DNA of 64,000 bases from Candidatus Atabeyarchaeum deiterrae (lineage in GTDB: Archaea > Asgardarchaeota > Atabeyarchaeia > Atabeyarchaeales > Atabeyarchaeaceae): contig CP147780.1 of NCBI GenBank assembly GCA_037310415.1, positions 1,376,001 through 1,440,000 on the forward strand, read 5' to 3'. Below, one piece after another: positions 1 through 64,000 of the stretch (positions are counted from its first letter, which is position 1; each line of letters begins with the position of its first letter). The notes under the pieces were generated by a model. That model saw nothing but the letters and a program-made list of their open reading frames with translations, had not been told where the DNA came from and searched no databases. The translations under genes were made by a program, and so were the position numbers.

Positions 1-253
1 TTTTCATCTCTTTTCTATACATCGCATCTTACTCGGGTTCATGCAATCAGAGTCTATGGATCTCACGTCATCCAGTGGCTCTCGTTTACTTCGAAAACAA
101 GATTGTTGATTGCGTAATTCCCCGCACGATGGGTATATTCCTGTTCCGCGTCTTCTAACTATTTTGAGGAATCCATGGTATATAAGGGTTAGACTGTTCC
201 TTCAGTAAAAAACGCTTTCTCCCTCCCCCCTTTTTGCAAGAATCGCAATCTAT

Positions 254-1111
254 TCATGCGAGGTCCTTAATGCTCCTCGGGTTTACCTTCACGCCTTCAG
301 GCTCAACCCTCTTCTTTCTGAGTTTGTGAATCTCTTCCTTCGCTGACTTGAGTCCGAGCTTGAAGGCCTCCTCGAAACCGTAGAGCGCCTTCCTGTCTTG
401 ATTGATGTTTAGGTACGCCATCGCGATATTGTACCATCCGAGGGCATTCTTGCGATCCAATGAGAGGACTGCTTCATAACAGACTATTTCTCTACCATGA
501 TCGTTTCTTCTCCCATATTCGACTCCGAGATTCATCCATGCCAAGGTGTAGCTAGGTTCTATTTCCAGCGCTTTTCTGTAGCGCTCAATCTCCTTGTCGT
601 GGTTTCCCTCCATTCCGTTAGTTACGCCCAGATTGTACCAAGCTTCGAAGAAGTTCTCATCTAAGGAGAGCGCTTTCTCGTAGGACTTTCTTGCGTTTTC
701 GTATTGACCGTTCTCGCCATAGGCGCCTCCCAAGGCGAACCACGCAACATGGTTCTCGGGATCTGCTTGAGTTGCTGTTTCGAAACATTTGATCTGTTCC
801 TCGCTGTTTCCCTTCAATCCGTGTGTTTCACCAAGTTCAAGCCACGCGGTTGAGTTTTTGGAATTTATGTTTAGAACTCTCTTGAAACACTCTATTGCTC
901 GATCGAGTTTCTTGTCCTCCTTGTAGGCTTCACCTAAATAGAACCACGCATCAGAATTCGCAGGCTCTAGCTCAGCAGCTTTCTTGAATAACTTCACAGC
1001 TTTCCCAAAATCCTCTCTATCCAGGCAAAGAAATCCCCCTCTCATGGAACTAGAAAAAGACTCAGACACAGCATTACGCCTCCAAGAAAGCAAATATTCA
1101 GACATATACAT
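254..1111 (-). CDS. Tetratricopeptide repeat (TPR) protein
   Basis: About 6-7 tandem 34-aa repeats with AWxxLG...A...A..L.P pattern. True start may be downstream of 1111. Confidence 0.9.
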   Translation of the reverse strand: MYMSEYLLSWRRNAVSESFSSSMRGGFLCLDREDFGKAVKLFKKAAELEPANSDAWFYLGEAYKEDKKLDRAIECFKRVLNINSKNSTAWLELGETHGLKGNSEEQIKCFETATQADPENHVAWFALGGAYGENGQYENARKSYEKALSLDENFFEAWYNLGVTNGMEGNHDKEIERYRKALEIEPSYTLAWMNLGVEYGRRNDHGREIVCYEAVLSLDRKNALGWYNIAMAYLNINQDRKALYGFEEAFKLGLKSAKEEIHKLRKKRVEPEGVKVNPRSIKDLA

Positions 1112-1267
1112 TGCAGATATTTATCTCACACCCTTCCGTGGAGCATTCAATCAGAAGGGGGTTTAGCAAGAAACCCAATGCGCTTCAGCGGTTGGATGAA
1201 TTGCGCGCCAGCCTTCAGGCTGGACAGTTCCAAGCTTCATGCGGCGATTCTTCATCTAAGAGCTTTT

Positions 1268-1650
1268 ATGCCAAGAGGTTATCAAAGGGCAGCCACAACT
1301 ATTCACCTTATGAACTACCACTTCGTGCGGAGCCCCAGATACATGAGAAAACTATTGATGGGGAGAATCGCCCAAAGGCTGGGCAGTTAATATACGAGAA
1401 GGCTAAACAACTGGAGTGTAAAGTCATCCAGCTGAGAATCGTGCCCGACCACGTGCACCTCTTCACAGAGAGCAACCCGAAGTTATCTCCAAACAGAGTC
1501 ATAGGGGAAATAAAGGGCTACACATCACGGGTTCCAGGGCGGGAGTTCCGGGAGTTGCTAAAGATGCCGACTCTGTGGACGAGAAGCTACTTGGTCAGTA
1601 CAACAGGAAACGTAAGCTCGAGAATAATAGAACCGTATACTGAAGTCTAG
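1268..1650 (+). pseudogene. tnpA: IS200-type Y1 (HUH) transposase, frameshifted
   Basis: ATG 1268 gives MPRGYQR..NYHFVRSPRY, which stops at 1390. The HUH motif DHVHLF, KGYTSR and LWTRSY lie in another frame after ~1381. The YxxxQ motif is cut by TAG (YTEV*). Confidence 0.85.
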
Positions 1651-1666
1651 AAAAGGACTTGAAACC

Positions 1667-2995
1667 ATGCAAGTCGTCAAGACCGTTAAGATACCTCTGC
1701 ACTACTCAACGACAAAACGTAAGCTGAGTATTCTAGACAAGCTGACGGCTAGGTTGACTTACGGAGTAACACTGTGGTCACGGCTGATTGAGGAACATGG
1801 CGTGGAAGATAGGAGCAGGCTAAGAAGTCGCGCCTTGGAGGCTCGAGTGAAGGAGAGGACTGGACTGAGCGCGGGCTTCGTTCAGTGCTGTGGGGACACA
1901 GCTCTTTGGATGTGGCGAAGCTATGGGGAGCTGCACAGAACCTGGGCGAAAACAGTTAAGATGGCTGAGAGCAACAAGGAGCAAGAATGGCTCAAGAAGC
2001 TCCAAAGAAGAGAACCCAAGAAACCTCTGAGCAACGGTCTTAGACACAAGATCCCAATCTGGTTCGACTATCGTGTAGGCAAGCTGGAAAAGGCTAGGAG
2101 AATCAAGATGGCGACCCATGTCATCCGCGTAGCTACATTGAAGAGGGGTGAATGGGTGACAATTCCACTCAACCCGGCTCCGTGTCACATCCAGCTGCTT
2201 GGGCAAGGGACAGCCAAAAGCTTCCAAATCGTGAAGAAAGGCTCCAAGTACAGTGTTCACATTAAGATCGAGCATAGGGTGCTGGATGTGCCTGTTGCAG
2301 GCGTTCTGGGAGTGGATCTGGGTGTGAGGCGCCACGCGGCAACCGTGTTGCTCAGTGGCGAGAAGCCTCCTAAGCTCACCCCGCGATCGTTCCTGACTAT
2401 CCGTGACGGGGAGAAGAAGAACCGTCTGGACAGGTTGAATAGGCTTGTGTCAGAGCTGCAACAAGCGGAGAAGTATGAGACCTTGAGACGGTTAAGGCAT
2501 AAGAGGAAACAAGTCGCAGTGTACTTTGACCGCTTGTCCGCTAAGACGCTGGCTGACATGTGTGGGGGATGTCTCCTCGTTGTTGGCCACCCGAAGGGTG
2601 TCAAGTACAGTAACTTCAAAGGTAACGGCAAGAAGAAGCTAAGGAAAGTGCTGACGCGTTGGAGCTATGCCCGCTTGATACGGTTCATCGTTGAGGAGAG
2701 AGCGGAGAGAGGACTGTCGACGGCTGTTGTTGATGAACGGTGGACATCCAAGACATGCTGGAAATGTCGCTCAAGACATACTCTTCGCATGAATCAGTCA
2801 ACCCTCTTCTGCCGTCATTGTGGCATGACTTTCAACGCTGACTACAACGGTGCGTTGAACATCGGCCTGCCTTATTTGGCTAAAGCCGCGGGCCGAAGGG
2901 CTGCAGATGAGCCAGCCCAAGGAACCGAGGATGACCAGGCAAAAGAAATAGTAGCCTGCAAGCTCGGAAGCCAACACCCTTCAAGGGGTTTGTAG
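1667..2995 (+). CDS. tnpB: TnpB RNA-guided endonuclease with rearranged RuvC-II
   Basis: RuvC-I GVDLG; canonical RuvC-II position VVGHP (no Glu); VDERWTSKTC; zinc finger CWKC/CRHC; RuvC-III NADYNGALNI. Confidence 0.92.
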   Translation: MQVVKTVKIPLHYSTTKRKLSILDKLTARLTYGVTLWSRLIEEHGVEDRSRLRSRALEARVKERTGLSAGFVQCCGDTALWMWRSYGELHRTWAKTVKMAESNKEQEWLKKLQRREPKKPLSNGLRHKIPIWFDYRVGKLEKARRIKMATHVIRVATLKRGEWVTIPLNPAPCHIQLLGQGTAKSFQIVKKGSKYSVHIKIEHRVLDVPVAGVLGVDLGVRRHAATVLLSGEKPPKLTPRSFLTIRDGEKKNRLDRLNRLVSELQQAEKYETLRRLRHKRKQVAVYFDRLSAKTLADMCGGCLLVVGHPKGVKYSNFKGNGKKKLRKVLTRWSYARLIRFIVEERAERGLSTAVVDERWTSKTCWKCRSRHTLRMNQSTLFCRHCGMTFNADYNGALNIGLPYLAKAAGRRAADEPAQGTEDDQAKEIVACKLGSQHPSRGL

Positions 2996-3020
2996 CTCAC
3001 ATTCAGTTAACTAATCTCGC
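2870..3020 (+). ncRNA. Predicted TnpB omega/reRNA scaffold plus flanking guide
   Basis: Hairpin GGGCTG..CAGCCC (~2898-2918) and the right-end hairpin overlap the tnpB 3' end. By analogy to characterised TnpBs the guide would start at 3001 (ATTCAGTTAACTAATC). Boundaries inferred. Confidence 0.55.
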
Positions 3021-3127
3021 TGCGAATCCATAGTATGCTTAAATACCTTTAAGAACAGAATACTGCAAACAGAAGGGTCCCAGCGCTATTGTCTAGTTCT
3101 ACCGAATGAGATAGGAGTTGTCTGAAG

Positions 3128-4141
3128 TTGGTGCATGAAACTGGCGTTTCATATTACGGTTGCACGCAAGCTGACCACGCAAGAGAAGACTTCAAAGAGA
3201 TGGTTGACCACAACTGTAACGCCGTCCAGTTCGCCATAAGTGAGTTTGACTGCCAGCACTGGTGGCCAGCCATGAAGGAGATAACCAAGATCGCGAAAAA
3301 CGAGTTTGGGTTGAGAGTTCACGTCAGCCTGTGGGGATTTGGAAGAGTCTTCGGCGGTGAACCCATCTCAGCGTTTCTTGAAGAACACGCAGATTATCGC
3401 CAAGTCACTTCGGCAAGCGGAAAGCTGCGCCCAGCAGCATGCATCAACACGGAATTCAGAAAATACTACCTAACCTGGGTCAAATCATTCCTGAGAGATC
3501 TCACTTGGGATTACCTTTTCCAAGATGAACCTCACTACGCTGTGCCCACCTCAAGTGAGTGGACATGCCGATGCGAGACATGCCAACAACTCTTCAAGCA
3601 GAAATATGGCTATGAAATGCCCAAAGAGTTGACTGACGACGTTCGCAAATTTAGAGAACAAAACTTGGTTGCACTGCTCGTCGAGGCAGCGCGACTAATC
3701 AAATCCACTGATTCGAGCAAGAAGGTGATTACCTGCCTATTGCCTGGGGGAGGAGAACAGTCCGGAATCGGTGATTGGTCAAGAATCGCTTCAGCACAGG
3801 AGATCGATGTTCTTAGTACTGATCCATATCCGTACGTATTCGGAAAACCGGCAATGCGCCCATACGTGACTGAAATAACAAAGAAAGCCTTGAAGTACTG
3901 CAAAGATTACAGCAAGATGTCACAAATCTGGGTTCAACTGTTTAGTGTCCCCGCTGTCAGGACAGAAGAGGTCAAGGAAACCATTAAGCTAATAGACGAA
4001 CTGGATCTTGATGGAAAGAAGGTCGACAGCATATTTTGCTGGTCCTATAGGGCAACAAAAGGGACAACGATAAGCTGCACTAGGCCAGACTTGGCATGGA
4101 AACTCGTCGGAGAGGCATTCAGAGAAGTTCTTGAGAAATAA
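3128..4141 (+). CDS. Glycoside hydrolase-like TIM-barrel protein (GH42/GHL-like)
   Basis: FQDEPH putative acid/base motif, CRCETC..FKQKYG zinc motif, LSTDPYP. Confidence 0.6.
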   Translation: MVHETGVSYYGCTQADHAREDFKEMVDHNCNAVQFAISEFDCQHWWPAMKEITKIAKNEFGLRVHVSLWGFGRVFGGEPISAFLEEHADYRQVTSASGKLRPAACINTEFRKYYLTWVKSFLRDLTWDYLFQDEPHYAVPTSSEWTCRCETCQQLFKQKYGYEMPKELTDDVRKFREQNLVALLVEAARLIKSTDSSKKVITCLLPGGGEQSGIGDWSRIASAQEIDVLSTDPYPYVFGKPAMRPYVTEITKKALKYCKDYSKMSQIWVQLFSVPAVRTEEVKETIKLIDELDLDGKKVDSIFCWSYRATKGTTISCTRPDLAWKLVGEAFREVLEK

Positions 4142-4298
4142 TGCCACTCCTCTTGGGGATTCTGCGTCTCGACCTTTGAGAAGTTCTCAATCGATTTTCC
4201 GTCCGAGCCTTGCGGTCGCCTAATATTTAAACGGTGACCGAGTCTGATCCATTGTTGAGGAACAGTTCTATCTGTCTCGCCCAAAGGGGGCATACATC

Positions 4299-5120
4299 TT
4301 GATTCGTAACGTGTGGGTAATAGAGAAACTCAGTGGTCGTTGTCTCTTCCATCTCGCCTACGAAAAAGAGCTGAAGGAACCTGACCTGATTTCTGGCTTC
4401 CTATCAGCACTTACCAGTTTCTCAGAGGCTGAGCTCAAAGGAGAAAGGCTTTCAGTAGTCGAAACAGAAGGTAGAAAGTGGGTTTATCGTTATGTTGAAC
4501 CCCTGATATTTGTAGTAACAGGCGCAAAAAAGGATCCTGAATCACATCTAAAAGCTCAAGTGAGCTACTTAGCCAACGTGTTTCTTGACGCGTTTCCGGA
4601 GCTAAAAGCAGAGACTGCGAGAGGTTTCTTTGAAAAGTGGTCGGGGGACAGAAATTACTTTGGTAGACTTGAGCCGCTAGTTGACCAACTCGTAGGGCAA
4701 TGGAGCGAAGTTGATCAAGTGAATAAGGCTGCCAAAGCCCTAGACGTGGTGGAAATCTACCAAAGAATCTTTGACGCCATAATCTCCGATGTGAAGGCAT
4801 GCAATGGTAAGATCTCAACCGAATTTCAATCTGCCGTGAAGGAGTTTGACGACGCGTGCAAAGCGAAGATCACGTACGCGGTTTCGGAGTTCAGCCCGAC
4901 GCTTGACCTCTTAAACATAAATGTCTTCTCAACAGGATACGAAAAGCTGAAAGAAGAACTCGGTTTACTATTGACGAGACTAATGAGAATACTGAAGGAT
5001 CATCTTCCAGCCGGTGAAACTGAGAGAATCATGAAGTCCAAAATAGTCCCGATCATGAAAACCGATTGGAAAAGGATAGACGTGTACAATATTGACCCCG
5101 TTCTGATTTCACTTCTGTAA
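4299..5120 (+). CDS. Longin-like domain protein (N-terminal longin, helical C-terminus)
   Basis: MIRNVWVI..SGRCLF...DLISGFLSALTSFSE is the typical longin beta-beta-alpha start seen in Asgard proteins. Confidence 0.7.
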   Translation: MIRNVWVIEKLSGRCLFHLAYEKELKEPDLISGFLSALTSFSEAELKGERLSVVETEGRKWVYRYVEPLIFVVTGAKKDPESHLKAQVSYLANVFLDAFPELKAETARGFFEKWSGDRNYFGRLEPLVDQLVGQWSEVDQVNKAAKALDVVEIYQRIFDAIISDVKACNGKISTEFQSAVKEFDDACKAKITYAVSEFSPTLDLLNINVFSTGYEKLKEELGLLLTRLMRILKDHLPAGETERIMKSKIVPIMKTDWKRIDVYNIDPVLISLL

Positions 5121-5164
5121 GTGACTCGCTTCTGATCGCTTCGAGCTTATTTCTCTTCCACATC

Positions 5165-6352
5165 CTATTCTAATTCTACCGTTGCAGGGGGCTTAGGGGT
5201 TACGTCATAATAGACGGATCCAACTTTGCCACATTTATCCATGATTCTTTCCGAGATAGTATATAGCTTACTCCAATCAAGCTTAGCCACATTCGCTCTT
5301 GAGAAGTCATCAGTAAGGATAGCCCTAATCACTGCGAGGTATTTTCCATTCTTCGGTTTCTTAGTTACGTTGTACAGACATCTTGTGAACTCCTTCTGTT
5401 TCTCAACAAACTCAACTGGAAAGTCAACCAAGTCATCATGGTCTGGCTCAAAAATCTCTTTTGATCCTAGAAGTGTCACTCTTGAGGCTGACACTTTCAT
5501 GTAGACTCTCTTCTCTTTCCTTAATCCAGCAACTTCACTTCGAGGAATCTTTAGATCAACTTGGTTAGAACCTACGTCCAAGAAGTCTGAGATTCGTTCT
5601 CTTATCCTGTCAATATTGACATCATCGTCATCCTTATTCTCGATTATTGCAGCAAGGCATTGGGTAGGCTTGATGTACTGAAACTCATCCTCAACTATTG
5701 CGTTTGCTTCCCTAGCTTCCTTCAATCTCTCATCGTTGACTCTTCCTACCACTCGAATCAAGAGTCCTGGCGCAGGGAAAGGATTCAAATCTGAGAGTCT
5801 GGGCGGGAGTTCCAGATTCTCAGCAACATTCAAAACTTGCTGCCTGCTCAGAGCACCCAACGGCTCAATCACCTGGAGAGAATGTCTGGTGAACAGTTCT
5901 TTCAATGAAGTTATTGAAGGTTGATCAATTGCAGTGCTATTCTTTGCACTTGTTCCAAAGACCACAAGTTTTGCTTCTTCACCTTCACCAAGTTCCCTGA
6001 GAATTGTATAGAAGGTTTCGTAGAAGGCCTTCCTCTTTTCTATGGCAGTTTCGGCCTGCTCCACACTCTTCATGACTCGTTTCCTGGCGTCGATCACCTT
6101 GAGAGGCAACTTTAGCGGCGCTCTCTTGATAGTCTCTGAAACCGTATCAGCTTCATTCTTCCTCAGGAATCCCGTGTCAACGAAGACGGGGATAACGTTT
6201 GCTCCATTTGTTGCTCGTTGAATGATGGCTGCTGCTACGTTGCTACTAACCCCACCACTACATGCGAGGAGAACCATTTGCCTACCTACAGTGCTTCTGA
6301 CTTCCTGTATCTTGTTTCGCACGAAAGCTCCAGCGTCGAACCTTTCGCTCAA
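5165..6352 (-). CDS. GMP synthase ATP-pyrophosphatase subunit-like protein (divergent)
   Basis: SGGVSS (canonical SGGVDS), VDTGFLRKNE, PFPAPGL, C-terminal YDVTPKPPATVELE. Probable TTG start at 6352. Confidence 0.75.
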   Translation of the reverse strand: MSERFDAGAFVRNKIQEVRSTVGRQMVLLACSGGVSSNVAAAIIQRATNGANVIPVFVDTGFLRKNEADTVSETIKRAPLKLPLKVIDARKRVMKSVEQAETAIEKRKAFYETFYTILRELGEGEEAKLVVFGTSAKNSTAIDQPSITSLKELFTRHSLQVIEPLGALSRQQVLNVAENLELPPRLSDLNPFPAPGLLIRVVGRVNDERLKEAREANAIVEDEFQYIKPTQCLAAIIENKDDDDVNIDRIRERISDFLDVGSNQVDLKIPRSEVAGLRKEKRVYMKVSASRVTLLGSKEIFEPDHDDLVDFPVEFVEKQKEFTRCLYNVTKKPKNGKYLAVIRAILTDDFSRANVAKLDWSKLYTISERIMDKCGKVGSVYYDVTPKPPATVELE

Positions 6353-6625
6353 ATTGCTCGACCTTCCTAAATCAGTCTGAATAAACTGGCAACAATCAAG
6401 TAGTTTCAAAGCGGAACACATATAGTTAAAGATGTGGGTTTGTTGGTAACGTGACTATCGGATTACTTAATTAGTCAAAAAACCAAGCCAAACTTTAAAA
6501 ATTTGGGATACCTACTCAATTAGCGGGTTCTCCATAAACTATCTGCCACTTGAGGACGCAGTTGTTTTGCGCGATTTGATAGATATTAGTCATCTAGAGT
6601 ATAGAATAAAGGTCGGAGAAAAACG

Positions 6626-8371
6626 ATGGGCTCTAGAAAAGTCACAGATATGTTACTCAGGGTTGCTGGAGAGTCAGGAGAAGGCATATTGACAACTGGC
6701 GAACTCCTGACATTTGCTGCAGCAAGACTTGGCCTAAACATATGCAATTTCAGAACGTATCCTGCGGAGGTCACCGGCGGTCAAAGTCTCTACCAAGTAA
6801 GACTCACAACAGAAAAGTTTCTGTCGCCATGGAACTCGACAGACATCCTGATAGTATTCGACGAGGATGCATTCAACTACAACATCAAAAGTTTACACGG
6901 GAAAGGTTCTTTGGTCTACGATCCTGATCTGCACACTCCTCTTCTTGAGAAGAATTCCTCTGCCAGTCTCTACGGACTACCTATGACCAAGATCTCCAAA
7001 GAACAAGTAGGTTTGACAAGAACCAAGAACATGGTTGCTCTCGGAGCGGCGGCAAGCATGATTTCAATCCCGTATGGCAACATCGCAGACCTCATTCAGA
7101 GACGCTTCAAAAGTATGGATAGACAAACGCTTGATAAGAACGTGGAAGCTCTGAAGCTAGGTTACGATCATGCCGAGCAAAACTCTCCTGCAAGATACGA
7201 ATTCCCGAGAGTTAGAGTCTCCCCCACGAAAATATACCTCACTGGTAACACCGCGATCGCACTGGGAGCGCTAAAAGCTGGCTGCAAATTCTATGCAGGT
7301 TACCCTATAACACCATCATCAAGCATCCTGGAGTACCTCTCTCGCGAGTTTCCGAAGTTTGGCGGAATCATGTTTCAGACTGAAGACGAACTCGCTGCAC
7401 TCTCTGCCGCCATTGGAGCATCATTCGGCGGAGTGAAATCAATGACGGCAACATCTGGGCCAGGTTTCTCACTCATGGCTGAAACGCTCGACCTAGCATC
7501 CATGGCCGAGATACCTGTCGTGATAGTTGACGTTCAAAGGGCTGGTCCAAGCACAGGCATGCCGACGAAAACCGAGCAAGGCGATCTAAATGCGGCTTTG
7601 TATCAAGGTCATGGTGACGCGCCCAGAATTGTCCTTGCGCCAGCGGATGTTGAAGATTGCTTCCACTTGACTATCAAAGCATTCAATTTATCCGAGAGAT
7701 GCCAGATGCCCGCAATCATACTTTCGGAGCAGTCGCTATCGGACCGAGCCGAGATGATTGAGAAACCAGATCTGTCGAAGATCAAGGTAGAAGACAGGAT
7801 GAAACCCAACTACCAAGAGATAGCAAAGACTGGCGAATATAAGAGATACAAAATAACAGAAAATGGAGTCTCACCTATGTCTACGCCCGGCGACAAATAT
7901 GGCATATACGTATCAGAAAGCCTTGAACGCGAAGAAAACGCGAAGTTCAGCTATGAACCCGAAGCGCATCAAATAATGATGGAGAAGAGGTTCCGGAAAC
8001 TAAGGATTGCCGAAGATGAACCAAATATGACTAGATCATTCTCGATAGGCAAGGAAAAAGCCGATCTCGGGGTGATTAGCTTCGGACCCTCTGAGGACGC
8101 AGTCATAGAAGCCGTAACCAAAGCCAACAAAGAAGGGAAGAAGGTTTCGTCTCTGCACATTCTTATGCTTTCACCCTTACCAATCAAACAGATCAAACCC
8201 TATCTCGAACGAGTCAACAAAGTCATTGTTGCTGAACTAAATCACACCGGCCAACTCTCATCCCTACTCGCTAAAACACTCTTGCTCGATTCTACTCCTT
8301 TGCGGAAGACAACTGGGCTACCCTTCACGACTGAAGAGATCTTCAACAAAATAAAGGAGGTAGCCCCATGA
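6626..8371 (+). CDS. korA: 2-oxoacid:ferredoxin oxidoreductase alpha subunit (gamma-alpha fusion)
   Basis: GESGEG gamma domain, YPITP, TATSGPG, QRAGPSTGMPT. Confidence 0.92.
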   Translation: MGSRKVTDMLLRVAGESGEGILTTGELLTFAAARLGLNICNFRTYPAEVTGGQSLYQVRLTTEKFLSPWNSTDILIVFDEDAFNYNIKSLHGKGSLVYDPDLHTPLLEKNSSASLYGLPMTKISKEQVGLTRTKNMVALGAAASMISIPYGNIADLIQRRFKSMDRQTLDKNVEALKLGYDHAEQNSPARYEFPRVRVSPTKIYLTGNTAIALGALKAGCKFYAGYPITPSSSILEYLSREFPKFGGIMFQTEDELAALSAAIGASFGGVKSMTATSGPGFSLMAETLDLASMAEIPVVIVDVQRAGPSTGMPTKTEQGDLNAALYQGHGDAPRIVLAPADVEDCFHLTIKAFNLSERCQMPAIILSEQSLSDRAEMIEKPDLSKIKVEDRMKPNYQEIAKTGEYKRYKITENGVSPMSTPGDKYGIYVSESLEREENAKFSYEPEAHQIMMEKRFRKLRIAEDEPNMTRSFSIGKEKADLGVISFGPSEDAVIEAVTKANKEGKKVSSLHILMLSPLPIKQIKPYLERVNKVIVAELNHTGQLSSLLAKTLLLDSTPLRKTTGLPFTTEEIFNKIKEVAP

Positions 8372-8418
8372 AGGGGTTTACTGCTGAATAGAACAGTACA
8401 GTTGGAGGGAAAAGAAAA

Positions 8419-9267
8419 GTGGTTGCGACGGAACAGAAATACTCTCCTGGAGATTACCGGAGTGATATTAAACCTGTCTGGTGCCCAGGCTGCGGAGACT
8501 ACGGTGTATTCACGGCTCTTCTGAATGTCTTGAGTCAGAAGAACTACAACCCATGGGACGTCGCTTTAATCTCAGGCATAGGATGTTCAAGCAGGACACC
8601 CAGTTTCCTCAAAGTCTATGGTTTTCATACAGTCCACGGAAGAGCACTCCCAATAGCATCAGGTTTGAAGCTCGCCAGACCAGATCTCCACGTCATGGTA
8701 GTCACAGGAGATGGGGACGGAATCTCCATAGGCGGAGGACACTTCATCCACGCAGCGAGACGAAACATTGAACTAGTATACATCATGATGAACAACTCAA
8801 TATACGGTCAAACAAAGGGCCAAGCATCTCCCACAACCCGTCAAGACGCCATCACAAGAAGCACACCTTACGGCGTTTTCGACCAACCTCTCAACCCATC
8901 AAGCTTGGCAATTGTGTCTGGCGCAACTTTCGTCGCCAGAGGATTCACAGGCAACCCGAAGCAATTGACGGATCTCATGATGAGGGCGATCAACCACAAA
9001 GGTTTCGCATTCGTTGAAGCTGTGAGCCCATGTGTTACTTTCAACAACACTCTGAGATTCATAAAGGAAAGGGCAAAGGACATAGACTCTACTCACGATG
9101 TAACCGACAAACTAAAAGCATTGGGTCTAGCTTTTTCGGAGGAGCCAATGTACTTTGGATTGTTATATAACGTCCAGATGCCCACGATGAATGAAAAAAT
9201 CAGCGATCTTACAGCCAAGCTCAAAGGCAAGGCAACCATAGATGAACTCCTGACCAGCGTAATGTAA
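8419..9267 (+). CDS. korB: 2-oxoacid:ferredoxin oxidoreductase beta subunit
   Basis: WCPGCG, GIGCS, HGRA, GDGD TPP-binding motif. Confidence 0.93.
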   Translation: MVATEQKYSPGDYRSDIKPVWCPGCGDYGVFTALLNVLSQKNYNPWDVALISGIGCSSRTPSFLKVYGFHTVHGRALPIASGLKLARPDLHVMVVTGDGDGISIGGGHFIHAARRNIELVYIMMNNSIYGQTKGQASPTTRQDAITRSTPYGVFDQPLNPSSLAIVSGATFVARGFTGNPKQLTDLMMRAINHKGFAFVEAVSPCVTFNNTLRFIKERAKDIDSTHDVTDKLKALGLAFSEEPMYFGLLYNVQMPTMNEKISDLTAKLKGKATIDELLTSVM

Positions 9268-9382
9268 GTCTGAATCAGGTGACTTACCAACTTCTTAGTT
9301 GTTGTCTTCCTACATGTATCAAGCGGACCGTGTAGATCACCCTCTGCTCTGCCTTATATAGGAAAGATCATCCATTCCGAAA

Positions 9383-9865
9383 TTGAGTGAGATGATCATG
9401 GGAGAGAACATGATCGTTCGCCACATTAGACCGGAAGAATTAGACGCGTTGCTCATGCTATATACTCACCTTCACCGCGAGGACGCCCCACTACCAGAAA
9501 AACCTGAACTAGACGCAATATGGACAGACATTATTTCGAATCCCCTCTTACACTATATTGTCGGAGAGTGGAAGAATGAGATCGTTTGTTCATGCACCCT
9601 CACTATAATCCCTAATCTCACGAGGGGAGCTCGCCCGTATGGGTTGATTGAGAATGTTGTCACAAATGTCAACAATCGCGAGCGATAGTTTGGGACGGCA
9701 GTCCTGAGCTATGCTCTTCAGGTCGCATGGGAGGCGAATTGTTACAAAGTAATGCTCCTTACTGGCTCAAAAGAAGATAGTATGTTCCGATTCCATGAGG
9801 GCGCGGGATTCAGAAGAGGAACAAAAACAGGCTTCATCGCCTATCCTCCGGAAAAGGATGGTTGA
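9383..9865 (+). pseudogene. GNAT N-acetyltransferase interrupted by an in-frame TAG
   Basis: IPNLTRGARPYGLIENVVT..RER*FGTAVL..NCYKVMLLTG..GF. TAG at 9686-9688; the frame continues to TGA at 9865. Confidence 0.8.
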
Positions 9866-9959
9866 AATACACAAGAAGAATGGAGACTGACATTGGCGAT
9901 CAGTACGAATCGGAGAAGAAGCTCATCAAGTTGGTGCTGCGAATCTAGGCAGATTAAAG

Positions 9960-10505
9960 CTAGGTTTTCAACAATCCTTTGCCGTACTCGTACCCCTTTT
10001 CGAAGGCCATCATGTTCAGTTCTTCAGTTCCCTTAGGGATGTTTTCTTTTATTGATTCTTTGATGGCCTTTTTATCCACAATTCTGGTGATGGCAGTGAA
10101 AGCACCTAACATTACGATGTTTGCGACTATTTTGTTTCGAAGTTCCTCGGCGATTTTCGTGGCTGGAACCTGGAAAACCCTGACGTTTTTCAACTCCTTC
10201 CTTGTAGGAATCATGTCAGGGTCTAAAATCATTGTCCCGCCAGCTTTCAGGTCTTCAGCGTAGTCATTGTAAGCATGTTGAGACATTACGACCAGCACAT
10301 CAGGTTCAGTCACTTTCGGGAAATCAATATCCCCTTCTGAAATGACGACTTCAGACTTGCAGGCTCCACCTCTTGACTCAGGGCCATAGGATTGTGTTTG
10401 AACTGCATTCTCTCCTCCGTGAATGCAAGCGCCTGCAGCAGTAATAATCCCAGATTTAATAATACCCTGGCCACCGAACCCCGCAAACCTAATTTCAACT
10501 CGCAT
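9960..10505 (-). CDS. korC: 2-oxoglutarate:ferredoxin oxidoreductase gamma subunit
   Basis: AGFGGQG, QSYGPESRGG. Confidence 0.9.
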   Translation of the reverse strand: MRVEIRFAGFGGQGIIKSGIITAAGACIHGGENAVQTQSYGPESRGGACKSEVVISEGDIDFPKVTEPDVLVVMSQHAYNDYAEDLKAGGTMILDPDMIPTRKELKNVRVFQVPATKIAEELRNKIVANIVMLGAFTAITRIVDKKAIKESIKENIPKGTEELNMMAFEKGYEYGKGLLKT

Positions 10506-10515
10506 GTTACATCAT

Positions 10516-11367
10516 CTACCGTAATACTTTCTCATTGATCCTGGACATCTTCTCATGGAGCAACTTCTCATAACTCGGCTTCTCTATGTCTACGAATTCG
10601 CCTACAGGTATTTTTTCCGATGTTATCTCGGCTTTTGCTGGATCTGAAAAGCTCTCCACAACAGAGACTTTTTTGAACCATTCCATATTCTCTAGACCAG
10701 ATTTCATCTTGTTGTATCGCCCGAAAATCTCAGGGCAAGGCGATATGACTTCGATGAAGCTGAAACCTTCCTTCTGCATCATCTTTTTTATAGATTGTGT
10801 TAATCTTCGCGCATGCAGAGTTGTCCATCTGGCCACATAAACAGCACCTGACGCCGCTGCAAGGTGCATGAGATTGAAGGGCCGTTCTATGTTTCCATAA
10901 TAAGTCGTTGTTGTTTTCGATTCAAGCGGTGTTGTTGGACCAGCCTGTCCACCTGTCATTCCATAGTTGAAGTTGTTCACACAGATCACCTTAATTCCTA
11001 AGTTTCTGCGCGCAGCATGGATGAAGTGATTACCGCCAATTGCAAACAAGTCACCGTCTCCACTTATGACAACAACCTGCAACTCTGAATTAGCCAGTTT
11101 GACTCCTGTCGCAAAAGCTAATGCACGTCCATGCGTAGTGTGGAAAGAATCCATATTTGTGTATCCTGCAGTGCGACCAATGCAACCTATTCCTGATACA
11201 ACGACGATCTTGTCGATGTCCACCTTCAGCTCATCCAAAGCATGAACAAAAGAGTTCAAGACAGTACCATTACCGCATCCCGGGCACCATATGTGAGGCA
11301 TCATTGCTTTTCTCAGATATTTCAGAAAAGGATGTTCAACTGTTTGTTCAATCGTTTGTTCCACCAT
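10516..11367 (-). CDS. korB: 2-oxoglutarate:ferredoxin oxidoreductase beta subunit
   Basis: WCPGCG, GIGC, HGRA, GDGD, NNFNYGMTGGQ. Confidence 0.92.
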   Translation of the reverse strand: MVEQTIEQTVEHPFLKYLRKAMMPHIWCPGCGNGTVLNSFVHALDELKVDIDKIVVVSGIGCIGRTAGYTNMDSFHTTHGRALAFATGVKLANSELQVVVISGDGDLFAIGGNHFIHAARRNLGIKVICVNNFNYGMTGGQAGPTTPLESKTTTTYYGNIERPFNLMHLAAASGAVYVARWTTLHARRLTQSIKKMMQKEGFSFIEVISPCPEIFGRYNKMKSGLENMEWFKKVSVVESFSDPAKAEITSEKIPVGEFVDIEKPSYEKLLHEKMSRINEKVLR

Positions 11368-12527
11368 CAGGAACTCCCCCTTATCGCTTGGAGAATCTCT
11401 GCAGGCGTATGAGGATCTTCACCTAGCTTACCTAGGAATGTCAAGGGAGTCTCTTTTGCGATTCTTTCAACTTCCCTTACAAGCTGTCCACAGTTCATCT
11501 CAGGAACGACTATCGCCTTCACCTGTTGTGCCATTTTGGCAACCTGTTTCTCCGGGAATGGCCACAATGTGATTGGACGGAGAAGACCCGCCTTTATGCC
11601 CTTTTCTCTGGCTTTCCTCACTGCACTCAAAGCGGCTCGAGAGACTATTCCATATGCTACCACGCCGACTTCAGCATCCTCAAGTAGTACTTCGTCAACT
11701 TTTACTATCTTGTCTGCATTTCGTTCTATTTTGTCGCATAGTCTCTTGACTAACTTCGTCTGGACATCAGAACTTGAGGTTCGTGGAAAACCATGTTCGT
11801 CATGAGTGAGACCAGTCGCGTGAAAACGATATCCTTCGCCGAAGCAAGCCATCGGCGGAACTAGGTCATCGCCAGGCATGAAAGGTTCATACTCGTCTGG
11901 CGAAACACTCGGCTTCTTACGATTCACTATCTTTATTCTATCAGGCGAAGGTATCGCAACCTTCTCCCACATATGTGCAACAATCTCGTCTCCCATAAGG
12001 AGTGTAGGCACTCTATAAGTTTCGGAGAGGTTGAAAGCCTCAATCGTCAAGTCGAACATTTCCTGAACAGACGAAGGAGACAGAGCGATAATTCCATAGT
12101 CTCCGTGGGAACCCCACTTTGCTTGCATGACATCCTGCTGTCCTGGCAAGGTGGGTTGTCCAGTGCTCGGTCCCCCACGCATGATGTCCACAACTACGCA
12201 TGGCGCTTCCGTCATTACCGCCAGACCTATGTTTTCCTGCATGAGACTGAATCCTGGTCCCGAGGTGGCGGTCATGGACTTTAGGCCAGAATAAGAGGCG
12301 CCAATGACAGCCGCTAATGACGCGATTTCATCTTCCATCTGAATATAGATTCCACCAAATTCTGGCATTCTCTGTGAGAGATGTTCAGCGATCTCTGTTG
12401 CAGGCGTAATCGGATATCCAGCGAAGAATCTGCAGCCAGCTGCTATTGCGCCCTCAGCGCAAGCAATGTCACCATTCATGAAGTGGGAACCGGTGAGAAA
12501 AGCTCGTTTCTGGCTCATGCTTGACAT
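11367..12527 (-). CDS. korA: 2-oxoglutarate:ferredoxin oxidoreductase alpha subunit
   Basis: YPITPATE, QMEDE, TATSGPG, RGGPSTG. Confidence 0.92.
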   Translation of the reverse strand: MSSMSQKRAFLTGSHFMNGDIACAEGAIAAGCRFFAGYPITPATEIAEHLSQRMPEFGGIYIQMEDEIASLAAVIGASYSGLKSMTATSGPGFSLMQENIGLAVMTEAPCVVVDIMRGGPSTGQPTLPGQQDVMQAKWGSHGDYGIIALSPSSVQEMFDLTIEAFNLSETYRVPTLLMGDEIVAHMWEKVAIPSPDRIKIVNRKKPSVSPDEYEPFMPGDDLVPPMACFGEGYRFHATGLTHDEHGFPRTSSSDVQTKLVKRLCDKIERNADKIVKVDEVLLEDAEVGVVAYGIVSRAALSAVRKAREKGIKAGLLRPITLWPFPEKQVAKMAQQVKAIVVPEMNCGQLVREVERIAKETPLTFLGKLGEDPHTPAEILQAIRGSS

Positions 12528-12799
12528 CCTCCTTTACAGGGTTTCTCAATGACGTAAATCGCAAAATCTGGGCAGATGGATGTGCAGAAGTTGCAGATAA
12601 CACATTTGCTTTCGTCAACGATTTTCGGGGGACGAACACCGCGGGCATTGATATCCTGTGACTCTTCTAGAACCTTCCTGGGGCAGAATTGAATGCAATA
12701 ACTGCAGCCCTTGCATTGATCCCTGATCAAGTGTATCTCCGCCTTTGGAAGCTTCACATTCTTTGCGTCAAGAGGTTGATGTTTGATTCTTTCAGGCAT
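12515..12799 (-). CDS. korD: 2x[4Fe-4S] ferredoxin subunit of the oxidoreductase
   Basis: CKGCSYCIQFCP and CVICNFCTSICP; overlaps korA. Confidence 0.88.
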   Translation of the reverse strand: MPERIKHQPLDAKNVKLPKAEIHLIRDQCKGCSYCIQFCPRKVLEESQDINARGVRPPKIVDESKCVICNFCTSICPDFAIYVIEKPCKGGCQA

Positions 12800-15242
12800 C
12801 GCTAGTTCCCACCTTCAAAGCCTTTCCGAATACCTCTTTGGCTTTTTCTATGTCTTCAGGCGTGACTTTCTGGATGATTGAGTGCAATTCACGAATCTCG
12901 TTGGCGAATCTCTCGCCTTCTGCAGCAGAAGCCCATAGCAACTGTAGTCTTTCCTTGCTCAACCCATTCTGCTCCATTTTCTTCCACAACCGCTCCACGC
13001 GTTTCTGCGTTTGATAGTTGGCATTTATGTAGTGGCAGTCTCCCAGGTGACATCCAGCAACCATCACGGCTGCAGCTCCTCTTGCAAACGCTCTTTCAAC
13101 AAACTTCTGGGCAACACGACCAGAACACATGGTCCGGATTATGCGAACGTCAGGTGGATATTGCATTCTGTTAACACCGGCAAAATCTGCTCCTGCATAC
13201 GAACACCAGTTGCAGCAGAACGCAACAGCTTTCTTTTCTGGTGAATCTTCGGTTGCAGCGTCAATCTGAGATATGATTTGTTCATCAGTGAAGTGGCTCT
13301 GCGTCAACGCGCCGAATGTACACTCAGCTGCACACGTTCCGCATCCACCACAGGCTGCCTCGACAATGTGGATAGTTTTCTTTTCCTTGTCCAGCGTGAT
13401 GGCGTTGTAGGGGCAGACTTTCACGCAGAGTCCACACGCCTTGCATTTCTCAGCATGGTAAATCGGGGTAATAGCTTCAACAGTCACTTTTCCTCGGGAC
13501 ATCAAGATCCCTGCGCGAGCCGCGGCTGCACTCGCTTGAGTTACACTATCCTTGATGTCCTTGGGAGCCTCAGCACAGCCTGCAAAGAATATCCCTCCGG
13601 TGGCAGCGTCCACGGGTCTGAGTTTTGGATGGGCCTCCATAAAGAACCCGTCTTGAGTTCTGGAGAGCGTCAATAAGCGCTGTATTGTCTCGCTGTCTTT
13701 TCTCGCTTCCAATCCTATCGACAAGATCGCTAAGCCTGCGTTTATCCTGTACAAATCCTTCTGCAAGGTATTCTCGCCAATGAGCCAGACGTCGTGAGTA
13801 TTCTTGTCCTCTAGAATCTCAGTTGGGAGCCCTCGGATAAATCTGACTCCTTCTTTCTTGGCCCGTATGTAGAGGTCTTCAAAGCCCTTCCCATAGGCTC
13901 GAATGTCAACATAGAAGACATATATCTCAGTTTCCGGCCAATGCTCCTTTATCAATAGCGAATCCTTTATGGTGTTCATGCAGCAGACATTGCTACAGTA
14001 CTGCTTTCCAATTTTGTTCGAGCGTGAGCCCACACACTGAACGAATGCAACGCGCTTGGGAATCTGGAAATCGCTGGGTCTTAACAACCGCCCGCTAGAT
14101 GGCCCACCCGCATTAATTAACCTCTCAAACTCCAATGAGGTAATCACGTTCGGATACTTGCCATAGCCGTAGTTTGGCAATACGGATGGGTCGAAAACAT
14201 CTGCACCAGTTGCAACTATTATAGTTCCAACATCGAGATCGGCAATTTCGGGCTTCATATCAAGGTCTACAGCCTGTCGCTCGCAGGCCTTGATGCATTT
14301 GTCACAGACTATTACGCCGTCCTTGTTGAGACAATGACTCATGTCGATTAAGTAGGTCGATGGAACTGCTTGTGCAAATGGCGTATAGATTGCGCGTCTT
14401 GTGGCTAGACCAACATCAAACTCGTTGGGGACTACTACGGGGCAAACCTTGATGCATTCACCGCATGCTGAACAATCCTTCTTAACATAACGCGGCTTTC
14501 TCAACACTCTTGCATGGAAGTTGCCGATGTAACCCTTAACTTCAACAACTTCGCTGTTGGTCAACAGCTCGATGTTTGGATGGTGCCCAGCATCAGACAT
14601 CTTGGGCGCGAGAATGCAGATGGAACAGTCCATCGTTGGGAAAGTCTTGTCTATTCTTGCCATCATTCCTCCGATGCTCGGTTCCTTCTCAACAAGATAC
14701 ACTTTGTATCCTGTTTCAGCAAGGTCAAGTGCCGCTTGAATGCCAGCCACACCGGCTCCTATAATTAGTGCTTTGCGAGTTATCGGAACTTCAATCTCTT
14801 CTGCGGGCTGAAGCAAGGCAGCCTTGGCTACAGCCATTCTTACAAGGTCTTTGGCTTTTTCTGTTCCGCCTTCCTTGTCATAGAGGTGAACCCAGCTACA
14901 TTGCTCACGAATGTTAGCCATTTCGAATAGGTATTTATTCAACCCAGCATCTTCACATGCCTTTCTGAAAGTTGGTTCGTGAAGGCGAGGTGAGCACGAC
15001 GCTACCACGACGCGGTCAAGTTTTTGTTCTTTAATGTCCTTTTTTATTATATCTTGACCTTGGTCTGAACATGTGTAGCGGTTATCTTTCGCAAGAACCA
15101 CGTTTGGAAGGCTTGCGGCAAACTTGGCAACTTCTGCGCAGTCGACAGAACCAGCTATATTCAATCCGCAGTGGCAGACATACACTCCAATGCGCACAGC
15201 GTCACTGCCTTGTTTAGCTTCTGATTGCTTCTCTTCTGCCAT
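12792..15242 (-). CDS. hdrA: Heterodisulfide reductase subunit A fused to MvhD
   Basis: IGVYVCHCG, NIREQCSWVH, GAGVAG, KTFPTMDC, EFER, QCVGSR..CSNVCC; C-terminal MvhD motifs FCCNWCSY, MCSGRV, GCHLGDCHY. Confidence 0.93.
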   Translation of the reverse strand: MAEEKQSEAKQGSDAVRIGVYVCHCGLNIAGSVDCAEVAKFAASLPNVVLAKDNRYTCSDQGQDIIKKDIKEQKLDRVVVASCSPRLHEPTFRKACEDAGLNKYLFEMANIREQCSWVHLYDKEGGTEKAKDLVRMAVAKAALLQPAEEIEVPITRKALIIGAGVAGIQAALDLAETGYKVYLVEKEPSIGGMMARIDKTFPTMDCSICILAPKMSDAGHHPNIELLTNSEVVEVKGYIGNFHARVLRKPRYVKKDCSACGECIKVCPVVVPNEFDVGLATRRAIYTPFAQAVPSTYLIDMSHCLNKDGVIVCDKCIKACERQAVDLDMKPEIADLDVGTIIVATGADVFDPSVLPNYGYGKYPNVITSLEFERLINAGGPSSGRLLRPSDFQIPKRVAFVQCVGSRSNKIGKQYCSNVCCMNTIKDSLLIKEHWPETEIYVFYVDIRAYGKGFEDLYIRAKKEGVRFIRGLPTEILEDKNTHDVWLIGENTLQKDLYRINAGLAILSIGLEARKDSETIQRLLTLSRTQDGFFMEAHPKLRPVDAATGGIFFAGCAEAPKDIKDSVTQASAAAARAGILMSRGKVTVEAITPIYHAEKCKACGLCVKVCPYNAITLDKEKKTIHIVEAACGGCGTCAAECTFGALTQSHFTDEQIISQIDAATEDSPEKKAVAFCCNWCSYAGADFAGVNRMQYPPDVRIIRTMCSGRVAQKFVERAFARGAAAVMVAGCHLGDCHYINANYQTQKRVERLWKKMEQNGLSKERLQLLWASAAEGERFANEIRELHSIIQKVTPEDIEKAKEVFGKALKVGTSDA

Positions 15243-15247
15243 AGCTT

Positions 15248-16681
15248 CTAACCTTCCAGAGATGTTAAGTAATTCTCAATTGACTCGGCAGCGTTTTTCC
15301 CAGCTTGGATCGCTTCAATCACCGTAGCCGGACCTGTAACGACATCCCCGCCCGCAAAAACCCCACGAATACTAGTTTCCATTGTGATTGGATCAACTTG
15401 CAAAGTCCCGTCATCATTAACGTCTATCCTTTTAGGTAGAAATGCTAGGTCTGGGGTCTCTCCTATCGCGAGAATAATCATGTCAGATTTTCGTGTGAAA
15501 TCTGAGCCTTCAAGAGGAATTGAAGCTCTTCTCCCAGTTTCGTCAAGTTCACCCAATTGCATGCGGATGCATTCAATAGCAGTGACCCTTCCCTGTTCTC
15601 CGAGTATCTTTCCGGGTGATGTGAGAAACTCGATTTTCACACCTTCTTCTTCAGCCTCTTTGACTTCCCAAGGGATCGCAGGCATTTCATCCCGTGATCT
15701 CCGATAAAGAATGGTCACTTCGTTTGCCCCATGCTTCAAGGCAGTTCTCGCCGCATCGACTGCAATGTTTCCTCCGCCGATTACAACGACGTTTTTTCCG
15801 ATCTCCATTCTTTCTCCAGAGTTAACATTCCATAAGAAGTCAAGGGCGTGAATTACTCCTCCCAAGTCTCCTCCTTCGATTTTCAATCTTGTGCCTCTGT
15901 GAGCTCCAACTCCTATGAATATGGCTTTATAGCCCTTCTTGCTCAAATCCTCAAAACTCAAATCTTTCCCGACTGTTGTTGCAGTCTTGAAGCTCACACC
16001 TAGATCTTTGAGTAACTGGATTTCCTTGGCTAAGACTTGTCTTGGCAGTCGTGTGTCAGGTATGCATTTTGTCAACATACCGCCTGGTTCACGGAGTGAC
16101 TCAAGAACAGTGACGTCGTATCCTTTCAGGCTCAGCTCGTATGCGACCGTTAATCCCGCAGGACCAGATCCCAAGACTGCGACTTTCTGTCTTGAGGAGT
16201 GAGTCTTAGTAGCTTTTCCCGTTTTCAGGTTTTCTTTGCGCATCCTTTCAGCTTTGTCTAAAACAGCTTGTTTGTCCAATCCTGCGCGTTCAGGGTGAAA
16301 ACAAACAGATAGCGCTACAAGTGGCAGAGGAACGGTTTCAACTATCTTGTGAAGTGCATTCTCGAAAGGCTGCATTTGCCCTTGCTTGGCTGCCATTGTA
16401 CGCATGAGCAGAAAAATCTCTGGAAGCTTAAGCGCTTGTGGACAACGTTCATAACATCTATAGCACCAGCCACACAACCAAAGCTCATCAGAGGCCAGAG
16501 CTTTCTCAGGACTAGTAGCAACTCTTTCCAACAATGTTCGGGGATTGTAGTCCTTTCCAAACATTTCCGATATGGAACAACTTGCAGTGCAGATTCCACA
16601 TTCGTAGCAATACCTGAGCTTCTCAGTGCCGAGAATCTCTTCAAGAGTTTTTTTAATGGTTACCTGTTCCTTTGTCTCCAA
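15248..16681 (-). CDS. HdrC-like ferredoxin fused to GltD/NfnB-type NAD(P)-binding flavoprotein
   Basis: N-terminal CYECGICTASC and LWLCGWCYRCYERCP; then GSGPAG (FAD), GGGNIAVD and YRRS (NADP), GGDVVTGPATVIEAI. Confidence 0.85.
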   Translation of the reverse strand: METKEQVTIKKTLEEILGTEKLRYCYECGICTASCSISEMFGKDYNPRTLLERVATSPEKALASDELWLCGWCYRCYERCPQALKLPEIFLLMRTMAAKQGQMQPFENALHKIVETVPLPLVALSVCFHPERAGLDKQAVLDKAERMRKENLKTGKATKTHSSRQKVAVLGSGPAGLTVAYELSLKGYDVTVLESLREPGGMLTKCIPDTRLPRQVLAKEIQLLKDLGVSFKTATTVGKDLSFEDLSKKGYKAIFIGVGAHRGTRLKIEGGDLGGVIHALDFLWNVNSGERMEIGKNVVVIGGGNIAVDAARTALKHGANEVTILYRRSRDEMPAIPWEVKEAEEEGVKIEFLTSPGKILGEQGRVTAIECIRMQLGELDETGRRASIPLEGSDFTRKSDMIILAIGETPDLAFLPKRIDVNDDGTLQVDPITMETSIRGVFAGGDVVTGPATVIEAIQAGKNAAESIENYLTSLEG

Positions 16682-16828
16682 GCTTGAGCCCTCACAGTAA
16701 TAAGACCTGCAGAGATACGAAACTGTACAAGCATAAAAGTTTTTGCGAGTAGCTTATTACTCTTCTTCTCATCGAATTGGTTGTTCACATGAACAGCCAG
16801 TCTGACAAGCTCCATCTTCAGGGCTGAA

Positions 16829-17398
16829 CTATCTGGTTTCATTCGCTACTCTCTTAAAGTCCTCTTCTAAAACACTTCTAAGTTTTGCATCATAGAGCAC
16901 CGCCGCCGGATGATAGAGAGGAAATATGACCCTGTTTGCCATCCTAGCCGGCTGTCCGTGGGCTCTCGAGATTGAAATGTCTTTTCCTAAGAATACTTTC
17001 AAAGCGGTGTTACCCATCAAGCATATCACTTTAGGATCGATCAACCTGATCTGTCTCTCAAGGTAACTGGAGCAGGCAGATATCTCCCCCACTCTCGGAG
17101 GTCTGTTTTTGGGTGGTCGACACTTCACGATGTTCGTTATGTAAACATCCTGTCTACTGAGATTTATTGATGCGAGAAGTTGAGAAAGTAGTTTTCCTGC
17201 GGTCCCAACGAATGGTCTTCCCTGCAAATCCTCTTCTCGCCCTGGAGCTTCCCCAATAAACATCATCTTGGTACTAACATTTCCTTCACCTGGGACGGCG
17301 TTCTTCCTCCCCTCGTGAAGCTCACACTTGGTACATCCTCTGACTTCGCGACTGATCTGCTCAACGAACTTCAGAACCATGTCGCTCAATTTTGACAT
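16829..17398 (-). CDS. udg: Family 4 uracil-DNA glycosylase
   Basis: CxxC Fe-S ligands, GEAPG, PFVG, KCRPP.NR, HPAA. Confidence 0.92.
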   Translation of the reverse strand: MSKLSDMVLKFVEQISREVRGCTKCELHEGRKNAVPGEGNVSTKMMFIGEAPGREEDLQGRPFVGTAGKLLSQLLASINLSRQDVYITNIVKCRPPKNRPPRVGEISACSSYLERQIRLIDPKVICLMGNTALKVFLGKDISISRAHGQPARMANRVIFPLYHPAAVLYDAKLRSVLEEDFKRVANETR

Positions 17399-17454
17399 CC
17401 ACCCTTGAGCAACTCTGTAATTGGTGCCGCTACCTCTGAAACTGCTTGTGAGCG

Positions 17455-18603
17455 TTAAAGCCGAATTCCCACACGACCCAAAGCCCTAGCAAAGAAGCTT
17501 TTTCTGAGCTCATATGCTCCATTAGGACAGACCTCATTACATGTGAAACACCGCAAGCACCTATTGTAGTTCAGCACAGGGTAAGGATTCAGTCTAATAG
17601 CATGAGCAGGGCAGTGGGATGCACATGTCGCACACCTAGTGCAATTCGCCTTGATCAACTTTGGCCTGGTGTAGACGAGACCCATCATCATTCTGAAGAG
17701 ACGGCTTGGCACAATGTCTAGCGGCATTGTCCTGACTTTGTCCCAAGATAGATTGAGTTCTCTTGGGTCCAGCCCTCTGATCTGAATTTCTCTCAGCGCG
17801 CCTTGCCCCAGACCTCTATTCGAAGCCTCAACAGTCGTGAGGATCTCATTCTCTCTGTAGCCAACCAAGCTGGAACATACCGCGTCTAACGCAACGCTAT
17901 CTCTGCTCGCGGCAATAATCCCAGCTTTCCTAATCGTTCCGTAACTTGGTCCATTGCCATCCATTCCGACTACTCCATCCATGACAGCGAGTGAAGGTCT
18001 GATCGCTGAGTATATGTCGACTATGCCTTGGCTGAACGACCTGATCTTGCCAAGTGCATGAAGCTTCATCCTCGTCGCTGTAGGAATAGTTCCAAAAAGA
18101 TTTTTCAAAGCTCCCGTGAATTTGGTCATGTTGTGATTCTTCAACTTTGGTACTGACACGATGAATTGAGAATCAAGAACTGGCTTGGCCACGTAAACCT
18201 CGCTGAGGCGCATCGAACCTTTTGGCGCGAGGATCTTGGCGAAGCCTTCAGCCTCAAAGTTGACCGCCTTGGCTTTTGTCTCCTCTGCAATCTTCTCAAT
18301 CCCTGCAACCTTCAGAGCTTTTCTGGTTTCAACTGGACCGGCTGCTGAAGAGTCTCCAAGAATAACATCTGCACCGGCGTCTTGGAAGTATTCAACTAGC
18401 GCTTTTGCTACTGTCGGGTGGGTTGTAACGGCATCTTCCGGTTTCCTGGCGGCGAGAAGGTTCACCTTAAGGAGGACTCTATCTCCGCCACTGATGTGCA
18501 GACCCTTCTTGCCGCCTATCATGGTGAGCGAGGAGTAGACCGCCTGCTTTACTTCATCATATACGTAACTCGAGCATCCGGTTACGACCACTTCGGTCTT
18601 CAA
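17455..18603 (-). CDS. DUF362 domain protein with C-terminal 2x[4Fe-4S]
   Basis: VLLKVNL, TTHP, PKLKNH, KNLFG, GMDGNGP; CxxCxxCxxxCP twice. Confidence 0.85.
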   Translation of the reverse strand: MKTEVVVTGCSSYVYDEVKQAVYSSLTMIGGKKGLHISGGDRVLLKVNLLAARKPEDAVTTHPTVAKALVEYFQDAGADVILGDSSAAGPVETRKALKVAGIEKIAEETKAKAVNFEAEGFAKILAPKGSMRLSEVYVAKPVLDSQFIVSVPKLKNHNMTKFTGALKNLFGTIPTATRMKLHALGKIRSFSQGIVDIYSAIRPSLAVMDGVVGMDGNGPSYGTIRKAGIIAASRDSVALDAVCSSLVGYRENEILTTVEASNRGLGQGALREIQIRGLDPRELNLSWDKVRTMPLDIVPSRLFRMMMGLVYTRPKLIKANCTRCATCASHCPAHAIRLNPYPVLNYNRCLRCFTCNEVCPNGAYELRKSFFARALGRVGIRL

Positions 18604-18799
18604 TGGGCGAATGCCCTCCGTGCTTTTAATTCAGAGGATAGCTGAGAAGCGAGAAGAGACTACTTTGCATCTTAAAGACTTTCATTATTCCTTGAGGTCA
18701 CTCATTTAAAACCTTTTGTCCGGTAGATTTGATGTCTCATACGGATCATGAGTTCTAGTCTGGCGAGGATCAAGATTAACTGTGGCAATTGTTGTGTCT

Positions 18800-19402
18800 C
18801 TAAAGGATTCCTATGTAAGTCGTCTTGTACACTAAATAACCCATGCCATTCATGGTTACTAAGGATCCCAAGAACACTCCGGCATACCACACTACTATGG
18901 ATGACAAGAGGTCACTTCCTAACGGAATCAAGACAGCCATATATGATCCAACAATGAAAGTTACGACGACGTTCTCAACCAGTATCGCGATTTGAACCCA
19001 TAAGAGCCCTCTTTTCCCTCTGTTGACAAACATCATGCAGACTTTGTAGCCAAGAAACGCGGCCAGAAAGTTAGCGACAGGCCCCCCAATGACATCAAAC
19101 GCGACGGTCGCGCTGGTTGCAAAGCCATAGTAGTTTCCAACGATGCACCCAATGGAAACTCCAAGCACACCAGCATAGCCGAATACAAACGCAAGAGGCA
19201 TAAGGCAATCGGCGATGCGGATCTGTGCGGGACCAAAACCAAAAACCCAGAAGACTATGACCATGGTCGCATACAAAGCTGCCACAATAGATGAAATGGC
19301 AACTCTCACTGCGGGCTTCTCGTATGGCTTTCCAGAAAGGCCAGAGGCACCCGTTTTCTTTGTTTTGAGCAGAATGCTCGAATATCCTCTTCTAAAGTTC
19401 AA
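18800..19402 (-). CDS. queT: QueT-family 7-deazaguanine (queuosine/archaeosine precursor) transporter
   Basis: AALYA..FGFGPAQIRIADCL..GVSIGCIVGN..DVIGG, about 5 TM helices; TTG start 9 nt after GGAGGTGA. Confidence 0.8.
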   Translation of the reverse strand: MNFRRGYSSILLKTKKTGASGLSGKPYEKPAVRVAISSIVAALYATMVIVFWVFGFGPAQIRIADCLMPLAFVFGYAGVLGVSIGCIVGNYYGFATSATVAFDVIGGPVANFLAAFLGYKVCMMFVNRGKRGLLWVQIAILVENVVVTFIVGSYMAVLIPLGSDLLSSIVVWYAGVFLGSLVTMNGMGYLVYKTTYIGIL

Positions 19403-19485
19403 AACCTTTTCTCACCTCCACTTCCCGGGGTTTGTTTTGACGCGGAACGGTTGGGAGGACCCACTCACCCGCGCACATTCGCTTT
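19403..19485 (-). promoter_or_regulatory. Structured 5' leader of queT; candidate riboswitch
   Basis: GCGCGGG/UCCGCGU stem, loop containing CCUCC complementary to the SD GGAGG, A-rich linker CAAAACAAA; TATA-like TTTAATA at 19507-19513. Confidence 0.5.
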
Positions 19486-19593
19486 CTAGTGTTGACTCAG
19501 GCTTAGTATTAAATCCTTGTGTCGCGATCTTGGGTTCATGTCCTGTTGTTCCATCTTCTTGGAGGCTTTCCTCTAATAACGCACCCATGGCCG

Positions 19594-19980
19594 TCAGAAG
19601 AGTTCGATCCAGATCCCATTCGGGTCTTCAACATAGGCCCAGCGGCCACTGTTGGACTTCATTTCCAGCAAAATGCAATGTCCTGCAGCACCAGCTTCTT
19701 CCAAAGCCTTGTCCAAGTCCTCGACCTGAAAGGCAAGATGATCCAATCCTTCACCTACACTATACTCTTTGTTGTAGGGGCTGTTTTTCCCATAATAGTT
19801 CAGTTCAAGTATGAGGCCACCCTTCTCGCTTTCCAGTGCGACGGTTTCTCCTTTGGTTTGATCAATTTTGCCGCGATTCACCATCTTCATGCCGAGAAGT
19901 TTCGTATAAAAGTCGATGGATTTCTCGAGATTCGTCACTCTTATTCCTACATACGTGAATTTAGCTTTCATAACTCTCAC
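19594..19980 (-). CDS. VOC/glyoxalase family protein
   Basis: VTNLEKSIDFYTKLLG, LELNY, HLAF, DPNGIWIEL. Confidence 0.88.
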   Translation of the reverse strand: MRVMKAKFTYVGIRVTNLEKSIDFYTKLLGMKMVNRGKIDQTKGETVALESEKGGLILELNYYGKNSPYNKEYSVGEGLDHLAFQVEDLDKALEEAGAAGHCILLEMKSNSGRWAYVEDPNGIWIELF

Positions 19981-20129
19981 CTAGCTGCATGTCGAGTCTC
20001 TTACGAAGAGACAAACAAGTTATGACAAATACTTATGTATTGGGCTCACGATGAATTGTTAGCCGAGAGGTGAACTCGATAATTGTCGTCGTCAGTCTAT
20101 CCTATGATCTTGAGACACTCAGTTGAAGG

Positions 20130-21155
20130 ATGTGGCAAAGCATGATAGCAGTGGTAATCTCAAGTGGCGGTTTAGATGTCAAGGAAGTGGATCAACCTGA
20201 GGTTAGAAAAAGGGATGTCTTAATTAAAGTCATGGCTGCAGGTATTTGTGGCACAGATCTGGCAATCGCGTCGAGAAAACTAAAGACTCCACTGCCTTTA
20301 ATTCCTGGACACGAGTTTACAGGTGAAGTTGTTCAAACAGGTGAAGACGTGAATGGATTGAAGACAGGGAACAGAGTCACCAGCGAAATAAACTTGACTT
20401 GCGGACGATGCTTCTTCTGCAACTCCGGTGTAAAGACACATTGTCTAAACCGCAAAGCCATAGGAATAGACGTCAACGGAGCGCTCGCCGATTACATAGC
20501 CGTTCCTGTCGAGAATATTCATATGCTGCCAGAATCCATAACCTATGAAGAGGGTGTCTTCATAGAACCCCTCGCGGCTGCAATACAGACAATAAAAATG
20601 ACTCCAATAAGCACTGGTAGCAGTGTTGCGATTATCGGAGACGGCCGACTAGGTCAGCTCATAGCACAGGCGATCAAGGCTAACGTTGCCGATTCCAGAA
20701 TGCTAATGTTAGGCAAACATGATTCAAAACTGGGACTCGGGGTAGAACTTGGAGGCGCCGACATAGCAATCAATATCACCCATGAGGATCCAGTCAAGGC
20801 GGTCCTAAGCGAAACAGATGGTCTGGGGGCTAACATCGTTGTTGAGGCAACCGGAAATCCCAACGCCCTGAGCCTGGCACTGAGCATCGTTCGCCACAGA
20901 GGAACAGTTGCCTTGAAAAGTACGCACGGTGAACAATCAAGAATAGATGCTTCACAAGTTGCAGTGCGAGAGATCACCCTGCAAGGTTCACGTTGCGGAC
21001 CATTCGAGGAGGCCATCAAGTTACTCAACGAAAAGAAAGTCAAGGTTAAACCATTGATCTCGGCGAAGTTTCCATTGAGGAAAGCCAAAGAAGCATTCAA
21101 GTTTGCCAAGAAACCTGAAGCCCTAAAGGTGATTCTCTTACCTAGACTCGAATAA
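20130..21155 (+). CDS. Zn-dependent medium-chain alcohol dehydrogenase
   Basis: GICGTD, GHE, CGRCFFC..C structural zinc site, GDGRLG. Confidence 0.9.
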   Translation: MWQSMIAVVISSGGLDVKEVDQPEVRKRDVLIKVMAAGICGTDLAIASRKLKTPLPLIPGHEFTGEVVQTGEDVNGLKTGNRVTSEINLTCGRCFFCNSGVKTHCLNRKAIGIDVNGALADYIAVPVENIHMLPESITYEEGVFIEPLAAAIQTIKMTPISTGSSVAIIGDGRLGQLIAQAIKANVADSRMLMLGKHDSKLGLGVELGGADIAINITHEDPVKAVLSETDGLGANIVVEATGNPNALSLALSIVRHRGTVALKSTHGEQSRIDASQVAVREITLQGSRCGPFEEAIKLLNEKKVKVKPLISAKFPLRKAKEAFKFAKKPEALKVILLPRLE

Positions 21156-21224
21156 ACAGTTATCGTCTAACCAACTTTCAAATCCAGGTTGCATTAGAAG
21201 GTTACTCTTGGTTGTGATTTCGCT

Positions 21225-22304
21225 TTGAAGATAGTTCACAGAAACCTGAAGAAAGGCTTGCTAGTGTTGAAACCTGAGAACTTAGATGACCTCTGGATCC
21301 TCTACAACACCATTCTTCCTGGCGATAGGGTATACGCCAAGACCCAGAGGAGAGTTAAAGCTCAAGAGGAGACTTTACGGCAAGACGAAGGCCAAAGAGT
21401 CACCCTCTATTTGGGCATCAAAGCTGAAGAAGTCTACTATGACCCAAACTTCAATCGGCTTCGGGTCAAAGGCGTAATTGTTGAGGGTCCTGAGGAAGTC
21501 GTTAGGATTGGCTCCTATCACACGCTCAGCTTAGAGCTCGGTTTCGACGTGAGGATCATTAAAGACCATTGGCAGAGCTATCTTCTTGATCGAGTTAAGC
21601 AATCACTAGAAAGCCAAGAGAGGCCTAAAGTTATGGTTGTGGCCGTAGAGGAGGGGGATGCCTGTGTCGCAAAAGTGGGGGACTTTGGCATAGATGTCTG
21701 TGCAAACATAACAATGGCGATACCAGGCAAAGCTGATGAATCAAAGCAAAGGGAACAAGTCCTCTCGAAATTTTTCAACGAAGTGTACTCGACCATTAAG
21801 CAGAACCTAAGCGACAAGAGAATCAAGAGCATCGTGATCGCTGGACCAGGATTCACGAAGGAAAGGCTACTCTCATATCTTGACAAGGACAAGGAAATAC
21901 GAAAACTCTGTTCTTTGGAGACGGCCAGTAACGGAGGTATGCCAGGCGTCCAAGAAGTGATAAGAAGGGGTGCACTCACAAAAGTTCTCGAAGATATTCG
22001 ACTGGTTGAAGAGTCAAAGCTAATGGAGGAGTTGCTGAGGCGACTCGGCAAAGACGAGAGAACAGCAGTCTATGGCAGGAGCGAAGTTGAAAGGGCAACA
22101 TCCTTTGGTTCTGTCGAAACATTACTAATTACTGATACGTTGCTGAGGAACGCTTCGGCTGAAGAGAGAACGAGACTCGATGCGCTTCTGAGAAACGCCG
22201 AGAAGATGAGAGGAAGAGTGGTTATCTTCAATGCTGAGAGCGAGACTGGAGAAGAGTTGACTTCGCTTGGAGGAATAGCTGCGCTCACACGTTTCAAGAT
22301 TTGA
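21225..22304 (+). CDS. pelA: Pelota mRNA surveillance / ribosome rescue factor
   Basis: PENLDDLW, GSYHTL, AGPGFTK, LGGIAALTRF. Confidence 0.95.
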   Translation: MKIVHRNLKKGLLVLKPENLDDLWILYNTILPGDRVYAKTQRRVKAQEETLRQDEGQRVTLYLGIKAEEVYYDPNFNRLRVKGVIVEGPEEVVRIGSYHTLSLELGFDVRIIKDHWQSYLLDRVKQSLESQERPKVMVVAVEEGDACVAKVGDFGIDVCANITMAIPGKADESKQREQVLSKFFNEVYSTIKQNLSDKRIKSIVIAGPGFTKERLLSYLDKDKEIRKLCSLETASNGGMPGVQEVIRRGALTKVLEDIRLVEESKLMEELLRRLGKDERTAVYGRSEVERATSFGSVETLLITDTLLRNASAEERTRLDALLRNAEKMRGRVVIFNAESETGEELTSLGGIAALTRFKI

Positions 22305-22369
22305 TGAGCAGTCTTGGTTGTTGCTTAATTCTCTTCTCTGCAGATTCTGTGTAGATTAATTAGATATCT

Positions 22370-22399
22370 GCAGGGATTTGTGCGTGACAAATCCCCTGA
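22370..22399. terminator. Inverted repeat between convergent genes
   Basis: GGGATTTGT-gcgtg-ACAAATCCC. Confidence 0.4.
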
Positions 22400-22547
22400 T
22401 CAGAGAACGATGAGATCGAAGAAGTAGAAAAATGAAAAATTGAGGAGAGAAGGCTATGGCGTTACAGTTATCGGTATAACTCTTAATCCGCACCCCTCTT
22501 AGCTCAGTTGACCTGTCTCCCCTCGATGGTTCTTCTCCGGTAGCGTC

Positions 22548-22727
22548 TTATGGCTCTATTTCTTCAGATTCTTCTGCTTCTTCCACACCGACTGAAGCGC
22601 AGTCCTTGCACAACACTTTGTTTGTCAAAACCTGTTCCACGCACTCACTGCATACCAATGTTCCACACGAATAGCAAGCACGGACGCCACTTCTGGATCC
22701 GCAGAATTCACAGGCTAATCGACCCAT
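22548..22727 (-). CDS. 59-aa double zinc-finger protein (missed by the ORF track)
   Basis: Manual translation: MGRLACEFCGSRSGVRACYSCGTLVCSECVEQVLTNKVLCKDCASVGVEEAEESEEIEP; four CxxC pairs and an acidic tail. Confidence 0.8.
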   Translation of the reverse strand: MGRLACEFCGSRSGVRACYSCGTLVCSECVEQVLTNKVLCKDCASVGVEEAEESEEIEP

Positions 22728-22990
22728 CGGTCAACCAACCCCTGACATAATGTATAGGGTACCTCAAAATAAACCTTTTCCGTTCACCGTTGCGATTCTC
22801 ACAGTTCACCAAACTTTCTCGCGAATCTCTGCGACTGGTACATCAAAACCTAGCTCTGCACGTCTCCCAACAAACAACGAGAGAATGATTTGGAACGTAT
22901 TAGCTTAAGAGGGAACTGAAATAGGTTTAAATCGAGAAATCAAATCTAGGTTCTCAGCCTGAGTTGAACAATAGGACATGAGGAATAAAC

Positions 22991-23581
22991 TTGATTCTTG
23001 GCATATGTGGCAGTCCGAGGAGGAAGGCAACTGAACATGTTCTCAGAGAAGCACTGCGAATGGCGGAGGAAGCAGGATCCAAAACTGAGTTCTTTAGCGT
23101 CAGTGGGAAGAAGATAAGTCCTTGTCAACATTGCGATTACTGCCTCAGAAACAAGGAGTGCCGGATTAAAGACGACATGTACGAACTCTATCCTCTTCTC
23201 AAGGATGCTCAAGGAATGATAATCGCTACACCCGTCTACATGGGCGGACTAAGCGCACAGACAAAGATCGTCATAGATCGATGCAGAGCTCTACTTGCAG
23301 CTAACCGGGATGTTTTCAAATATAAACTTGGTATGGCAGTTGCGGTTGGAGGAGACCGTTCGGGAGGACAAGAGCTCGCAATACAACAGATAACAGCATT
23401 CTTCATATTAAATGGAATCATACCGGTGAGTGGAGGCTCATTCGGAGCAAACCTTGGAGCAACATTCTGGTCGAAGGATACGCTAGAAGGGGTGAAAGAG
23501 GACGAAGAAGGACTCAGAACACTTAAGAAAACTGTGAAGAAGTTCGTGAGCGCGTTGGACAAACTAAAGATAAAGGAATAG
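22991..23581 (+). CDS. Iron-sulfur flavoprotein (Isf/flavodoxin-like)
   Basis: GSPR, CQHCDYCxxxxxC, ATPVY, GGQE. Confidence 0.88.
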   Translation: MILGICGSPRRKATEHVLREALRMAEEAGSKTEFFSVSGKKISPCQHCDYCLRNKECRIKDDMYELYPLLKDAQGMIIATPVYMGGLSAQTKIVIDRCRALLAANRDVFKYKLGMAVAVGGDRSGGQELAIQQITAFFILNGIIPVSGGSFGANLGATFWSKDTLEGVKEDEEGLRTLKKTVKKFVSALDKLKIKE

Positions 23582-23612
23582 ACGAAAAATCTTCGACCGC
23601 ATTCTTGGAGGA

Positions 23613-24200
23613 GTGAAAATGCCTGAGCAAAAAGAGGGCAAGAAGATAAAGAAGGTGGCTTGGGGAATCACAGGCAGTGGAGACAGGCTACGTGAGACCG
23701 TTGAAGCAATGAGGAAGATAAGAGATCAGTTTGCAGATAGAGTTGACGTAAGGGTTTACGTATCGAAGGCAGGGGATCAAGTTCTAAAGTATTACAAGTT
23801 GAGCCACGATCTGGAGGAAACCTTCGACAAAATCTGGATAGAAATTAACGCTAACTCCCCCTTTCTGGCAGGTCAGCTTCAATCTGGAAAATTCGAGTTC
23901 CTGCTGATCGCTCCGGCAACGTCGAATACAGTGGCTAAGATCTCGATGGGTCTGGGGGACAGTCTTCTCTCCAATTCGGCGATCATGAGCTTGAAGGCAT
24001 TTGTACCGGTATACCTGATGCCCTCAGACTATGAAGAAGGGATCGTAACCACGAAGCTTCCTAACGGTCGCGATCTAAGACTGAAAGTCAGAAAAGAAGA
24101 TGTGGAGAATGTCAAGAGAATAGCCAGCATGGAGAATGCATTCATACTGGAAAAACCAGAAGATATTAGCAACGTCTTCAGAAAGCATTTCGGTGAATAG
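23613..24200 (+). CDS. afpA: Archaeoflavoprotein AfpA-like flavoprotein
   Basis: VAWGITGSG, PFLAG, APATSNTVAKI..D.L; adjacent to Isf. Confidence 0.75.
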   Translation: MKMPEQKEGKKIKKVAWGITGSGDRLRETVEAMRKIRDQFADRVDVRVYVSKAGDQVLKYYKLSHDLEETFDKIWIEINANSPFLAGQLQSGKFEFLLIAPATSNTVAKISMGLGDSLLSNSAIMSLKAFVPVYLMPSDYEEGIVTTKLPNGRDLRLKVRKEDVENVKRIASMENAFILEKPEDISNVFRKHFGE

Positions 24201-24202
24201 TT

Positions 24203-25741
24203 CTAAGCAAAATGCTCTTGTATCTCACTTAATAGTGGCTTCACGTCTAACCCCTTGTATCCAATTCTCTGCGCTAACTCGACGACATCATATTTCTGCC
24301 CTTTGGACCAAAGTCCCCCGAGGATCCTGCCCGTCTTTAGACTCTTGAACCAAGCCTCTCCAACTTTCTCTACCAAGTATGCCCTCAATTGTGACTCGAA
24401 TATCCAAGCTCTTAGGTACTGGGACGTGTAGAAACCATCATCGGTGTCCGTCAGGTAGTGCGCCTCAGGATGTTGAAACTTGAGTGACTCTTCCATTTTC
24501 TCTCGATAGACTTCGCTCATGTTGTCGACTTCATTGCCTTGGTGAAGAATCAGCTCGTACTTCAGTTTGGCAGCGTACCTCCTCAGGAAGTACAACTTGT
24601 AGAGGTATGCAAAGTCAAGGTATTTGTCGAACTCCGTGATTCCAACATTCTCCTTGAGCCACGTCTTGTTCAGCGTCAAATACTCAAGCAAGAAAGCATA
24701 AGTTTCAGTCACCGATGCATCTCCGAGTCGCTTGTACTCAACAGGTGACTTCGGATCAACCAGTGCATAGTGCATAGTGTGGCCAGCCTCGTGCAGCATT
24801 GATGTGTAATCATCCTGACCACCTTTTGGCATGACCACCAGCCTCACATCCCCCGGAACCTTTATGACTGAGGTGAACGCTCGGGGGAGTTTTCTAGGTC
24901 TCTCTTCCACATCAATGAGGATGTTTCTGTACTTCTTTATGCTGTACCCGATTCCTCTCAATGTGTTCTCAAGAACCGGTGAAGCGTTTTCCTTCCTAAA
25001 GTAAGAATCATATTCCTTGGCACGAAAAACATGAGCTGCGTCATGTTTCTCTGCCTCACGCAGGTGTACTCCGATCACTTTTTGCATTGCCTCATCCATT
25101 TTGTCAACATATAGGGACTCCGTTCTTTCAACGAAATAGGTCATTGAATCGCTCAATTCCTGGAAATTGATGTTCTTCGTGTCTCGGAAAAGCCAAACAT
25201 AGTCACGGTATCCAAATTCGTGTGCAATGCTGTGAAGCTTTTCAACTCGTCGCTTGAGGATAGGCGTCAACTTGTCATCAATGATCGTGTTCCTAGCACG
25301 AAACAGCATTGATCTCTTCTTTCTATCATCTTCGTTCAAAACCTTCACTTCGGCTAGTCGGAACGGTATCTGTTCGCCATCGATTTTGATGATTTCCTTT
25401 GAAGCTACTGTCTCAAATTCGTCGGTGTACTCTTTGACACTATGCCCGAGGGATTCTTCAGTTGCAAAAGCCTGCAGATAGCGAAGTCTACGCTCGATTT
25501 CCCCTCCTTTTCTTTCTTTGGTTCTCATTTTCTTTATAATTGTCACGTTCTGCCTATCGAAGAGATTCGCATACTTGTTGAATATGTTAGAGAGATTCAG
25601 GTCTTCTTTCAGACCCGCCCAATTTAGATAATATTCAAGACTCGTCTCACTGCTGAATTCATCAACACCCTTTCTGAAGGATTTCAGGTCAAACAACTGT
25701 GGTCCCCCCGAAGAAGAATACCGGATGCCGTTGTTCCTCAA
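24203..25741 (-). CDS. Zincin metallopeptidase, M3-like
   Basis: KLPRAF, HEAGHTMH, downstream TETYAFLLE. Confidence 0.7.
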   Translation of the reverse strand: MRNNGIRYSSSGGPQLFDLKSFRKGVDEFSSETSLEYYLNWAGLKEDLNLSNIFNKYANLFDRQNVTIIKKMRTKERKGGEIERRLRYLQAFATEESLGHSVKEYTDEFETVASKEIIKIDGEQIPFRLAEVKVLNEDDRKKRSMLFRARNTIIDDKLTPILKRRVEKLHSIAHEFGYRDYVWLFRDTKNINFQELSDSMTYFVERTESLYVDKMDEAMQKVIGVHLREAEKHDAAHVFRAKEYDSYFRKENASPVLENTLRGIGYSIKKYRNILIDVEERPRKLPRAFTSVIKVPGDVRLVVMPKGGQDDYTSMLHEAGHTMHYALVDPKSPVEYKRLGDASVTETYAFLLEYLTLNKTWLKENVGITEFDKYLDFAYLYKLYFLRRYAAKLKYELILHQGNEVDNMSEVYREKMEESLKFQHPEAHYLTDTDDGFYTSQYLRAWIFESQLRAYLVEKVGEAWFKSLKTGRILGGLWSKGQKYDVVELAQRIGYKGLDVKPLLSEIQEHFA

Positions 25742-25945
25742 CTTGGTTAACGCATGTAGTGATGTGCGGAGAAATATATCTCTATCGCATGAGGTTTCGT
25801 ACTATTATTCGCCTATATAACTGCTATATCGCAATAATGCATGCGTGGAGTGCTTCTCAAAGGCAACTAATTAAATACTTGTCAACTTATAGTTGACCAC
25901 GAGGTCATCTGCATTCGTTGAGCTGTCAGGAGCGATAGGGGAACC

Positions 25946-26455
25946 ATGAACGGAGTTCATGTAGATGAAACCTATGTGAAGATCCTCGTAGCTGGGGAAT
26001 CCCAAGTGGGGAAAACAGCTCTGGTGAACAGGTATTCAATGGGGAAGTTCGTAGCCCAAGAAACAATTGGAATCGATTTCTCTTCGAAATCAGAGGAGAC
26101 ATCGGAATTGGGTCGCTTCAAGTTTTCGATCTGGGATCTAGGCGGCGAAGAACGGTTTCGCTTCATACTTCCGGAGGTTTGCAAGGGAGCCAAGGGAATT
26201 ATGCTGCTCTTTGACCTATCAAGACCGAAAACCTTCAGCAACTTGGACGAGTGGGTCAAAGTAATCCGGGACTGCATGGGAAATGTTCCTGTTCTCCTCG
26301 TTGGAGCAAAGTCTGATTTAGAAGGCAAAGTTCCTGAAGAGCAAATTAGGAGATTTGTGAAAGAGAAGAACTTGAGTGGTTACGTAAAAGTGTCAGCAAA
26401 ACTCAACAGGAATGTTGATGAGGCCTTCAAGAAAATAACCACGTTGATATCATAG
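25946..26455 (+). CDS. Rab-like small GTPase
   Basis: G1 GESQVGKT, G2 TIGIDF, G3 WDLGGEERF, G4 GAKSD, G5 SAK. Confidence 0.92.
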   Translation: MNGVHVDETYVKILVAGESQVGKTALVNRYSMGKFVAQETIGIDFSSKSEETSELGRFKFSIWDLGGEERFRFILPEVCKGAKGIMLLFDLSRPKTFSNLDEWVKVIRDCMGNVPVLLVGAKSDLEGKVPEEQIRRFVKEKNLSGYVKVSAKLNRNVDEAFKKITTLIS

Positions 26456-26649
26456 ACCTTCCTTATTCTTCTTTCTGTCCTTTTCCTTTTCGTCACTTAA
26501 TTCTGCCTTCCGCAACTGACTCTTACATCACGTGGCATCTGTTTGACTATGCGTGGCTATATATTAGAGACGATTGTTTCGTTATACTCTATTTAAGTCA
26601 ATGCAGCGTCTCAGGGCAGGAGCGCCCGGGACGAGAGGATTGAAAAGGA

Positions 26650-27837
26650 TTGAACTCACGCGATAGATTAATAGCAGTTCTTGAGAGACATGAGCCGGAT
26701 TACGTCCCAATAGTTCTTCAGTCCGTCATCTCCTCGAGAGTCTCTGATGAATTAATGAAAGCAACTGGACAGAACGGTAGACGGGGATCGACTTCCCCAT
26801 CGGTAGGCATAACGTACAGGATGTACAGGGAATTCGTAGACAAACTTATCAAGTCAAATCCCTCAAACTGGAAAGAAGAGTTCACAAAAGTAGCCAACAT
26901 GGTTGCAGTCACTCCAATTGACATTAACCTTTACACGAAACTAGGTGTCGATGGTTTCTTCCATGCAGCGTCTAATGGGAGAGTCAGAGTACTGGACGAA
27001 AACCATGTTATCAATGAGTTCGGTCAGATTTCGAAATTCGGTGATGCAAACGGCGAACTCATGCAATGGTATAATGACGGGTACCTCAAGACGCCTGAAC
27101 AGCGTGACCAATGGGAACAGTCGCTACCTGGACCAGATCGAGTTAAGCCCTACGAGGCGGCATTGAAGACCTGCGGAGAAAGGGTCTATCCGATCGGGTT
27201 CGTGGTTGGAATATTCGAGTTGACGTGGCAGTCTATGGGCTTCACTGAGTTTTCCCGCAACTTGAAGGTCAATCCCGGATTTGTGCGAAGAGTTTACAGT
27301 GAGCATGCCAAGTTCGCTGAGGAGTTAGCCAAGCAGTTCATAGACGCAGGCGCCGAGGTCTTAGGAATAGGAGATGATGTGGCTTACAGAGATAACTTGA
27401 TGGTTTCTCCCAAAATGTGGGCTGAATTTGTTCAGCCTCATGTGAGAAGAATTGTCAACACTATTCACAAACGTGGAGCACTCGTCTTCATGCACTCTGA
27501 TGGTTACATCACGCCTCTGATGGACCTCATAATCGGATCTGGATATGATGGAATACAGAGCCTTGAACCACTTGCTGGTGTGAAACTGTCTGAAGTTAAG
27601 AAGAAATATGGTGAACGAATAGGCATGATAGGTGGCATTGACACATCTCAGCTACTGCCATACGGGACTGAGAATGAAGTGGAGACCGCTGTTAGGCAAG
27701 CTATACGAGCAGCTGGGAAAGGAGGAGGCTACGCGATCGGGCCTTGCACCGAGATCCACTGGGGGTGCAAAGCTGAAAACGTTTTAGCAATGATCAAGTA
27801 CGCTAGAAAATACGGCAAATACCCTCTCCAGAAATAG
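26650..27837 (+). CDS. Uroporphyrinogen decarboxylase / MtaA-CmuA family protein
   Basis: MNSRDR, GDDVA, HSDG, GGID, GGGYAIGP. Confidence 0.85.
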   Translation: MNSRDRLIAVLERHEPDYVPIVLQSVISSRVSDELMKATGQNGRRGSTSPSVGITYRMYREFVDKLIKSNPSNWKEEFTKVANMVAVTPIDINLYTKLGVDGFFHAASNGRVRVLDENHVINEFGQISKFGDANGELMQWYNDGYLKTPEQRDQWEQSLPGPDRVKPYEAALKTCGERVYPIGFVVGIFELTWQSMGFTEFSRNLKVNPGFVRRVYSEHAKFAEELAKQFIDAGAEVLGIGDDVAYRDNLMVSPKMWAEFVQPHVRRIVNTIHKRGALVFMHSDGYITPLMDLIIGSGYDGIQSLEPLAGVKLSEVKKKYGERIGMIGGIDTSQLLPYGTENEVETAVRQAIRAAGKGGGYAIGPCTEIHWGCKAENVLAMIKYARKYGKYPLQK

Positions 27838-27873
27838 AATGAATCAAAGCAGAAGTCCTGGTCAGGAATGTAG

Positions 27874-29088
27874 TCACGCTAGGTCTCTCGCGATTTGCTT
27901 AACTGTCTCCTTGAATGTCTGCACTTCTTCAAAGGTATTGTAGAGATATAGTGAAGCTCTAACTGATCCCTGCAACCCTTGCGCGTTGAACCAGCTATGC
28001 ACGCAAAACATCCCTGATCTCACCATGATGTTAGCCACTTCATCGAGAATCATAGCAACATCATGAGAATTGAGCCCTTCAACGTTGAAACTGAAAATAC
28101 CTGATCTGAGCTTCGGATCTCTTGGACCGATCAACTTGATTTTGCCCTCATCGACAAGGAGTTCTGTTATAGCTTCATTTAGCTCAGTTTCATGCCGCTC
28201 AATTTCATCCATACCGATTTTCATCAAATACTCGGCAGCAGCCCCAGCTCCGATTATCCCAGCGTAGTCTTGGAGCCCTGCTTCAAATCGCTCAGGTGGT
28301 TTGAGCATTGTGTATGAATCATAGTGCGTGTCTGAGACGGTGTCTCCTCCGGTCATAAAGGGCTTCAACTTGTCCAACTGATCATATCTACCGTAGAGAA
28401 CACCGATACCGCTCGGTCCACACATCTTGTGAATCGAAAAAGCGAAGAAATCAACATCAAGGTTAGCAACATCGATTTTCCTATGTGGTGCACTCTGAGC
28501 CGCATCAAGCAAAACCAACGCTCCATAATCATGGGCCACCTTGATTATTTCTCGGGCTGGTATGGATACCCCGTCAAGATTCGACGTGTGAACCATTGAG
28601 ACCAGCCTGACCTTTCCACTCATCACATTCTCGAACTCAGTCATGTTGAAGGTAGTATCACTATTAGACTTGACAACAATATGCTTGATTCCAGTACGTT
28701 GAGACAGAACCAGCCACGGAACCAGATTCGAGTTATGTTCATGATCAGTTGTTAAAACAATATCCCCCTTCTTCAACTCAAGGGAATTGGATATGAGGTT
28801 GATAGCTTCCGTGGTGTTCTTGGTGAAGACTATCTCTTCCTCTTTTTCAGCTCCTATCAGGTGACTGATTTTAAGACGAGCGTCATCACATAGCTGGGTC
28901 ACTCTCAGTCCCAATTTATGTATGCTTCGGCCTCCGCAGGCAGGGTAATTCTCATAGTAACCGCATATCGCCTCGACCACCTGCTTGGGTCTCAGAGTCA
29001 TGCAAGCACTATCGAAGTAAATTGGTAGCTTCCCGTTGAGAAGCTTGCTAAGTACCGGGAAATCTTCCCTGATCTTGCTAACATCCAA
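27874..29088 (-). CDS. sufS: SufS-type cysteine desulfurase
   Basis: IREDFP, YFDSA, EHNSN, DAAQS, SIHKM, RSGMFC. Confidence 0.85.
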   Translation of the reverse strand: MDVSKIREDFPVLSKLLNGKLPIYFDSACMTLRPKQVVEAICGYYENYPACGGRSIHKLGLRVTQLCDDARLKISHLIGAEKEEEIVFTKNTTEAINLISNSLELKKGDIVLTTDHEHNSNLVPWLVLSQRTGIKHIVVKSNSDTTFNMTEFENVMSGKVRLVSMVHTSNLDGVSIPAREIIKVAHDYGALVLLDAAQSAPHRKIDVANLDVDFFAFSIHKMCGPSGIGVLYGRYDQLDKLKPFMTGGDTVSDTHYDSYTMLKPPERFEAGLQDYAGIIGAGAAAEYLMKIGMDEIERHETELNEAITELLVDEGKIKLIGPRDPKLRSGIFSFNVEGLNSHDVAMILDEVANIMVRSGMFCVHSWFNAQGLQGSVRASLYLYNTFEEVQTFKETVKQIARDLA

Positions 29089-29161
29089 GCTTTGCCCATC
29101 TCCTTCAATGAAGCTGAGGTTTATTTCGGAATTCTCTTCAGCTTCGCTTGGCTTACTGTTG

Positions 29162-29527
29162 TCAACAGGTCTTCCTGATTACAGCCTCAGAAAGCATTTT
29201 GCTTATCATTTGAAGGGTCTTGACTGCATCCTCACGATCCTTAGCACGTCTTATGATTATCTTTCCTTGTTTCCATATGTGAATGTTCTTGTCTTCATAT
29301 TCGACTATTGCGTAGCCCAGTTCTGTCGAACAACGGACTTTCCGGAAGTCTCGGGCCTTGTTTAGAATATCACACATCTTGACGGAATCAAAGTACGATC
29401 CTTTTCTTTCAGTTCCATCCTTTGTTCTTAACTTTGATTCCAGAGTCATCCGTTGGTCCTCGGCGCACGGATTCACCTCGATCACTTGACTCTCTTCGCC
29501 GTTCTCGTCACGATTGTTGACGGGCAT
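29162..29527 (-). CDS. Small hypothetical protein, possible TBP-like beta-sheet fold
   Basis: IHIWKQGKIIIRRAKDREDA resembles the TBP-like FxxGK/RI motif; lies between the two desulfurases. Confidence 0.55.
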   Translation of the reverse strand: MPVNNRDENGEESQVIEVNPCAEDQRMTLESKLRTKDGTERKGSYFDSVKMCDILNKARDFRKVRCSTELGYAIVEYEDKNIHIWKQGKIIIRRAKDREDAVKTLQMISKMLSEAVIRKTC

Positions 29528-29581
29528 CCCAGTTTTCCCCGATGAGTCATGTGATCAGTGAGTACAGTCTGTTCGTGCTAA

Positions 29582-30766
29582 TTAGGATTCTGACGGCGCA
29601 ATTGGAGACATCGCTCTAAGCTTTTTGACAATGTCGGGTAGGTTCTCCAGAATCAAGTCAACATCGCTCTCAGTATTTGCCTTGCCCAGACTGAACTGAA
29701 GAGAACCGTGTGCCTCCTCATGCTGACAACCGATTCCTATTAGCACATGTGATGGCTCAAGCTTCTTGGACGTGCATGCTGATCCCGATGAGACATAGAC
29801 TCCAAGCATGTCGAGGTTAAGTATCATAGATTCCCCTTCAACATAACTGAACCTGATGTTTGCACTATTGGGAACTCTCTTGGTCGGGTGTCCATTCAAA
29901 TATGCATGGTCCACCTTTTCCAGTAGGCCCTTTATCAGTTTGTCCCGAATCTTGGTGAGCCTCTTGCCTTCTTCCTTCATTTCGAGCTTAGCAAGTTCAG
30001 CTGCTTTTCCCATGCCAACGATGCCGGGAACATTCTCGGTCCCCGACCTTAGCCCCATCTCCTGTCCTCCGCCCTGGATTATGGGTTGAATTCTTACATC
30101 TTCGCCCACGTAGAGAACTCCAATACCTTTCGGACCATACATGTCGTTGGATGAAATCGTCAGTAAGTCAATTTTCTCTTCCTTTACATTGACTGAGATC
30201 TTTCCGCATGCGGCCACTGCATCAACGTGGAGTGGCACATTTCTGTCTGAAGCGATCTCGCCTATTTGCGGGATGGGTTGTATCGTTCCAATCTCGCCAT
30301 TGGCATAGGTCAAAGTTATGAGAATAGTCTTCTCAGTAATTAGTGAGTCTAGCTTCTCCGGGTCGACTAAGCCGTACTTGTCTACGGGTACATAGCTGAT
30401 TTCAAAGCCTTCTTTTTCAAGGGACTTTAATGTGTTAAGAATGGACATGTGTTCAATTGGGGTTGATATTATGTGGTTACCTTTTCCCTTGTTCCTGTAA
30501 GCTACTCCCTTTATCGCTAGGTTATTTGACTCAGTTGCTCCTGAAGTGAAACCTATCTGCCTAACGTTGTCAGTGCCTATCAGCTTCGCAACGCCTGCCC
30601 TGCCATTCTCAACAGCGCTCTTAGCCTCCAATCCCATGCTATGAACTGAAGACGGGTTTCCGAACCTCTCGGTGAAATATGGCAACATTTCCTTCAATAC
30701 TCTAGGATCAACGGGATAACCCGCGGAGTAATCCATATAGATCCTTTTTTGAGTCTGCCCACTCAT
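29582..30766 (-). CDS. iscS: IscS/NifS-type cysteine desulfurase
   Basis: FGNPSS, SGATESNN, YGPKG, RSGTEN, SSGSACTS. The usual PLP-lysine motif S(S/G)HK reads SSND here. Confidence 0.88.
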   Translation of the reverse strand: MSGQTQKRIYMDYSAGYPVDPRVLKEMLPYFTERFGNPSSVHSMGLEAKSAVENGRAGVAKLIGTDNVRQIGFTSGATESNNLAIKGVAYRNKGKGNHIISTPIEHMSILNTLKSLEKEGFEISYVPVDKYGLVDPEKLDSLITEKTILITLTYANGEIGTIQPIPQIGEIASDRNVPLHVDAVAACGKISVNVKEEKIDLLTISSNDMYGPKGIGVLYVGEDVRIQPIIQGGGQEMGLRSGTENVPGIVGMGKAAELAKLEMKEEGKRLTKIRDKLIKGLLEKVDHAYLNGHPTKRVPNSANIRFSYVEGESMILNLDMLGVYVSSGSACTSKKLEPSHVLIGIGCQHEEAHGSLQFSLGKANTESDVDLILENLPDIVKKLRAMSPIAPSES

Positions 30767-30893
30767 TTGTTCACACCTCTCCTAAACAATGGTAGGAGGA
30801 CTGAACTCAGTAGAGATCAGCGCACCTACACCTTTTAGTTGTGATTCATCTGAACTTAACTGTTGTTCTTGTCTTCTCTTCTGTCGAGAATCC

Positions 30894-31307
30894 CTAGAAG
30901 AACATTACTCCGTCTGACTCGAGCACGAGATCGTTGAGTGTCGCTGCGCCGACTACCTTGGCTTCTGGTATGAATGCACCTTTCGGATCCATTCCAAACA
31001 ACATGCAGCTTTGCTGGCAAATCATGAGTTTTACTCCTGCTTTGACTGCGTCGTCCATGACTTGCTTCAATGTAGGGAAGCTTCCAAGCTTGATTTTCTC
31101 AGCTTCGCCCTTCTTCACTACCATGACGCCCTTTTGCAAGAAGTAGACCGTTGCATCCAAATCCATGGCTCTCGCTGTTTGCCCTAGGATAAACGGGGAG
31201 TAGAGTCTCTCAGGAGTATCTGGACCGCTTGTCTGGACGTAGAGCAAGGATTGTTTCTTGCCGCCTGCCGTCTTTTTTGCAGCTTTAGCTTTTGGCACTT
31301 CTATCAC
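30894..31307 (-). CDS. DsrE/peroxiredoxin-like sulfur relay protein
   Basis: TSGPDTPER..PF, GVKLMICQQSC, VVGAATL. Confidence 0.8.
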   Translation of the reverse strand: MIEVPKAKAAKKTAGGKKQSLLYVQTSGPDTPERLYSPFILGQTARAMDLDATVYFLQKGVMVVKKGEAEKIKLGSFPTLKQVMDDAVKAGVKLMICQQSCMLFGMDPKGAFIPEAKVVGAATLNDLVLESDGVMFF

Positions 31308-31308
31308 C

Positions 31309-31569
31309 TCATTTCTTTTTCCTTATTATGAATCGTAGCTTGCCATCTTCGCTTTTTGTGAAGGAGACTATTTCCTGTCCGAATCTCTTCGCCCACCTGT
31401 CTATATCTTCCTCGGCAGCTGGATCGTCTGCTAGAACTTCGAGGACTTGGCCGACTTTCATTCTGTCAACTTCTTCTCTAGTGCGGTACACTGGGATCGG
31501 GCAGTAGAATCCGATCAGATCTAGGATCTTATCTGGCTTGACCTCTGTCTCTTTCTTCGTAGGGCACAA
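31309..31569 (-). CDS. tusA: TusA/SirA sulfur carrier
   Basis: LDLIGFYCPIP, VLADDPAAEEDI. Confidence 0.9.
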   Translation of the reverse strand: MCPTKKETEVKPDKILDLIGFYCPIPVYRTREEVDRMKVGQVLEVLADDPAAEEDIDRWAKRFGQEIVSFTKSEDGKLRFIIRKKK

Positions 31570-31734
31570 CCTCTTTTCATCTCCTCACTCATGAATATCA
31601 TGACTTTTCTATGACAAGCTTCACGTATTAATGATTCAATAGAACTCTATTTACATGTATGTTTGTTCTCATCGGACTCACTTCACTCGATGTCAGATAT
31701 GGGAACTCGAGATTGCTATGCAGTTAATAGTCTA

Positions 31735-32916
31735 CTACTCTCTCTCGATTATTGCTGCTGTTCCCTGTCCGCCACCAACGCACAACGTCGCTAGCCCATA
31801 TTTCGCATTATTCGATTTGAGTATTCGAGCGAGTGTCCCTACAAGTCTTGCCCCTGACGCACCGAGCGGATGTCCTATTGCTATGGCTCCACCCTTGACA
31901 TTCACTTTTTGCGGATCCATTCCGAGCTTGTCCAAAGCGTATAGCACAACGACTGCAAATGCCTCGTTAATCTCCCAGAAATCAATGTCTTCCGCTTTGA
32001 GACCTGCCATCTTTAGAGCTTTCTGACTTGCGGGAACATTTCCCTTACCCATAATAAACGGTTCTACACCTGCCCACCCCATGGACTTTATGCTTGCCAA
32101 GGGTTTTATCCCGTAATCGTCAGCCTTCTCCCTTGACATTAAGATGACAGCGGAAGCTCCTGCGTTCAGTGGCGATGAATTCCCGGCTGTTATTACGCCG
32201 GTCTTTTTGAAAACCGGTTGTAGTTGTCGCAGTGCTTCAATTGTTGTGTCTGATCGGATGCTGAGGTCACGATCCACCGTCTCCGTAGATCCGTCTGAGG
32301 ACTTCACCTGGACGGGCATAAGCTCGTCTTTGAAGTATCCTTCGCCAAGCGCTTTGGCGGCTTTCTGATGGGATGCCAAGGCAAACTCATCCATTTCTTC
32401 TCGTGTGAATTTTCGTTCCACAGTCGCGAGTTTCTCTGCTGTCTGTCCCATGACGAAACCCGTCTGCATATCATACTTGGCTTGCTTCAAGACGTTCAAG
32501 TTAGGCAGAAAATGTGGATTGTCAGCCATGGGCACATGTGTCATGTGTTCCATTCCTGCAGCAATCACAATGTCTGAGTTGCCTGTCTGGATTTCCATTG
32601 TGCCATTGTGTATTGCAGTCATTGATGAACCGCATTGTCGGTCAACTTGTGTGGCAGGCACATGAACGGAAAGTCCTGCCAATATCGGTATTATTCTTCC
32701 ACCATAAAGCCACTGTTCAGCGACTCCCAGAGCGCAACCCGTGATGCAGTCTCCTATCTCTTCTTGGTTTAATCTGTTCCTTTCAACTAGCGTCTTTACC
32801 AGTCTAGCGCATAACTCATCCATCCGATACTGATTGAACTTATCTTTCTCAGGCTCCTTCGGTCGGGACCTTGAGAAAGGTGTCCTCAAATAGTCAGCTA
32901 TCACGACTTCCTTCAT
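31735..32916 (-). CDS. Acetyl-CoA C-acyltransferase (thiolase)
   Basis: DRQCGSS, NEAF, GHPLGASG, CVGGG; probable start MKEVV at 32916. Confidence 0.93.
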   Translation of the reverse strand: MKEVVIADYLRTPFSRSRPKEPEKDKFNQYRMDELCARLVKTLVERNRLNQEEIGDCITGCALGVAEQWLYGGRIIPILAGLSVHVPATQVDRQCGSSMTAIHNGTMEIQTGNSDIVIAAGMEHMTHVPMADNPHFLPNLNVLKQAKYDMQTGFVMGQTAEKLATVERKFTREEMDEFALASHQKAAKALGEGYFKDELMPVQVKSSDGSTETVDRDLSIRSDTTIEALRQLQPVFKKTGVITAGNSSPLNAGASAVILMSREKADDYGIKPLASIKSMGWAGVEPFIMGKGNVPASQKALKMAGLKAEDIDFWEINEAFAVVVLYALDKLGMDPQKVNVKGGAIAIGHPLGASGARLVGTLARILKSNNAKYGLATLCVGGGQGTAAIIERE

Positions 32917-33138
32917 TCTCATCCTACCCTTGCATGTGATTGGATTGTTCAGTTCACTATGAATAACGAACTTACCCAAATATATCTGATGTTTGTTTGC
33001 ATTTCGTTCATCGCTCCGCTTAATGGCTTATCTACTCGATTTCAATCACTCAGATCGCAAAGGATTTTAAGAACCTCTTCTATAGATTGAAAGGTAGACC
33101 TGTAGAAATAGTCTAAATTGCGAGGCAGATGATCAACA

Positions 33139-34635
33139 GTGGCTGATGTGGAGAATAGAATCCGCAAGTTCACGAAGCAAACTTGGCTCAAAATACAGCC
33201 CTATATCTTCATCATCTTGATGGTCATCGTCATTGCAATCCCGCTATTGATTGGCGGCGACGCAACTCTAGCGATCATCGTCTCAATAACCCTTGTTACA
33301 TACGCGCTGATTGCGACTGAAAAAATGCACAAGACATTAGCCGCCTTAGGTGGAGCAATATCAACTTTGCTCGCTTTGAGAATGACTGGCATAATGCCTG
33401 ACTTGTCAGAGGCTTTGGTGAAATTCGTCGATTGGGAAGTCATCCTCATCATAATAACAGTTGCTATAATCTCTGAGATAGCAAAAGACTCTGGCTTGTT
33501 TGACTACATAACAATAAAGATAATCAAGAAAAGTAGGGGCGAGCCGACAAAGCTACTTCTTTACCTCTCTCTTCTCATGCTTCTTCTCTCAGCGCTTCTG
33601 GGCGATGTTCCAGCGTTTATGATACTTTGCACCATTACCATAATGGTTACAAAAGGACTAGATCTAAACCCCGTTCCATTCATAATGACTGAGATCATTG
33701 TTGCTAATGCCACAGCAATGATTTCCGTTGTCGCAAGCTTCGTCAACCTGCTGGTTGCTGGTTACTTCAATATGAATCCTGCACAATACCTTTCATACGT
33801 TGGTTTCATTGCGATTGGTGCTCCTTTTGCACTCATGACAATGGCAATCACATTCCTCTATGTGAGGCGGTACTACCGCAAAGACATGAGCAGAAAAGAA
33901 GCCGACAAAGCTTACGTTGAAAAACTCAGAAAGTCGATTATGACGCTCAACGAGAAAGAGTTCGTTAAAGACCCAAAGTTCTTCAGAAACTCGGCAGCGA
34001 TATTGATCTTCACACTCGCTCTCTTTGCCCTGTCATCTTTCATGGGGATTCCGTTCTACCTTGTTGGGTTGATTGGCGCTTTCGCATTCATCTTCATGTC
34101 AGGCATCGATCCCATTGACGCTTTTCACAGAGTCGACTGGAGCCTAATATTCTTCTTAATGGGACTGTTTATCGTTGTAGGAGGTCTAAACGAGACAGGT
34201 CTGCTGGCGGCAGCCGGCGGGGCAATAGCCGCGCTTTCAGGTGGAAGTCTTGTTGTTCTGATAGTGGTGATATCATTGTTCGCTGGAACTATCTCAGGGT
34301 TCTTGGATGACGTTTCAGTCACAACGGCTCTGATATACGTCGTGCCCGGAATAATGCTTGCCCTTGGAGTATCACCTTCAGCAATGTCTCAGTCGCCAGT
34401 GCTTACGCCAGTGCTTTGGTCGATCATGATTAGTGCAAACCTCGGTGGAAACCTTAGTCCTATAGGAGGAGTGGCTAACATAATAGGTATCACAGCTCTC
34501 CAAAAGGCAGGAATGAAGCAAGGCTGGAAGCAGTTCTTCAAAGTGAGCATACCGCTCACATACTTGTTCTTAGGGATGACAATCTTGTACATAGTGGGGC
34601 TTTCGGCAATCTTGGGCTGGTATAGAATCATTTAG
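33139..34635 (+). CDS. ArsB/NhaD/SLC13-type anion permease
   Basis: About 13 TM helices; VDW, SGFLDDV, ANLGGNLSPIGGVANII. Confidence 0.85.
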   Translation: MADVENRIRKFTKQTWLKIQPYIFIILMVIVIAIPLLIGGDATLAIIVSITLVTYALIATEKMHKTLAALGGAISTLLALRMTGIMPDLSEALVKFVDWEVILIIITVAIISEIAKDSGLFDYITIKIIKKSRGEPTKLLLYLSLLMLLLSALLGDVPAFMILCTITIMVTKGLDLNPVPFIMTEIIVANATAMISVVASFVNLLVAGYFNMNPAQYLSYVGFIAIGAPFALMTMAITFLYVRRYYRKDMSRKEADKAYVEKLRKSIMTLNEKEFVKDPKFFRNSAAILIFTLALFALSSFMGIPFYLVGLIGAFAFIFMSGIDPIDAFHRVDWSLIFFLMGLFIVVGGLNETGLLAAAGGAIAALSGGSLVVLIVVISLFAGTISGFLDDVSVTTALIYVVPGIMLALGVSPSAMSQSPVLTPVLWSIMISANLGGNLSPIGGVANIIGITALQKAGMKQGWKQFFKVSIPLTYLFLGMTILYIVGLSAILGWYRII

Positions 34636-34797
34636 GAAAACGAAAAGGGGATATCATCAGATTATGTGAAAGAACTAACAATCTCGGTTCTATGCTGAGC
34701 CGTTTAGTTGAAAAGGGATAATCAGCGAATAGTTTTTTACTCCATGTCGTGCCTTTGTTACTGGTGAATCAATACAGACATTGGTGAGAACTGATTT

Positions 34798-35337
34798 ATG
34801 GTGGTTCCAGTAGACTCAAGCAGAATCCGCAAAGAGATAGCAAAGAAGTACGAATCAGATCCGAAGAACTGGCGTCTACTGTGGAGCATCGATAAGAAAG
34901 GACACTATGATTTCTTAGTGGCAAAGGATTCAGACTCGTGGTGGTTGAAGGAGGCTCCGATAAACCCTCTCTTGAGCGTGGGTTGTGGGGTAAAGCATAG
35001 CTTGGGAGAAGACTCAATCAACAGGATCTTCAGTGAAGAGAGAACTACGATTCCTTTCGGACTTCGCCCTGTTCAAGAGAGCCAGTTGAGTAAGATAATA
35101 ACTGCGTTAGCGAACAACGAGGGTCCCCCCGTTTCCATCTTTGAGATTTTGCGCTCTGAACCCAAAACACTGAGAGACATCGAAACTCCATTCTTGATGC
35201 AAGGCCCAATCCAACACGTTCCAAAGCTCACAGACCTATTGTCAGACAAGCAGAGAGAATTGGATGCCAAGCTGAGTTCAGCATTGAAAAAGATGGTTCT
35301 CAGACGTTATCCACAACTATTAATGTCCTATACATAA
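34798..35337 (+). CDS. Conserved archaeal hypothetical protein
   Basis: 179-aa ORF with SD-like GGTGAG upstream; no recognisable motif. Confidence 0.6.
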   Translation: MVVPVDSSRIRKEIAKKYESDPKNWRLLWSIDKKGHYDFLVAKDSDSWWLKEAPINPLLSVGCGVKHSLGEDSINRIFSEERTTIPFGLRPVQESQLSKIITALANNEGPPVSIFEILRSEPKTLRDIETPFLMQGPIQHVPKLTDLLSDKQRELDAKLSSALKKMVLRRYPQLLMSYT

Positions 35338-35492
35338 CATGCTTCTTTTCCTTCCACTTTCCTAGAATATGCTCATCTTGTCGTTGCCTGCCAAAGCATT
35401 TCTCAAGCAAGTCACGAAACGAAATGCTTATGAATCGGGTCACCAACTCTTAATCGATTCAACAACCGTTAGTTTTCTGAGGTGTTAGCAAA

Positions 35493-36449
35493 ATGCCACT
35501 GTCGCTCAAAGGAAAAGTAGCCATAGTAACCGGAGCTGGAAGAGGTCTGGGTAGAGAAGAAGCATTGCTTCTAGCAAAGCACGGAGCGAAGGTCCTTGTT
35601 AATGACATGGGCGGAGCTACCGATGGAAAAGGTCAATTCAAAGGCCCTGCTGACGATGTAGTTAAAGAGATCAGGGCCATGGGCGGCGAAGCAGCATCCA
35701 ATTACGAGAGCGTTACCAACTTCGAAGCGGCAAAAAGGATAATAGACCAAGCCATTAGCCAATTCGGGAAACTAGACATTCTGGTCAATAATGCTGGAAT
35801 TCTCAGAGACAAAATGATATTCAACATGGAGGAAGAGGAATTCGATTCGGTAATAGCTGTGCATCTCAAAGGAACCTTTAACTGCAGTAGACATGCATGC
35901 GGCTATTGGAGAAACGAATCAAAGGCAGGGAAACCAGTAGCTGGGAGAATAATAAACACGGCCTCCGATGCTGGGCTACTTTACAATCCTGGTCAAAGCA
36001 ACTATGGAGCAGCAAAAGCGGGAATAGCAGCCTTCACACTCGTCGTGGCAAAAGAAATGGAGAAATACGGCGTAACGGCAAACGTGGCTGTGCCAGTGGC
36101 CAGAACGCGTCTAACAACCGAAGCTACCCCTTCATTGGCACCCATGATGGGAACTAAGGAGGAGTTCGAGAAGAAGTATGGATACGATGTGCTGGGACCA
36201 GAAATGATGGCCCCACTCGTTGTTTACCTAGCTTCAGACGATGCAAAGGGTATAACAGGTCAAGTAATAAGAGTAGTCGGCGGCAACCTGTGGCTTATGC
36301 AAAGCTGGCAGTCGGGTCAACCAATGAAACGCAGTCCGCCGGGTAAATGGAACCCTGAAGAGATAGGACCTATACTGAAACAACTCGTGTCAAAGGCTTC
36401 GAAAAGAGAAGAACTTGCGGGAGTCATAATGAGTGTGCTGAAGAAGTAA
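35493..36449 (+). CDS. Short-chain dehydrogenase (3-hydroxyacyl/3-oxoacyl type)
   Basis: TGAGRGLG, NNAGILRD, YGAAK. Confidence 0.9.
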   Translation: MPLSLKGKVAIVTGAGRGLGREEALLLAKHGAKVLVNDMGGATDGKGQFKGPADDVVKEIRAMGGEAASNYESVTNFEAAKRIIDQAISQFGKLDILVNNAGILRDKMIFNMEEEEFDSVIAVHLKGTFNCSRHACGYWRNESKAGKPVAGRIINTASDAGLLYNPGQSNYGAAKAGIAAFTLVVAKEMEKYGVTANVAVPVARTRLTTEATPSLAPMMGTKEEFEKKYGYDVLGPEMMAPLVVYLASDDAKGITGQVIRVVGGNLWLMQSWQSGQPMKRSPPGKWNPEEIGPILKQLVSKASKREELAGVIMSVLKK

Positions 36450-36570
36450 GGCTACCAATTTCTCTCTTTTTTCTTAGTTCAAATCTAGCTTTTCTGTCAA
36501 GGAACACTCGTCTCGCTATAGTGTTAAATACTTTTGATCCTCCTCACTCTTCAATGCTGAGAACGCCATA

Positions 36571-39225
36571 TTGCGCAGCGACCGGCACTGGAGAGATCAT
36601 GCCATCATGCCTCTGAGCGTTTGGTTTGCAAGACGATACTTCTCAAGAAGAAAGCTCCGAAACGCTCTCATCATCGTGGCGGTGACGCTCTCGGTCACCA
36701 TGCTTGTAAGCTCAAACATCGCTACTCAGAGCATCTCAAACCAGGTTGTGACAACGACAAACACCATCGGGGACGACATTGACTTGGCAATACAGAAGGT
36801 GACAGGCGAGCCTTTCAACCAGTCACTAGTCAATGTTGTTATGAGCGAACCCTTCATAATGACTCATGGCGGGATAGTGGCGCCGCGACTCACGGGGAAG
36901 TGTATCATGTCTGGCAATATGCCTCCAACAGTCGCAAGTGTTGTTGGCGTAGACCCTGTCGCAGAAGATCGCTTCGGTTCTTCGAACACGTCTTTTTACC
37001 AACTCAGCGTCAGCAATACCAGCATGATATCCACAGATGAACTTGCCAGAGCCTATGGTATCACGTTAGGGTCGAGTATCAAGCTTGGACTTACTCTTGC
37101 GAATGGAACGCAGAGATATTCCGTCTTCAATGTGACGTCTATAGCGCACGTCGAAAAAAAGGGTTACACATCAGCGCTGATAATTAACATCAGCGCAGCG
37201 CAATGGCTTTTCGCAACCCCAAATGAGATAAGCATAATCGTCGTAAAACTGTCCAGCGCCCAAAGCGCGGTCGGTGGTAGGGATGCTCTCCGCGAGTCTC
37301 TCAGCCCATATCCGGAAATGGATGTGGTTGCTCCCAAAGAGCAAATGATTTCCGACACGTTCAGACTCGTTTATGGGTTCAGCATAGGTCTCAATGCTGT
37401 AGCGGCAATCAGCTTAATGGCCTCGGTCATTTTGACTGCCAACTGTCTTCTGATGGCTGCTGATGAGAGAAGGAAAGAGATGGGAGTGCTTCGCGCAGTT
37501 GGCGCGTCGAGAAGCTCACTTTTCAAGATCTTTGTCTTAGAAGCGGCGATCCAAGGGTCAATAGGTGGTGGGCTCGGGGTTGTATTGGGCGTTTTTTCCT
37601 CAACAGCAATGGCTTTTATTGTCAGCACAATCGTGGGATATCAACCCGCTTACCTTGTCATCACAACCCAAGTCATGCTGTACGGTTTCATTACCGGTGT
37701 TGCTGTGGCGATAATTGGCTCTCTATATCCTGCATTCGTGGCCTCAGTAACTCCAGCTGCAAGAGCAATGAGACTCCGAATGAGCGCTGTAAGTGAGAGT
37801 AGAAGGTCGATGATTCTTGCGCTAGTTGGTCTATCATTTGTACTGGTAGGCGTCTATGGTGCTTTGAATGCCGCAAGCTGGGTTGTGGAGATAGGCTCGG
37901 TTTTACTCATGATCTTGGGTAGTGTGTCTATCGTCTCAGGTCTAGTACGACAAGTAGTTCGCACAATTGGACTAGCAGCGAAACCTTTACTTCGGGCAAA
38001 CCATACTGTAACGGTTCGCAACGCTGGAAGAAACAGAAGAAGAACATCCCTTACAATAGGAATGGTCTCCATAGGACTCACATTCGTTATCTTCATCGGA
38101 AGCATCCAAGGTAGTCTCACCTATGGACTCAATGACTTCCTCTATCGTCAACTCGGAGCAGACGTGATGATTAGTCCAAAGAACACTCCTATTAACATCA
38201 CGAACATTGAAGGACTGGGTTCAGTTGAAGGAGTCTCACATTTCTCCTATTGCGAGTTCTACGTGCGAATAATCGGACCATCTGGCAGCTCAGTGACGGG
38301 CAACAATGTGACCGCCATTGCCGGAATAGACACTGACACATTCCCGTTGGTATCATCAATTGACCTAAGACCGCCAGGACCAACCGACGTAGACCGTGTG
38401 ATGAACATGCTATCAGCGAATAACAATACGATCGTTCTGACAACCAAGATAGCCGCTGCCCTTGGAGTGACAGTCGGTGATAATGTGACCGTACCTCGAC
38501 CTGACGCCCTGGGGTTCGTTAACTTCACAGTGATAGCACTATCGTTTGGTTCTGGATTTGTTAAGTACGGAACCATAACACTTGACACGACTTCACTCGT
38601 GAGTTTCAAATCGCTGCGAAACTATTTCAACATCCCTGATGCTGTCGGTCCAATACCCGCTATGTCAAACACTGAGGGGCTAATTCTTGTCAAAATCGCT
38701 AGAGGGGAAAAACCGAACGATGTTGCGGAGCGAATAATGAGTTCCGGTCAGCTGGGATCGCCGAGCAACCTTAACATATTGACATCGGAATCCATTGTAG
38801 CAGCCTTCAGAACCTCGCTGGCCGAGATAGTGGCTCTGTTTCAAATGCTGCTAGCCGTGTCCCTAATCATAGCTCTCTTGGGTCTTTCAACAACAATGCT
38901 TATGTCAGTAATGGAAAGACGGCGCGAAATGGGAATTCTCAGAGCAATCGGAATGAGCAAAAGCGAGACTCTACGTGCAGTACTTGGAGAATCGCTAATC
39001 CTTGGTCTTGCAGGGCTCCTGATGGGATTCATTAATGCTCTCCTATTGACTTGGATCTTTCTCACAGCCGTCCAGTATTATGGATTCTACCTGCCTTTCA
39101 TCTTCCCCGCATGGGAAGTATTAAGCGCGGCAATTTTGACAATAATGATAAGCATGATAAGTGGAGCGTACCCTGCGCGACTCACATCAAAACTTAAAAT
39201 AGTTGATGCGATAAAATACGAATAG
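36571..39225 (+). CDS. MacB/FtsX-type ABC permease, duplicated
   Basis: Two ERRxEMGxLRAxG motifs with large extracytoplasmic loops. Confidence 0.88.
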   Translation: MRSDRHWRDHAIMPLSVWFARRYFSRRKLRNALIIVAVTLSVTMLVSSNIATQSISNQVVTTTNTIGDDIDLAIQKVTGEPFNQSLVNVVMSEPFIMTHGGIVAPRLTGKCIMSGNMPPTVASVVGVDPVAEDRFGSSNTSFYQLSVSNTSMISTDELARAYGITLGSSIKLGLTLANGTQRYSVFNVTSIAHVEKKGYTSALIINISAAQWLFATPNEISIIVVKLSSAQSAVGGRDALRESLSPYPEMDVVAPKEQMISDTFRLVYGFSIGLNAVAAISLMASVILTANCLLMAADERRKEMGVLRAVGASRSSLFKIFVLEAAIQGSIGGGLGVVLGVFSSTAMAFIVSTIVGYQPAYLVITTQVMLYGFITGVAVAIIGSLYPAFVASVTPAARAMRLRMSAVSESRRSMILALVGLSFVLVGVYGALNAASWVVEIGSVLLMILGSVSIVSGLVRQVVRTIGLAAKPLLRANHTVTVRNAGRNRRRTSLTIGMVSIGLTFVIFIGSIQGSLTYGLNDFLYRQLGADVMISPKNTPINITNIEGLGSVEGVSHFSYCEFYVRIIGPSGSSVTGNNVTAIAGIDTDTFPLVSSIDLRPPGPTDVDRVMNMLSANNNTIVLTTKIAAALGVTVGDNVTVPRPDALGFVNFTVIALSFGSGFVKYGTITLDTTSLVSFKSLRNYFNIPDAVGPIPAMSNTEGLILVKIARGEKPNDVAERIMSSGQLGSPSNLNILTSESIVAAFRTSLAEIVALFQMLLAVSLIIALLGLSTTMLMSVMERRREMGILRAIGMSKSETLRAVLGESLILGLAGLLMGFINALLLTWIFLTAVQYYGFYLPFIFPAWEVLSAAILTIMISMISGAYPARLTSKLKIVDAIKYE

Positions 39226-39240
39226 GAAAACAAACTTCCA

Positions 39241-40329
39241 GTGGCTGAGATGCGTCGTTTCCCTTTAGAGGTGAAGCATATGTCACTTAATGCTCTCATA
39301 ACAGCGCCCTTTAGCAAAGAAGGTATTACTGCGCTGAAAAGACACATGAAAGTGACCTATGAAAACTGGCGGGTCACCAACAAGATCTATACCGATTCGA
39401 GAGAGTTAGCAGATCGAATTCAACGTGGTGCGTTCAATGTGCTGATTGTTGAAGGTGACCAAGTCGACGAGGAACTAATCAACAAGTGCAACTTGAAGAT
39501 AATTGCAAGCTGCCGAGGAAACCCCATCAATATAGATGTTGACGCGGCTACGAAGAAGAACATCCCTGTGATATACACTCCAGGAAGAAATGCTGACGCC
39601 GTCGCCGACATGGCAATCGCATTGATGTTGGCCCAAGCAAGACATATCACAGAAGCCGACAGAGCTCTAAAATCGGGTAAGATCAAAGTGGAGAGCGAGG
39701 AAGAGCTTACGAGTTTACTGGATCGATTCTCAGGAGCGGAGTTAGGGCTTAGAATCGTTGGAATCATCGGATTTGGTGCAATAGGCTACAGGGTTGCCAA
39801 AAGGCTGACTGGTTTTGGTTCTAAAATACTCATCTACGATCCATACGTGAAGAGCACCGATCCACGAGTCAAAGAAGTAAGAGGCAAGCTTGTCAGAAAA
39901 CTTGAACAATTGATGAGGGAATCAGACTTTGTCACTCTCCACGTCGCAGCCGTTCCTGAGGCAGATAAACTCATATCCAAAGAGCTAATCGGCTTAATGA
40001 AGCCAACAGCATACTTCATCAATACCGCTCGAGCTTTCATAACGGATGAAGATGCACTCTACGATGCCCTGAAAGAGAAACGAATAGCCGGCGCCGGGCT
40101 CGATGTATTCATATCAGAACCTGTAGAGTCAAACAATAGATTCCTACCATTGGACAACGTCACGGTCACACCTCACACGGGTGGTGACACGGTCGACGTA
40201 GTTATGCACCATTCAGATATGATAGTAGCCGACATCGAACGCCTAATCAAGGGCAAGAAACCAGACTACTTGAAGAACCCCCAGGTGCTTGCCAGACAGA
40301 AGGTCAAGAGGGGGAGCAAAAAGAATTGA
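39241..40329 (+). CDS. D-2-hydroxyacid dehydrogenase
   Basis: RGNPINID, PGRNADAVA, GFGAIG, INTARA, LDVF..EP, TPH. Confidence 0.88.
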   Translation: MAEMRRFPLEVKHMSLNALITAPFSKEGITALKRHMKVTYENWRVTNKIYTDSRELADRIQRGAFNVLIVEGDQVDEELINKCNLKIIASCRGNPINIDVDAATKKNIPVIYTPGRNADAVADMAIALMLAQARHITEADRALKSGKIKVESEEELTSLLDRFSGAELGLRIVGIIGFGAIGYRVAKRLTGFGSKILIYDPYVKSTDPRVKEVRGKLVRKLEQLMRESDFVTLHVAAVPEADKLISKELIGLMKPTAYFINTARAFITDEDALYDALKEKRIAGAGLDVFISEPVESNNRFLPLDNVTVTPHTGGDTVDVVMHHSDMIVADIERLIKGKKPDYLKNPQVLARQKVKRGSKKN

Positions 40330-40359
40330 GGCAGAAGGAAACAAAGGTGGACTGTCAAT

Positions 40360-41904
40360 TTGCCAAATGAGTATCTTATGGGCATAGATTTCGGGACCAG
40401 TGGCGGAAAATGCCTCATCACAAACCTCAAAGGTATTCAAGTTTCGAGAACCTTCAAAGAGTGGTGGTACCACACTCCTGAAGAAATCAAGCCCTACGGA
40501 AAAGAATTCAATGCAGATCAGTTCTGGCAATACATCTGTGAAACAACCAATGAGGCAATCCACAAGGCTAAGATAAGTGGCTCCAAGGTTGTAGGAGTGA
40601 GTACCTCAAGCCTTCGCCAGGGGATAGTTCTACTCGATGGGGATGGTAAGGAACTCTATGCTGGACCGAACATCGATGCAAGGGGAGCTTTGGCTCAGGA
40701 CAAGATAACGAGCACACTAGGGGAACCAGGTCTGTTTGAAATCACAGGGCAGTGCCCTGCAGTGATTTGTGCTCCCTCAAGACTTCTTTGGTTCAAAGAG
40801 AATAAGCCGGAAATCTACGAGAAGATTAGACACATGTTGATGATAAGCGACTGGGTTGTCTACAGGCTGAGTGGGGTCTACGCGTCTGATCTCTCCTGTG
40901 CCTCATCCTCAATGTTGCTCGATCTTGAGAAGGCTGACTGGTCGACTAAAATATCTGAAGAACTCGAGTTGCCCCACGAGATACTTCCAAGACTATACCT
41001 GTCTGGACAGAAAGTTGGCGAGGTAACTAAGCAAGCATCAAAAGAGACGGGTATAGCTGAAGGAACGCCTGTCGTGATGGGTGGTGCTGATTCGCAGTTG
41101 GGATTGCTTGGCACAGAGTCAGTTGAACAGTATGACACAACGGTCATAGGTGGAACAACCTCAATGCTCCAGACGGTGCTCTCGAAGCCAGTGATTGACA
41201 CCGAGAGACGAATACTCACAAGTTGCCATGTCATCAAAGGCAAGTGGGTTTTGGAAGCGAATGCAGGTATGACGGGAAAAGTCTACAGGTGGCTCAGAGA
41301 TTCGCTCAACAAGGTGCGCGGTACTGAGGAGCAAAGCCCGAAAGGTCATGAGCTGGACTATCGAGAAATGGATCGATTGGCCTCACAGGTGCCTGCTGGT
41401 TCAGATGACACGTTTGCTTTTCTTGGCTCAGAAGTAATGGATCTGAAGAAGTATGATGTAATCAGACCAGGGGTATTCTTGTTTCCACCTCCGGCGAATC
41501 CTATAACTGCAGCGCCAATCGACGCTCGGCATATGATAAGATCTGTCTTGGAAATGATGGCTTACGCCATACATGGTAACCAGATGACAATTGAAGATGT
41601 CTTGAAGAGGGAATTGGAGCTGATCAGAGCAACGGGAGGTCTTTCCATGGGCAGAATATGGGTGCAGACCATCTCTGACGTTTCAGGAAAACCCGTCGAG
41701 ACGTTCAAAGTCAAGGAAGGGAGCCTCATGGGATGTGCCATATGCGCGGCCACTGGAATAAACGAGTTCAAGAGCCTTGAGGAAGCGGCCAAGAGCATGG
41801 TTCAGCTTGAGGAGAGGTTGTTGCCCGATAGTGAGGCGCATGAGGCGTATGAGGGCTACTACTCTCGATGGAGAGAATACTACGATAAGATCGCAAACCT
41901 GTAG
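40360..41904 (+). CDS. FGGY carbohydrate kinase, LsrK-like
   Basis: IDFGTSG, SSLRQGIVLLD..YAGPNIDAR, GGADSQ, GGLS. Confidence 0.85.
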   Translation: MPNEYLMGIDFGTSGGKCLITNLKGIQVSRTFKEWWYHTPEEIKPYGKEFNADQFWQYICETTNEAIHKAKISGSKVVGVSTSSLRQGIVLLDGDGKELYAGPNIDARGALAQDKITSTLGEPGLFEITGQCPAVICAPSRLLWFKENKPEIYEKIRHMLMISDWVVYRLSGVYASDLSCASSSMLLDLEKADWSTKISEELELPHEILPRLYLSGQKVGEVTKQASKETGIAEGTPVVMGGADSQLGLLGTESVEQYDTTVIGGTTSMLQTVLSKPVIDTERRILTSCHVIKGKWVLEANAGMTGKVYRWLRDSLNKVRGTEEQSPKGHELDYREMDRLASQVPAGSDDTFAFLGSEVMDLKKYDVIRPGVFLFPPPANPITAAPIDARHMIRSVLEMMAYAIHGNQMTIEDVLKRELELIRATGGLSMGRIWVQTISDVSGKPVETFKVKEGSLMGCAICAATGINEFKSLEEAAKSMVQLEERLLPDSEAHEAYEGYYSRWREYYDKIANL

Positions 41905-41919
41905 AAATAAGCCATGTCA

Positions 41920-42112
41920 GGCGAAGTTGTCTGTCTATGCCGAGTGAACCGGAATTGCTTTCTAGGGGGCATAAATCCGCGCATATTCCGCAACCGTTGC
42001 ACTGTTCCAAGAACCGAGGCTTTGTATTCCACGATCGCGGAGGATCGTTGGATTCTCCGGGCGCTTTTCTCGGTAATTCGCGGAGTGAGTACCACTTGAT
42101 TTTTTTCCCATG
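41920..42112 (-). pseudogene. Degraded 4Fe-4S ferredoxin fragment
   Basis: An isolated CNGCGICADLCP motif with no intact upstream frame. Confidence 0.45.
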
Positions 42113-42318
42113 CTCGACTCGACTTGCACAAATCTGAATTCTCCGACTGAGAGTGCTCTGAGGGTAAGTGAAGTGTATCTTGCTATCGTTCTATCAAATC
42201 CTTCTTCATTTTGGCTGAAAGGGATCAGGAGCGATAGGAGTCGAAGTAATGTGCAGCAAAGCTTTTCTATCAATACATGACATAAATGGAAACCAAAATC
42301 AGAGTTTTGGGGATGTGA

Positions 42319-43560
42319 TTATCTACGAGTAAGGCAACTCAAGTCTATGGCTACCGTTGGGCAATTCTGTTCTCTTTCATTGTAATAAATGCGCTCGGAG
42401 GAATAGTCTACATAGTGTTCTCACCCCTCCTGAATCAGGTGATCAGTTTCTTCGCATCGCGCGGTGAGACGGTCTCTACATTTGAAGCAGGTCTATTGAC
42501 TTTGGTGAACCCACTCATGTACGTGTTTCTGGCGCTTCCTTTTGGGATACTGGCTGACAGAAAAGGTTGGAAGCTGACAGTCGGGATTGGGGCAATCTTG
42601 ATGGCCGTTTTCTGTGTTCTCAGGATCTTTGCGCTCAACATGAGTTTTCTGTGGCTTCTGATCTTCCAGATTGGCTTCTCATTTGGTGGCCCACCAATTC
42701 TTGCTTCAGTTCAGAAGATGGTTGTTAAGTGGTTTCCAATAAAAGAGAGGACAATCGCTAGCGGACTGGGTATACTTGCCACATTTCTTGGCCTCATGAT
42801 CGGCCAGTTCATGTCACCGATCCTCTATGCGGACCTTGGTCTCGGTTTGTCCGGTACATTGGTTGTCGATGGATTTGTCATTGTGCTCGCTGCTATCATA
42901 TTCTTCGCTCTGGCGAGAGAGAGTCCTCCAAAGCCCCCAGCGCCCGAAGAAGCAGTAACAGCACGTCTGGGAAGAATGCTTAGAACAAGGGACTTGTATT
43001 TCCTTTCAGTTGGGTTCTTCGTGGGTTTCGGCGTCTATTTCTCGCTGACGGCGTGGGCGGTTCCCATCCTCGGGTCGATCGGGATAATAGGTGCTTTCAA
43101 TGCTGGACTCGTGACAGGATGCATGACGCTAGGGGGGATACTTGGGTGCGTCGCCATACCTAGAATATCAGACAAGATAGGGCGAAGGAAGCCATTCTTA
43201 ATATTGGCGGGGCTGTTCGCAGCGATCTTCTCATTCATCATTGGAACCGTTGGCGATCTCTCCATATCGATCATATCGGCACTGCTCTTGGGATTCTTCG
43301 TAATTGCGGTGATGCCGATAGCACTCACAATGCTTGGAGAAATGGAGACGGTCGGCGCAACCCTAGTTGGCGCAGCTTCGGGGCTAGCAATGACGATTGG
43401 GTATATTGGCGCTGTAGGCATTTCACTTGTTGCCCAAATGCTAAGCACTCCAGTAAGCTGGTATACAAGTATTCTCTTGCTTGCGATCCTTGGGGTAGTC
43501 GGGACACTGGTAATGGCACTTGTCAGAGAGACTGGCGAGGCGGTTAAGAAAGGAAAGTAG
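42319..43560 (+). CDS. MFS transporter
   Basis: GILADRKG and ISDKIGRR motif A. Putative TM1 (YGYRWAILFSF) lies upstream of the ORF-track GTG at 42415; start uncertain. Confidence 0.88.
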   Translation, partial: LSTSKATQVYGYRWAILFSFIVINALGGIVYIVFSPLLNQVISFFASRGETVSTFEAGLLTLVNPLMYVFLALPFGILADRKGWKLTVGIGAILMAVFCVLRIFALNMSFLWLLIFQIGFSFGGPPILASVQKMVVKWFPIKERTIASGLGILATFLGLMIGQFMSPILYADLGLGLSGTLVVDGFVIVLAAIIFFALARESPPKPPAPEEAVTARLGRMLRTRDLYFLSVGFFVGFGVYFSLTAWAVPILGSIGIIGAFNAGLVTGCMTLGGILGCVAIPRISDKIGRRKPFLILAGLFAAIFSFIIGTVGDLSISIISALLLGFFVIAVMPIALTMLGEMETVGATLVGAASGLAMTIGYIGAVGISLVAQMLSTPVSWYTSILLLAILGVVGTLVMALVRETGEAVKKGK

Positions 43561-43646
43561 GAACAACGGCAGCACCTGAAAACGTGATCATGGATAGACT
43601 AAGGAAGAGTTGAACGGAATCCTTCCTTTTTCTCTCTTTTTTGAAA

Positions 43647-44105
43647 TCAGGATTCTTTGAAGAGCTTGCGCAGAAGCTTATGCAGATAATTCTCTATTTT
43701 CCTTACCGTGGCGCGATATTCTTCGTCTTTGTATCCATAAGGGTCTTTTATCTCGTCCGCCTCGTCACCGTCAACGAATTCAGGCAGCGTGTACGTCTTG
43801 TCAGGTGACGCCCATCCATAGTAGATTGCCCGCTGCTTCTGATCCTTGCTCATCGTCAAGATCAGGTCAGCTGTCTTGCCTTCTTCCTTGTTCAACTCTT
43901 TTGGAACATGTCTTGAAACGTCAATTCCGTATTCTTCTGTCATCACTTTGACAGTATAATAGGCTGCAGCAAAGTGTCTAACATCTAATCCTCTGGAGAA
44001 TACTTGGACATTTTTGATTCCTCGCTCTTCCAACATATTTCTGAAGATGTGTTCAGCGATGACGCTTCGACAACTATTTCCTTCGCAGACGAAAAAGATA
44101 TTCAA
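43647..44105 (-). CDS. Low-molecular-weight protein Tyr/Arg phosphatase
   Basis: VCEGNSCRS P-loop, DPY. Confidence 0.9.
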   Translation of the reverse strand: MNIFFVCEGNSCRSVIAEHIFRNMLEERGIKNVQVFSRGLDVRHFAAAYYTVKVMTEEYGIDVSRHVPKELNKEEGKTADLILTMSKDQKQRAIYYGWASPDKTYTLPEFVDGDEADEIKDPYGYKDEEYRATVRKIENYLHKLLRKLFKES

Positions 44106-44244
44106 GGATTTCGATGCCTCTTCAGAATGGTGAGAATTGACTGGATCCCGTTAACTCTAGTTCTCTCGAGCTGGACGAAACACGGAGTTCATGGAATGCT
44201 TCTCCGCATGCGCGCACGTGTCATCAAAGTATTCCTTTAGTCTT

Positions 44245-44931
44245 CTAGTCGACATTCCTCACAAACTTGTATGCACTCAACTGCAGGTCAACGGCATCTT
44301 CAGGCAACAATGCCGGTTTTCCTATGCTCAAAGCGGACACATATATCTTGGCTATATGCTCAATCATCTCAGCTGCCTCAAGTGCCCTATCTAAGTTTTT
44401 ACCCGTAACCAAGGGTCCATGGTTTGCGAGAATGACGGCGCTTTTCTCGCCAAGTGCTTTAACCGCGTTTTCTGCAAGTTCATCCGAGCCAGGCATCGCG
44501 TACTCTGCCACTTCTATTGAACCACCGAGGAAAGGCACCATTTCATCGATGATAGGAGGTATACCTATTCTATTTACACCCAAGGCGCTGGCATAGATGG
44601 AGTGCGTATGCATAACTGCACCTACGTCTGGTCTAGCCTTGTAAACGGCCAGATGCATCCTGTTCTCACTCGAGGGATTTCTGATACCGCTGGCAACACT
44701 GCCGTCGAAGTTCACTATGAGCACATCTCCAACCTGCGTTCTGTGATGGCCATAGTGACTTGGTGTGATAACCATCTGATCGCGACCTGGTATCCTTGCA
44801 CTAATGTTGCCTGCTTTTCTGCCGGTCAAACCACTATTGAGGATTGCCCTGCAAGTCTCAACTATCTTCTTCTTCAACTCCAAAACTACTTTGTCATCTG
44901 TCTTCTTGCTCTTGTTGCTTTTCTTGCTCAT
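44245..44931 (-). CDS. Class II aldolase (L-fuculose-phosphate aldolase-like)
   Basis: GNISAR, PSSE..MH, HTHS, NHG. Confidence 0.9.
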   Translation of the reverse strand: MSKKSNKSKKTDDKVVLELKKKIVETCRAILNSGLTGRKAGNISARIPGRDQMVITPSHYGHHRTQVGDVLIVNFDGSVASGIRNPSSENRMHLAVYKARPDVGAVMHTHSIYASALGVNRIGIPPIIDEMVPFLGGSIEVAEYAMPGSDELAENAVKALGEKSAVILANHGPLVTGKNLDRALEAAEMIEHIAKIYVSALSIGKPALLPEDAVDLQLSAYKFVRNVD

Positions 44932-45336
44932 ACTTGGGTTTTCAACTCCTTTCTCTCTTCTGTTTTGTTGATGGTTAGTAGCTTTTCCATCATCAGAGTT
45001 ACTTTACACCGATAAAAGATTTAATGTGCTTGCGGAAGTCTTTCCAATGACCTTACCATAGTTGTTTCGGCTACTGATTGTCAATTTGTTAGGTTTAAGA
45101 AGTTTTCTGGTTTTTTGTCTGAGAATGCCGCATTGGCAAGCAAATATAATGGAATGCACGTGCTTTACTCGCCGTAGTCTGAGACATAAAGTGTGGAAAA
45201 AGCATGTGAGATGGCTATATTCGTTGCACGATAATGTTGTAACAAAGGAATATATTCGGTTCAATAAGCTTTTAAAGACCGATTGAGTCGAACTAAGGTC
45301 TGAATTAATACTAATTCAAGGGAGTGAGAACTCAAA

Positions 45337-46356
45337 ATGTCCTTTGTAATGGAAAAGAACGCTTTGAACTCTCTAATCAGTTCGTTTCGCAAAAAAGGGT
45401 ACGAGGTGTATGGTCCCGTTCACAAGGGGCCAGAGTTCGTCTTCGGCAGTGTCAATCAAGACAGTGATTTGGCTCTCGACTACGTTACTACGATACTGTC
45501 TCCGAGGAAGTTTCTCTATCCTCCTTCCGAGAAACTCTTCTCATTTAGCTCCAAATCTTTTGTCACAGATGAATCTTCGAATGGTGTGGGTAAGCAGGCG
45601 ATTCTCGCCGTCCACCCATGCGACTTGAGTGCGATTTCTTTCCTGGACAAGGTTCGTGTGAGTGGCACATTTGAGGATCCAAAGTACAAGCAGCGAAGAG
45701 ACAACACTCTGGTAGTCGGTATGAACTGTTCCAAAGCTGGCGGCGAGTGCTTCTGCACGTCCTTTGGAACTGGTCCCGACGCTAAGCAGGGATTTGATCT
45801 ACTCTTAACGGATCTAGGTGACCGCTATCTCGTCGAAACAGGAAGCGAAGCCGGCAAGGCGATTGCCGCGGATCTCAAGCTGAAGAAAGCATCGCCTGCA
45901 GATTCGCAGGAGAAGGACAAGAGAACAAAGACTGTGAGGCAATCGATCAAGCGTGCCATTAATACTGATGGATTGCCCAAAGTGCTAGACAAGAACTTCA
46001 ACAATGACTTGTGGGCGAAACTGAAGGATGACTGTCTCTCATGTGGCTCATGCACAACAGTCTGCCCAACATGTTTCTGCTTCAATGTTATAGACAATGT
46101 CGGTTTCTCACTTACTGATGGTGAGCGCATTCGAAACTGGGACTCTTGCCAGCTCTTTGAATTTGGTCAGGTTGCCCTTGGGGGGAACTTCAGAAAGGAA
46201 CGTGATGCAAGAGTTAAACAGTGGATATATCATAAGCTGAACTACTCGCAGCTACAGTATGGAAGCTTTGGTTGTGTTGGTTGTGGAAGATGCATCAAGA
46301 GCTGTACAAAAGGAATAGACGTGACAGATGTGGTCAAAAAGATCCAGACAGCCTAA
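45337..46356 (+). CDS. hydB: Group 3b [NiFe] hydrogenase beta subunit
   Basis: HPCD, CFC, CLSCGSCTTVCPTCFC, CVGCGRC. Confidence 0.9.
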   Translation: MSFVMEKNALNSLISSFRKKGYEVYGPVHKGPEFVFGSVNQDSDLALDYVTTILSPRKFLYPPSEKLFSFSSKSFVTDESSNGVGKQAILAVHPCDLSAISFLDKVRVSGTFEDPKYKQRRDNTLVVGMNCSKAGGECFCTSFGTGPDAKQGFDLLLTDLGDRYLVETGSEAGKAIAADLKLKKASPADSQEKDKRTKTVRQSIKRAINTDGLPKVLDKNFNNDLWAKLKDDCLSCGSCTTVCPTCFCFNVIDNVGFSLTDGERIRNWDSCQLFEFGQVALGGNFRKERDARVKQWIYHKLNYSQLQYGSFGCVGCGRCIKSCTKGIDVTDVVKKIQTA

Positions 46357-46368
46357 GAGGTGAGAAAA

Positions 46369-47196
46369 ATGAAAGCAGATTTCAAACCCGAAAAAGTCAC
46401 AGTAAAAGACATCAAAGACCAGACTCGCGATGTCAGAACATTCACGATGAGTTTCACTAATGGTAAGACACCGAGTTCATACTCGTTCCTGCCAGGTCAG
46501 TTCAACATGCTTTCCCTTCTCGGCTTCGGCGAGGCAGCCATCTCGATAAGCTCCGATCCCAAGAACAGAGAGACAATTGACCATACTGTTAGAAATGTTG
46601 GCAATCTGACTAGTGGTCTGTTTCGCCTGAAGAAAGGTGACTATATTGGCCTGCGTGGTCCATTTGGAAAACCTTGGCCGATAGAAGAAGCCAAGGGAAA
46701 GAATGTGCTGATCGTCGCTGGGGGAGTCGGCCTGGCACCTCTACGTTCCGTGGTCATGCACGTCGCAAACAACAGAGCCAATTATGGAAACTTTGAGATA
46801 CTCTATGGCGCAAGAAACCCCGGTGAAATGTTGTTCACTGATGAGTTTGACCAGTGGCGAAAGATCAAGAACACGAACTTCCAATTGACTGTCGACGCAG
46901 TTCCACCCAGCGAGAAATGGAACCACACCGTGGGAGTAGTCACGGTACTCTTCGACAAGATGCAAAGCCAACCCAAAGACACAATCGTCATGACCTGTGG
47001 TCCTGAAATAATGATGCACTTCGCCGTACAGGGACTCATCAAGAAAGGGTTCCCAGAAGACCAGATCTATGTGTCTCTGGAGCGCAGGATGAAATGCGGA
47101 ATGGCCCAGTGCGGAGCATGCCAGATTGGACCAAACTTTGTCTGCAAAGACGGACCAGTATTCAAATCACCCATAATGAAAGCATTGTATGCCTGA
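46369..47196 (+). CDS. hydG: Group 3b hydrogenase gamma (FAD/NAD(P)) subunit
   Basis: PGQF, RGPFG, AGGVGLAP, CGP, ERRMKCG..CGAC..CKDGP. Confidence 0.9.
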   Translation: MKADFKPEKVTVKDIKDQTRDVRTFTMSFTNGKTPSSYSFLPGQFNMLSLLGFGEAAISISSDPKNRETIDHTVRNVGNLTSGLFRLKKGDYIGLRGPFGKPWPIEEAKGKNVLIVAGGVGLAPLRSVVMHVANNRANYGNFEILYGARNPGEMLFTDEFDQWRKIKNTNFQLTVDAVPPSEKWNHTVGVVTVLFDKMQSQPKDTIVMTCGPEIMMHFAVQGLIKKGFPEDQIYVSLERRMKCGMAQCGACQIGPNFVCKDGPVFKSPIMKALYA

Positions 47197-47219
47197 TAAA
47201 TCAGGAGGTTAAGTTAACA

Positions 47220-48065
47220 ATGTCGTCAAATGTTGAGAAACCCAAAGTTGGTGTATTCAAGCTCTCAAGTTGTGCTGGTTGCCAAATGGTGTTGATATAC
47301 CACCACGACTTCCTACCAGAAATACTCGGCGCAGTTGACATTAAGAACTTCAAGATGGCCAGACGTGATAATGATCCTGAAGCGAAATTCGACCTGGTGT
47401 TGTTCGAGGGAGCGGTGACGGAGCCCGAACACGTGAAATTGCTCAAGGAAATCAGACCTAGAACAAAGCTTCTCGTCGCGATGGGCGCGTGCGCCTGCGA
47501 CGGCGGAGTAGTTACACTGAAGAACACCGTGCCAGAGTGCCAAGTTGAGTCAGCCGTATACACCGATACTTCCAAGTTCACTTCGATGAAAGCACAGCCA
47601 ATTGACGAATTCGTCAGAGTTGATGCATATGCGAGAGGCTGCCCGGTAGATGGCGGCGAACTCTTAGAGCTCCTCAAGTCTGCCTTAATTGGTAGGAAAC
47701 CCAACTTGACGAACTACAGTGTTTGCATGGAGTGCAAGATGAACGAGAACCCTTGCCGATTTATCAACAACAAAGAGCCATGTATGGGAACGATCACTAG
47801 AGGCGGTTGCGGATCGCTATGTCCAAGTAATGATCGCCCTTGCAGAGGATGCAGAGGACCGACAACTGACGCCAATATTATCTCTTATGCTCGTCTGGCG
47901 CTCGACCGCGATTTACCTGGGCATGATGAACTAATCAAGAAGCGGGAACTAGCAGAGTTCACGCCAAGCAGCGTGTTCCCACAGGGACGCAATGTCATCA
48001 AGGCAGCAGAGGTCGCTATACAGTCTGCCCAGCCTAGCAGCAAGAAAGGAGGTAGCTCTCAATGA
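47220..48065 (+). CDS. hydD: Group 3b hydrogenase small (delta) subunit
   Basis: SSCAGC, EGAV, GACA..GG, GCP, C-terminal Cys clusters; ATG 47220 after GGAGG. Confidence 0.9.
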   Translation: MSSNVEKPKVGVFKLSSCAGCQMVLIYHHDFLPEILGAVDIKNFKMARRDNDPEAKFDLVLFEGAVTEPEHVKLLKEIRPRTKLLVAMGACACDGGVVTLKNTVPECQVESAVYTDTSKFTSMKAQPIDEFVRVDAYARGCPVDGGELLELLKSALIGRKPNLTNYSVCMECKMNENPCRFINNKEPCMGTITRGGCGSLCPSNDRPCRGCRGPTTDANIISYARLALDRDLPGHDELIKKRELAEFTPSSVFPQGRNVIKAAEVAIQSAQPSSKKGGSSQ

Positions 48066-49357
48066 AAAGTGAAGAGAAGACAGTCTTCGTTGATTATATC
48101 GCAAGAGTTGAAGGAGAAAGCCTGATTGATGTCAAGGTGGAGAATGGTGAAATCAAGGAGCTCAAACTTAACATCTGGGAACCCCCACGATTCTTTGAAG
48201 GTTTTCTCGTAGGGTGCAAGCATACCGACGTTGCTGAAATCGTCTCAAAGATTTGCGGGATCTGCCCTGTTGCCCACATGCTAACGGCCCAGAGAGCTAT
48301 TGAGAGCGCAATGAACTTCACTCCGACACAGCAGGCAAAACGTTTACGCGATCTGCTAGCGTGGAGTCAAAACCTCTCAAGCCATGTTCTACATGTGTAC
48401 TTCCTAGCGGCGCCAGATTTCCTGGGCTACGACAGTGCGATCACAATGCTGCCGAAGTATGGCGATGTAGTAAAGAGAGCACTCAAAATGAAGAAGGTAG
48501 CCAACGAGCTTACCACCGTAGTCGGCGGAAGGGCAATCGCTCCACCAGCAGCAATTCTGGGAGGTTTCTCAAAACTTCCGTCAGCAGATGCCCTAAAGAG
48601 AAGCAAAGAACAGCTTCAAGGAATAAAGAAAGACGCAATCGACACAGTCAAGCTGGTGGCTCAGCTTGAGATCCCGGATTTTGAGAGAGAAACTGAATAC
48701 GTTGCAATCAGAGGAGAGAAAGAATACGCTATCAACGAAGGATACCTATATTCAAGCAAAGGAATCAAGGTGCCTGAACGCGAATATCGCAAATACATAA
48801 GCGAAGTTCAATCACCCCACTCAAATGCAAAGTGGAGCAAAGTCATCGGGCGCGAGTCATTCCAAGTCGGGGCACTTGCAAGAGTGAATTTGAACCAAGA
48901 CCAGCTTTCAGATGACTCCAAAACAGCCATCGAGGAAAATGGATTCAAGTTCCCGACAGACAATACATTCGCAATAAACATCGCTCAAGCTGTCGAGATA
49001 ATCCAGAGTATAGATGCATGCATCAACATAATTGACGAGATACTTCCTTTGAAGGATGATAAACCAAATGTCCCAGTAGCAGCCGGAGAAGCATATGCGC
49101 TCACAGAAGCACCTCGTGGACTCCTCGCTCATGGCTACAGAATCAACAAGAAGGGCTACGTCGAGAAGGCTGACATAGTCACTCCAACGGCGCACAACCA
49201 ACTGAACATAGAGAACGACCTCAAGGCACTTGTGATGAAGTACATCGACATGCCAACTGATAAACTAACCTTCCTTTGCGAGCAGCTGATCAGGGCGTAT
49301 GATCCGTGCTTCTCCTGCTCGGTTCACGCACTAAAAGTGAAAATCAGGAAACACTAG
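48062..49357 (+). CDS. hydA: Group 3b hydrogenase large (alpha) subunit
   Basis: RVEGE, L1 KICGIC..H, EAPRG, L2 DPCFSCSVH with a C-terminal extension. Confidence 0.93.
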   Translation: MKSEEKTVFVDYIARVEGESLIDVKVENGEIKELKLNIWEPPRFFEGFLVGCKHTDVAEIVSKICGICPVAHMLTAQRAIESAMNFTPTQQAKRLRDLLAWSQNLSSHVLHVYFLAAPDFLGYDSAITMLPKYGDVVKRALKMKKVANELTTVVGGRAIAPPAAILGGFSKLPSADALKRSKEQLQGIKKDAIDTVKLVAQLEIPDFERETEYVAIRGEKEYAINEGYLYSSKGIKVPEREYRKYISEVQSPHSNAKWSKVIGRESFQVGALARVNLNQDQLSDDSKTAIEENGFKFPTDNTFAINIAQAVEIIQSIDACINIIDEILPLKDDKPNVPVAAGEAYALTEAPRGLLAHGYRINKKGYVEKADIVTPTAHNQLNIENDLKALVMKYIDMPTDKLTFLCEQLIRAYDPCFSCSVHALKVKIRKH

Positions 49358-49395
49358 GCGCTGAACATTACCGGACATCAGAAAAAGCAGTAGCT

Positions 49396-49824
49396 TCATG
49401 CGGGTTCAGCATCTTGCCCATTTCTCTTTCCCTTTCTTCTTGTTTTGGTATCTTCCTTCATGTTGGCTATTCTCTGTTTTAGATCGGTCACGACATCGTT
49501 TCTGATCTGCTTTACTTCAGTCGCTACTCCCTGACCGAATTCCTTGACTTCCGACACGACTTCTTGATTGAAAGACTTTCTAAAGTTCCTGATTTCTGCA
49601 TCAAGCTGTTTCTTACGCTGCAGTTCCTTGTCTTCCTTTGGTTCCTCATGGAATGCCGCCTTGAGTTTCTCTGCAAGTTCGATCGATTCATTACTTGCAT
49701 GCCCAGAAACATGCTCTTCATTGTGTTCAATTTGCTTCTTCCTTAGTTGAGCACTTTGTTTCCTAATAGTCTCCCGATTTGAAGGTGTGTCAGTCTTCAG
49801 CCTGTGTTTGTCCTTCAAGCCCAA
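49396..49824 (-). CDS. Charged helical hypothetical protein with 11-residue repeats
   Basis: EVKEFGQGVAT / EVKQIRNDVVT / DLKQRIANMKE. Confidence 0.55.
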   Translation of the reverse strand: MGLKDKHRLKTDTPSNRETIRKQSAQLRKKQIEHNEEHVSGHASNESIELAEKLKAAFHEEPKEDKELQRKKQLDAEIRNFRKSFNQEVVSEVKEFGQGVATEVKQIRNDVVTDLKQRIANMKEDTKTRRKGKRNGQDAEPA

Positions 49825-50134
49825 TTCCTCTCTTTGCTTATTGACATTTCCCTTTTCATTTTTCAGACCTGTTCACCAACATGAATGTGATTACCTTTCA
49901 GCGTGTAAAACTATGCATTAGTGGAATTACGTCTTCAATCAACAATCCGTCTGGTCACTTCTTTAACCCACGGAATATAATAGTTTATTGCATCTTGTAA
50001 TCTGTGCTTCACACCCTTGCACAAGCTTCGCAATTACTTGCCATTGTAAGAGAATCGCTTGGTCTTTGACGCCCTGATTGGACTGGGCAATGTAGTGACT
50101 ACCGTTGCAGAGAAAGAATCGATTTCGTCGTCAC

Positions 50135-53062
50135 TCAGGACCCAGTTCTTCGAAGTGGGCTGCTGACTTGGAAATCAATTTTCTCGCTTTTTTGGATAGT
50201 CTCGCCTGTTTCGTCGTCCTCGATTTTCAGTACCTTTGCGAGAAATTGTCCAGTATATGATTTTGGCACTTTGCTGACTTCTTCAGGAGTTCCTTCAGCA
50301 ACGATCCTTCCCCCTTCGTCTCCTCCTTCCGGACCAAGGTCAATTAGCCAATCGGCTGTCTTGATTACGTCTGGGTTATGCTCGATCACGATTACAGTGT
50401 TCCCAGCATCAGTCAGTCTGCTCAGAACATCTAGGAGTTTCTGTATGTCAGCGAAGTGCAGTCCTGTGGTCGGTTCGTCAAGAATGTAGAGTGTTCTTCC
50501 TGTGGCCTTCCTACTAAGCTCTGTGGAGAGCTTTACTCGTTGTGCTTCCCCACCTGACAGCGTGGTTGCTGGTTGACCGAGCTGAATATACCCCAGTCCA
50601 ACGTCGGCGATTGTTTGAATTATCCTTTTGATAATAGGTATGTTCTCGAAGAATTCGAGCGCCTCGTCTATCGTCATCGATAGGACATCTGTTATACTCT
50701 TCCCGTTATACGTGATCTCAAGTGTCTCTTGGTTGTACCTCTTTCCCTTACACACCTCACAGGGCACGTACACATCCGGTAGAAACTGCATCTCCAACTT
50801 GATTATGCCATCACCGCTACAAGCCTCGCATCTTCCACCGCTTACATTGAAGCTGAATCTACCGGGCTTATACCCCCTCGCCCTCGCCTCGGGGAGTTTT
50901 GAGAAGAGGCTCCGTATGTGAGTGAAGACGCCCGTGTAGGTAGCGGGATTTGAACGGGGAGTTCTCCCAATTGGTGACTGGTCTATCATCACAACCTTGT
51001 CAATGTTTTCGACTCCGTCGATCCCATCATGGGCGCCCGGTTTTTCTCTTGCTCCATGTAAGGTTCTAGCCAATGCTTTGTAGAGGATGTCGTCAAGCAG
51101 TGTGCTCTTACCGGAGCCGGATACTCCTGTGATACATGTGAACAGTCCTAAAGGTATTCTTACTTCTATGTCTTTCAGGTTGTTTTCTTTAGCTCCCCTA
51201 ACGATTATGCTGTGACCGTTTCCTTGCCTCCTTTGCACGGGAACAGGGATCTTCTTTCTGCCGCTGAGGTATTGGCCTGTTATCGATTCCCCACACTTCA
51301 TTATGTCTTCCATTTTACCAGACGCTACTAAGAAGCCACCGTGAACCCCTGCGCCTGGTCCAAGGTCCACGATCCAGTCTGCTGACCTGATTGTCTGCTC
51401 ATCATGTTCGACGACTATCACCGTGTTTCCGAGGTCTCTGAGCCTCTTCAAGGTCCCTATCATCCTCTTGAGATCTCTTTGGTGCAAACCAATGGATGGT
51501 TCATCAAGGATGTATAGAACGCCTACTAATGATGTTCCAATTTGTGTTGCAAGCTGTGTTCGTTGTGCTTCCCCACCTGACAATGTGCTTGTTGCTCTGT
51601 CAAGTGTTATGTAGTCAAGTCCGACGTCAAGGAGGAATTTGAGGCGGCTCGTTATCTCTTTGAGGACTTGGCGTGCTATTAGCTGTTCTCTCTCGGTGAG
51701 CTGGAGACTGTCGAAGAACTTCACTGCTTGAGATACTGACATCTTCGTCATGTCCGCTATAGATCTGTCTGCTATTTTGACAGCTAGGGACTCTGGTCGT
51801 AGTCTGTTCCCGTTGCAGGCAGGACACTTCTTGACTGACATGAACTTCTGATACCATGCACGCATTTCTTCAGACTTGGTTTCGATGAACCTGCGTTCGA
51901 GGTTGCGTATAACACCATGAGTTGGGCGTTCATGTTCGTAGAGCACTTTCCTGCTCTCATCTTGATAGCGGAACTTGATCTTCTCATCCCCAGATCCGTA
52001 TAGGATCACGTTGAGTTGGCTTTCTTTTAGTTCCCTTATTGGTGCATCTAGTGAGAAGCCATAGTGGTGCGCAATGCTCTTCATAGACTGCATCCACCAT
52101 GAGTCCGTTTCCTTGCTCATTGGTTCTATGGCTCCTTCGGCTATGGACTTGGATCTGTCTGGTATCACAAGGTCAGGGTCGATGTTCATTTTGACTCCGA
52201 GCCCGCTGCATTCTCTGCAGGCGCCAAAGGGCGAGTTGAATGAGAAGTTTCTTGGATTCAACTCACCGTAACTCACCCCACAATCGGGGCACGCCAGTTG
52301 CTCGCTAAAGAGCTGGTCTTCTCCTTCTTCTCCATCTCCCTTCATGACTTTCAGAATGACGAGTCCTTCACTCAGTTTGAGCGAAGTCTGAACTGAATCT
52401 GCTATTCTCGTTCTGGTTCCCTCTTTTACTGATAGCCTGTCTACAACCACTTCTATTGAGTGTTTTTTCTTCTTGTCGAGAGGATCCACATCTGAGATTT
52501 CCTTCGTCTGACCATCTACGCGAACCCTTACAAACCCTTGGCTTCTGAGTTTCTCCAAGGTGTCCTTATGTTCCCCCTTTCTTCCTCTGACAATTGGTGC
52601 TAGTATCTGTATCCTAGTTCCAATCTTGAGTTTCATGACTTGGTCGACGATCTGGTCAACTGTTTGCCTTTTGATTTCCTTGCCACACTTGTAACAATGC
52701 GGGACACCTATCCTTGCAAATAGCAGTCTCAGGTAGTCATGTATCTCAGTGACAGTGGCAACGGTCGAACGAGGGTTTCTGCTGGCTGTTCTCTGCTCGA
52801 TACATATCGCGGGTGACAGACCCTCGATGTAATCCACATCAGGCTTATTCATCTGCTCAAGAAACTGCCTCGCGTATGCTGACAGCGACTCTATGTATCT
52901 TCTTTGTCCTTCTGCGTAGAGAGTGTCGAACGCCAAGGAGGACTTGCCACTACCACTTACCCCAGTTACGACAACCAGTTTGTCACGAGGGATCTCTATG
53001 TTAACGTCTTTCAAGTTGTTCTGCCTAGCTCCTTTGATAATGATGTGACGCACGTCTGCCAT
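50135..53062 (-). CDS. uvrA: Excinuclease ABC subunit A
   Basis: Two Walker A (GVSGSGKS), two LSGGE, zinc fingers; ATG 53062 after GGGGAG. Confidence 0.97.
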
Positions 53063-53322
53063 GTTACTCCCCACGCCAGCTTGAAAGGAGTCATTTGAAC
53101 TTGATTCGCTTGAGAAGAAACGATCAGCTTGACATATATTTAAGTCATCCATTCACGAAGCACGGAATCGATTTCATGTGCAGTGATTATGAAAAACGGG
53201 CATACTTATTCAACTGTAATCCGAATGTAAAACAACTGTGCGAAGAAAAATAGGAAAACAAGGATTTAAAAAGAGATGACTTGGTGGCAAATGAGGCAGA
53301 GAGTGCCTTGTGGAGATGTCCT

Positions 53323-54219
53323 CTACTCGAGAGGGTTCAAGCATCTGTAACATTGCTTCGAACCTGCCTTGTTCTCAACGCCACACATCGGGCATATTAT
53401 CTTGGCTTCTACAACAGAGCTAGAGCCACCTTCAACTGCGTCGGATGGAACAGCAGGTAGCGAAGAAACCCCCGACGTTTTCGTGGACGGTGGTGCGGTC
53501 TTTGCTGCAATAGAAGATGATTGGATGGGTCTGCTGAAAAGAGTCGGAGCTGACACAGATGGAGTACCTACTGATGGTGTCAACTCAGGTCGTCCCTTGT
53601 TTATATCGGCTTGATTCCAGGGTTCAGTTTGCTTACCTTGCCAATTCAATATCCCTGTGACTATTCTATTTGCAATGTTGAATATGTCTTCGATAACCTT
53701 CTTTGGTGTCGCCTTCATTTGCTGGAGGGCTTCGCGCCAGTCTTTCTCAAGTTTCTTCACGGAGATCTCTACCCTGCTTCCGCCTTCCTTTGGAACTACC
53801 TCTATCTTCTTGTTTGTTCTCATGATACCTCCATTGTAGAGGTCACTGATCCACGCTTTCAACTCCTCATCGAGGTCGACGAGTTCTCCCATGTTACCCC
53901 ATTTTCCTTCTGCTTTGGTCACTATGCGACCGTTGTTGAACTCCACCTTGAGTTCATAGTTGGGATCCGCTGGAGGTCTGAAGTAGAAGAAGACGTGGAT
54001 GTTTTGATCGCCTTCGATGAAGGAAGCGCTGTCGATCAAGCAATTCTTCAACTTGAACCTGACTTTGTCTTTGCCAACGATAAACTGAGGAAGATAGGAA
54101 GCAAGCAATTCATCTACCATGACCGATCTACGCAACTTGCCAGCAAGAAAACTGTCAATAGATGACTCCGTACATTGTCCCTCCATTATATTTAACGAAC
54201 AACGCTTAGCAATAGTCAC
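53323..54219 (-). CDS. Hypothetical protein with low-complexity linker and C-terminal zinc ribbon
   Basis: P/S/T-rich stretch followed by CPMCG..N......CYRC. Confidence 0.7.
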   Translation of the reverse strand: MTIAKRCSLNIMEGQCTESSIDSFLAGKLRRSVMVDELLASYLPQFIVGKDKVRFKLKNCLIDSASFIEGDQNIHVFFYFRPPADPNYELKVEFNNGRIVTKAEGKWGNMGELVDLDEELKAWISDLYNGGIMRTNKKIEVVPKEGGSRVEISVKKLEKDWREALQQMKATPKKVIEDIFNIANRIVTGILNWQGKQTEPWNQADINKGRPELTPSVGTPSVSAPTLFSRPIQSSSIAAKTAPPSTKTSGVSSLPAVPSDAVEGGSSSVVEAKIICPMCGVENKAGSKQCYRCLNPLE

Positions 54220-54537
54220 TTCTCATTCTTCTTAAATTAATCGCATCACGAATTGCCAGATCTGCCTAAGGTAGCGATGGCCATATGGCTTTTGCCGGCG
54301 AAGCTCTAATGGTTCGCCTCAAATAAGAAAAGATGTTGTTTTGCTTCTAAAGCTTTACCTTTATCTCCTTTGCCCTTTCTAGTTTGAGTCGAGAAGGTCG
54401 CAACGTTCAGAGTCTTTGGGCATACAGATAAAGTTAAAGGGATCAATGCCTCTAAGCGACACAACGAAGAATCAGGACCATCGCTGCTAACCAGCACGGA
54501 TTGCATTTTCCACCTTTGCTAAAAGGAGTGGTAAGCA

Positions 54538-55851
54538 TTGAAGGAATCTGTCAACCAGATCAGTCTTTCTACGGAAGAACTCCCCAGGAAATGGTATAAC
54601 ATAATCCCAGATTTGCCTGAGCCTTTGCCTCCACCGCAAGAACCCAACGACGGTGTCTCCCGCTTAGACTTACTGAAAAGAATCATGGTTGGAGCATGTC
54701 TCGGGCAGGAATTCTCTACTGATCGTTGGATAGATATCCCTGATGAGATCGTAGAGCTGTATTTGCAGGCCGGTCGGCCGAGGCCGCTCCACAGAGCTAG
54801 GAGACTTGAACGCTACCTCAAACTACCAGAGAACAAAGTCAGACTCTACTACAAACGAGAAGACTTGAGTCCGACAGGTTCACACAAAGTCAACACGGCG
54901 CTGGCGCAGGCATTCTACGCTGCGAAGGAAGGTTATGAAAGAGTCGCCACGGAAACGGGCGCAGGACAATGGGGAAGCGCCCTATCATATGCATCAAGCC
55001 TAGTCGGTCTTAAATGCGAGGTCTTTTGGGTAAGGTTTGCACATGACTGGAAGCCAGACAGACGAGTACTGATGAATCTGTACGGCGCAGAAGTCTTTGC
55101 ATCTCCGAGCAAAGAAACAGAGTTCGGAAGAAAAATGCTAGGCAAAAATCCTAAGCACCCTGGCAACCTCGGCATCGCGATAAGCGAAGGTATGGAGTAC
55201 GCTATGAACCACAAGAAAACAGTATACTGTTTGGGTTCAGTACTGAACCACGTACTAATGCATCAATCAATAATAGGCTTGGAAGTAATGAAGCAATTCG
55301 AGAAGGTGGACGATTGGCCTGACCTGATGATCTCATGCTTGGGTGGCGGAAGCAATTTTGGAGGGTTCACGCTTCCGATAATCGGCGAAGTTATCAAAAA
55401 GAAGCGGGAAACAAAGTTCCTCGCTGCGCAGACCGAAGCCTCGCCGAGCTTGATAAAGGGCGAATATAAGTACGATTTCGCTGACCCTGCCCACCACACA
55501 CCACTGCTTAAGATGTATTCGCTTGGGCCTGATACTGAGTTGCCATCTGTGTACGCGGAAGGACTCCGCTATTCGGCAGCATCCCCAATTCTAAGCCTCC
55601 TCAAAAACAGAAAGTATATTGATGCAATGGCATACCCAACAGACGAAAAACGCGTTTTCGAGAATGCTAGGATCTTTGTTTCCACAGAGGGATACCTTCC
55701 GGCACCAGAGTCCGCTTATGGGGTGGCTTGCGCTATCGATGAAGCTCTCAAGGCGAAAAGAAATAACGAGGAGAAGTGCATAGCATTCAACGTGTCAGGG
55801 CATGGGTTCCTTGATCTACCTGCCTATCAGAAAGTGCTCGGAATAAAGTGA
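54538..55851 (+). CDS. trpB2: TrpB2-type tryptophan synthase beta-like PLP enzyme
   Basis: WYNI, GSHKVN, TETGAGQWG, GGGSN, APES, SGHG. Confidence 0.9.
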   Translation: MKESVNQISLSTEELPRKWYNIIPDLPEPLPPPQEPNDGVSRLDLLKRIMVGACLGQEFSTDRWIDIPDEIVELYLQAGRPRPLHRARRLERYLKLPENKVRLYYKREDLSPTGSHKVNTALAQAFYAAKEGYERVATETGAGQWGSALSYASSLVGLKCEVFWVRFAHDWKPDRRVLMNLYGAEVFASPSKETEFGRKMLGKNPKHPGNLGIAISEGMEYAMNHKKTVYCLGSVLNHVLMHQSIIGLEVMKQFEKVDDWPDLMISCLGGGSNFGGFTLPIIGEVIKKKRETKFLAAQTEASPSLIKGEYKYDFADPAHHTPLLKMYSLGPDTELPSVYAEGLRYSAASPILSLLKNRKYIDAMAYPTDEKRVFENARIFVSTEGYLPAPESAYGVACAIDEALKAKRNNEEKCIAFNVSGHGFLDLPAYQKVLGIK

Positions 55852-55965
55852 ACTGGCATCAACCTCGACTCCCACTTTCTTTCTCTTTCCTAAGATAAGT
55901 TATAATCTCTTGTTCCCCACTAGTCAGTATGATTGATGCATATCCCCGCAATATGAGGAACGGCT

Positions 55966-56796
55966 ATGCCTGAACTTCCTGATTTGGAATATATCAGAGA
56001 GTTTCTCTCCTCAAGGGTAATTGGCGTGGCAATTGCTGAACTCAGAGTCTTGGGGCCTATCGTGGTAAGATCCAGTGACCCAGGCAGGTTTTCGAACATT
56101 ATGAGAGGCAAGAGATTCAAGGAAGTGAGGCGGCGCGGAAAATTCCTTATTTTCTCCTTTGACTCGGGTGCGCTGGTGGTCATCAACTCAATGCTTTCGG
56201 GTCGATTACATTACAATAAGATAGGAGAGAGCGGCAAAGGCAAGTTTTTCCTCTCGATTACCTTGGAGAATGGAAAGGAGATTAAATACTCCGATGAGAC
56301 GTCAATGGGGCAAATCTACTTTCTTGAGAATGAGAAGGAATTGGACAAGGTCCCCAAGTTTACCAAACTCGGGGTTGAAGCAATTGACCCAAATCTCTCG
56401 GTTGAGAAGTTCAGCAAACTGATAAGGCATTTTCCATGGGAAGCGAAAAACGTACTAACATACCAGACATTCGTAGCAGGTATAGGAAACGCCTACGCAG
56501 ACGAGATTCTATTAGACGCACACATCAGTCCATTCAAGAAATGCAACACACTATCCGAAGAGGAAAGGACAAGACTCTACCACTCAATGAGAAAAGTGCT
56601 GACCGTAGCCATCGAGACTCTGAGAGAAAGAGTCGGTGAAAACATTCACATTGAGATCAGAAACTTCTTGAAGATACACAACAAAGGAGGGCAACCGTGT
56701 CCAATATGTGGCACAAAAATATCAGAGGTCAGTACAGAGGGACGAAAAACCAGCTTCTGTCGGAAATGTCAACCAGGAACCCTATTTGGGAACTAG
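55966..56796 (+). CDS. Fpg/Nei-family DNA glycosylase
   Basis: N-terminal PELPD, RRGKF, GIGNAYADE (H2TH), CPICG..CRKCQ. Confidence 0.92.
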   Translation: MPELPDLEYIREFLSSRVIGVAIAELRVLGPIVVRSSDPGRFSNIMRGKRFKEVRRRGKFLIFSFDSGALVVINSMLSGRLHYNKIGESGKGKFFLSITLENGKEIKYSDETSMGQIYFLENEKELDKVPKFTKLGVEAIDPNLSVEKFSKLIRHFPWEAKNVLTYQTFVAGIGNAYADEILLDAHISPFKKCNTLSEEERTRLYHSMRKVLTVAIETLRERVGENIHIEIRNFLKIHNKGGQPCPICGTKISEVSTEGRKTSFCRKCQPGTLFGN

Positions 56797-56826
56797 TGTT
56801 GTCTCTCCATTATCCAGAACATGAAT

Positions 56827-58899
56827 CTAAGATCCCAATTCCTCCTTAGATCTTCTTTTCTCCCTAATCTTCTCTTTTAGTTCTTCTCTGGCGCCATTCA
56901 ATTCCCTTATTTTGTCTCTTATCTTTGCCGCTTTCTCGAATTCTAGTTTCTGCGCAGCAAGTAGCATTTCCTCTTCAAGGTTAGCAATGATGATTTCCAA
57001 CTTGTCCTTCGAGTATCTTCCATATCCTTTTTTCTCTGTGAAAGTTGTAGAGGCTTCGGCTATCGGTGCAGGGGATTCAAGTAGAGCTCTTACTTCCTTT
57101 CTGACTGACTGCGGCGTCACCCCGTGTTCTAGGTTGTATTCCAGTTGTATCCTCCTCCGCCTTTCAGTTTCCTCTATAGCTTTCCTCATTGATTCCGTGA
57201 CCTCATCTGCGTACATTATCACTTGACCGAAAACGTTTCTTGCAGCCCGACCCATCGTCTGTATTAGCGCCACATCCGATCTTAGGAATGACTCTTTGTC
57301 GGCATCAAGTATAGCCACCAAGGAGACCTCTGGCAAATCGAGACCTTCACGAAGCAGGTTGATCCCAACAATCACATCATACTCCCCTACCCTTAGATCC
57401 CTGAGTATCTCGGTCCTCTTCAGTGTTTCAACCTCAGAGTGGAGATACTGGACCTTAGTTTCCAAAGATTGGAGGTACTCCGCCAGATCCTCTGCCATCC
57501 TTTTGGTAAGAGTTGTGACCAGAACCCTCTGGCCCCTCTCAACTCTTTTCCTAATCTCCTTAACCAGGTCGTCAACTTGTCCTTTGGTCGGGCGGATGAC
57601 TATCTCAGGGTCGACCAACCCTGTGGGTCTCACGAGTTGCTCGACAACTTGTTCACTTTTACGTAATTCGTAGGCAGCTGGTGTTGCTGAAGTGTATATC
57701 ACCTGGTTCAAATGTCTCTCGAATTCCTCGAAGTAAAGTGGTCTATGATCATATGCGGAGGGTAATCTGAAACCATAGTCAACAAGGTTCTTCTTCCTAG
57801 ATCTATCGCCAAAGTACATTCCCTGAATCTGAGGCATGGTAACATGCGACTCATCTATAACCGTTAGAAAGTCCTTTGGAAAGAAGTCCAGCAACGTAAA
57901 AGGAGGCTCGCCAGTCTTGCGGCCATCAAAGTACCTATCATAGTTTTCGATTCCGGCGACATAACCTGTTTGCTTTATCATCTCCAAGTCGTACTTCGTT
58001 CTCTGCTCGAGTCGTTGGGCCTCGAGAAGTTTGCCAGCGCTCCGTAATTCTTGGGCTCTCTGAACCATTTCCATTTCAATTTCATGCAGCATCCTGTCTC
58101 TGTCCTGTTTTGGGGCAACATAGTGTCGCGCAGGAAAGATGAGAGTTTCACCCATTTCTTTAATGGTTCTTCCTGTAACATGGTCTATCTGAGCTATCCT
58201 GTCAACCACATCATCGAGCAATTCGATTCTGGCAATATTCTCTTCGTCAGCTGAGCATATCTCAACGGTATCACCTCTAACCCTGAACCTCCCCCTTGCC
58301 AGTGCTACATCATTTCTTTCATACTGCATTTCCACGAGTCTACGCAACAAGTTGTCTCTGTCTACCTTCTCTCCCTTCTTCAGTGTTAGCGCTAGCGCTC
58401 TATATTCATCAGGAGAGCCAAGTCCGAAGATGCACGAAACACTGGCAACGATTATCACATCGCGGCGAGTGAGGAGCGCCTGAGTTGTTCTATGCCTAAG
58501 TCGGTCAATCTCGTCATTGATAGACGAGTCCTTCTCAATGTAGAGATCGGGCGCAGGAAGGTAAGCTTCAGGCTGATAGTAATCGTAATATGACACAAAG
58601 TACTCGACGGCGTTTTCAGGGAAGAATGCCCTGAATTCGCTGCAGAGTTGAGCAGCAAGAGTCTTGTTGTGCGAAATGACCAGAGTAGGTCTTTGCACAT
58701 TCTGGATCACTGCACCGACGACAAACGTCTTTCCCGATCCCGTGACGCCCAAGAGAGTTTGATGTCTCATCCCCGATCGAATTCCTTCAGTAAGCTTCGC
58801 TATCGCATTCGGCTGATCACCCTTAGGGACGAAGTCCGTTACCAGTTTGAAATGTCCATTGCCTCTCATGCCTGATCCATGTCTCCACCAAGATGTCAT
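56827..58899 (-). CDS. uvrB: Excinuclease ABC subunit B
   Basis: GDQP, GVTGSGKT, YYDYYQPEAY beta-hairpin, DESH, C-terminal UVR domain. Confidence 0.97.
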   Translation of the reverse strand: MTSWWRHGSGMRGNGHFKLVTDFVPKGDQPNAIAKLTEGIRSGMRHQTLLGVTGSGKTFVVGAVIQNVQRPTLVISHNKTLAAQLCSEFRAFFPENAVEYFVSYYDYYQPEAYLPAPDLYIEKDSSINDEIDRLRHRTTQALLTRRDVIIVASVSCIFGLGSPDEYRALALTLKKGEKVDRDNLLRRLVEMQYERNDVALARGRFRVRGDTVEICSADEENIARIELLDDVVDRIAQIDHVTGRTIKEMGETLIFPARHYVAPKQDRDRMLHEIEMEMVQRAQELRSAGKLLEAQRLEQRTKYDLEMIKQTGYVAGIENYDRYFDGRKTGEPPFTLLDFFPKDFLTVIDESHVTMPQIQGMYFGDRSRKKNLVDYGFRLPSAYDHRPLYFEEFERHLNQVIYTSATPAAYELRKSEQVVEQLVRPTGLVDPEIVIRPTKGQVDDLVKEIRKRVERGQRVLVTTLTKRMAEDLAEYLQSLETKVQYLHSEVETLKRTEILRDLRVGEYDVIVGINLLREGLDLPEVSLVAILDADKESFLRSDVALIQTMGRAARNVFGQVIMYADEVTESMRKAIEETERRRRIQLEYNLEHGVTPQSVRKEVRALLESPAPIAEASTTFTEKKGYGRYSKDKLEIIIANLEEEMLLAAQKLEFEKAAKIRDKIRELNGAREELKEKIREKRRSKEELGS

Positions 58900-59057
58900 G
58901 ATTAATGAGAACAGTCAGACTGATGCATTATCGCAGCACTGCTTATGAAGCAATGTGACAGTTGATATCCCAAGGCTTAAAATACTTCCATCTGCAACAC
59001 AAAGAGAAGATCCACCCTTAAGTCCGGCTGGGTCAGAATTGCCGTCAGACTGAACTC

Positions 59058-59681
59058 ATGTTGAATCATATTCTCGTCAGGAGGCCTTATTCGCGGTTGA
59101 CGAACGAAAGAGAAATCCTCATCCAGTTTGCGGAAAAGCTGATTTCAAACATCGCTGATCAATGGAGGGGGCACTGGTGTTTCTTCGCTGGATTCGCATT
59201 TCTGCTGAACGGAGTTGAAAAGAAGACTTACGACATCGATGTATTGGCGAAGGATAAGGAAACATATCAACACATAGGCAACATAGTGAGAGACATGGGA
59301 ATGCACAGCAAAAATGCATCTGAGATCTTCTCCTCATTCTTGGCTAGGTCAAGTGGCAAAGGGTCTTCCAAGGAACTCTCTTTGGACCTCCTGCTGATAA
59401 GCGACGAGTGGGCTAGGCACTTCAGCGACATGTGGACTGACCTCGAGTTCAAGCAACTAGGTGACTTCAAGTTTCCAGTCCCGAAGCCTATCGACCTTAT
59501 TCTTCTTAAGATAATAGTCAATGCGAATCGTAAACTTGGCGATGAGAAGAAGGAACGAGACTTGGTTGACGTTCAACAACTCATGTTGAAACGACGAATA
59601 GTCAGGCAACAGATAGTTGAGGAAGCGACCAACCGCGGACTTGAAGACATAACGCTGAGATTTCTTGGCAAGTTGAAGTAG
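59058..59681 (+). CDS. Pol-beta-fold nucleotidyltransferase (DUF6036/AbiEii-like)
   Basis: AGFA...TYDIDV, PIDLILLK, KERDLVD. Confidence 0.65.
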   Translation: MLNHILVRRPYSRLTNEREILIQFAEKLISNIADQWRGHWCFFAGFAFLLNGVEKKTYDIDVLAKDKETYQHIGNIVRDMGMHSKNASEIFSSFLARSSGKGSSKELSLDLLLISDEWARHFSDMWTDLEFKQLGDFKFPVPKPIDLILLKIIVNANRKLGDEKKERDLVDVQQLMLKRRIVRQQIVEEATNRGLEDITLRFLGKLK

Positions 59682-59738
59682 GCAGTCCAGAAAAAGGAGG
59701 AACTTATTCTGTCTGTTTCGAGGAAGAGCCTTCTGGGT

Positions 59739-60320
59739 CTATATTTCACATCTCATGATAGGTCGAGAATCTGATCGTCTTACAACCTCCACGAAGCCAG
59801 CCTTACGAAACGCGGATGCAAGTCCATAGTAAGCAAAGGCATCAGGAATTCTACCCTTCCCAGGATCCACTGGATACCCTTCAATGATCTTTCCGCCTTG
59901 GTTACACACATGCTCGACTGCCGCTCTCAACAGCTTCACGGTTATGCCTTTTTATCTGAATCGCTTGTCAACATAGAAACAAACCACAGACCACACTGGT
60001 TTGTCGTCAACTGGTTTGAGGATTCGAGACCTCCCTAAGACAGGATAGTCTTCTCTCGGCGCTACTGAACACCACGCGATTGGTTGGTCACCAGCATAAG
60101 CTAAGAGTCTTGGGGCTCTTCCGGAGTCGACTATGCTCTTCAAAGCCCTTTTGTTTCCGTCGCCTTTCTGTTTGTTGAACTTGGAGCGCTCCAATCTCCA
60201 CCACATGCACCAGCATCCTCCACATGCTCCCCGTTCGCCAAACAACTTTTCCAAATCCGTCCATCTTTCGGGGGTAAGAGGACAAGACGTCAAATCTGAG
60301 ACTTCTTGTGCTGCTGGCAC
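59739..60320 (-). pseudogene. GNAT acetyltransferase split by an in-frame TAA
   Basis: GCWCMWWR..VWSVVCFYVDKRFR*KGITVKLL..IEGYP..GF. TAA at 59952-59954; both track ORFs are in the same frame. Confidence 0.85.
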
Positions 60321-60543
60321 TTCAATGCTCCCACCTTGAGACAGGAATCTCGTTTAGTAGCGTTCTCTCAACGCAGACAGATGCCATAAAGAGAACATTG
60401 AGTTTTATTTAACTCTCCTTGCGCAGGTCACATATCATAGATTGCGGCAAATACGCAGATAAGCGATTTTCACCAAAGAAGTCAGAAGCAGTAACCTTTA
60501 TTCTTTAACAACAGAATAGTATGGTGCGTTTTACATAAAAAGG

Positions 60544-61287
60544 GTGAAGATCTCCATGAGTGGCCCCGAAATGATTCTCTATGAAAAGAAAGGCAAAGTC
60601 GCTGTGATTAAACTCAACCGTCCTGAACTGAATCTGATCAATGGAAAAGTGATAAGCGGCCTAATGAACTCATTGAATGACGCGGAAGAGGATCCGAACA
60701 TCCGCAGCGTAGTCTTCATGGGTGTAGGTGGCAAAGCTTTCTCTGCGGGAATCGACTTGAAATATGTTAGCTCACTTCAAAAGGAAGAGCAGGTGAAGTT
60801 TGCAGAGTCGACAAATGAACTTGTCTACAAGATTGCCAAATTCAGCAAGCCCACTATAGCTGCTGTCCATGGACACGCAATCGGATTGGGCTACATGATC
60901 GCCCTGGCATCAGATATGCGGGTCGCAGCGCAAGACACCATTTTCCGGATTCCTGAAGTAGAACTCGGAATGTTTCCAGGCTCGGGGATCACGGTTGTCT
61001 CCCTCAAATGCGGATTCTTACCCTCTCATCTTCTAGAACTCATCCTCACGTGTAAGGAGTTCGATATAAACAGGGCGGATAGACTTGGACTAATCAACAA
61101 GATCGTTTCTAGAGAAGAATTGGAAGAAGCCGCATTATCATTCGCGAAGAAGATCTCACTTGCAGATCCAGCTGTGGCAATACCAATTAAGAAGCTCATA
61201 AGAGACTACACCGCACTGGGATTCGATGAAGCACAGAAAAAGGAAAGCGAACTCCACTTTGAATACATGAAGAAAAAATTCAAGTAA
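60544..61287 (+). CDS. Enoyl-CoA hydratase/isomerase family
   Basis: FSAGIDL, KPTIAAVHG, PEVELG. Confidence 0.88.
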   Translation: MKISMSGPEMILYEKKGKVAVIKLNRPELNLINGKVISGLMNSLNDAEEDPNIRSVVFMGVGGKAFSAGIDLKYVSSLQKEEQVKFAESTNELVYKIAKFSKPTIAAVHGHAIGLGYMIALASDMRVAAQDTIFRIPEVELGMFPGSGITVVSLKCGFLPSHLLELILTCKEFDINRADRLGLINKIVSREELEEAALSFAKKISLADPAVAIPIKKLIRDYTALGFDEAQKKESELHFEYMKKKFK

Positions 61288-61319
61288 GAATGTACTGAAA
61301 GACGAAAACTGGTATGGGA

Positions 61320-62417
61320 TCACTTCAGCTTGGTCAGTCTCTCTACTCTTTCAGAAATTGATGGATGGCTCATAATTGCACCAGTGAACCTCGAGAATTT
61401 CATCGGGATGAGGTTGTATTCAGCCAGTTTCAGTAGCGCTGCTGAGAGGTGCTGAGGACTTGTGCTTCTTGCCGCGAGCAGATCTGCTTCCAACTCAAAC
61501 ATGCGTCTGATCTTCAGCAGAATCAGATAGACAACTGTGAAAGGAACCATATACTCGACGACTATGAGAGCTAGAAGGATCACTTCATCTGGGATCACAA
61601 AACCGCTAATCAGGAGAAACTCTAGGAAAGCTATTCCGAGAACGGAGAGAAGCAAGTAAACGCCGGCCATTAATGCAACTATGATCAACATGAGCTTCAA
61701 TATGTGATGGTACTTCATGTGTGCAAGCTCGTGGGCAATTACAGCCTCAACTTCGTCCTTGTTCAGCACCTTGTCGATCTCGCCAATGAGGTATATTCTT
61801 CGTTGTCTCTGAGCAAACCCCAACTGGGCCGCATTGATAGCTTTGAATCCTCTGACCGGAACATGGTAGGCGCCTCCTGCTTTGCCTTTAATGCCCATTC
61901 TGTCTTCAAGGTTGTTGATTGTAACAGTCAGTTCCACATCCTCAATTCTTTCCTTCTTCAGGATGGATCCATAAATTCTTGGCATTATGATTCCAACGAT
62001 GAGAATTGCCAGTGCCATTATCAAAAACGTTAAGGGCGTCGAGAAAATGTCCCCACCTGGCTCAAGTAGCCAGAAAGAAGTGGAAAGAAGGAGCAGTACT
62101 GCGAACGGAACTAGGAAAACGATCCTAGAACGCAACTTGTAACTGAAGTAGCCCCTAAAACCTAAGGTAGTCCTGTCGTATTTCTTGTCGAGTCTGTACT
62201 CAAGCGGAGACACAATGACTGCTGATAACAAGAATGCAGCTGCTATGACCCATGTTACAGAAGTAATCTGAAAGAAATCACTATCATAGAACATCGGCAC
62301 GTATAGCATCATGTACGCAAGTCCGATGGCAATGAAAAACCCAAGCAAGAGTATAGTGAACATTCTCAAGCGAAAACCGCCTGAGAAATACTTTTTTGCC
62401 AATTGGTCGTCCATCAA
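61320..62417 (-). CDS. M48 (HtpX/Ste24-like) membrane zinc protease
   Basis: TM helices, NAA, HELAH, ELEAD, SHPSISER. Confidence 0.88.
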   Translation of the reverse strand: MMDDQLAKKYFSGGFRLRMFTILLLGFFIAIGLAYMMLYVPMFYDSDFFQITSVTWVIAAAFLLSAVIVSPLEYRLDKKYDRTTLGFRGYFSYKLRSRIVFLVPFAVLLLLSTSFWLLEPGGDIFSTPLTFLIMALAILIVGIIMPRIYGSILKKERIEDVELTVTINNLEDRMGIKGKAGGAYHVPVRGFKAINAAQLGFAQRQRRIYLIGEIDKVLNKDEVEAVIAHELAHMKYHHILKLMLIIVALMAGVYLLLSVLGIAFLEFLLISGFVIPDEVILLALIVVEYMVPFTVVYLILLKIRRMFELEADLLAARSTSPQHLSAALLKLAEYNLIPMKFSRFTGAIMSHPSISERVERLTKLK

Positions 62418-62552
62418 AACAGTCCAGCTGTTCGAGCATTATCGTTTCAACATACTGAAAACTAACCCCACTTATAAAGTGTGGTTCCCATTGTCCCGAG
62501 CTGGAACCACAATTCTCTTCAAAAAGGATGAAGTTGGAGAGATGCATGTCTC

Positions 62553-63482
62553 CTACTCTGGTGCAGGAATTGCGCCGGACTGATCTAATGGATTCGTACC
62601 CTTGCTGATGACATCACGCACTATATCAACTATGATGTTCATTATGGCCTCTCTATATGCAGTATCCACGGCCACACAACCATAAGTTCTGACTCCAAGT
62701 TGCCTATGAATTTCCTCTGGCTTCAACCTTCCTGGTAGATCCTGCTTATTTGCTATACAGATGATCTCCGCGCTAGGTTCAACCCTGCGGCACAAATCAA
62801 GAAGCGGCTTACTACCGACCACGTTCTCAACAGATGAGTCCGTTACAAAGAGAATTAACGCAGCTCCCCTGAGGAAGATCACCCAAGTCTTATGATATTC
62901 CTGCTGTCCAGCTAGGTCCCAAACGATCACCCTAGTTCCATCAATCTGGAAGAGCTTCCGATCTACATCAGCGCCTATCGTAGCGTGGTAAGCTCCTGGG
63001 GATTTTAGGCCCTTAAGTAAGTTGAAAATAGTTGTCTTACCGACGGCAGCACGGCCAGCCAAGGCGATCTTCAGTCGGGAGCCCTGTTTAGCTTTCAACC
63101 CATCCTCAATGGCTCCAACTTGAGATTCTAATACTTTCTCAGCCGCATCGGATAGCGATGTATCGCTTCCAGATAGACTCTTGATCGAGTATATGTCAGG
63201 TCCTTGTTGTGTTTCTTCGCCTCCTTCAATCTGTTCCGGAGTAAGTGACAAGATTGAAGGCGGGGGTGTAGCTTGTGGTGGTGAAGTGGATTCGAGTTGA
63301 GGAACGGTTGCATCTGGCGGAGTTGTGGTGTATGGTGAGACTGTTGGTGTAGTTCCTATTGACTTTTCTATTCTCTCAATTACGTTGGCGTAAGTATTTA
63401 GTGCATTTGCCAGTTGCCTAATGAAGATCTTTGTTGCTCTTGTCAGTTCTCTGAGTTTCTCATCTTTGCGCTCGGAACTCAT
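62553..63482 (-). CDS. Arf/Rab-like small GTPase with long N-terminal extension
   Basis: GRAAVGKT, TIG, WDLAGQ, NKQD; N-terminal helix and Pro/Thr-rich linker. Confidence 0.9.
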   Translation of the reverse strand: MSSERKDEKLRELTRATKIFIRQLANALNTYANVIERIEKSIGTTPTVSPYTTTPPDATVPQLESTSPPQATPPPSILSLTPEQIEGGEETQQGPDIYSIKSLSGSDTSLSDAAEKVLESQVGAIEDGLKAKQGSRLKIALAGRAAVGKTTIFNLLKGLKSPGAYHATIGADVDRKLFQIDGTRVIVWDLAGQQEYHKTWVIFLRGAALILFVTDSSVENVVGSKPLLDLCRRVEPSAEIICIANKQDLPGRLKPEEIHRQLGVRTYGCVAVDTAYREAIMNIIVDIVRDVISKGTNPLDQSGAIPAPE

Positions 63483-63831
63483 GGATATATCCCTCAGAAT
63501 AGCACATGCAGGTAAGCGCTTTTTGAGCGTTTCTCCCCGCCTGGATGTGCCTCTCTCTGCTCTAACAATGAGTTTGCTAGTATATATTTCAGATCAGCGT
63601 TTGGAGACTCTATCAGATATATCCTTGCGATTTCTGCAAGGAAAGTGTCAATACTCACTCGTGTAAATCAACTGGCGCCAGGACTGCTTGGCAATCATAC
63701 TGTTGCGAAAATCTCCTATTTCGGAGGCAACTTGCTGACACACAGCTAAAGCGTTAAATATGCTCGTATCGCAGATTATTGTGTAATAGCGATGTTTCAC
63801 TATCAATCATCTTAATCTGGTGAGGATTCTT

Positions 63832-64000
63832 TTGCCTCAAGGAATAATCGTAGTGAAATGGGATGAAGCTGAGGGTACCGTACTTGAATCACAGTACCCC
63901 AAGTCAGTTGAAATCTCGTCCGACGAGATGATGAGAATTTTTACAAGCCATGCGATGGGTGAAGGTAAACCTGGTTTTCTCGCTATGAAGCTTGGCAGCC
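63832..64000 (+). CDS. Partial ORF, uDENN/longin-like N-terminus (runs off the window)
   Basis: Manual translation from TTG after GGTGAGG: MPQGIIVVKWDEAEGTVLESQYPKSVEISSDEMMRIFTSHAMGEGKPGFLAMKLGS. Confidence 0.6.
   Translation, partial: MPQGIIVVKWDEAEGTVLESQYPKSVEISSDEMMRIFTSHAMGEGKPGFLAMKLGS

Follow-up and report, generated by a model that had tools for sequence, protein, structure and literature searches.

The tnpB gene described here very probably belongs to a copy of an IS200/IS605 element whose TnpB protein falls within the described Ealt + D-Phi-G class and outside the Fanzor/pro-Fanzor lineage. The element, of the IS200/IS605 type, is 1.85 kb long and covers about positions 1155–3000 of the window, by which the whole 64,000-nucleotide stretch of analyzed DNA is meant. 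It consists of a left-end (LE) hairpin, a Y1 tnpA, tnpB, an omegaRNA, and a right end (RE). The relocation of the RuvC-II glutamate in the TnpB protein is real, yet it is an already described and mostly archaeal variant of TnpB. The host is an Asgard archaeon, as the preliminary description had supposed; it is Atabeyarchaeia-like, and its nearest named relative is Atabeyarchaeia-1 (CP147779.1). The coordinates of all features are collected in Table 1.

Table 1. Features of the element and of its tnpB gene (positions in the window)
Feature	Position	Strand	Remarks
Left-flank tetranucleotide TCAG, candidate target site/TAM	1151-1154	+	immediately 5' of LE
Left end (LE), subterminal hairpins	1155-1267	+	DNA homology to relatives begins about 1153
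tnpA (Y1/HUH transposase) pseudogene	1268-1650	+	1-nt deletion between 1382 and 1383
tnpB	1667-2995	+	intact ORF, 442 aa; WED-REC-RuvC-ZnF architecture; 1329 nt without stop or frameshift
RuvC-I Asp217	2315-2317	+	codon GAT; motif V-D-L-G (D-Phi-G, not DPG); invariant in 185 relatives
Gly307 at canonical RuvC-II Glu position, end of beta4	2585-2587	+	codons read directly
Glu357, predicted alternative catalytic Glu	2735-2737	+	directly after beta5; six residues between it and C364
C4 zinc finger C364, C367, C382, C385 of TNB domain	2756-2821	+	profile and codons
RuvC-III Asp392	2840-2842	+	motif N-A-D-Y-N (NADYN); start of helix 391-413
omegaRNA (reRNA) scaffold, predicted	2862-3000	+	four main helices; inside tnpB codons ~399-442 plus 5 nt
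Right end (RE), …TAG CTCAC	2996-3000	+	homology to all copies ends at 3000; 5 nt past stop
Predicted omegaRNA guide portion, flank-derived, ATTCAGTTAACTAATCTCGC	3001-3020	+	position predicted from IS200/605 biology

Catalytic Residues of the TnpB Protein

The product of tnpB was compared with two domain profiles. A score of 51.5 bits was obtained with the TNB-domain profile Pfam PF07282 (Cas12f1-like TNB), above its cut-off of 26.3. The NCBIfam model guided_TnpB (NF040570) gave 87.9 bits (E 8e-25), which is under the cut-off of 100; this score marks a divergent subfamily, the cut-off of the model being a threshold for naming and not a test of fold. The preliminary description had read LLVVGHP at the RuvC-II Glu position, with a Glu displaced into VDERWTS, and had found RuvC-I (VDLG) and RuvC-III (NAD) intact. 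These readings are confirmed by the codons and by alignments. The residues G307-H308-P309 are encoded at 2585–2593, inside LLVVGHP, and D356-E357 at 2732–2737, inside VVDERWTSKTC, which places E357 50 residues downstream of G307. In alignments with canonical TnpBs and Cas12f, the RuvC-II Glu is matched by G307, and the Pro of the usual V-D-P-x-x-T-S motif by E357. The spacing of D217, E357, and D392 is 140/35 residues.

These positions are strongly conserved among relatives of the protein. D217, G307, P309, E357, D392, and the four Cys residues are invariant in 45 close relatives, with identity down to 47%, and the D217/E357/D392 triad is conserved at 90–100% in wider sets of 132–185 relatives. 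Of 185 full-length relatives, 175 have G and 8 have E at column 307; at column 357, 175 have E, 6 have P, and 2 have A. None of the eight relatives with E307 has E357, and the G307/E357 form and the canonical E...DP form co-vary without exception, a pattern that also covers about 60 bacterial canonical TnpBs. The aligned sequences thus indicate that the pairing of G307 with E357 is no chance pattern. The RuvC-I motif of the tnpB product and of all 185 relatives is D-[L/F/V/I/R/Q]-G; 174 of the relatives have L at position 218, and none has Pro. The 33 TnpBs recovered from viral contigs are all canonical (E...P), at an identity of 42% or less over short segments. Within the samples taken, Ealt characterizes the archaeal TnpBs, and every relative recovered from bacteria or viruses has the canonical form. 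The dN/dS of tnpB is 0.15–0.19 (codons 1–395, against three relatives), and the gene is under purifying selection.

An AF2 model of the tnpB product was built from 132 sequences, with a pLDDT of 90.8 and a pTM of 0.82. It supersedes an earlier model from 45 sequences, in which the pLDDT was 73 and fell below 50 over the RuvC-I strand. Strand beta1 spans residues 212–218, with D217 near its end, the strand at 302–308 has G307 at its end, and beta5 spans 352–356. In the secondary-structure topology of the model, G307 closes beta4, E357 follows beta5, and D392 lies at the N-terminus of a helix; the same RuvC topology (beta4/beta5/helix) is described for rearranged TnpBs (PMC10691335). The model and a Foldseek search show a WED-REC-RuvC-ZnF fold like that of solved TnpB and Cas12f structures. 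The protein begins straight at its first beta-strand. Residues 415–442 are disordered in the model.

Alternatively, the missing canonical RuvC-II Glu could mean that the nuclease is dead and that the TnpB, exapted as a TldR-like or other regulatory protein, serves as a DNA-binding protein or repressor guided by RNA, and the single full copy in the genome, with its broken transposase, is consistent with such a function. This explanation is very unlikely. The compensating Glu, the two Asp residues, and the zinc finger are all invariant among the close relatives, the co-variation of the compensating Glu with loss of the canonical one is perfect, and the gene is full-length with no C-terminal truncation. 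Moreover, tnpB is part of a bounded insertion sequence with LE, RE, and tnpA whose site is empty in sister genomes, and it is not fixed beside a host operon. Published enzymes of the same arrangement cut DNA, and an E-to-A substitution kills them. TldR-like proteins, which the preliminary description had named as a possible outcome, are recognized by lost catalytic residues or a truncated RuvC domain and by a fixed host context; tnpB was checked for these and displays none of them.

Structure and Decay of the Element

The left ends of 11 copies were aligned. The tetranucleotide 5' of LE is TTAG in 8 of the 11, CTAG in L007, TCAG in the present copy, and TGGG in L008, the left end of which is a degenerate remnant. 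The 11 copies share no other sequence similarity upstream of the conserved LE. The LE core at 1162–1231 is kept even in copies from Bathyarchaeia and Hadarchaeota that are without tnpA. As single-stranded DNA, LE folds with −16.9 kcal/mol (z = −2.1), and paired changes appear in its alignment (CCAATG/GGTTGG here versus CCCACG/CGTGGG in others). At the other end, every copy terminates in TCAC. In IS608, the corresponding tetranucleotides are TTAC 5' of LE and TCAA at the RE end. By analogy with IS608 and ISDra2, the TTAG-like tetranucleotide would be the target site and TAM.

The element shares with ISDra2 and IS608 (PDB 8H1J/8EXA) the order of LE hairpin, Y1 tnpA, tnpB, and RE, the presence of one tetranucleotide 5' of LE and a different one at the RE end (TTAG/TCAC in this element), and an omegaRNA that overlaps the 3' end of tnpB. 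It differs from them in the relocated catalytic Glu, in the location of the whole conserved RNA scaffold inside the ORF, and in ending 5 nt past the stop codon.

The omegaRNA was characterized by comparative folding. In the RNAalifold consensus, 97% of cells are paired, versus 30–46% when the pairing is slid, and 11 of 38 pairs are compensatory. Over 26 copies, a set which took in Hadarchaeota copies left out of model building, 96.7% of cells are paired versus 28–47% when slid, and the number of compensatory pairs is 22 of 35. The single-sequence fold yields the same helices (z = −2.2), and this copy reaches 159.7 bits with the omegaRNA model, near the best copies. The dS of tnpB collapses solely over the omegaRNA stretch. 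These results point to a structured omegaRNA that occupies the 3' end of tnpB and abuts RE. No Rfam family matches positions 1000–3300 at E ≤ 1. Allowing ≤3 mismatches, the predicted guide 20-mer matches nowhere else in the genome, and a genome search for second targets of the two guides at the same threshold returned none.

The deletion in tnpA leads to a premature TAA at 1388–1390, and the remainder of the gene continues in the −1 frame up to 1650. The downstream frame scores 78.6 bits with PF01797 and 83.8 bits with NF033573 and matches only from profile position 17; the N-terminal part, MPRGYQ..MNYHFV, is in a different frame from the remainder. Three tnpA homologues read AGGCTGGAGCA where the present copy reads AGGCTGG-GCA. 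A programmed frameshift was rejected as the explanation: no slippery motif is present at the site, CTG GGC AGT TAA, and the three homologues have one extra A. The 1-nt gap may be a residual assembly error. The pseudogene retains the coding for the HUH (PDHVHL) and Tyr (RSY) motifs, and an intact orthologue of 131 aa is paired with tnpB in L007.

The element is flanked by a gene for a TPR protein and by an unannotated ORF of 337 aa. In the sister genomes G012 and G023, the site is empty: the distance between these two genes is about 180 bp, as against 2016 bp here. The insertion is shown by this size difference, the intergenic DNA of G012 and G023 being too diverged from the flanks of the element for an alignment at the nucleotide level. 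The genome holds one full copy of the element and one 452-bp 3' fragment, and the broken tnpA is the only Y1 transposase gene found there; the element is therefore probably immobile now, with tnpB still intact. Position 2991 is T in this copy and G in all others; the substitution changes a conserved final Trp to Leu and, by replacing G, leaves one position of the terminal CCAAC/GTTGG hairpin mismatched. The copy thus shows early decay in its tnpA frameshift, in TCAG for TTAG, and in the G-to-T hairpin mismatch. A paper on mobile genetic elements of Atabeyarchaeia lists five IS-like elements and does not mention TnpB (PMC11529989).

With these lesions, the copy could be a decaying, non-functional relic of the family assigned here, in which tnpB is open only through the recency of the decay. 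The broken tnpA in a genome with no other Y1 transposase, the TCAG flank, the altered terminal hairpin and final Trp, and the truncation of the second genomic copy to a fragment all favor this explanation, which is nevertheless judged unlikely. The open frame of tnpB is unbroken and all invariant family residues are retained, the pairwise dN/dS takes in the gene's own branch of the lineage, and the omegaRNA score is close to that of the best copies. TnpB genes also commonly outlive transposases. Non-autonomous elements with tnpB only are reported to be the commoner form (Altae-Tran et al. 2023, PMC10691335).

Relation to Fanzor and Other Known Systems

That a displaced Glu is known elsewhere and is catalytically active, as stated in the preliminary description, holds: the arrangement is published as Ealt, TnpB2, or RIIr, and TvTnpB and ApmFz cut DNA (PMC10530073). 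The Ealt + D-Phi-G TnpBs (Yoon et al. 2023, PMC10711439) agree with the tnpB product in having Gly for the RuvC-II Glu, an alternative Glu about 45–50 residues downstream and just before the zinc finger (as in TnpB2 and RIIr), and a RuvC-I motif of D-hydrophobic-G, here D-L-G. TvTnpB, the TnpB2 of Thermoplasma volcanium (Jiang et al. 2023, PMC10530073), is likewise archaeal and associated with an IS605-type Y1 TnpA; activity, a TAM, and the absence of collateral cleavage are shown for TvTnpB. Two major clades, with eight large branches, are reported to carry a rearranged RuvC-II, and several RIIr branches are reported to be almost confined to archaea (Altae-Tran et al. 2023, PMC10691335).

The nearest solved structures, both by profile and by fold, are those of Cas12f (AsCas12f 8J12, OsCas12f 9NZQ, and SpCas12f1 9I8Y), which are of similar size. 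In the Foldseek search with the AF2 model, the Cas12f matches have TM values of 0.56–0.59 and E values of 1e-20 to 1e-16, with AsCas12f at TM 0.59 and E 3e-20. The TM values are 0.46–0.54 for the TnpBs of ISFba1 and ISDra2 and 0.48 for ApmFanzor2, at rank 22. A sequence-profile search of the PDB matched Cas12f (E 1e-15 to 1e-12) and TnpB, with ISDra2 TnpB weak at E 1.4e-5, and returned no Fanzor at E ≤ 1; Fanzor was also not among the matches when residues 205–366 were searched alone. Cas12f retains the canonical RuvC-II Glu, whereas the tnpB product does not and is transposon-borne. No CRISPR repeat array was found within positions 1–8000 of the window and no cas gene near tnpB.

The closest likeness to Fanzor is in the active site. 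The triad of ApmFanzor2 is D324/E467/D501, with the Glu shifted by 50 residues (PMC11832414); its spacing (ApmFz2, PDB 9B0L) is 143/34 versus 140/35 here, and the shift is the same in both proteins. E467 of ApmFz2 is confirmed structurally and by mutation, and E357, judged by residue spacing, occupies the equivalent place. Fanzor2 has DPG where the tnpB product has DLG. Fanzor2 and pro-Fanzor proteins are found with an IS607 serine recombinase or in eukaryotic transposons, whereas the present element has a Y1 TnpA. An N-terminal extension and an NLS are present in Fanzor2 and absent from the tnpB product.

Relatives of the TnpB protein occur sporadically in Asgard archaea, in 6 of the 301 genomes and 3 of the 70 genera sampled, and close relatives are found in Bathyarchaeia and Hadarchaeota. 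The identity to Thermoplasmatota and other distant archaeal members is at most about 26–28%.

The preliminary description had proposed that an enzyme of this kind in an Asgard host bears on the origin of Fanzors. Taken to its conclusion, the Asgard TnpB would be a close relative or the source of the eukaryotic Fanzors, and the displaced Glu would have been passed on by descent through the archaeal ancestor of eukaryotes. [quoted passage not shown] A descent of this kind is nonetheless extremely improbable, and the proposed bearing on Fanzor origins is not upheld. The Fanzor/pro-Fanzor lineage is defined by Ealt together with a DPG RuvC-I motif and an association with IS607, with no link to IS200/605, and the published source of Fanzor is a cyanobacterial IS607 clade (PMC10711439). 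The tnpB product has DLG, none of its 185 relatives has the Pro, and the linkage is to Y1 of the IS200/605 type and not to IS607. The distribution in Asgard archaea is patchy, and Bathyarchaeia and Hadarchaeota, which share the clade, harbor the family just as readily. The multiple branches with a rearranged RuvC-II and the missing N-terminal extension and NLS likewise argue against it, and solved Fanzors are not among the nearest sequence or fold neighbors, the Cas12f structures being nearer than Fanzor2. The non-Fanzor placement is based on signature motifs, transposase type, the rankings in the PDB profile and fold searches, and published work.

A deeper connection is conceivable, since two Ealt/Ecan changes are enough for the 162-row tree, which contains no Fanzor. 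The relocated Glu could have arisen just once for both the DPG pro-Fanzor/Fanzor clade and the archaeal, Y1-linked Ealt + D-Phi-G TnpBs, to which the present element belongs. This is considered highly unlikely. If it were true, the Fanzor-type active site would first have arisen in archaea and not in cyanobacteria.

Predicted Activity and Significance

The assignment to the Ealt + D-Phi-G class suggests how the system would operate. The 3' part of the tnpB transcript would fold as the omegaRNA scaffold, with the flank from 3001 as the guide, and would be bound by TnpB. The complex would recognize a TTAG-like TAM adjoining a match to the guide, that is, the donor joint that excision leaves empty. 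The D217/E357/D392 triad would then cut the DNA at this joint, and recombination would afterward restore the element. In this scheme, the catalytic role of E357, the identity of the TAM and of the guide, and homing are inferred, and the motifs with their co-variation, the ends of the element, the empty sites, the covariation of the RNA, the purifying selection, and the spread among taxa are observed. Activity of the tnpB product as a nuclease is plausible from the intact triad, from the dN/dS, and by analogy with the published rearranged TnpBs that cut DNA. Its use as an editing tool, which had also been suggested, is possible and would be unremarkable for a TnpB of 442 aa.

The result is mainly a correction: a relocated RuvC-II Glu in an Asgard genome says, by itself, nothing about the origin of Fanzors or of eukaryotes. 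The locus is a fully delimited small system, with a 442-aa protein, a scaffold of roughly 140 nt supported by covariation, a predicted TTAG-like TAM, and a defined guide start. It adds one more compact nuclease candidate to a class reported to be without collateral ssDNA cleavage. The tnpB gene is also a clear case in which the disordered C-terminal tail of a protein is the translation of the protein's own guide-RNA scaffold.

Active site of the TnpB protein

The ORF at 1667–2995 (+) is intact and encodes a TnpB of 442 aa. This protein scores 51.5 bits against Pfam PF07282 (Cas12f1-like TNB; cut-off 26.3) and 87.9 bits against NCBIfam guided_TnpB, below the model cut-off of 100. The motifs named for this ORF in the preliminary description (VDLG, LLVVGHP, VDERWTS, and NAD) were all located by reading the codons, at the positions given there. 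The V-D-E-R-W-T-S segment aligns onto the V-D-P-x-x-T-S of solved Cas12f and TnpB chains.

Active-site residues and modelled secondary structure of the window TnpB
Feature	Residues	Motif or residue carried	Basis
RuvC-I	D217	V-D-L-G	codons
Gly at canonical Glu position	G307-H308-P309	LLVVGHP	codons
Relocated Glu	D356-E357	VVDERWTSKTC	codons
Zinc-finger Cys	364, 367, 382, 385		codons
Asp of NAD motif	D392	NADYN	codons
beta1	212–218	D217	132-sequence model
beta4	302–308	G307	132-sequence model
beta5	352–356	E357 immediately after	132-sequence model
Zinc ribbon	372–390		132-sequence model
Helix	391–413	D392 at its start	132-sequence model
Disordered tail	415–442		132-sequence model

The first structure model (45 sequences) was poor across RuvC-I. 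The model obtained from 132 sequences has a pLDDT of 90.8 and a pTM of 0.82. Rearranged TnpBs carry the Glu on beta5 in place of beta4, as in RuvX (PMC10691335), and the modelled order of strands and helix is the same as this published topology. The residues D217, E357, and D392 are separated by 140 and 35 residues, and E357 lies 50 residues beyond G307. For ApmFanzor2 the triad is D324/E467/D501 (spacing of 143 and 34), and its Glu, also "shifted 50 residues", is an essential Mg2+ ligand (PMC11832414). The modelled topology and the residue spacing are consistent with a possible placement of E357 beside both Asp residues.

A word-indexed search provided 245 relatives at E ≤ 1e-5 among 8000 candidates scored, and a search run exhaustively over 50%-identity representatives provided 1870 at E ≤ 1e-3. 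None of 45 relatives (47–86% identity) departs from the window TnpB at D217, G307, P309, E357, D392, or any of the four Cys. Among 185 full-length relatives, G and E appear at column 307 in 175 and 8, respectively, and E, P, and A at column 357 in 175, 6, and 2, respectively, with zero mixing of the G307/E357 and E/P-A states. All archaeal matches recovered are G...E (Asgard, Bathyarchaeia, Hadarchaeota, Alkanophaga, Methanoxibalbensis, Thermoprotei, Brockarchaeota, Thermoplasmatota, and Nitrososphaerota), whereas the viral TnpBs (33/33, E...P/A/S) and all bacterial genome matches recovered are canonical; this split was seen in pattern-selected samples, is biased by the search patterns, and is a lead rather than a census. 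In a FastTree tree of 162 rows (alignment of 397 columns, with both trait columns, 2/397, left in), two changes between the relocated (Ealt) and canonical (Ecan) states suffice versus 54 in shuffles; the second of these two is due to one long-branch row.

The mobile element and its embedded omegaRNA

Comparison of the DNA with its relatives delimits a mobile element at the tnpB locus. Homology to the Atabeyarchaeia-1 copy (L007) extends from 1153 to 3001, and that to a tnpA-less copy covers 1667–3000 and a tnpA remnant. Every copy closes on ...TAG CTCAC or ...ATCAC, with divergence beginning right after, and the element end is therefore placed at 3000, 5 bases beyond the stop codon. The left end (LE) folds into hairpins, and paired substitutions are visible between copies. 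Of 11 copies, 8 have TTAG as the tetranucleotide 5' of the conserved LE; L007 has CTAG, and the window copy has TCAG. By analogy with IS608 and ISDra2, this tetranucleotide is probably the target site, which would make it the likely TAM. The distance from a TPR gene to a 337-aa gene is ~180 bp in two sister genomes versus 2016 bp in the window, and the short spacers are empty sites.

The 337-aa ORF (3128–4141, +), directly 3' of the element, is without a Pfam match at E ≤ 0.01 and is kept beside the same TPR gene in Atabeyarchaeia-1 (74% DNA identity). The left flank (1146–1154) ends ...TTCAATCAG, the right flank (3001–3006) starts ATTCAG, and the pentamer TTCAG/ATCAG is present at both junctions. 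This recurrence is probably chance, because IS200/605 elements make no target duplication.

A Y1/HUH transposase gene lies upstream of tnpB (PF01797, 78.6 bits; NF033573, 83.8 bits) and is the only Y1 transposase match across the 2.76-Mb genome. Its N-terminal 40 codons lie in a different frame. Three homologues have one extra A between 1382 and 1383, which indicates that the window tnpA has lost 1 nt there and stops early, at a TAA (1388–1390). L007 carries an intact orthologue of 131 aa.

The final ~155 nt of tnpB retain ~70% DNA identity even where the proteins of the copies are only ~50% identical. Several helices were predicted by RNAalifold from 14 copies between 2862 and 2997, with 97% of cells paired versus 30–46% when the partners were slid and compensatory changes in 11 of 38 pairs. 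With 26 copies, in an alignment fitted to the covariance model and hence leaning toward structure, the values are 96.7% versus 28–47% and 22 of 35 pairs. The single-sequence fold of the window RNA agrees with the consensus helices. Over codons 396–442, dS falls to 0.09–0.26 versus 0.55–0.83 elsewhere and dN/dS rises, as expected if selection sees the RNA and not the disordered protein tail. No family for the scaffold was found in Rfam. The covariance model of 15 copies detects Hadarchaeota copies absent from its building set at 73–95 bits and gives weak matches at the same relative position in distant archaeal TnpBs; the scaffold architecture may be common to the archaeal Ealt group.

Matches to the scaffold model R1, which was built from Asgard and Bathyarchaeia copies, appear at L030:1683–1818, L074:2216–2349, and L033:2150–2288 (E 1e-6 to 4e-5). 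These are the 3' ends of TnpB genes only ~26–28% identical (Alkanophaga, Thermoplasmatota, and Thermoprotei). The predicted guide (3001 onward) has no other match in its own genome, as the standard IS200/605 "homing" model predicts.

Related copies in Atabeyarchaeia

A solo 452-bp 3' fragment of the element is found elsewhere in the same genome (G000:C1:2044974–2045440, –; L002:1487–1943, also L089). It is homologous to window 2547–2998 only, at 91% identity, and comprises tnpB codons ~291–441 and the right end (RE), without the LE and the remaining gene. Its omegaRNA scores 164.6 bits on R1 versus 159.7 for that of the window and keeps the consensus terminal hairpin; the fragment could be the source of a second guide in trans. 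A 454-aa TnpB-like ORF lies ~2.4 kb away (TNB match 2042383–2042571).

A miniature derivative is found in Atabeyarchaeia-1 (L027:1585–1915; CP147779.1 near 1.962 Mb), in which 24 nt from the start of the LE are fused straight to the last ~308 nt (omegaRNA and RE). Its identity to the window element is 94%, versus only 80–83% for the full-length copy in that genome, which points to a separate invasion or to recent exchange between these two Atabeyarchaeia lineages.

Nine PF07282 matches and about 8 TnpB-like ORFs occur in the window's genome, yet only the one (broken) Y1 transposase. Among these ORFs, L003 (445 aa) encodes another, highly divergent TnpB of the Ealt type (YVGDL ... VPERGTS), and three others (L004–L006) are canonical (E ... 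P/S).

Activity and relation to Fanzors

Activity of this copy is favored by an unbroken ORF with all invariant family residues, a dN/dS of 0.15–0.19 over codons 1–395 versus three relatives, and a well-kept RNA scaffold (159.7 bits). DNA is cut by TvTnpB and ApmFz, enzymes of the same arrangement (PMC10530073), in agreement with the earlier statement that displaced-Glu enzymes are catalytically active. Against activity are the broken tnpA, the off-consensus left flank TCAG, the single full copy in the genome, and T2991 (G in every other copy), which mismatches the terminal hairpin and turns the final Trp of TnpB into Leu.

The Asgard host is confirmed. The nearest named relative (76% identity) comes from "Promethearchaeati archaeon SRVP18_Atabeyarchaeia-1" (complete chromosome), of the same family as the window's genome, a single contig of 2,756,679 bp. 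The proposed bearing on Fanzor origins is not supported. Ealt proteins fall into two clades, D-Phi-G and DPG (Yoon et al., PMC10711439), and Fanzors lie within the DPG clade only, which is cyanobacterial and IS607-linked, with the absence of an IS200/605 connection stressed (PMC10711439). In contrast, the window TnpB is Y1-linked and has DLG at RuvC-I, where Pro appears in 0 of 185 relatives. Relatives at ≥47% identity come from Bathyarchaeia, Hadarchaeota, and one other Asgard MAG. In the 162-row tree, which was made without Fanzor sequences, the closest neighbors of the window TnpB are Asgard LC30 and Atabeyarchaeia-1, followed by a Bathyarchaeota copy and next by Hadarchaeota and Bathyarchaeia. 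Relatives at E ≤ 1e-40 occur in 6 of 301 genomes sampled from the phylum (3 of 70 genera), and in three of these six the identity is only ~35%. A profile search of PDB sequences at E ≤ 1 listed Cas12f and TnpB and no Fanzor. The best fold match of the model is AsCas12f (TM 0.59, E 3e-20); ApmFanzor2 ranks 22 (TM 0.48), level with ISDra2 TnpB, and SpuFanzor1 is outside the top 50.

The displaced-Glu observation stands and its interpretation is supported in part, the Fanzor-origin reading being unsupported. The published literature already covers this rearrangement together with its activity and distribution (PMC10530073, PMC10691335, PMC10711439, and PMC11832414). TnpB is not discussed in the study of Atabeyarchaeia mobile elements, where five IS-like transposons are listed (PMC11529989). 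The locus is an ordinary IS200/IS605 element showing slight decay; its Ealt-type TnpB is intact, and the omegaRNA embedded in it is well defined.

What the first reader, a model, noticed from the sequence alone, without database searches (positions are those of the whole stretch)
19403..19513. Candidate new archaeal 7-deazaguanine (preQ0/preQ1) riboswitch upstream of queT
Seen (minus strand RNA): GCGCGGG-UGAGUGGGUCCUCCCAACCGU-UCCGCGU-CAAAACAAA-CCCCGGGAAGU-GGAGGUGA-9 nt-UUG. It contains a 7-bp GC-rich stem (19474-19468 with 19446-19440). The loop can form UGGG/CCCA internally, or pair outward (GGGU with ACCC; CCUCC with the SD GGAGG). An A-rich linker follows the stem. A TATA-like TTTAATA at 19507-19513 puts the transcription start just ahead of the stem. 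Established: bacterial queT genes are controlled by preQ1 riboswitches that are SD-sequestering pseudoknots (class I has a stem plus A-rich tail); archaea use preQ0 to make archaeosine, and very few archaeal riboswitches are validated. Inference: a translational OFF switch with preQ1-like topology, but a sequence I cannot match by eye to classes I-III, possibly sensing preQ0 or archaeosine base.
Basis: partly seen in the sequence, partly recalled or inferred. Interest (0 to 1): 0.85.

Follow-up and report, generated by a model that had tools for sequence, protein, structure and literature searches.

The report
Candidate archaeal preQ0 riboswitch before queT
The short RNA leader in front of this Asgard archaeon's queT transporter gene is one copy of a strongly conserved pseudoknot, widespread in archaea and absent from Rfam, that can hide the ribosome-binding site and sits only before genes for uptake or synthesis of the tRNA-modification precursor preQ0, so it is most likely an undescribed archaeal riboswitch class.

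Summary
Window 19403-19480 (minus strand) holds a GC stem, an A-rich linker, a CCCCGG block, and a loop CCUCC facing the SD GGAGG, 12 nt before the UUG start of a QueT gene (Pfam 71 bits).

The stem is not a chance fold. The same motif, GCGGGUG-(loop)-CCGUUCCGC-(A-rich)-AAAYCCCGG-SD, occurs in at least 120 species genomes by exact pattern. A covariance model finds it in about 27 of 151 Asgard, 28 of 151 Thermoproteota and 51 of 121 Nitrososphaerales genomes sampled.

Two helices covary. One is P1, including GCGG/CCGC changing to GCGC/GCGC. The other is a loop-to-SD pseudoknot with more than 55 compensating sequence versions. A TATA box lies at a fixed distance, so transcripts start just before P1.

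Every instance with enough DNA precedes queT, queC, a queE-like gene or GAT-queC. This genome has arcTGT but no queC, queD, queE or queF, so it depends on salvage.

No Rfam 15 family matches, preQ1-I/II/III included, and no paper was found. Ligand binding is untested. preQ0 is inferred from the regulon.

This scan already noted the same motif on other genomes. My tests agree and add inner-P1 covariation and a candidate second pseudoknot helix.

The parts
19507..19513 (-). TATA-like box TTTAATA, the candidate promoter of the queT leader
   Evidence: Sequence. In 125 related upstream regions, TATA-like hexamers pile up at -36..-31 from the G of GCGG, with an A-rich BRE-like stretch at -41..-36. 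The window's box starts at -41.
19403..19480 (-). Whole leader motif as matched by covariance model R1
   Evidence: The match G000:C1:1395403-1395480(-) scores 64.2 bits, E 3.1e-16. It is the only copy in the 2.76-Mb genome.
19469..19474 (-). P1 5' strand, GCGCGG
   Evidence: Pairs with 19440-19445. Covariation of the closing pairs: GC 39, AU 12, GU 6, CG 4, UA 4, UG 2, and 2 unpaired of 69. The inner pair changes G:C to C:G in 8 sequences, and there is one C:G to U:A change.
19465..19468 (-). Junction GUGA (consensus GURR). G5 and U6 are invariant
   Evidence: Alignments A2, A4, A5 and A6.
19461..19464 (-). GUGG, candidate 5' strand of a second pseudoknot helix (P2) with CCCC at 19427-19430
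   Evidence: The fourth pair covaries. A at this place goes with U in the linker in 9 of 12 sequences, while G goes with U in 41 of 205. This is suggestive only.
19454..19458 (-). Anti-SD CCUCC in the hairpin loop
   Evidence: Pairs with the SD at 19415-19419. Family-wide compensatory changes are shown.
19446..19450 (-). Conserved junction CCGUU, just 5' of the P1 3' strand
   Evidence: The G and the last U are invariant. The middle U is sometimes A, G or C.
19440..19445 (-). P1 3' strand, CCGCGU
19431..19439 (-). A-rich linker CAAAACAAA (family consensus ..AUAAA)
   Evidence: The AAA just before the C-run is invariant in A2. The length upstream of it varies from 5 to 17 nt.
19425..19430 (-). 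Conserved CCCCGG block (YCCCGG)
   Evidence: Invariant CCCGG in 69 of 69 sequences of A2. Rare variants are CCAC, ACCC and CCCCAA.
19412..19419 (-). Shine-Dalgarno GGAGGUGA, the 3' strand of pseudoknot P3
18800..19402 (-). queT gene (200 aa, UUG start), the regulated gene
   Evidence: Pfam PF06177 QueT, 71.4 bits against a cut-off of 33.7. ORF.

Best explanation
The roughly 75-nt 5' leader of queT is a member of an undescribed, archaea-specific riboswitch class. It probably senses a free 7-deazaguanine base, most likely preQ0, and represses translation.

**Shown by comparative data**
- The transcript most likely starts a few nucleotides before helix P1.
- P1 (nnGCGG/CCGCnn) forms.
- A 5-8 nt anti-SD in the P1 hairpin loop pairs with the Shine-Dalgarno region downstream. 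This gives a pseudoknot (P3).
- The element occurs only before queT, queC, queE-like and GAT-queC genes.

**Inferred**
- Three nearly invariant single-stranded pieces meet at the P1/P3 junction of an H-type fold and make the ligand pocket. They are GU(RR) after P1, CCGUU before the P1 return strand, and AAAYCCCGG at the end of the A-rich linker.
- GUGG pairs with YCCC of the linker to form P2, which has a conserved U.C opposition in its middle.
- The A-rich linker lies in the P1 minor groove, as in preQ1-I.

**Proposed switch**
- Without ligand, GUGG pairs locally with the 3' flank of the anti-SD (UGGG/CCCA in this window, GUGG/CCAC in most). The SD stays free.
- With ligand, P2 and the junction are stabilised. 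The anti-SD is released to pair with the SD, and queT translation stops.

In this genome the switch would tune uptake of preQ0. The organism needs preQ0 for archaeosine and cannot make it.
For: **Conservation**
- An exact 24-base core pattern hits at least 120 species genomes, nearly all archaeal.
- Model R1 hits about 27 of 151 Asgard genomes, 28 of 151 Thermoproteota and 51 of 121 Nitrososphaerales.

**P1 covariation**
- Score 0.216 against 0.064 in shuffles, with 0 of 500 shuffles as high.
- Score 0.275 against 0.100, again 0 of 500.
- The inner pair is GC in 91 sequences and CG in 8.

**P3 covariation**
- The position flanking CCUCC/GGAGG is paired in 50 of 110 sequences. Shuffles give 30.2, sd 3.6, max 42.
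- 18 non-canonical loops have matching SD changes, for example ACAUCUC/GAGAUGU, GUCUC/GAGAC and UUCGCA/UGCGAA.
- Further versions include UUCCGAC/GUCGGAA, UUGCCUCC/GGGGGCAA, UACCGC/GUGGUA and CCAAC/GUUGG.
- Own-partner helix score is 5.95, against 5.25 for permuted partners (sd 0.10, max 5.58).

**Gene context**
- Of 175 instances, 132 precede QueT alone and about 30 precede QueT-QueC.
- The rest precede QueE-like plus QueC, QueE-like plus GAT-QueC, or QueC-QueT.
- The 6 instances without a call all lie at locus ends.

**Promoter**
- The TATA peak is at -36..-31.

**Physiology of this genome**
- TGT is present at 286 bits.
- There is no true QueC (22.6 bits, N-terminal part only).
- No QueE-like gene, no PTPS/QueD and no QueF were found.

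**P2 hint**
-.

**Established background**
- Bacterial queT, yhhQ and queCDEF are controlled by preQ1 riboswitches that sequester the SD in pseudoknots (PMC11625349).
- Archaea insert preQ0 into tRNA to make archaeosine (PMC5372724).
Against: - No ligand binding, structure probing or expression data exist for any member.
- No RNA-seq was available to confirm the 5' end.
- The single-sequence fold energy is ordinary (z +0.35).
- The junction nucleotides are nearly invariant, so their pairings cannot be proved by covariation.
- The P2 support rests on about three lineages.
- The sequences compared are related, so shuffle statistics overstate significance.
- The regulon is equally compatible with preQ1, CDG or another 7-deazapurine as ligand, and formally with a protein that binds the leader.
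- The window's P3 is only 5 bp, and its TATA lies 6 nt off the family mode.
Confidence: 0.75

Rival explanations
1. The leader is a protein-binding translational operator. A protein of the archaeosine pathway, such as arcTGT or ArcS, or a dedicated RNA-binding regulator would recognise the conserved junction. That junction may act as a partial tRNA mimic. Binding would stabilise the SD-masking pseudoknot.
For: - Invariant single-stranded nucleotides can be protein contacts as well as a ligand pocket.
- AGUGG in the loop and AAAUCCCGG recall tRNA D-loop and T-arm sequences.
- The covariance model's one clear false hit was a tRNA T-arm (L198).
Against: - No conserved regulator gene travels with the motif. 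The neighbours differ across Asgard, Bathyarchaeia, Nitrososphaerales and Methanomethylicia.
- The element is small, compact and conserved at nucleotide level across phyla, like metabolite aptamers.
- The same regulon in bacteria is controlled by three riboswitch classes (PMC11625349).
- The tRNA resemblance is short and was not tested further.
Confidence: 0.1
2. It is a riboswitch of this fold, but the ligand is not preQ0. Candidates are preQ1, 7-carboxy-7-deazaguanine (CDG), archaeosine base, queuine or guanine.
For: - About 30 operons are QueT-QueC.
- At least one complete genome with such an operon (Bathyarchaeum tardum, G152) has QueC but no PTPS/QueD. Its transporter may therefore bring in CDG rather than preQ0.
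- Bacterial QueT is linked to preQ1 (PMC5372724).
Against: - The window's genome and two other Asgard genomes lack QueC, QueD and QueF but keep TGT. The base they must import is the TGT substrate itself. By established knowledge, that substrate is preQ0 in archaea.
- QueE-like and QueC operons under the same motif point to the pathway end product.
Confidence: 0.12
3. It is a ligand-independent leader: a constitutive SD-masking structure, an RNA thermometer or an mRNA-stability element that happens to be inherited with queT.
For: - SD:anti-SD pairing alone can attenuate translation or sense temperature.
- The fold energy of the single sequence is unremarkable.
Against: - Simple masking does not need about 25 invariant nucleotides outside the helices.
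- The motif also sits before queC and queE-like first genes, not only queT.
- It is found in thermophilic hot-spring bins as well as marine and soil lineages, according to the record titles.
Confidence: 0.03

Closest known systems
preQ1-I riboswitch (Rfam RF00522, types 1-3)
   Same: - A short leader at the 5' end of queT and queC-type mRNAs.
- One GC stem followed by an A-rich tail and a short C/G pairing back into the loop (H-type topology).
- SD sequestration and translational control in types such as T. tengcongensis and E. coli.
- The ligand is a 7-deazaguanine.
   Different: - No covariance-model match, even at E<=10.
- About twice the size.
- The loop carries a separate anti-SD that makes a third helix with the SD.
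- The conserved junction sequences differ (GURR, CCGUU, AAAYCCCGG).
- Found only in archaea.
- The likely ligand is preQ0, not preQ1.
preQ1-II riboswitch (COG4708/queT motif, RF01054)
   Same: - The same regulated gene family (queT).
- The SD is a strand of a pseudoknot helix of the aptamer.
   Different: - No model match.
- preQ1-II is an HLout fold with an embedded P4 hairpin and U.A-U triples, and is limited to Bacillota (PMC11625349).
- No U-rich triplex strand is seen here.
preQ1-III riboswitch (RF02680)
   Same: - The anti-SD sits in a hairpin loop and docks with an SD in the 3' tail.
- It lies upstream of queT.
   Different: - No model match.
- preQ1-III is about 100 nt with five helices and places the SD far from the pocket (PMC11625349).
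- Here the SD helix abuts the conserved junction.

Membership tests
preQ1-I (RF00522) | Scores at or above the family's covariance-model threshold | tested here: not met
   There is no hit at gathering score in the window, none at E<=10 in 19330-19620, and none at E<=1 in 20 other instances.
preQ1-I (RF00522) | H-type pseudoknot: P1, an A-rich L3 tail, and P2 between the loop and the 3' tail | tested here: inconclusive
   P1 and the A-rich tail are present, and P1 covaries. The candidate P2, GUGG:YCCC, has only one covarying pair, from about 3 lineages.
preQ1-I (RF00522) | Binds preQ1 through a loop cytidine | not testable with these tools
   This needs binding or structure experiments.
preQ1-II (RF01054) | Covariance-model match and an HLout fold with P4 | tested here: not met
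   The best hit in the whole genome is 17.5 bits against a cut-off of 47, and it lies elsewhere. Nothing is found in the leader or in 20 relatives.
preQ1-III (RF02680) | Covariance-model match | tested here: not met
   No hit.
Riboswitch (generic cis-regulatory metabolite sensor) | Conserved structured 5' UTR element with covarying helices | tested here: met
   P1 and P3 covary. The TATA box lies at a fixed distance.
Riboswitch (generic cis-regulatory metabolite sensor) | Association with genes of one metabolic pathway | tested here: met
   All 169 instances with enough downstream DNA precede queT, queC, a queE-like gene or GAT-queC.
Riboswitch (generic cis-regulatory metabolite sensor) | Direct, selective ligand binding and ligand-dependent gene control | not testable with these tools

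The most novel reading that the evidence does not exclude
This would be the first riboswitch class confined to archaea, and the first natural aptamer tuned to preQ0. It would be built as a double pseudoknot, with P1/P2 and P2/P3 each in an H-type relation. The ligand would be read at a conserved U.C opposition inside P2. Rare natural variants that turn U.C into U:A (linker CCAC) or that lose the GG of CCCCGG would be ligand-independent or re-tuned versions.
Probability: 0.35. Interest if true: 0.9.

Novelty: new variant of a known kind. Interest (0 to 1): 0.85.

Why it matters
Archaea are known to use very few riboswitch classes, mainly TPP and fluoride, and both are shared with bacteria (PMC5473149). 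A widespread class specific to archaea would change that picture. It would span Asgard archaea, Bathyarchaeia, ammonia oxidisers and Methanomethylicia.

It would also have practical uses:
- It would give a fourth, structurally independent solution to 7-deazaguanine sensing.
- It would provide a marker for preQ0 salvage and auxotrophy in uncultured archaea.
- It would offer a small ligand-controlled translation switch for archaeal genetics.

The class is directly testable with about 75 nt of RNA and commercially available preQ0.

Tried and rejected
- **Rfam 15.** Searches at gathering and at permissive E-values on the window, the genome and 20 relatives found nothing relevant.
- **Literature.** Searches for archaeal preQ1/preQ0 riboswitches, Bathyarchaeota riboswitches and a 'preQ1-IV' found nothing. 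The 2024 review of preQ1 classes does not mention archaea.
- **Single-sequence fold.** It is not better than shuffles.
- **The search for related loci.** It was replaced by a DNA pattern scan.
- **RNA evidence.** No RNA holder is listed for this locus.
- **RNAalifold.** It predicts only P1.
- **Mutual-information scan.** A column-by-column scan of 100 aligned members gave no further clean Watson-Crick pair beyond P1.
- **Rejected pairings:**
  - An alternative helix CGGG:CCCG competing with P1 would be broken in the GCGC-type variants, which keep CCCCGG.
  - CCG (junction) with CGG (linker) is broken in the CCCCAA variants, which keep CCGUU.
  - A local hairpin GGG:CCC around the anti-SD is not conserved; see GAA, AUG and AAG in L088, L125 and L073.
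- **False or chance hits set aside.** L121 (Actinomycetota MAG), L166 and L167 (low complexity), L198 (tRNA T-arm) and L199.

Full report
**1. What is in the window**

On the minus strand, 19480-19400 reads GAAUGU-GCGCGG-GUGA-GUGG-GU-CCUCC-CAA-CCGUU-CCGCGU-CAAAACAAA-CCCCGG-GAAGU-GGAGGUGA-GAAAAGGUU-UUG.

The ORF that starts at the UUG (18800-19402) is a QueT transporter: PF06177, 71.4 bits against a cut-off of 33.7. The gene upstream on the same strand is a glyoxalase-family gene ending at 19594. That leaves a 191-nt intergenic region.

The minimum-free-energy fold of the leader is no better than shuffled sequence, z = +0.35. On its own, then, the stem proves nothing.

**2. It is a conserved family**

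QueT homologues in related genomes carry the same leader in 11 of 13 loci.

An exact pattern of the core, GCGGGTR-N4-26-CCGTTCCGC-N5-14-AAAYCCCGG, was scanned over one genome for each of 185,579 prokaryote species. About one chance hit was expected.

By record title the hits are:
- nearly all Bathyarchaeia;
- some Nitrososphaerota/Thaumarchaeota;
- Methanomethylicota and Asgard (Promethearchaeota, Hodarchaeota);
- one Methanocella-labelled bin;
- two bacterial-labelled bins;
- one evident chance hit in an Actinomycetota bin.

A covariance model (R1) was built from 69 diverse copies (A2). It found the motif in:
- 28 of 151 genomes of the window's own phylum, one of them a false hit;
- 30 of 151 Thermoproteota, two of them false;
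- about 51 of 121 Nitrososphaerales at E<1e-4.

The window's phylum is Asgard. Three of its genomes coincide with records labelled Promethearchaeota, Hodarchaeota and Promethearchaeati. The window's genome holds exactly one copy.

**3. Helices supported by covariation**

*P1 (nnGCGG/CCGCnn).*
- The closing pair is GC 39, AU 12, GU 6, CG 4, UA 4, UG 2, and unpaired in 2 of 69 sequences. The covariation score is 0.216 against 0.064 in shuffles, with 0 of 500 as high. Slid controls give 0.05 or less.
- In the more divergent Nitrososphaerales set the invariant core itself covaries. GCGG/CCGC becomes GCGC/GCGC in 8 sequences and GUGG/CCAC in one. Over 100 members the inner pair is GC 91, CG 8.

*P3, the loop anti-SD with the SD region.*
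- Among 110 copies with CCUCC and GGAGG, the next position is paired in 50. Shuffles give a mean of 30.2, sd 3.6, max 42 of 2000. The pairs are mainly C:G, with A:U and U:A.
- The 18 copies without the canonical pair have matching changes on both sides: ACAUCUC/GAGAUGU, GUCUC/GAGAC, UUCGCA/UGCGAA, CACCUC/GAGGUG, UGCUUCCC/GGGAGGCA.
- Further versions are CUCGCA/UGCGAG, UUCCGAC/GUCGGAA, UUGCCUCC/GGGGGCAA, UACCGC/GUGGUA and CCAAC/GUUGG.
- In 98 diverse members the best loop-downstream helix scores 5.95 with the member's own partner. With permuted partners it scores 5.25 (sd 0.10, max 5.58 of 5000). More than 55 distinct helix sequences occur.
- The sequences are related, so these numbers overstate independence. 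The many fully compensated versions in different clades do not depend on that.

**4. Other conserved parts**

About 25 nucleotides outside P1 and P3 are nearly invariant. They are GU after P1, the G and last U of CCGUU before the P1 return strand, AAA, and CCCGG.

In an H-type pseudoknot made of P1 and P3, three pieces meet at the helical junction: the 5' end of loop 1, the 3' end of loop 2 and the 3' end of loop 3. That junction is where preQ1-I and SAM-II bind their ligands (my own knowledge of those structures). The link to a pocket here is inference.

I tested candidate pairings among these pieces. The only one with any support is GUGG, just 5' of the anti-SD, with YCCC of the linker.
- The outer pair is G:C in 158 sequences, G.U in 41 and A:U in 9.
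- A goes with U in 9 of 12 sequences, while G goes with U in 41 of 205.
- This rests on about three lineages.
- The middle of this helix is a conserved U.C opposition (203 of 224). It becomes U:A in five sequences with linker CCAC, or UCAC in one.

Three other candidate pairings are contradicted by natural variants. They are listed under tried and rejected.

**5. Position in the transcript**

In 125 distinct upstream regions, TATA-like hexamers start at -36..-31 from the G of GCGG: 93 of 143 occurrences fall there. AT content peaks at 0.83, and an A-rich stretch precedes the box.

With the usual archaeal spacing, the TATA box is centred about 26-27 nt before the start (established knowledge). 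The transcript would then begin about 3-8 nt before P1.

The window's TTTAATA starts at -41, and its P1 is two pairs longer. No RNA run holds the locus, so the 5' end is inferred.

**6. Gene context and physiology**

Of 175 instances, 132 are followed by QueT alone and about 30 by QueT-QueC. Two are followed by a QueE-like radical-SAM gene plus a QueC-like gene. One each is followed by QueE-like plus a 483-aa GAT-QueC fusion, by QueC-QueT, and by QueT-QueC-QueT. The 6 without a call lie at locus ends. No other gene family was seen.

The window's genome is one contig, 97% complete.
- It has an arcTGT-type TGT: 286 bits, in a 570-aa frame.
- QueC matches only marginally, through a PP-loop: 22.6 bits.
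- No QueE-like gene was found with the query used.
- No PTPS/QueD and no QueF were found.

Two other complete Asgard genomes with the motif also lack QueC and QueD. These organisms must import the TGT substrate. In archaea that substrate is preQ0, the precursor of archaeosine (PMC5372724, and established knowledge). So preQ0 is the most economical guess for the ligand, and negative feedback the expected sign.

**7. Mechanism proposed**

*Shown:* P1, P3, the gene association and the promoter spacing.

*Inferred:* ligand binding at the junction stabilises P2 and P3, so the SD (19419-19412) is held by the anti-SD (19458-19454) and translation of queT falls.

Without ligand, the G-rich strand GUGAGUGG can pair locally with the anti-SD flank. 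In the window this is UGGG/CCCA, -5.0 kcal/mol. In most members it is GUGG/CCAC. The SD is then free.

Across 128 members, the loop:SD duplex energy averages -12.8 kcal/mol and the local fold -6.0 kcal/mol.

**8. Comparison with known classes**

The closest in design is preQ1-I: a stem, an A-rich tail, a short pairing back into the loop, and SD masking. The anti-SD loop docking with the SD resembles preQ1-III. An SD that forms part of a pseudoknot helix before queT resembles preQ1-II (PMC11625349).

None of the three covariance models matches this leader or 20 relatives. It is therefore not a member of any of them.

Reviews list TPP and fluoride as the riboswitch classes most often found in archaea (PMC5473149). 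My searches found no archaeal preQ1 or preQ0 riboswitch.

**9. Earlier notes of this scan**

The same motif was already noted on at least 13 other genomes, with the same reading. I tested the main claims independently, and they hold. New here are:
- the inner-P1 compensatory changes;
- the P2 register test;
- the variant subclasses;
- the salvage-only gene content of this genome.

**10. Verdict**

This is a real, strongly supported riboswitch candidate of a new class. The ligand and the direction of control remain to be shown experimentally.

Noticed in passing
L028 (CP122380, Bathyarchaeum tardum) 3353-5097; G152: The motif controls a QueT-QueC-QueT operon. The complete genome has QueC but no PTPS/QueD hit. 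About 30 other operons are QueT-QueC. This suggests salvage of a precursor upstream of preQ0, such as CDG, in these lineages.
   Followed up: partly
L078 4492-6691: The motif is followed by a QueE-like radical-SAM gene and a 483-aa GATase-QueC fusion (GAT-QueC, 193 bits to QueC). This is the fusion linked to archaeosine formation in some Crenarchaeota (my own knowledge).
   Followed up: partly
L215, L218, L227, L228 (Nitrososphaerales): The linker reads CCAC or UCAC instead of CCCC. This turns the conserved U.C opposition of the candidate P2 into U:A. All four also have CCGAU instead of CCGUU. They may be re-tuned or ligand-independent variants.
   Followed up: partly
L196, L197, L230, L232, L234, L236, L237, L241, L242, L245: This subclass has CCCC-AAAA-GGGA instead of CCCCGG-nnn-GGAGG, and GUGGUU after P1. 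It lacks the GG of the conserved block and uses weak SD-like GGGAA sequences.
   Followed up: no
window 19434-19440 with 19399-19406 (minus strand): The MFE fold pairs linker UCAAAAC with GGUUUUGA, which covers the UUG start codon. I saw no equivalent by eye in the closest relative (L002), so it may be chance or a local extra mask.
   Followed up: partly
L089, L090 (bacterial-labelled MAG contigs), L097 (Methanocella-labelled): A typical Bathyarchaeia-type motif plus QueT sits on contigs binned as Acidiferrales, Krumholzibacteriaceae and Methanocella. This is probably mis-binning and was not checked.
   Followed up: no
L008, L009 (Asgard family f16): These QueT homologues have no motif upstream. 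Instead they follow a divergent small gene. QueT is not always under this leader.
   Followed up: no
L198 1501-1567: The covariance model's weak hit here is a tRNA T-arm (GGGUUCAAAUCCCGG). The motif's AAAYCCCGG resembles the 3' half of a T-arm.
   Followed up: partly
window 1-64000: No Rfam family reaches its gathering score anywhere in the 64-kb window. That means no tRNA, rRNA or known cis-element.
   Followed up: no
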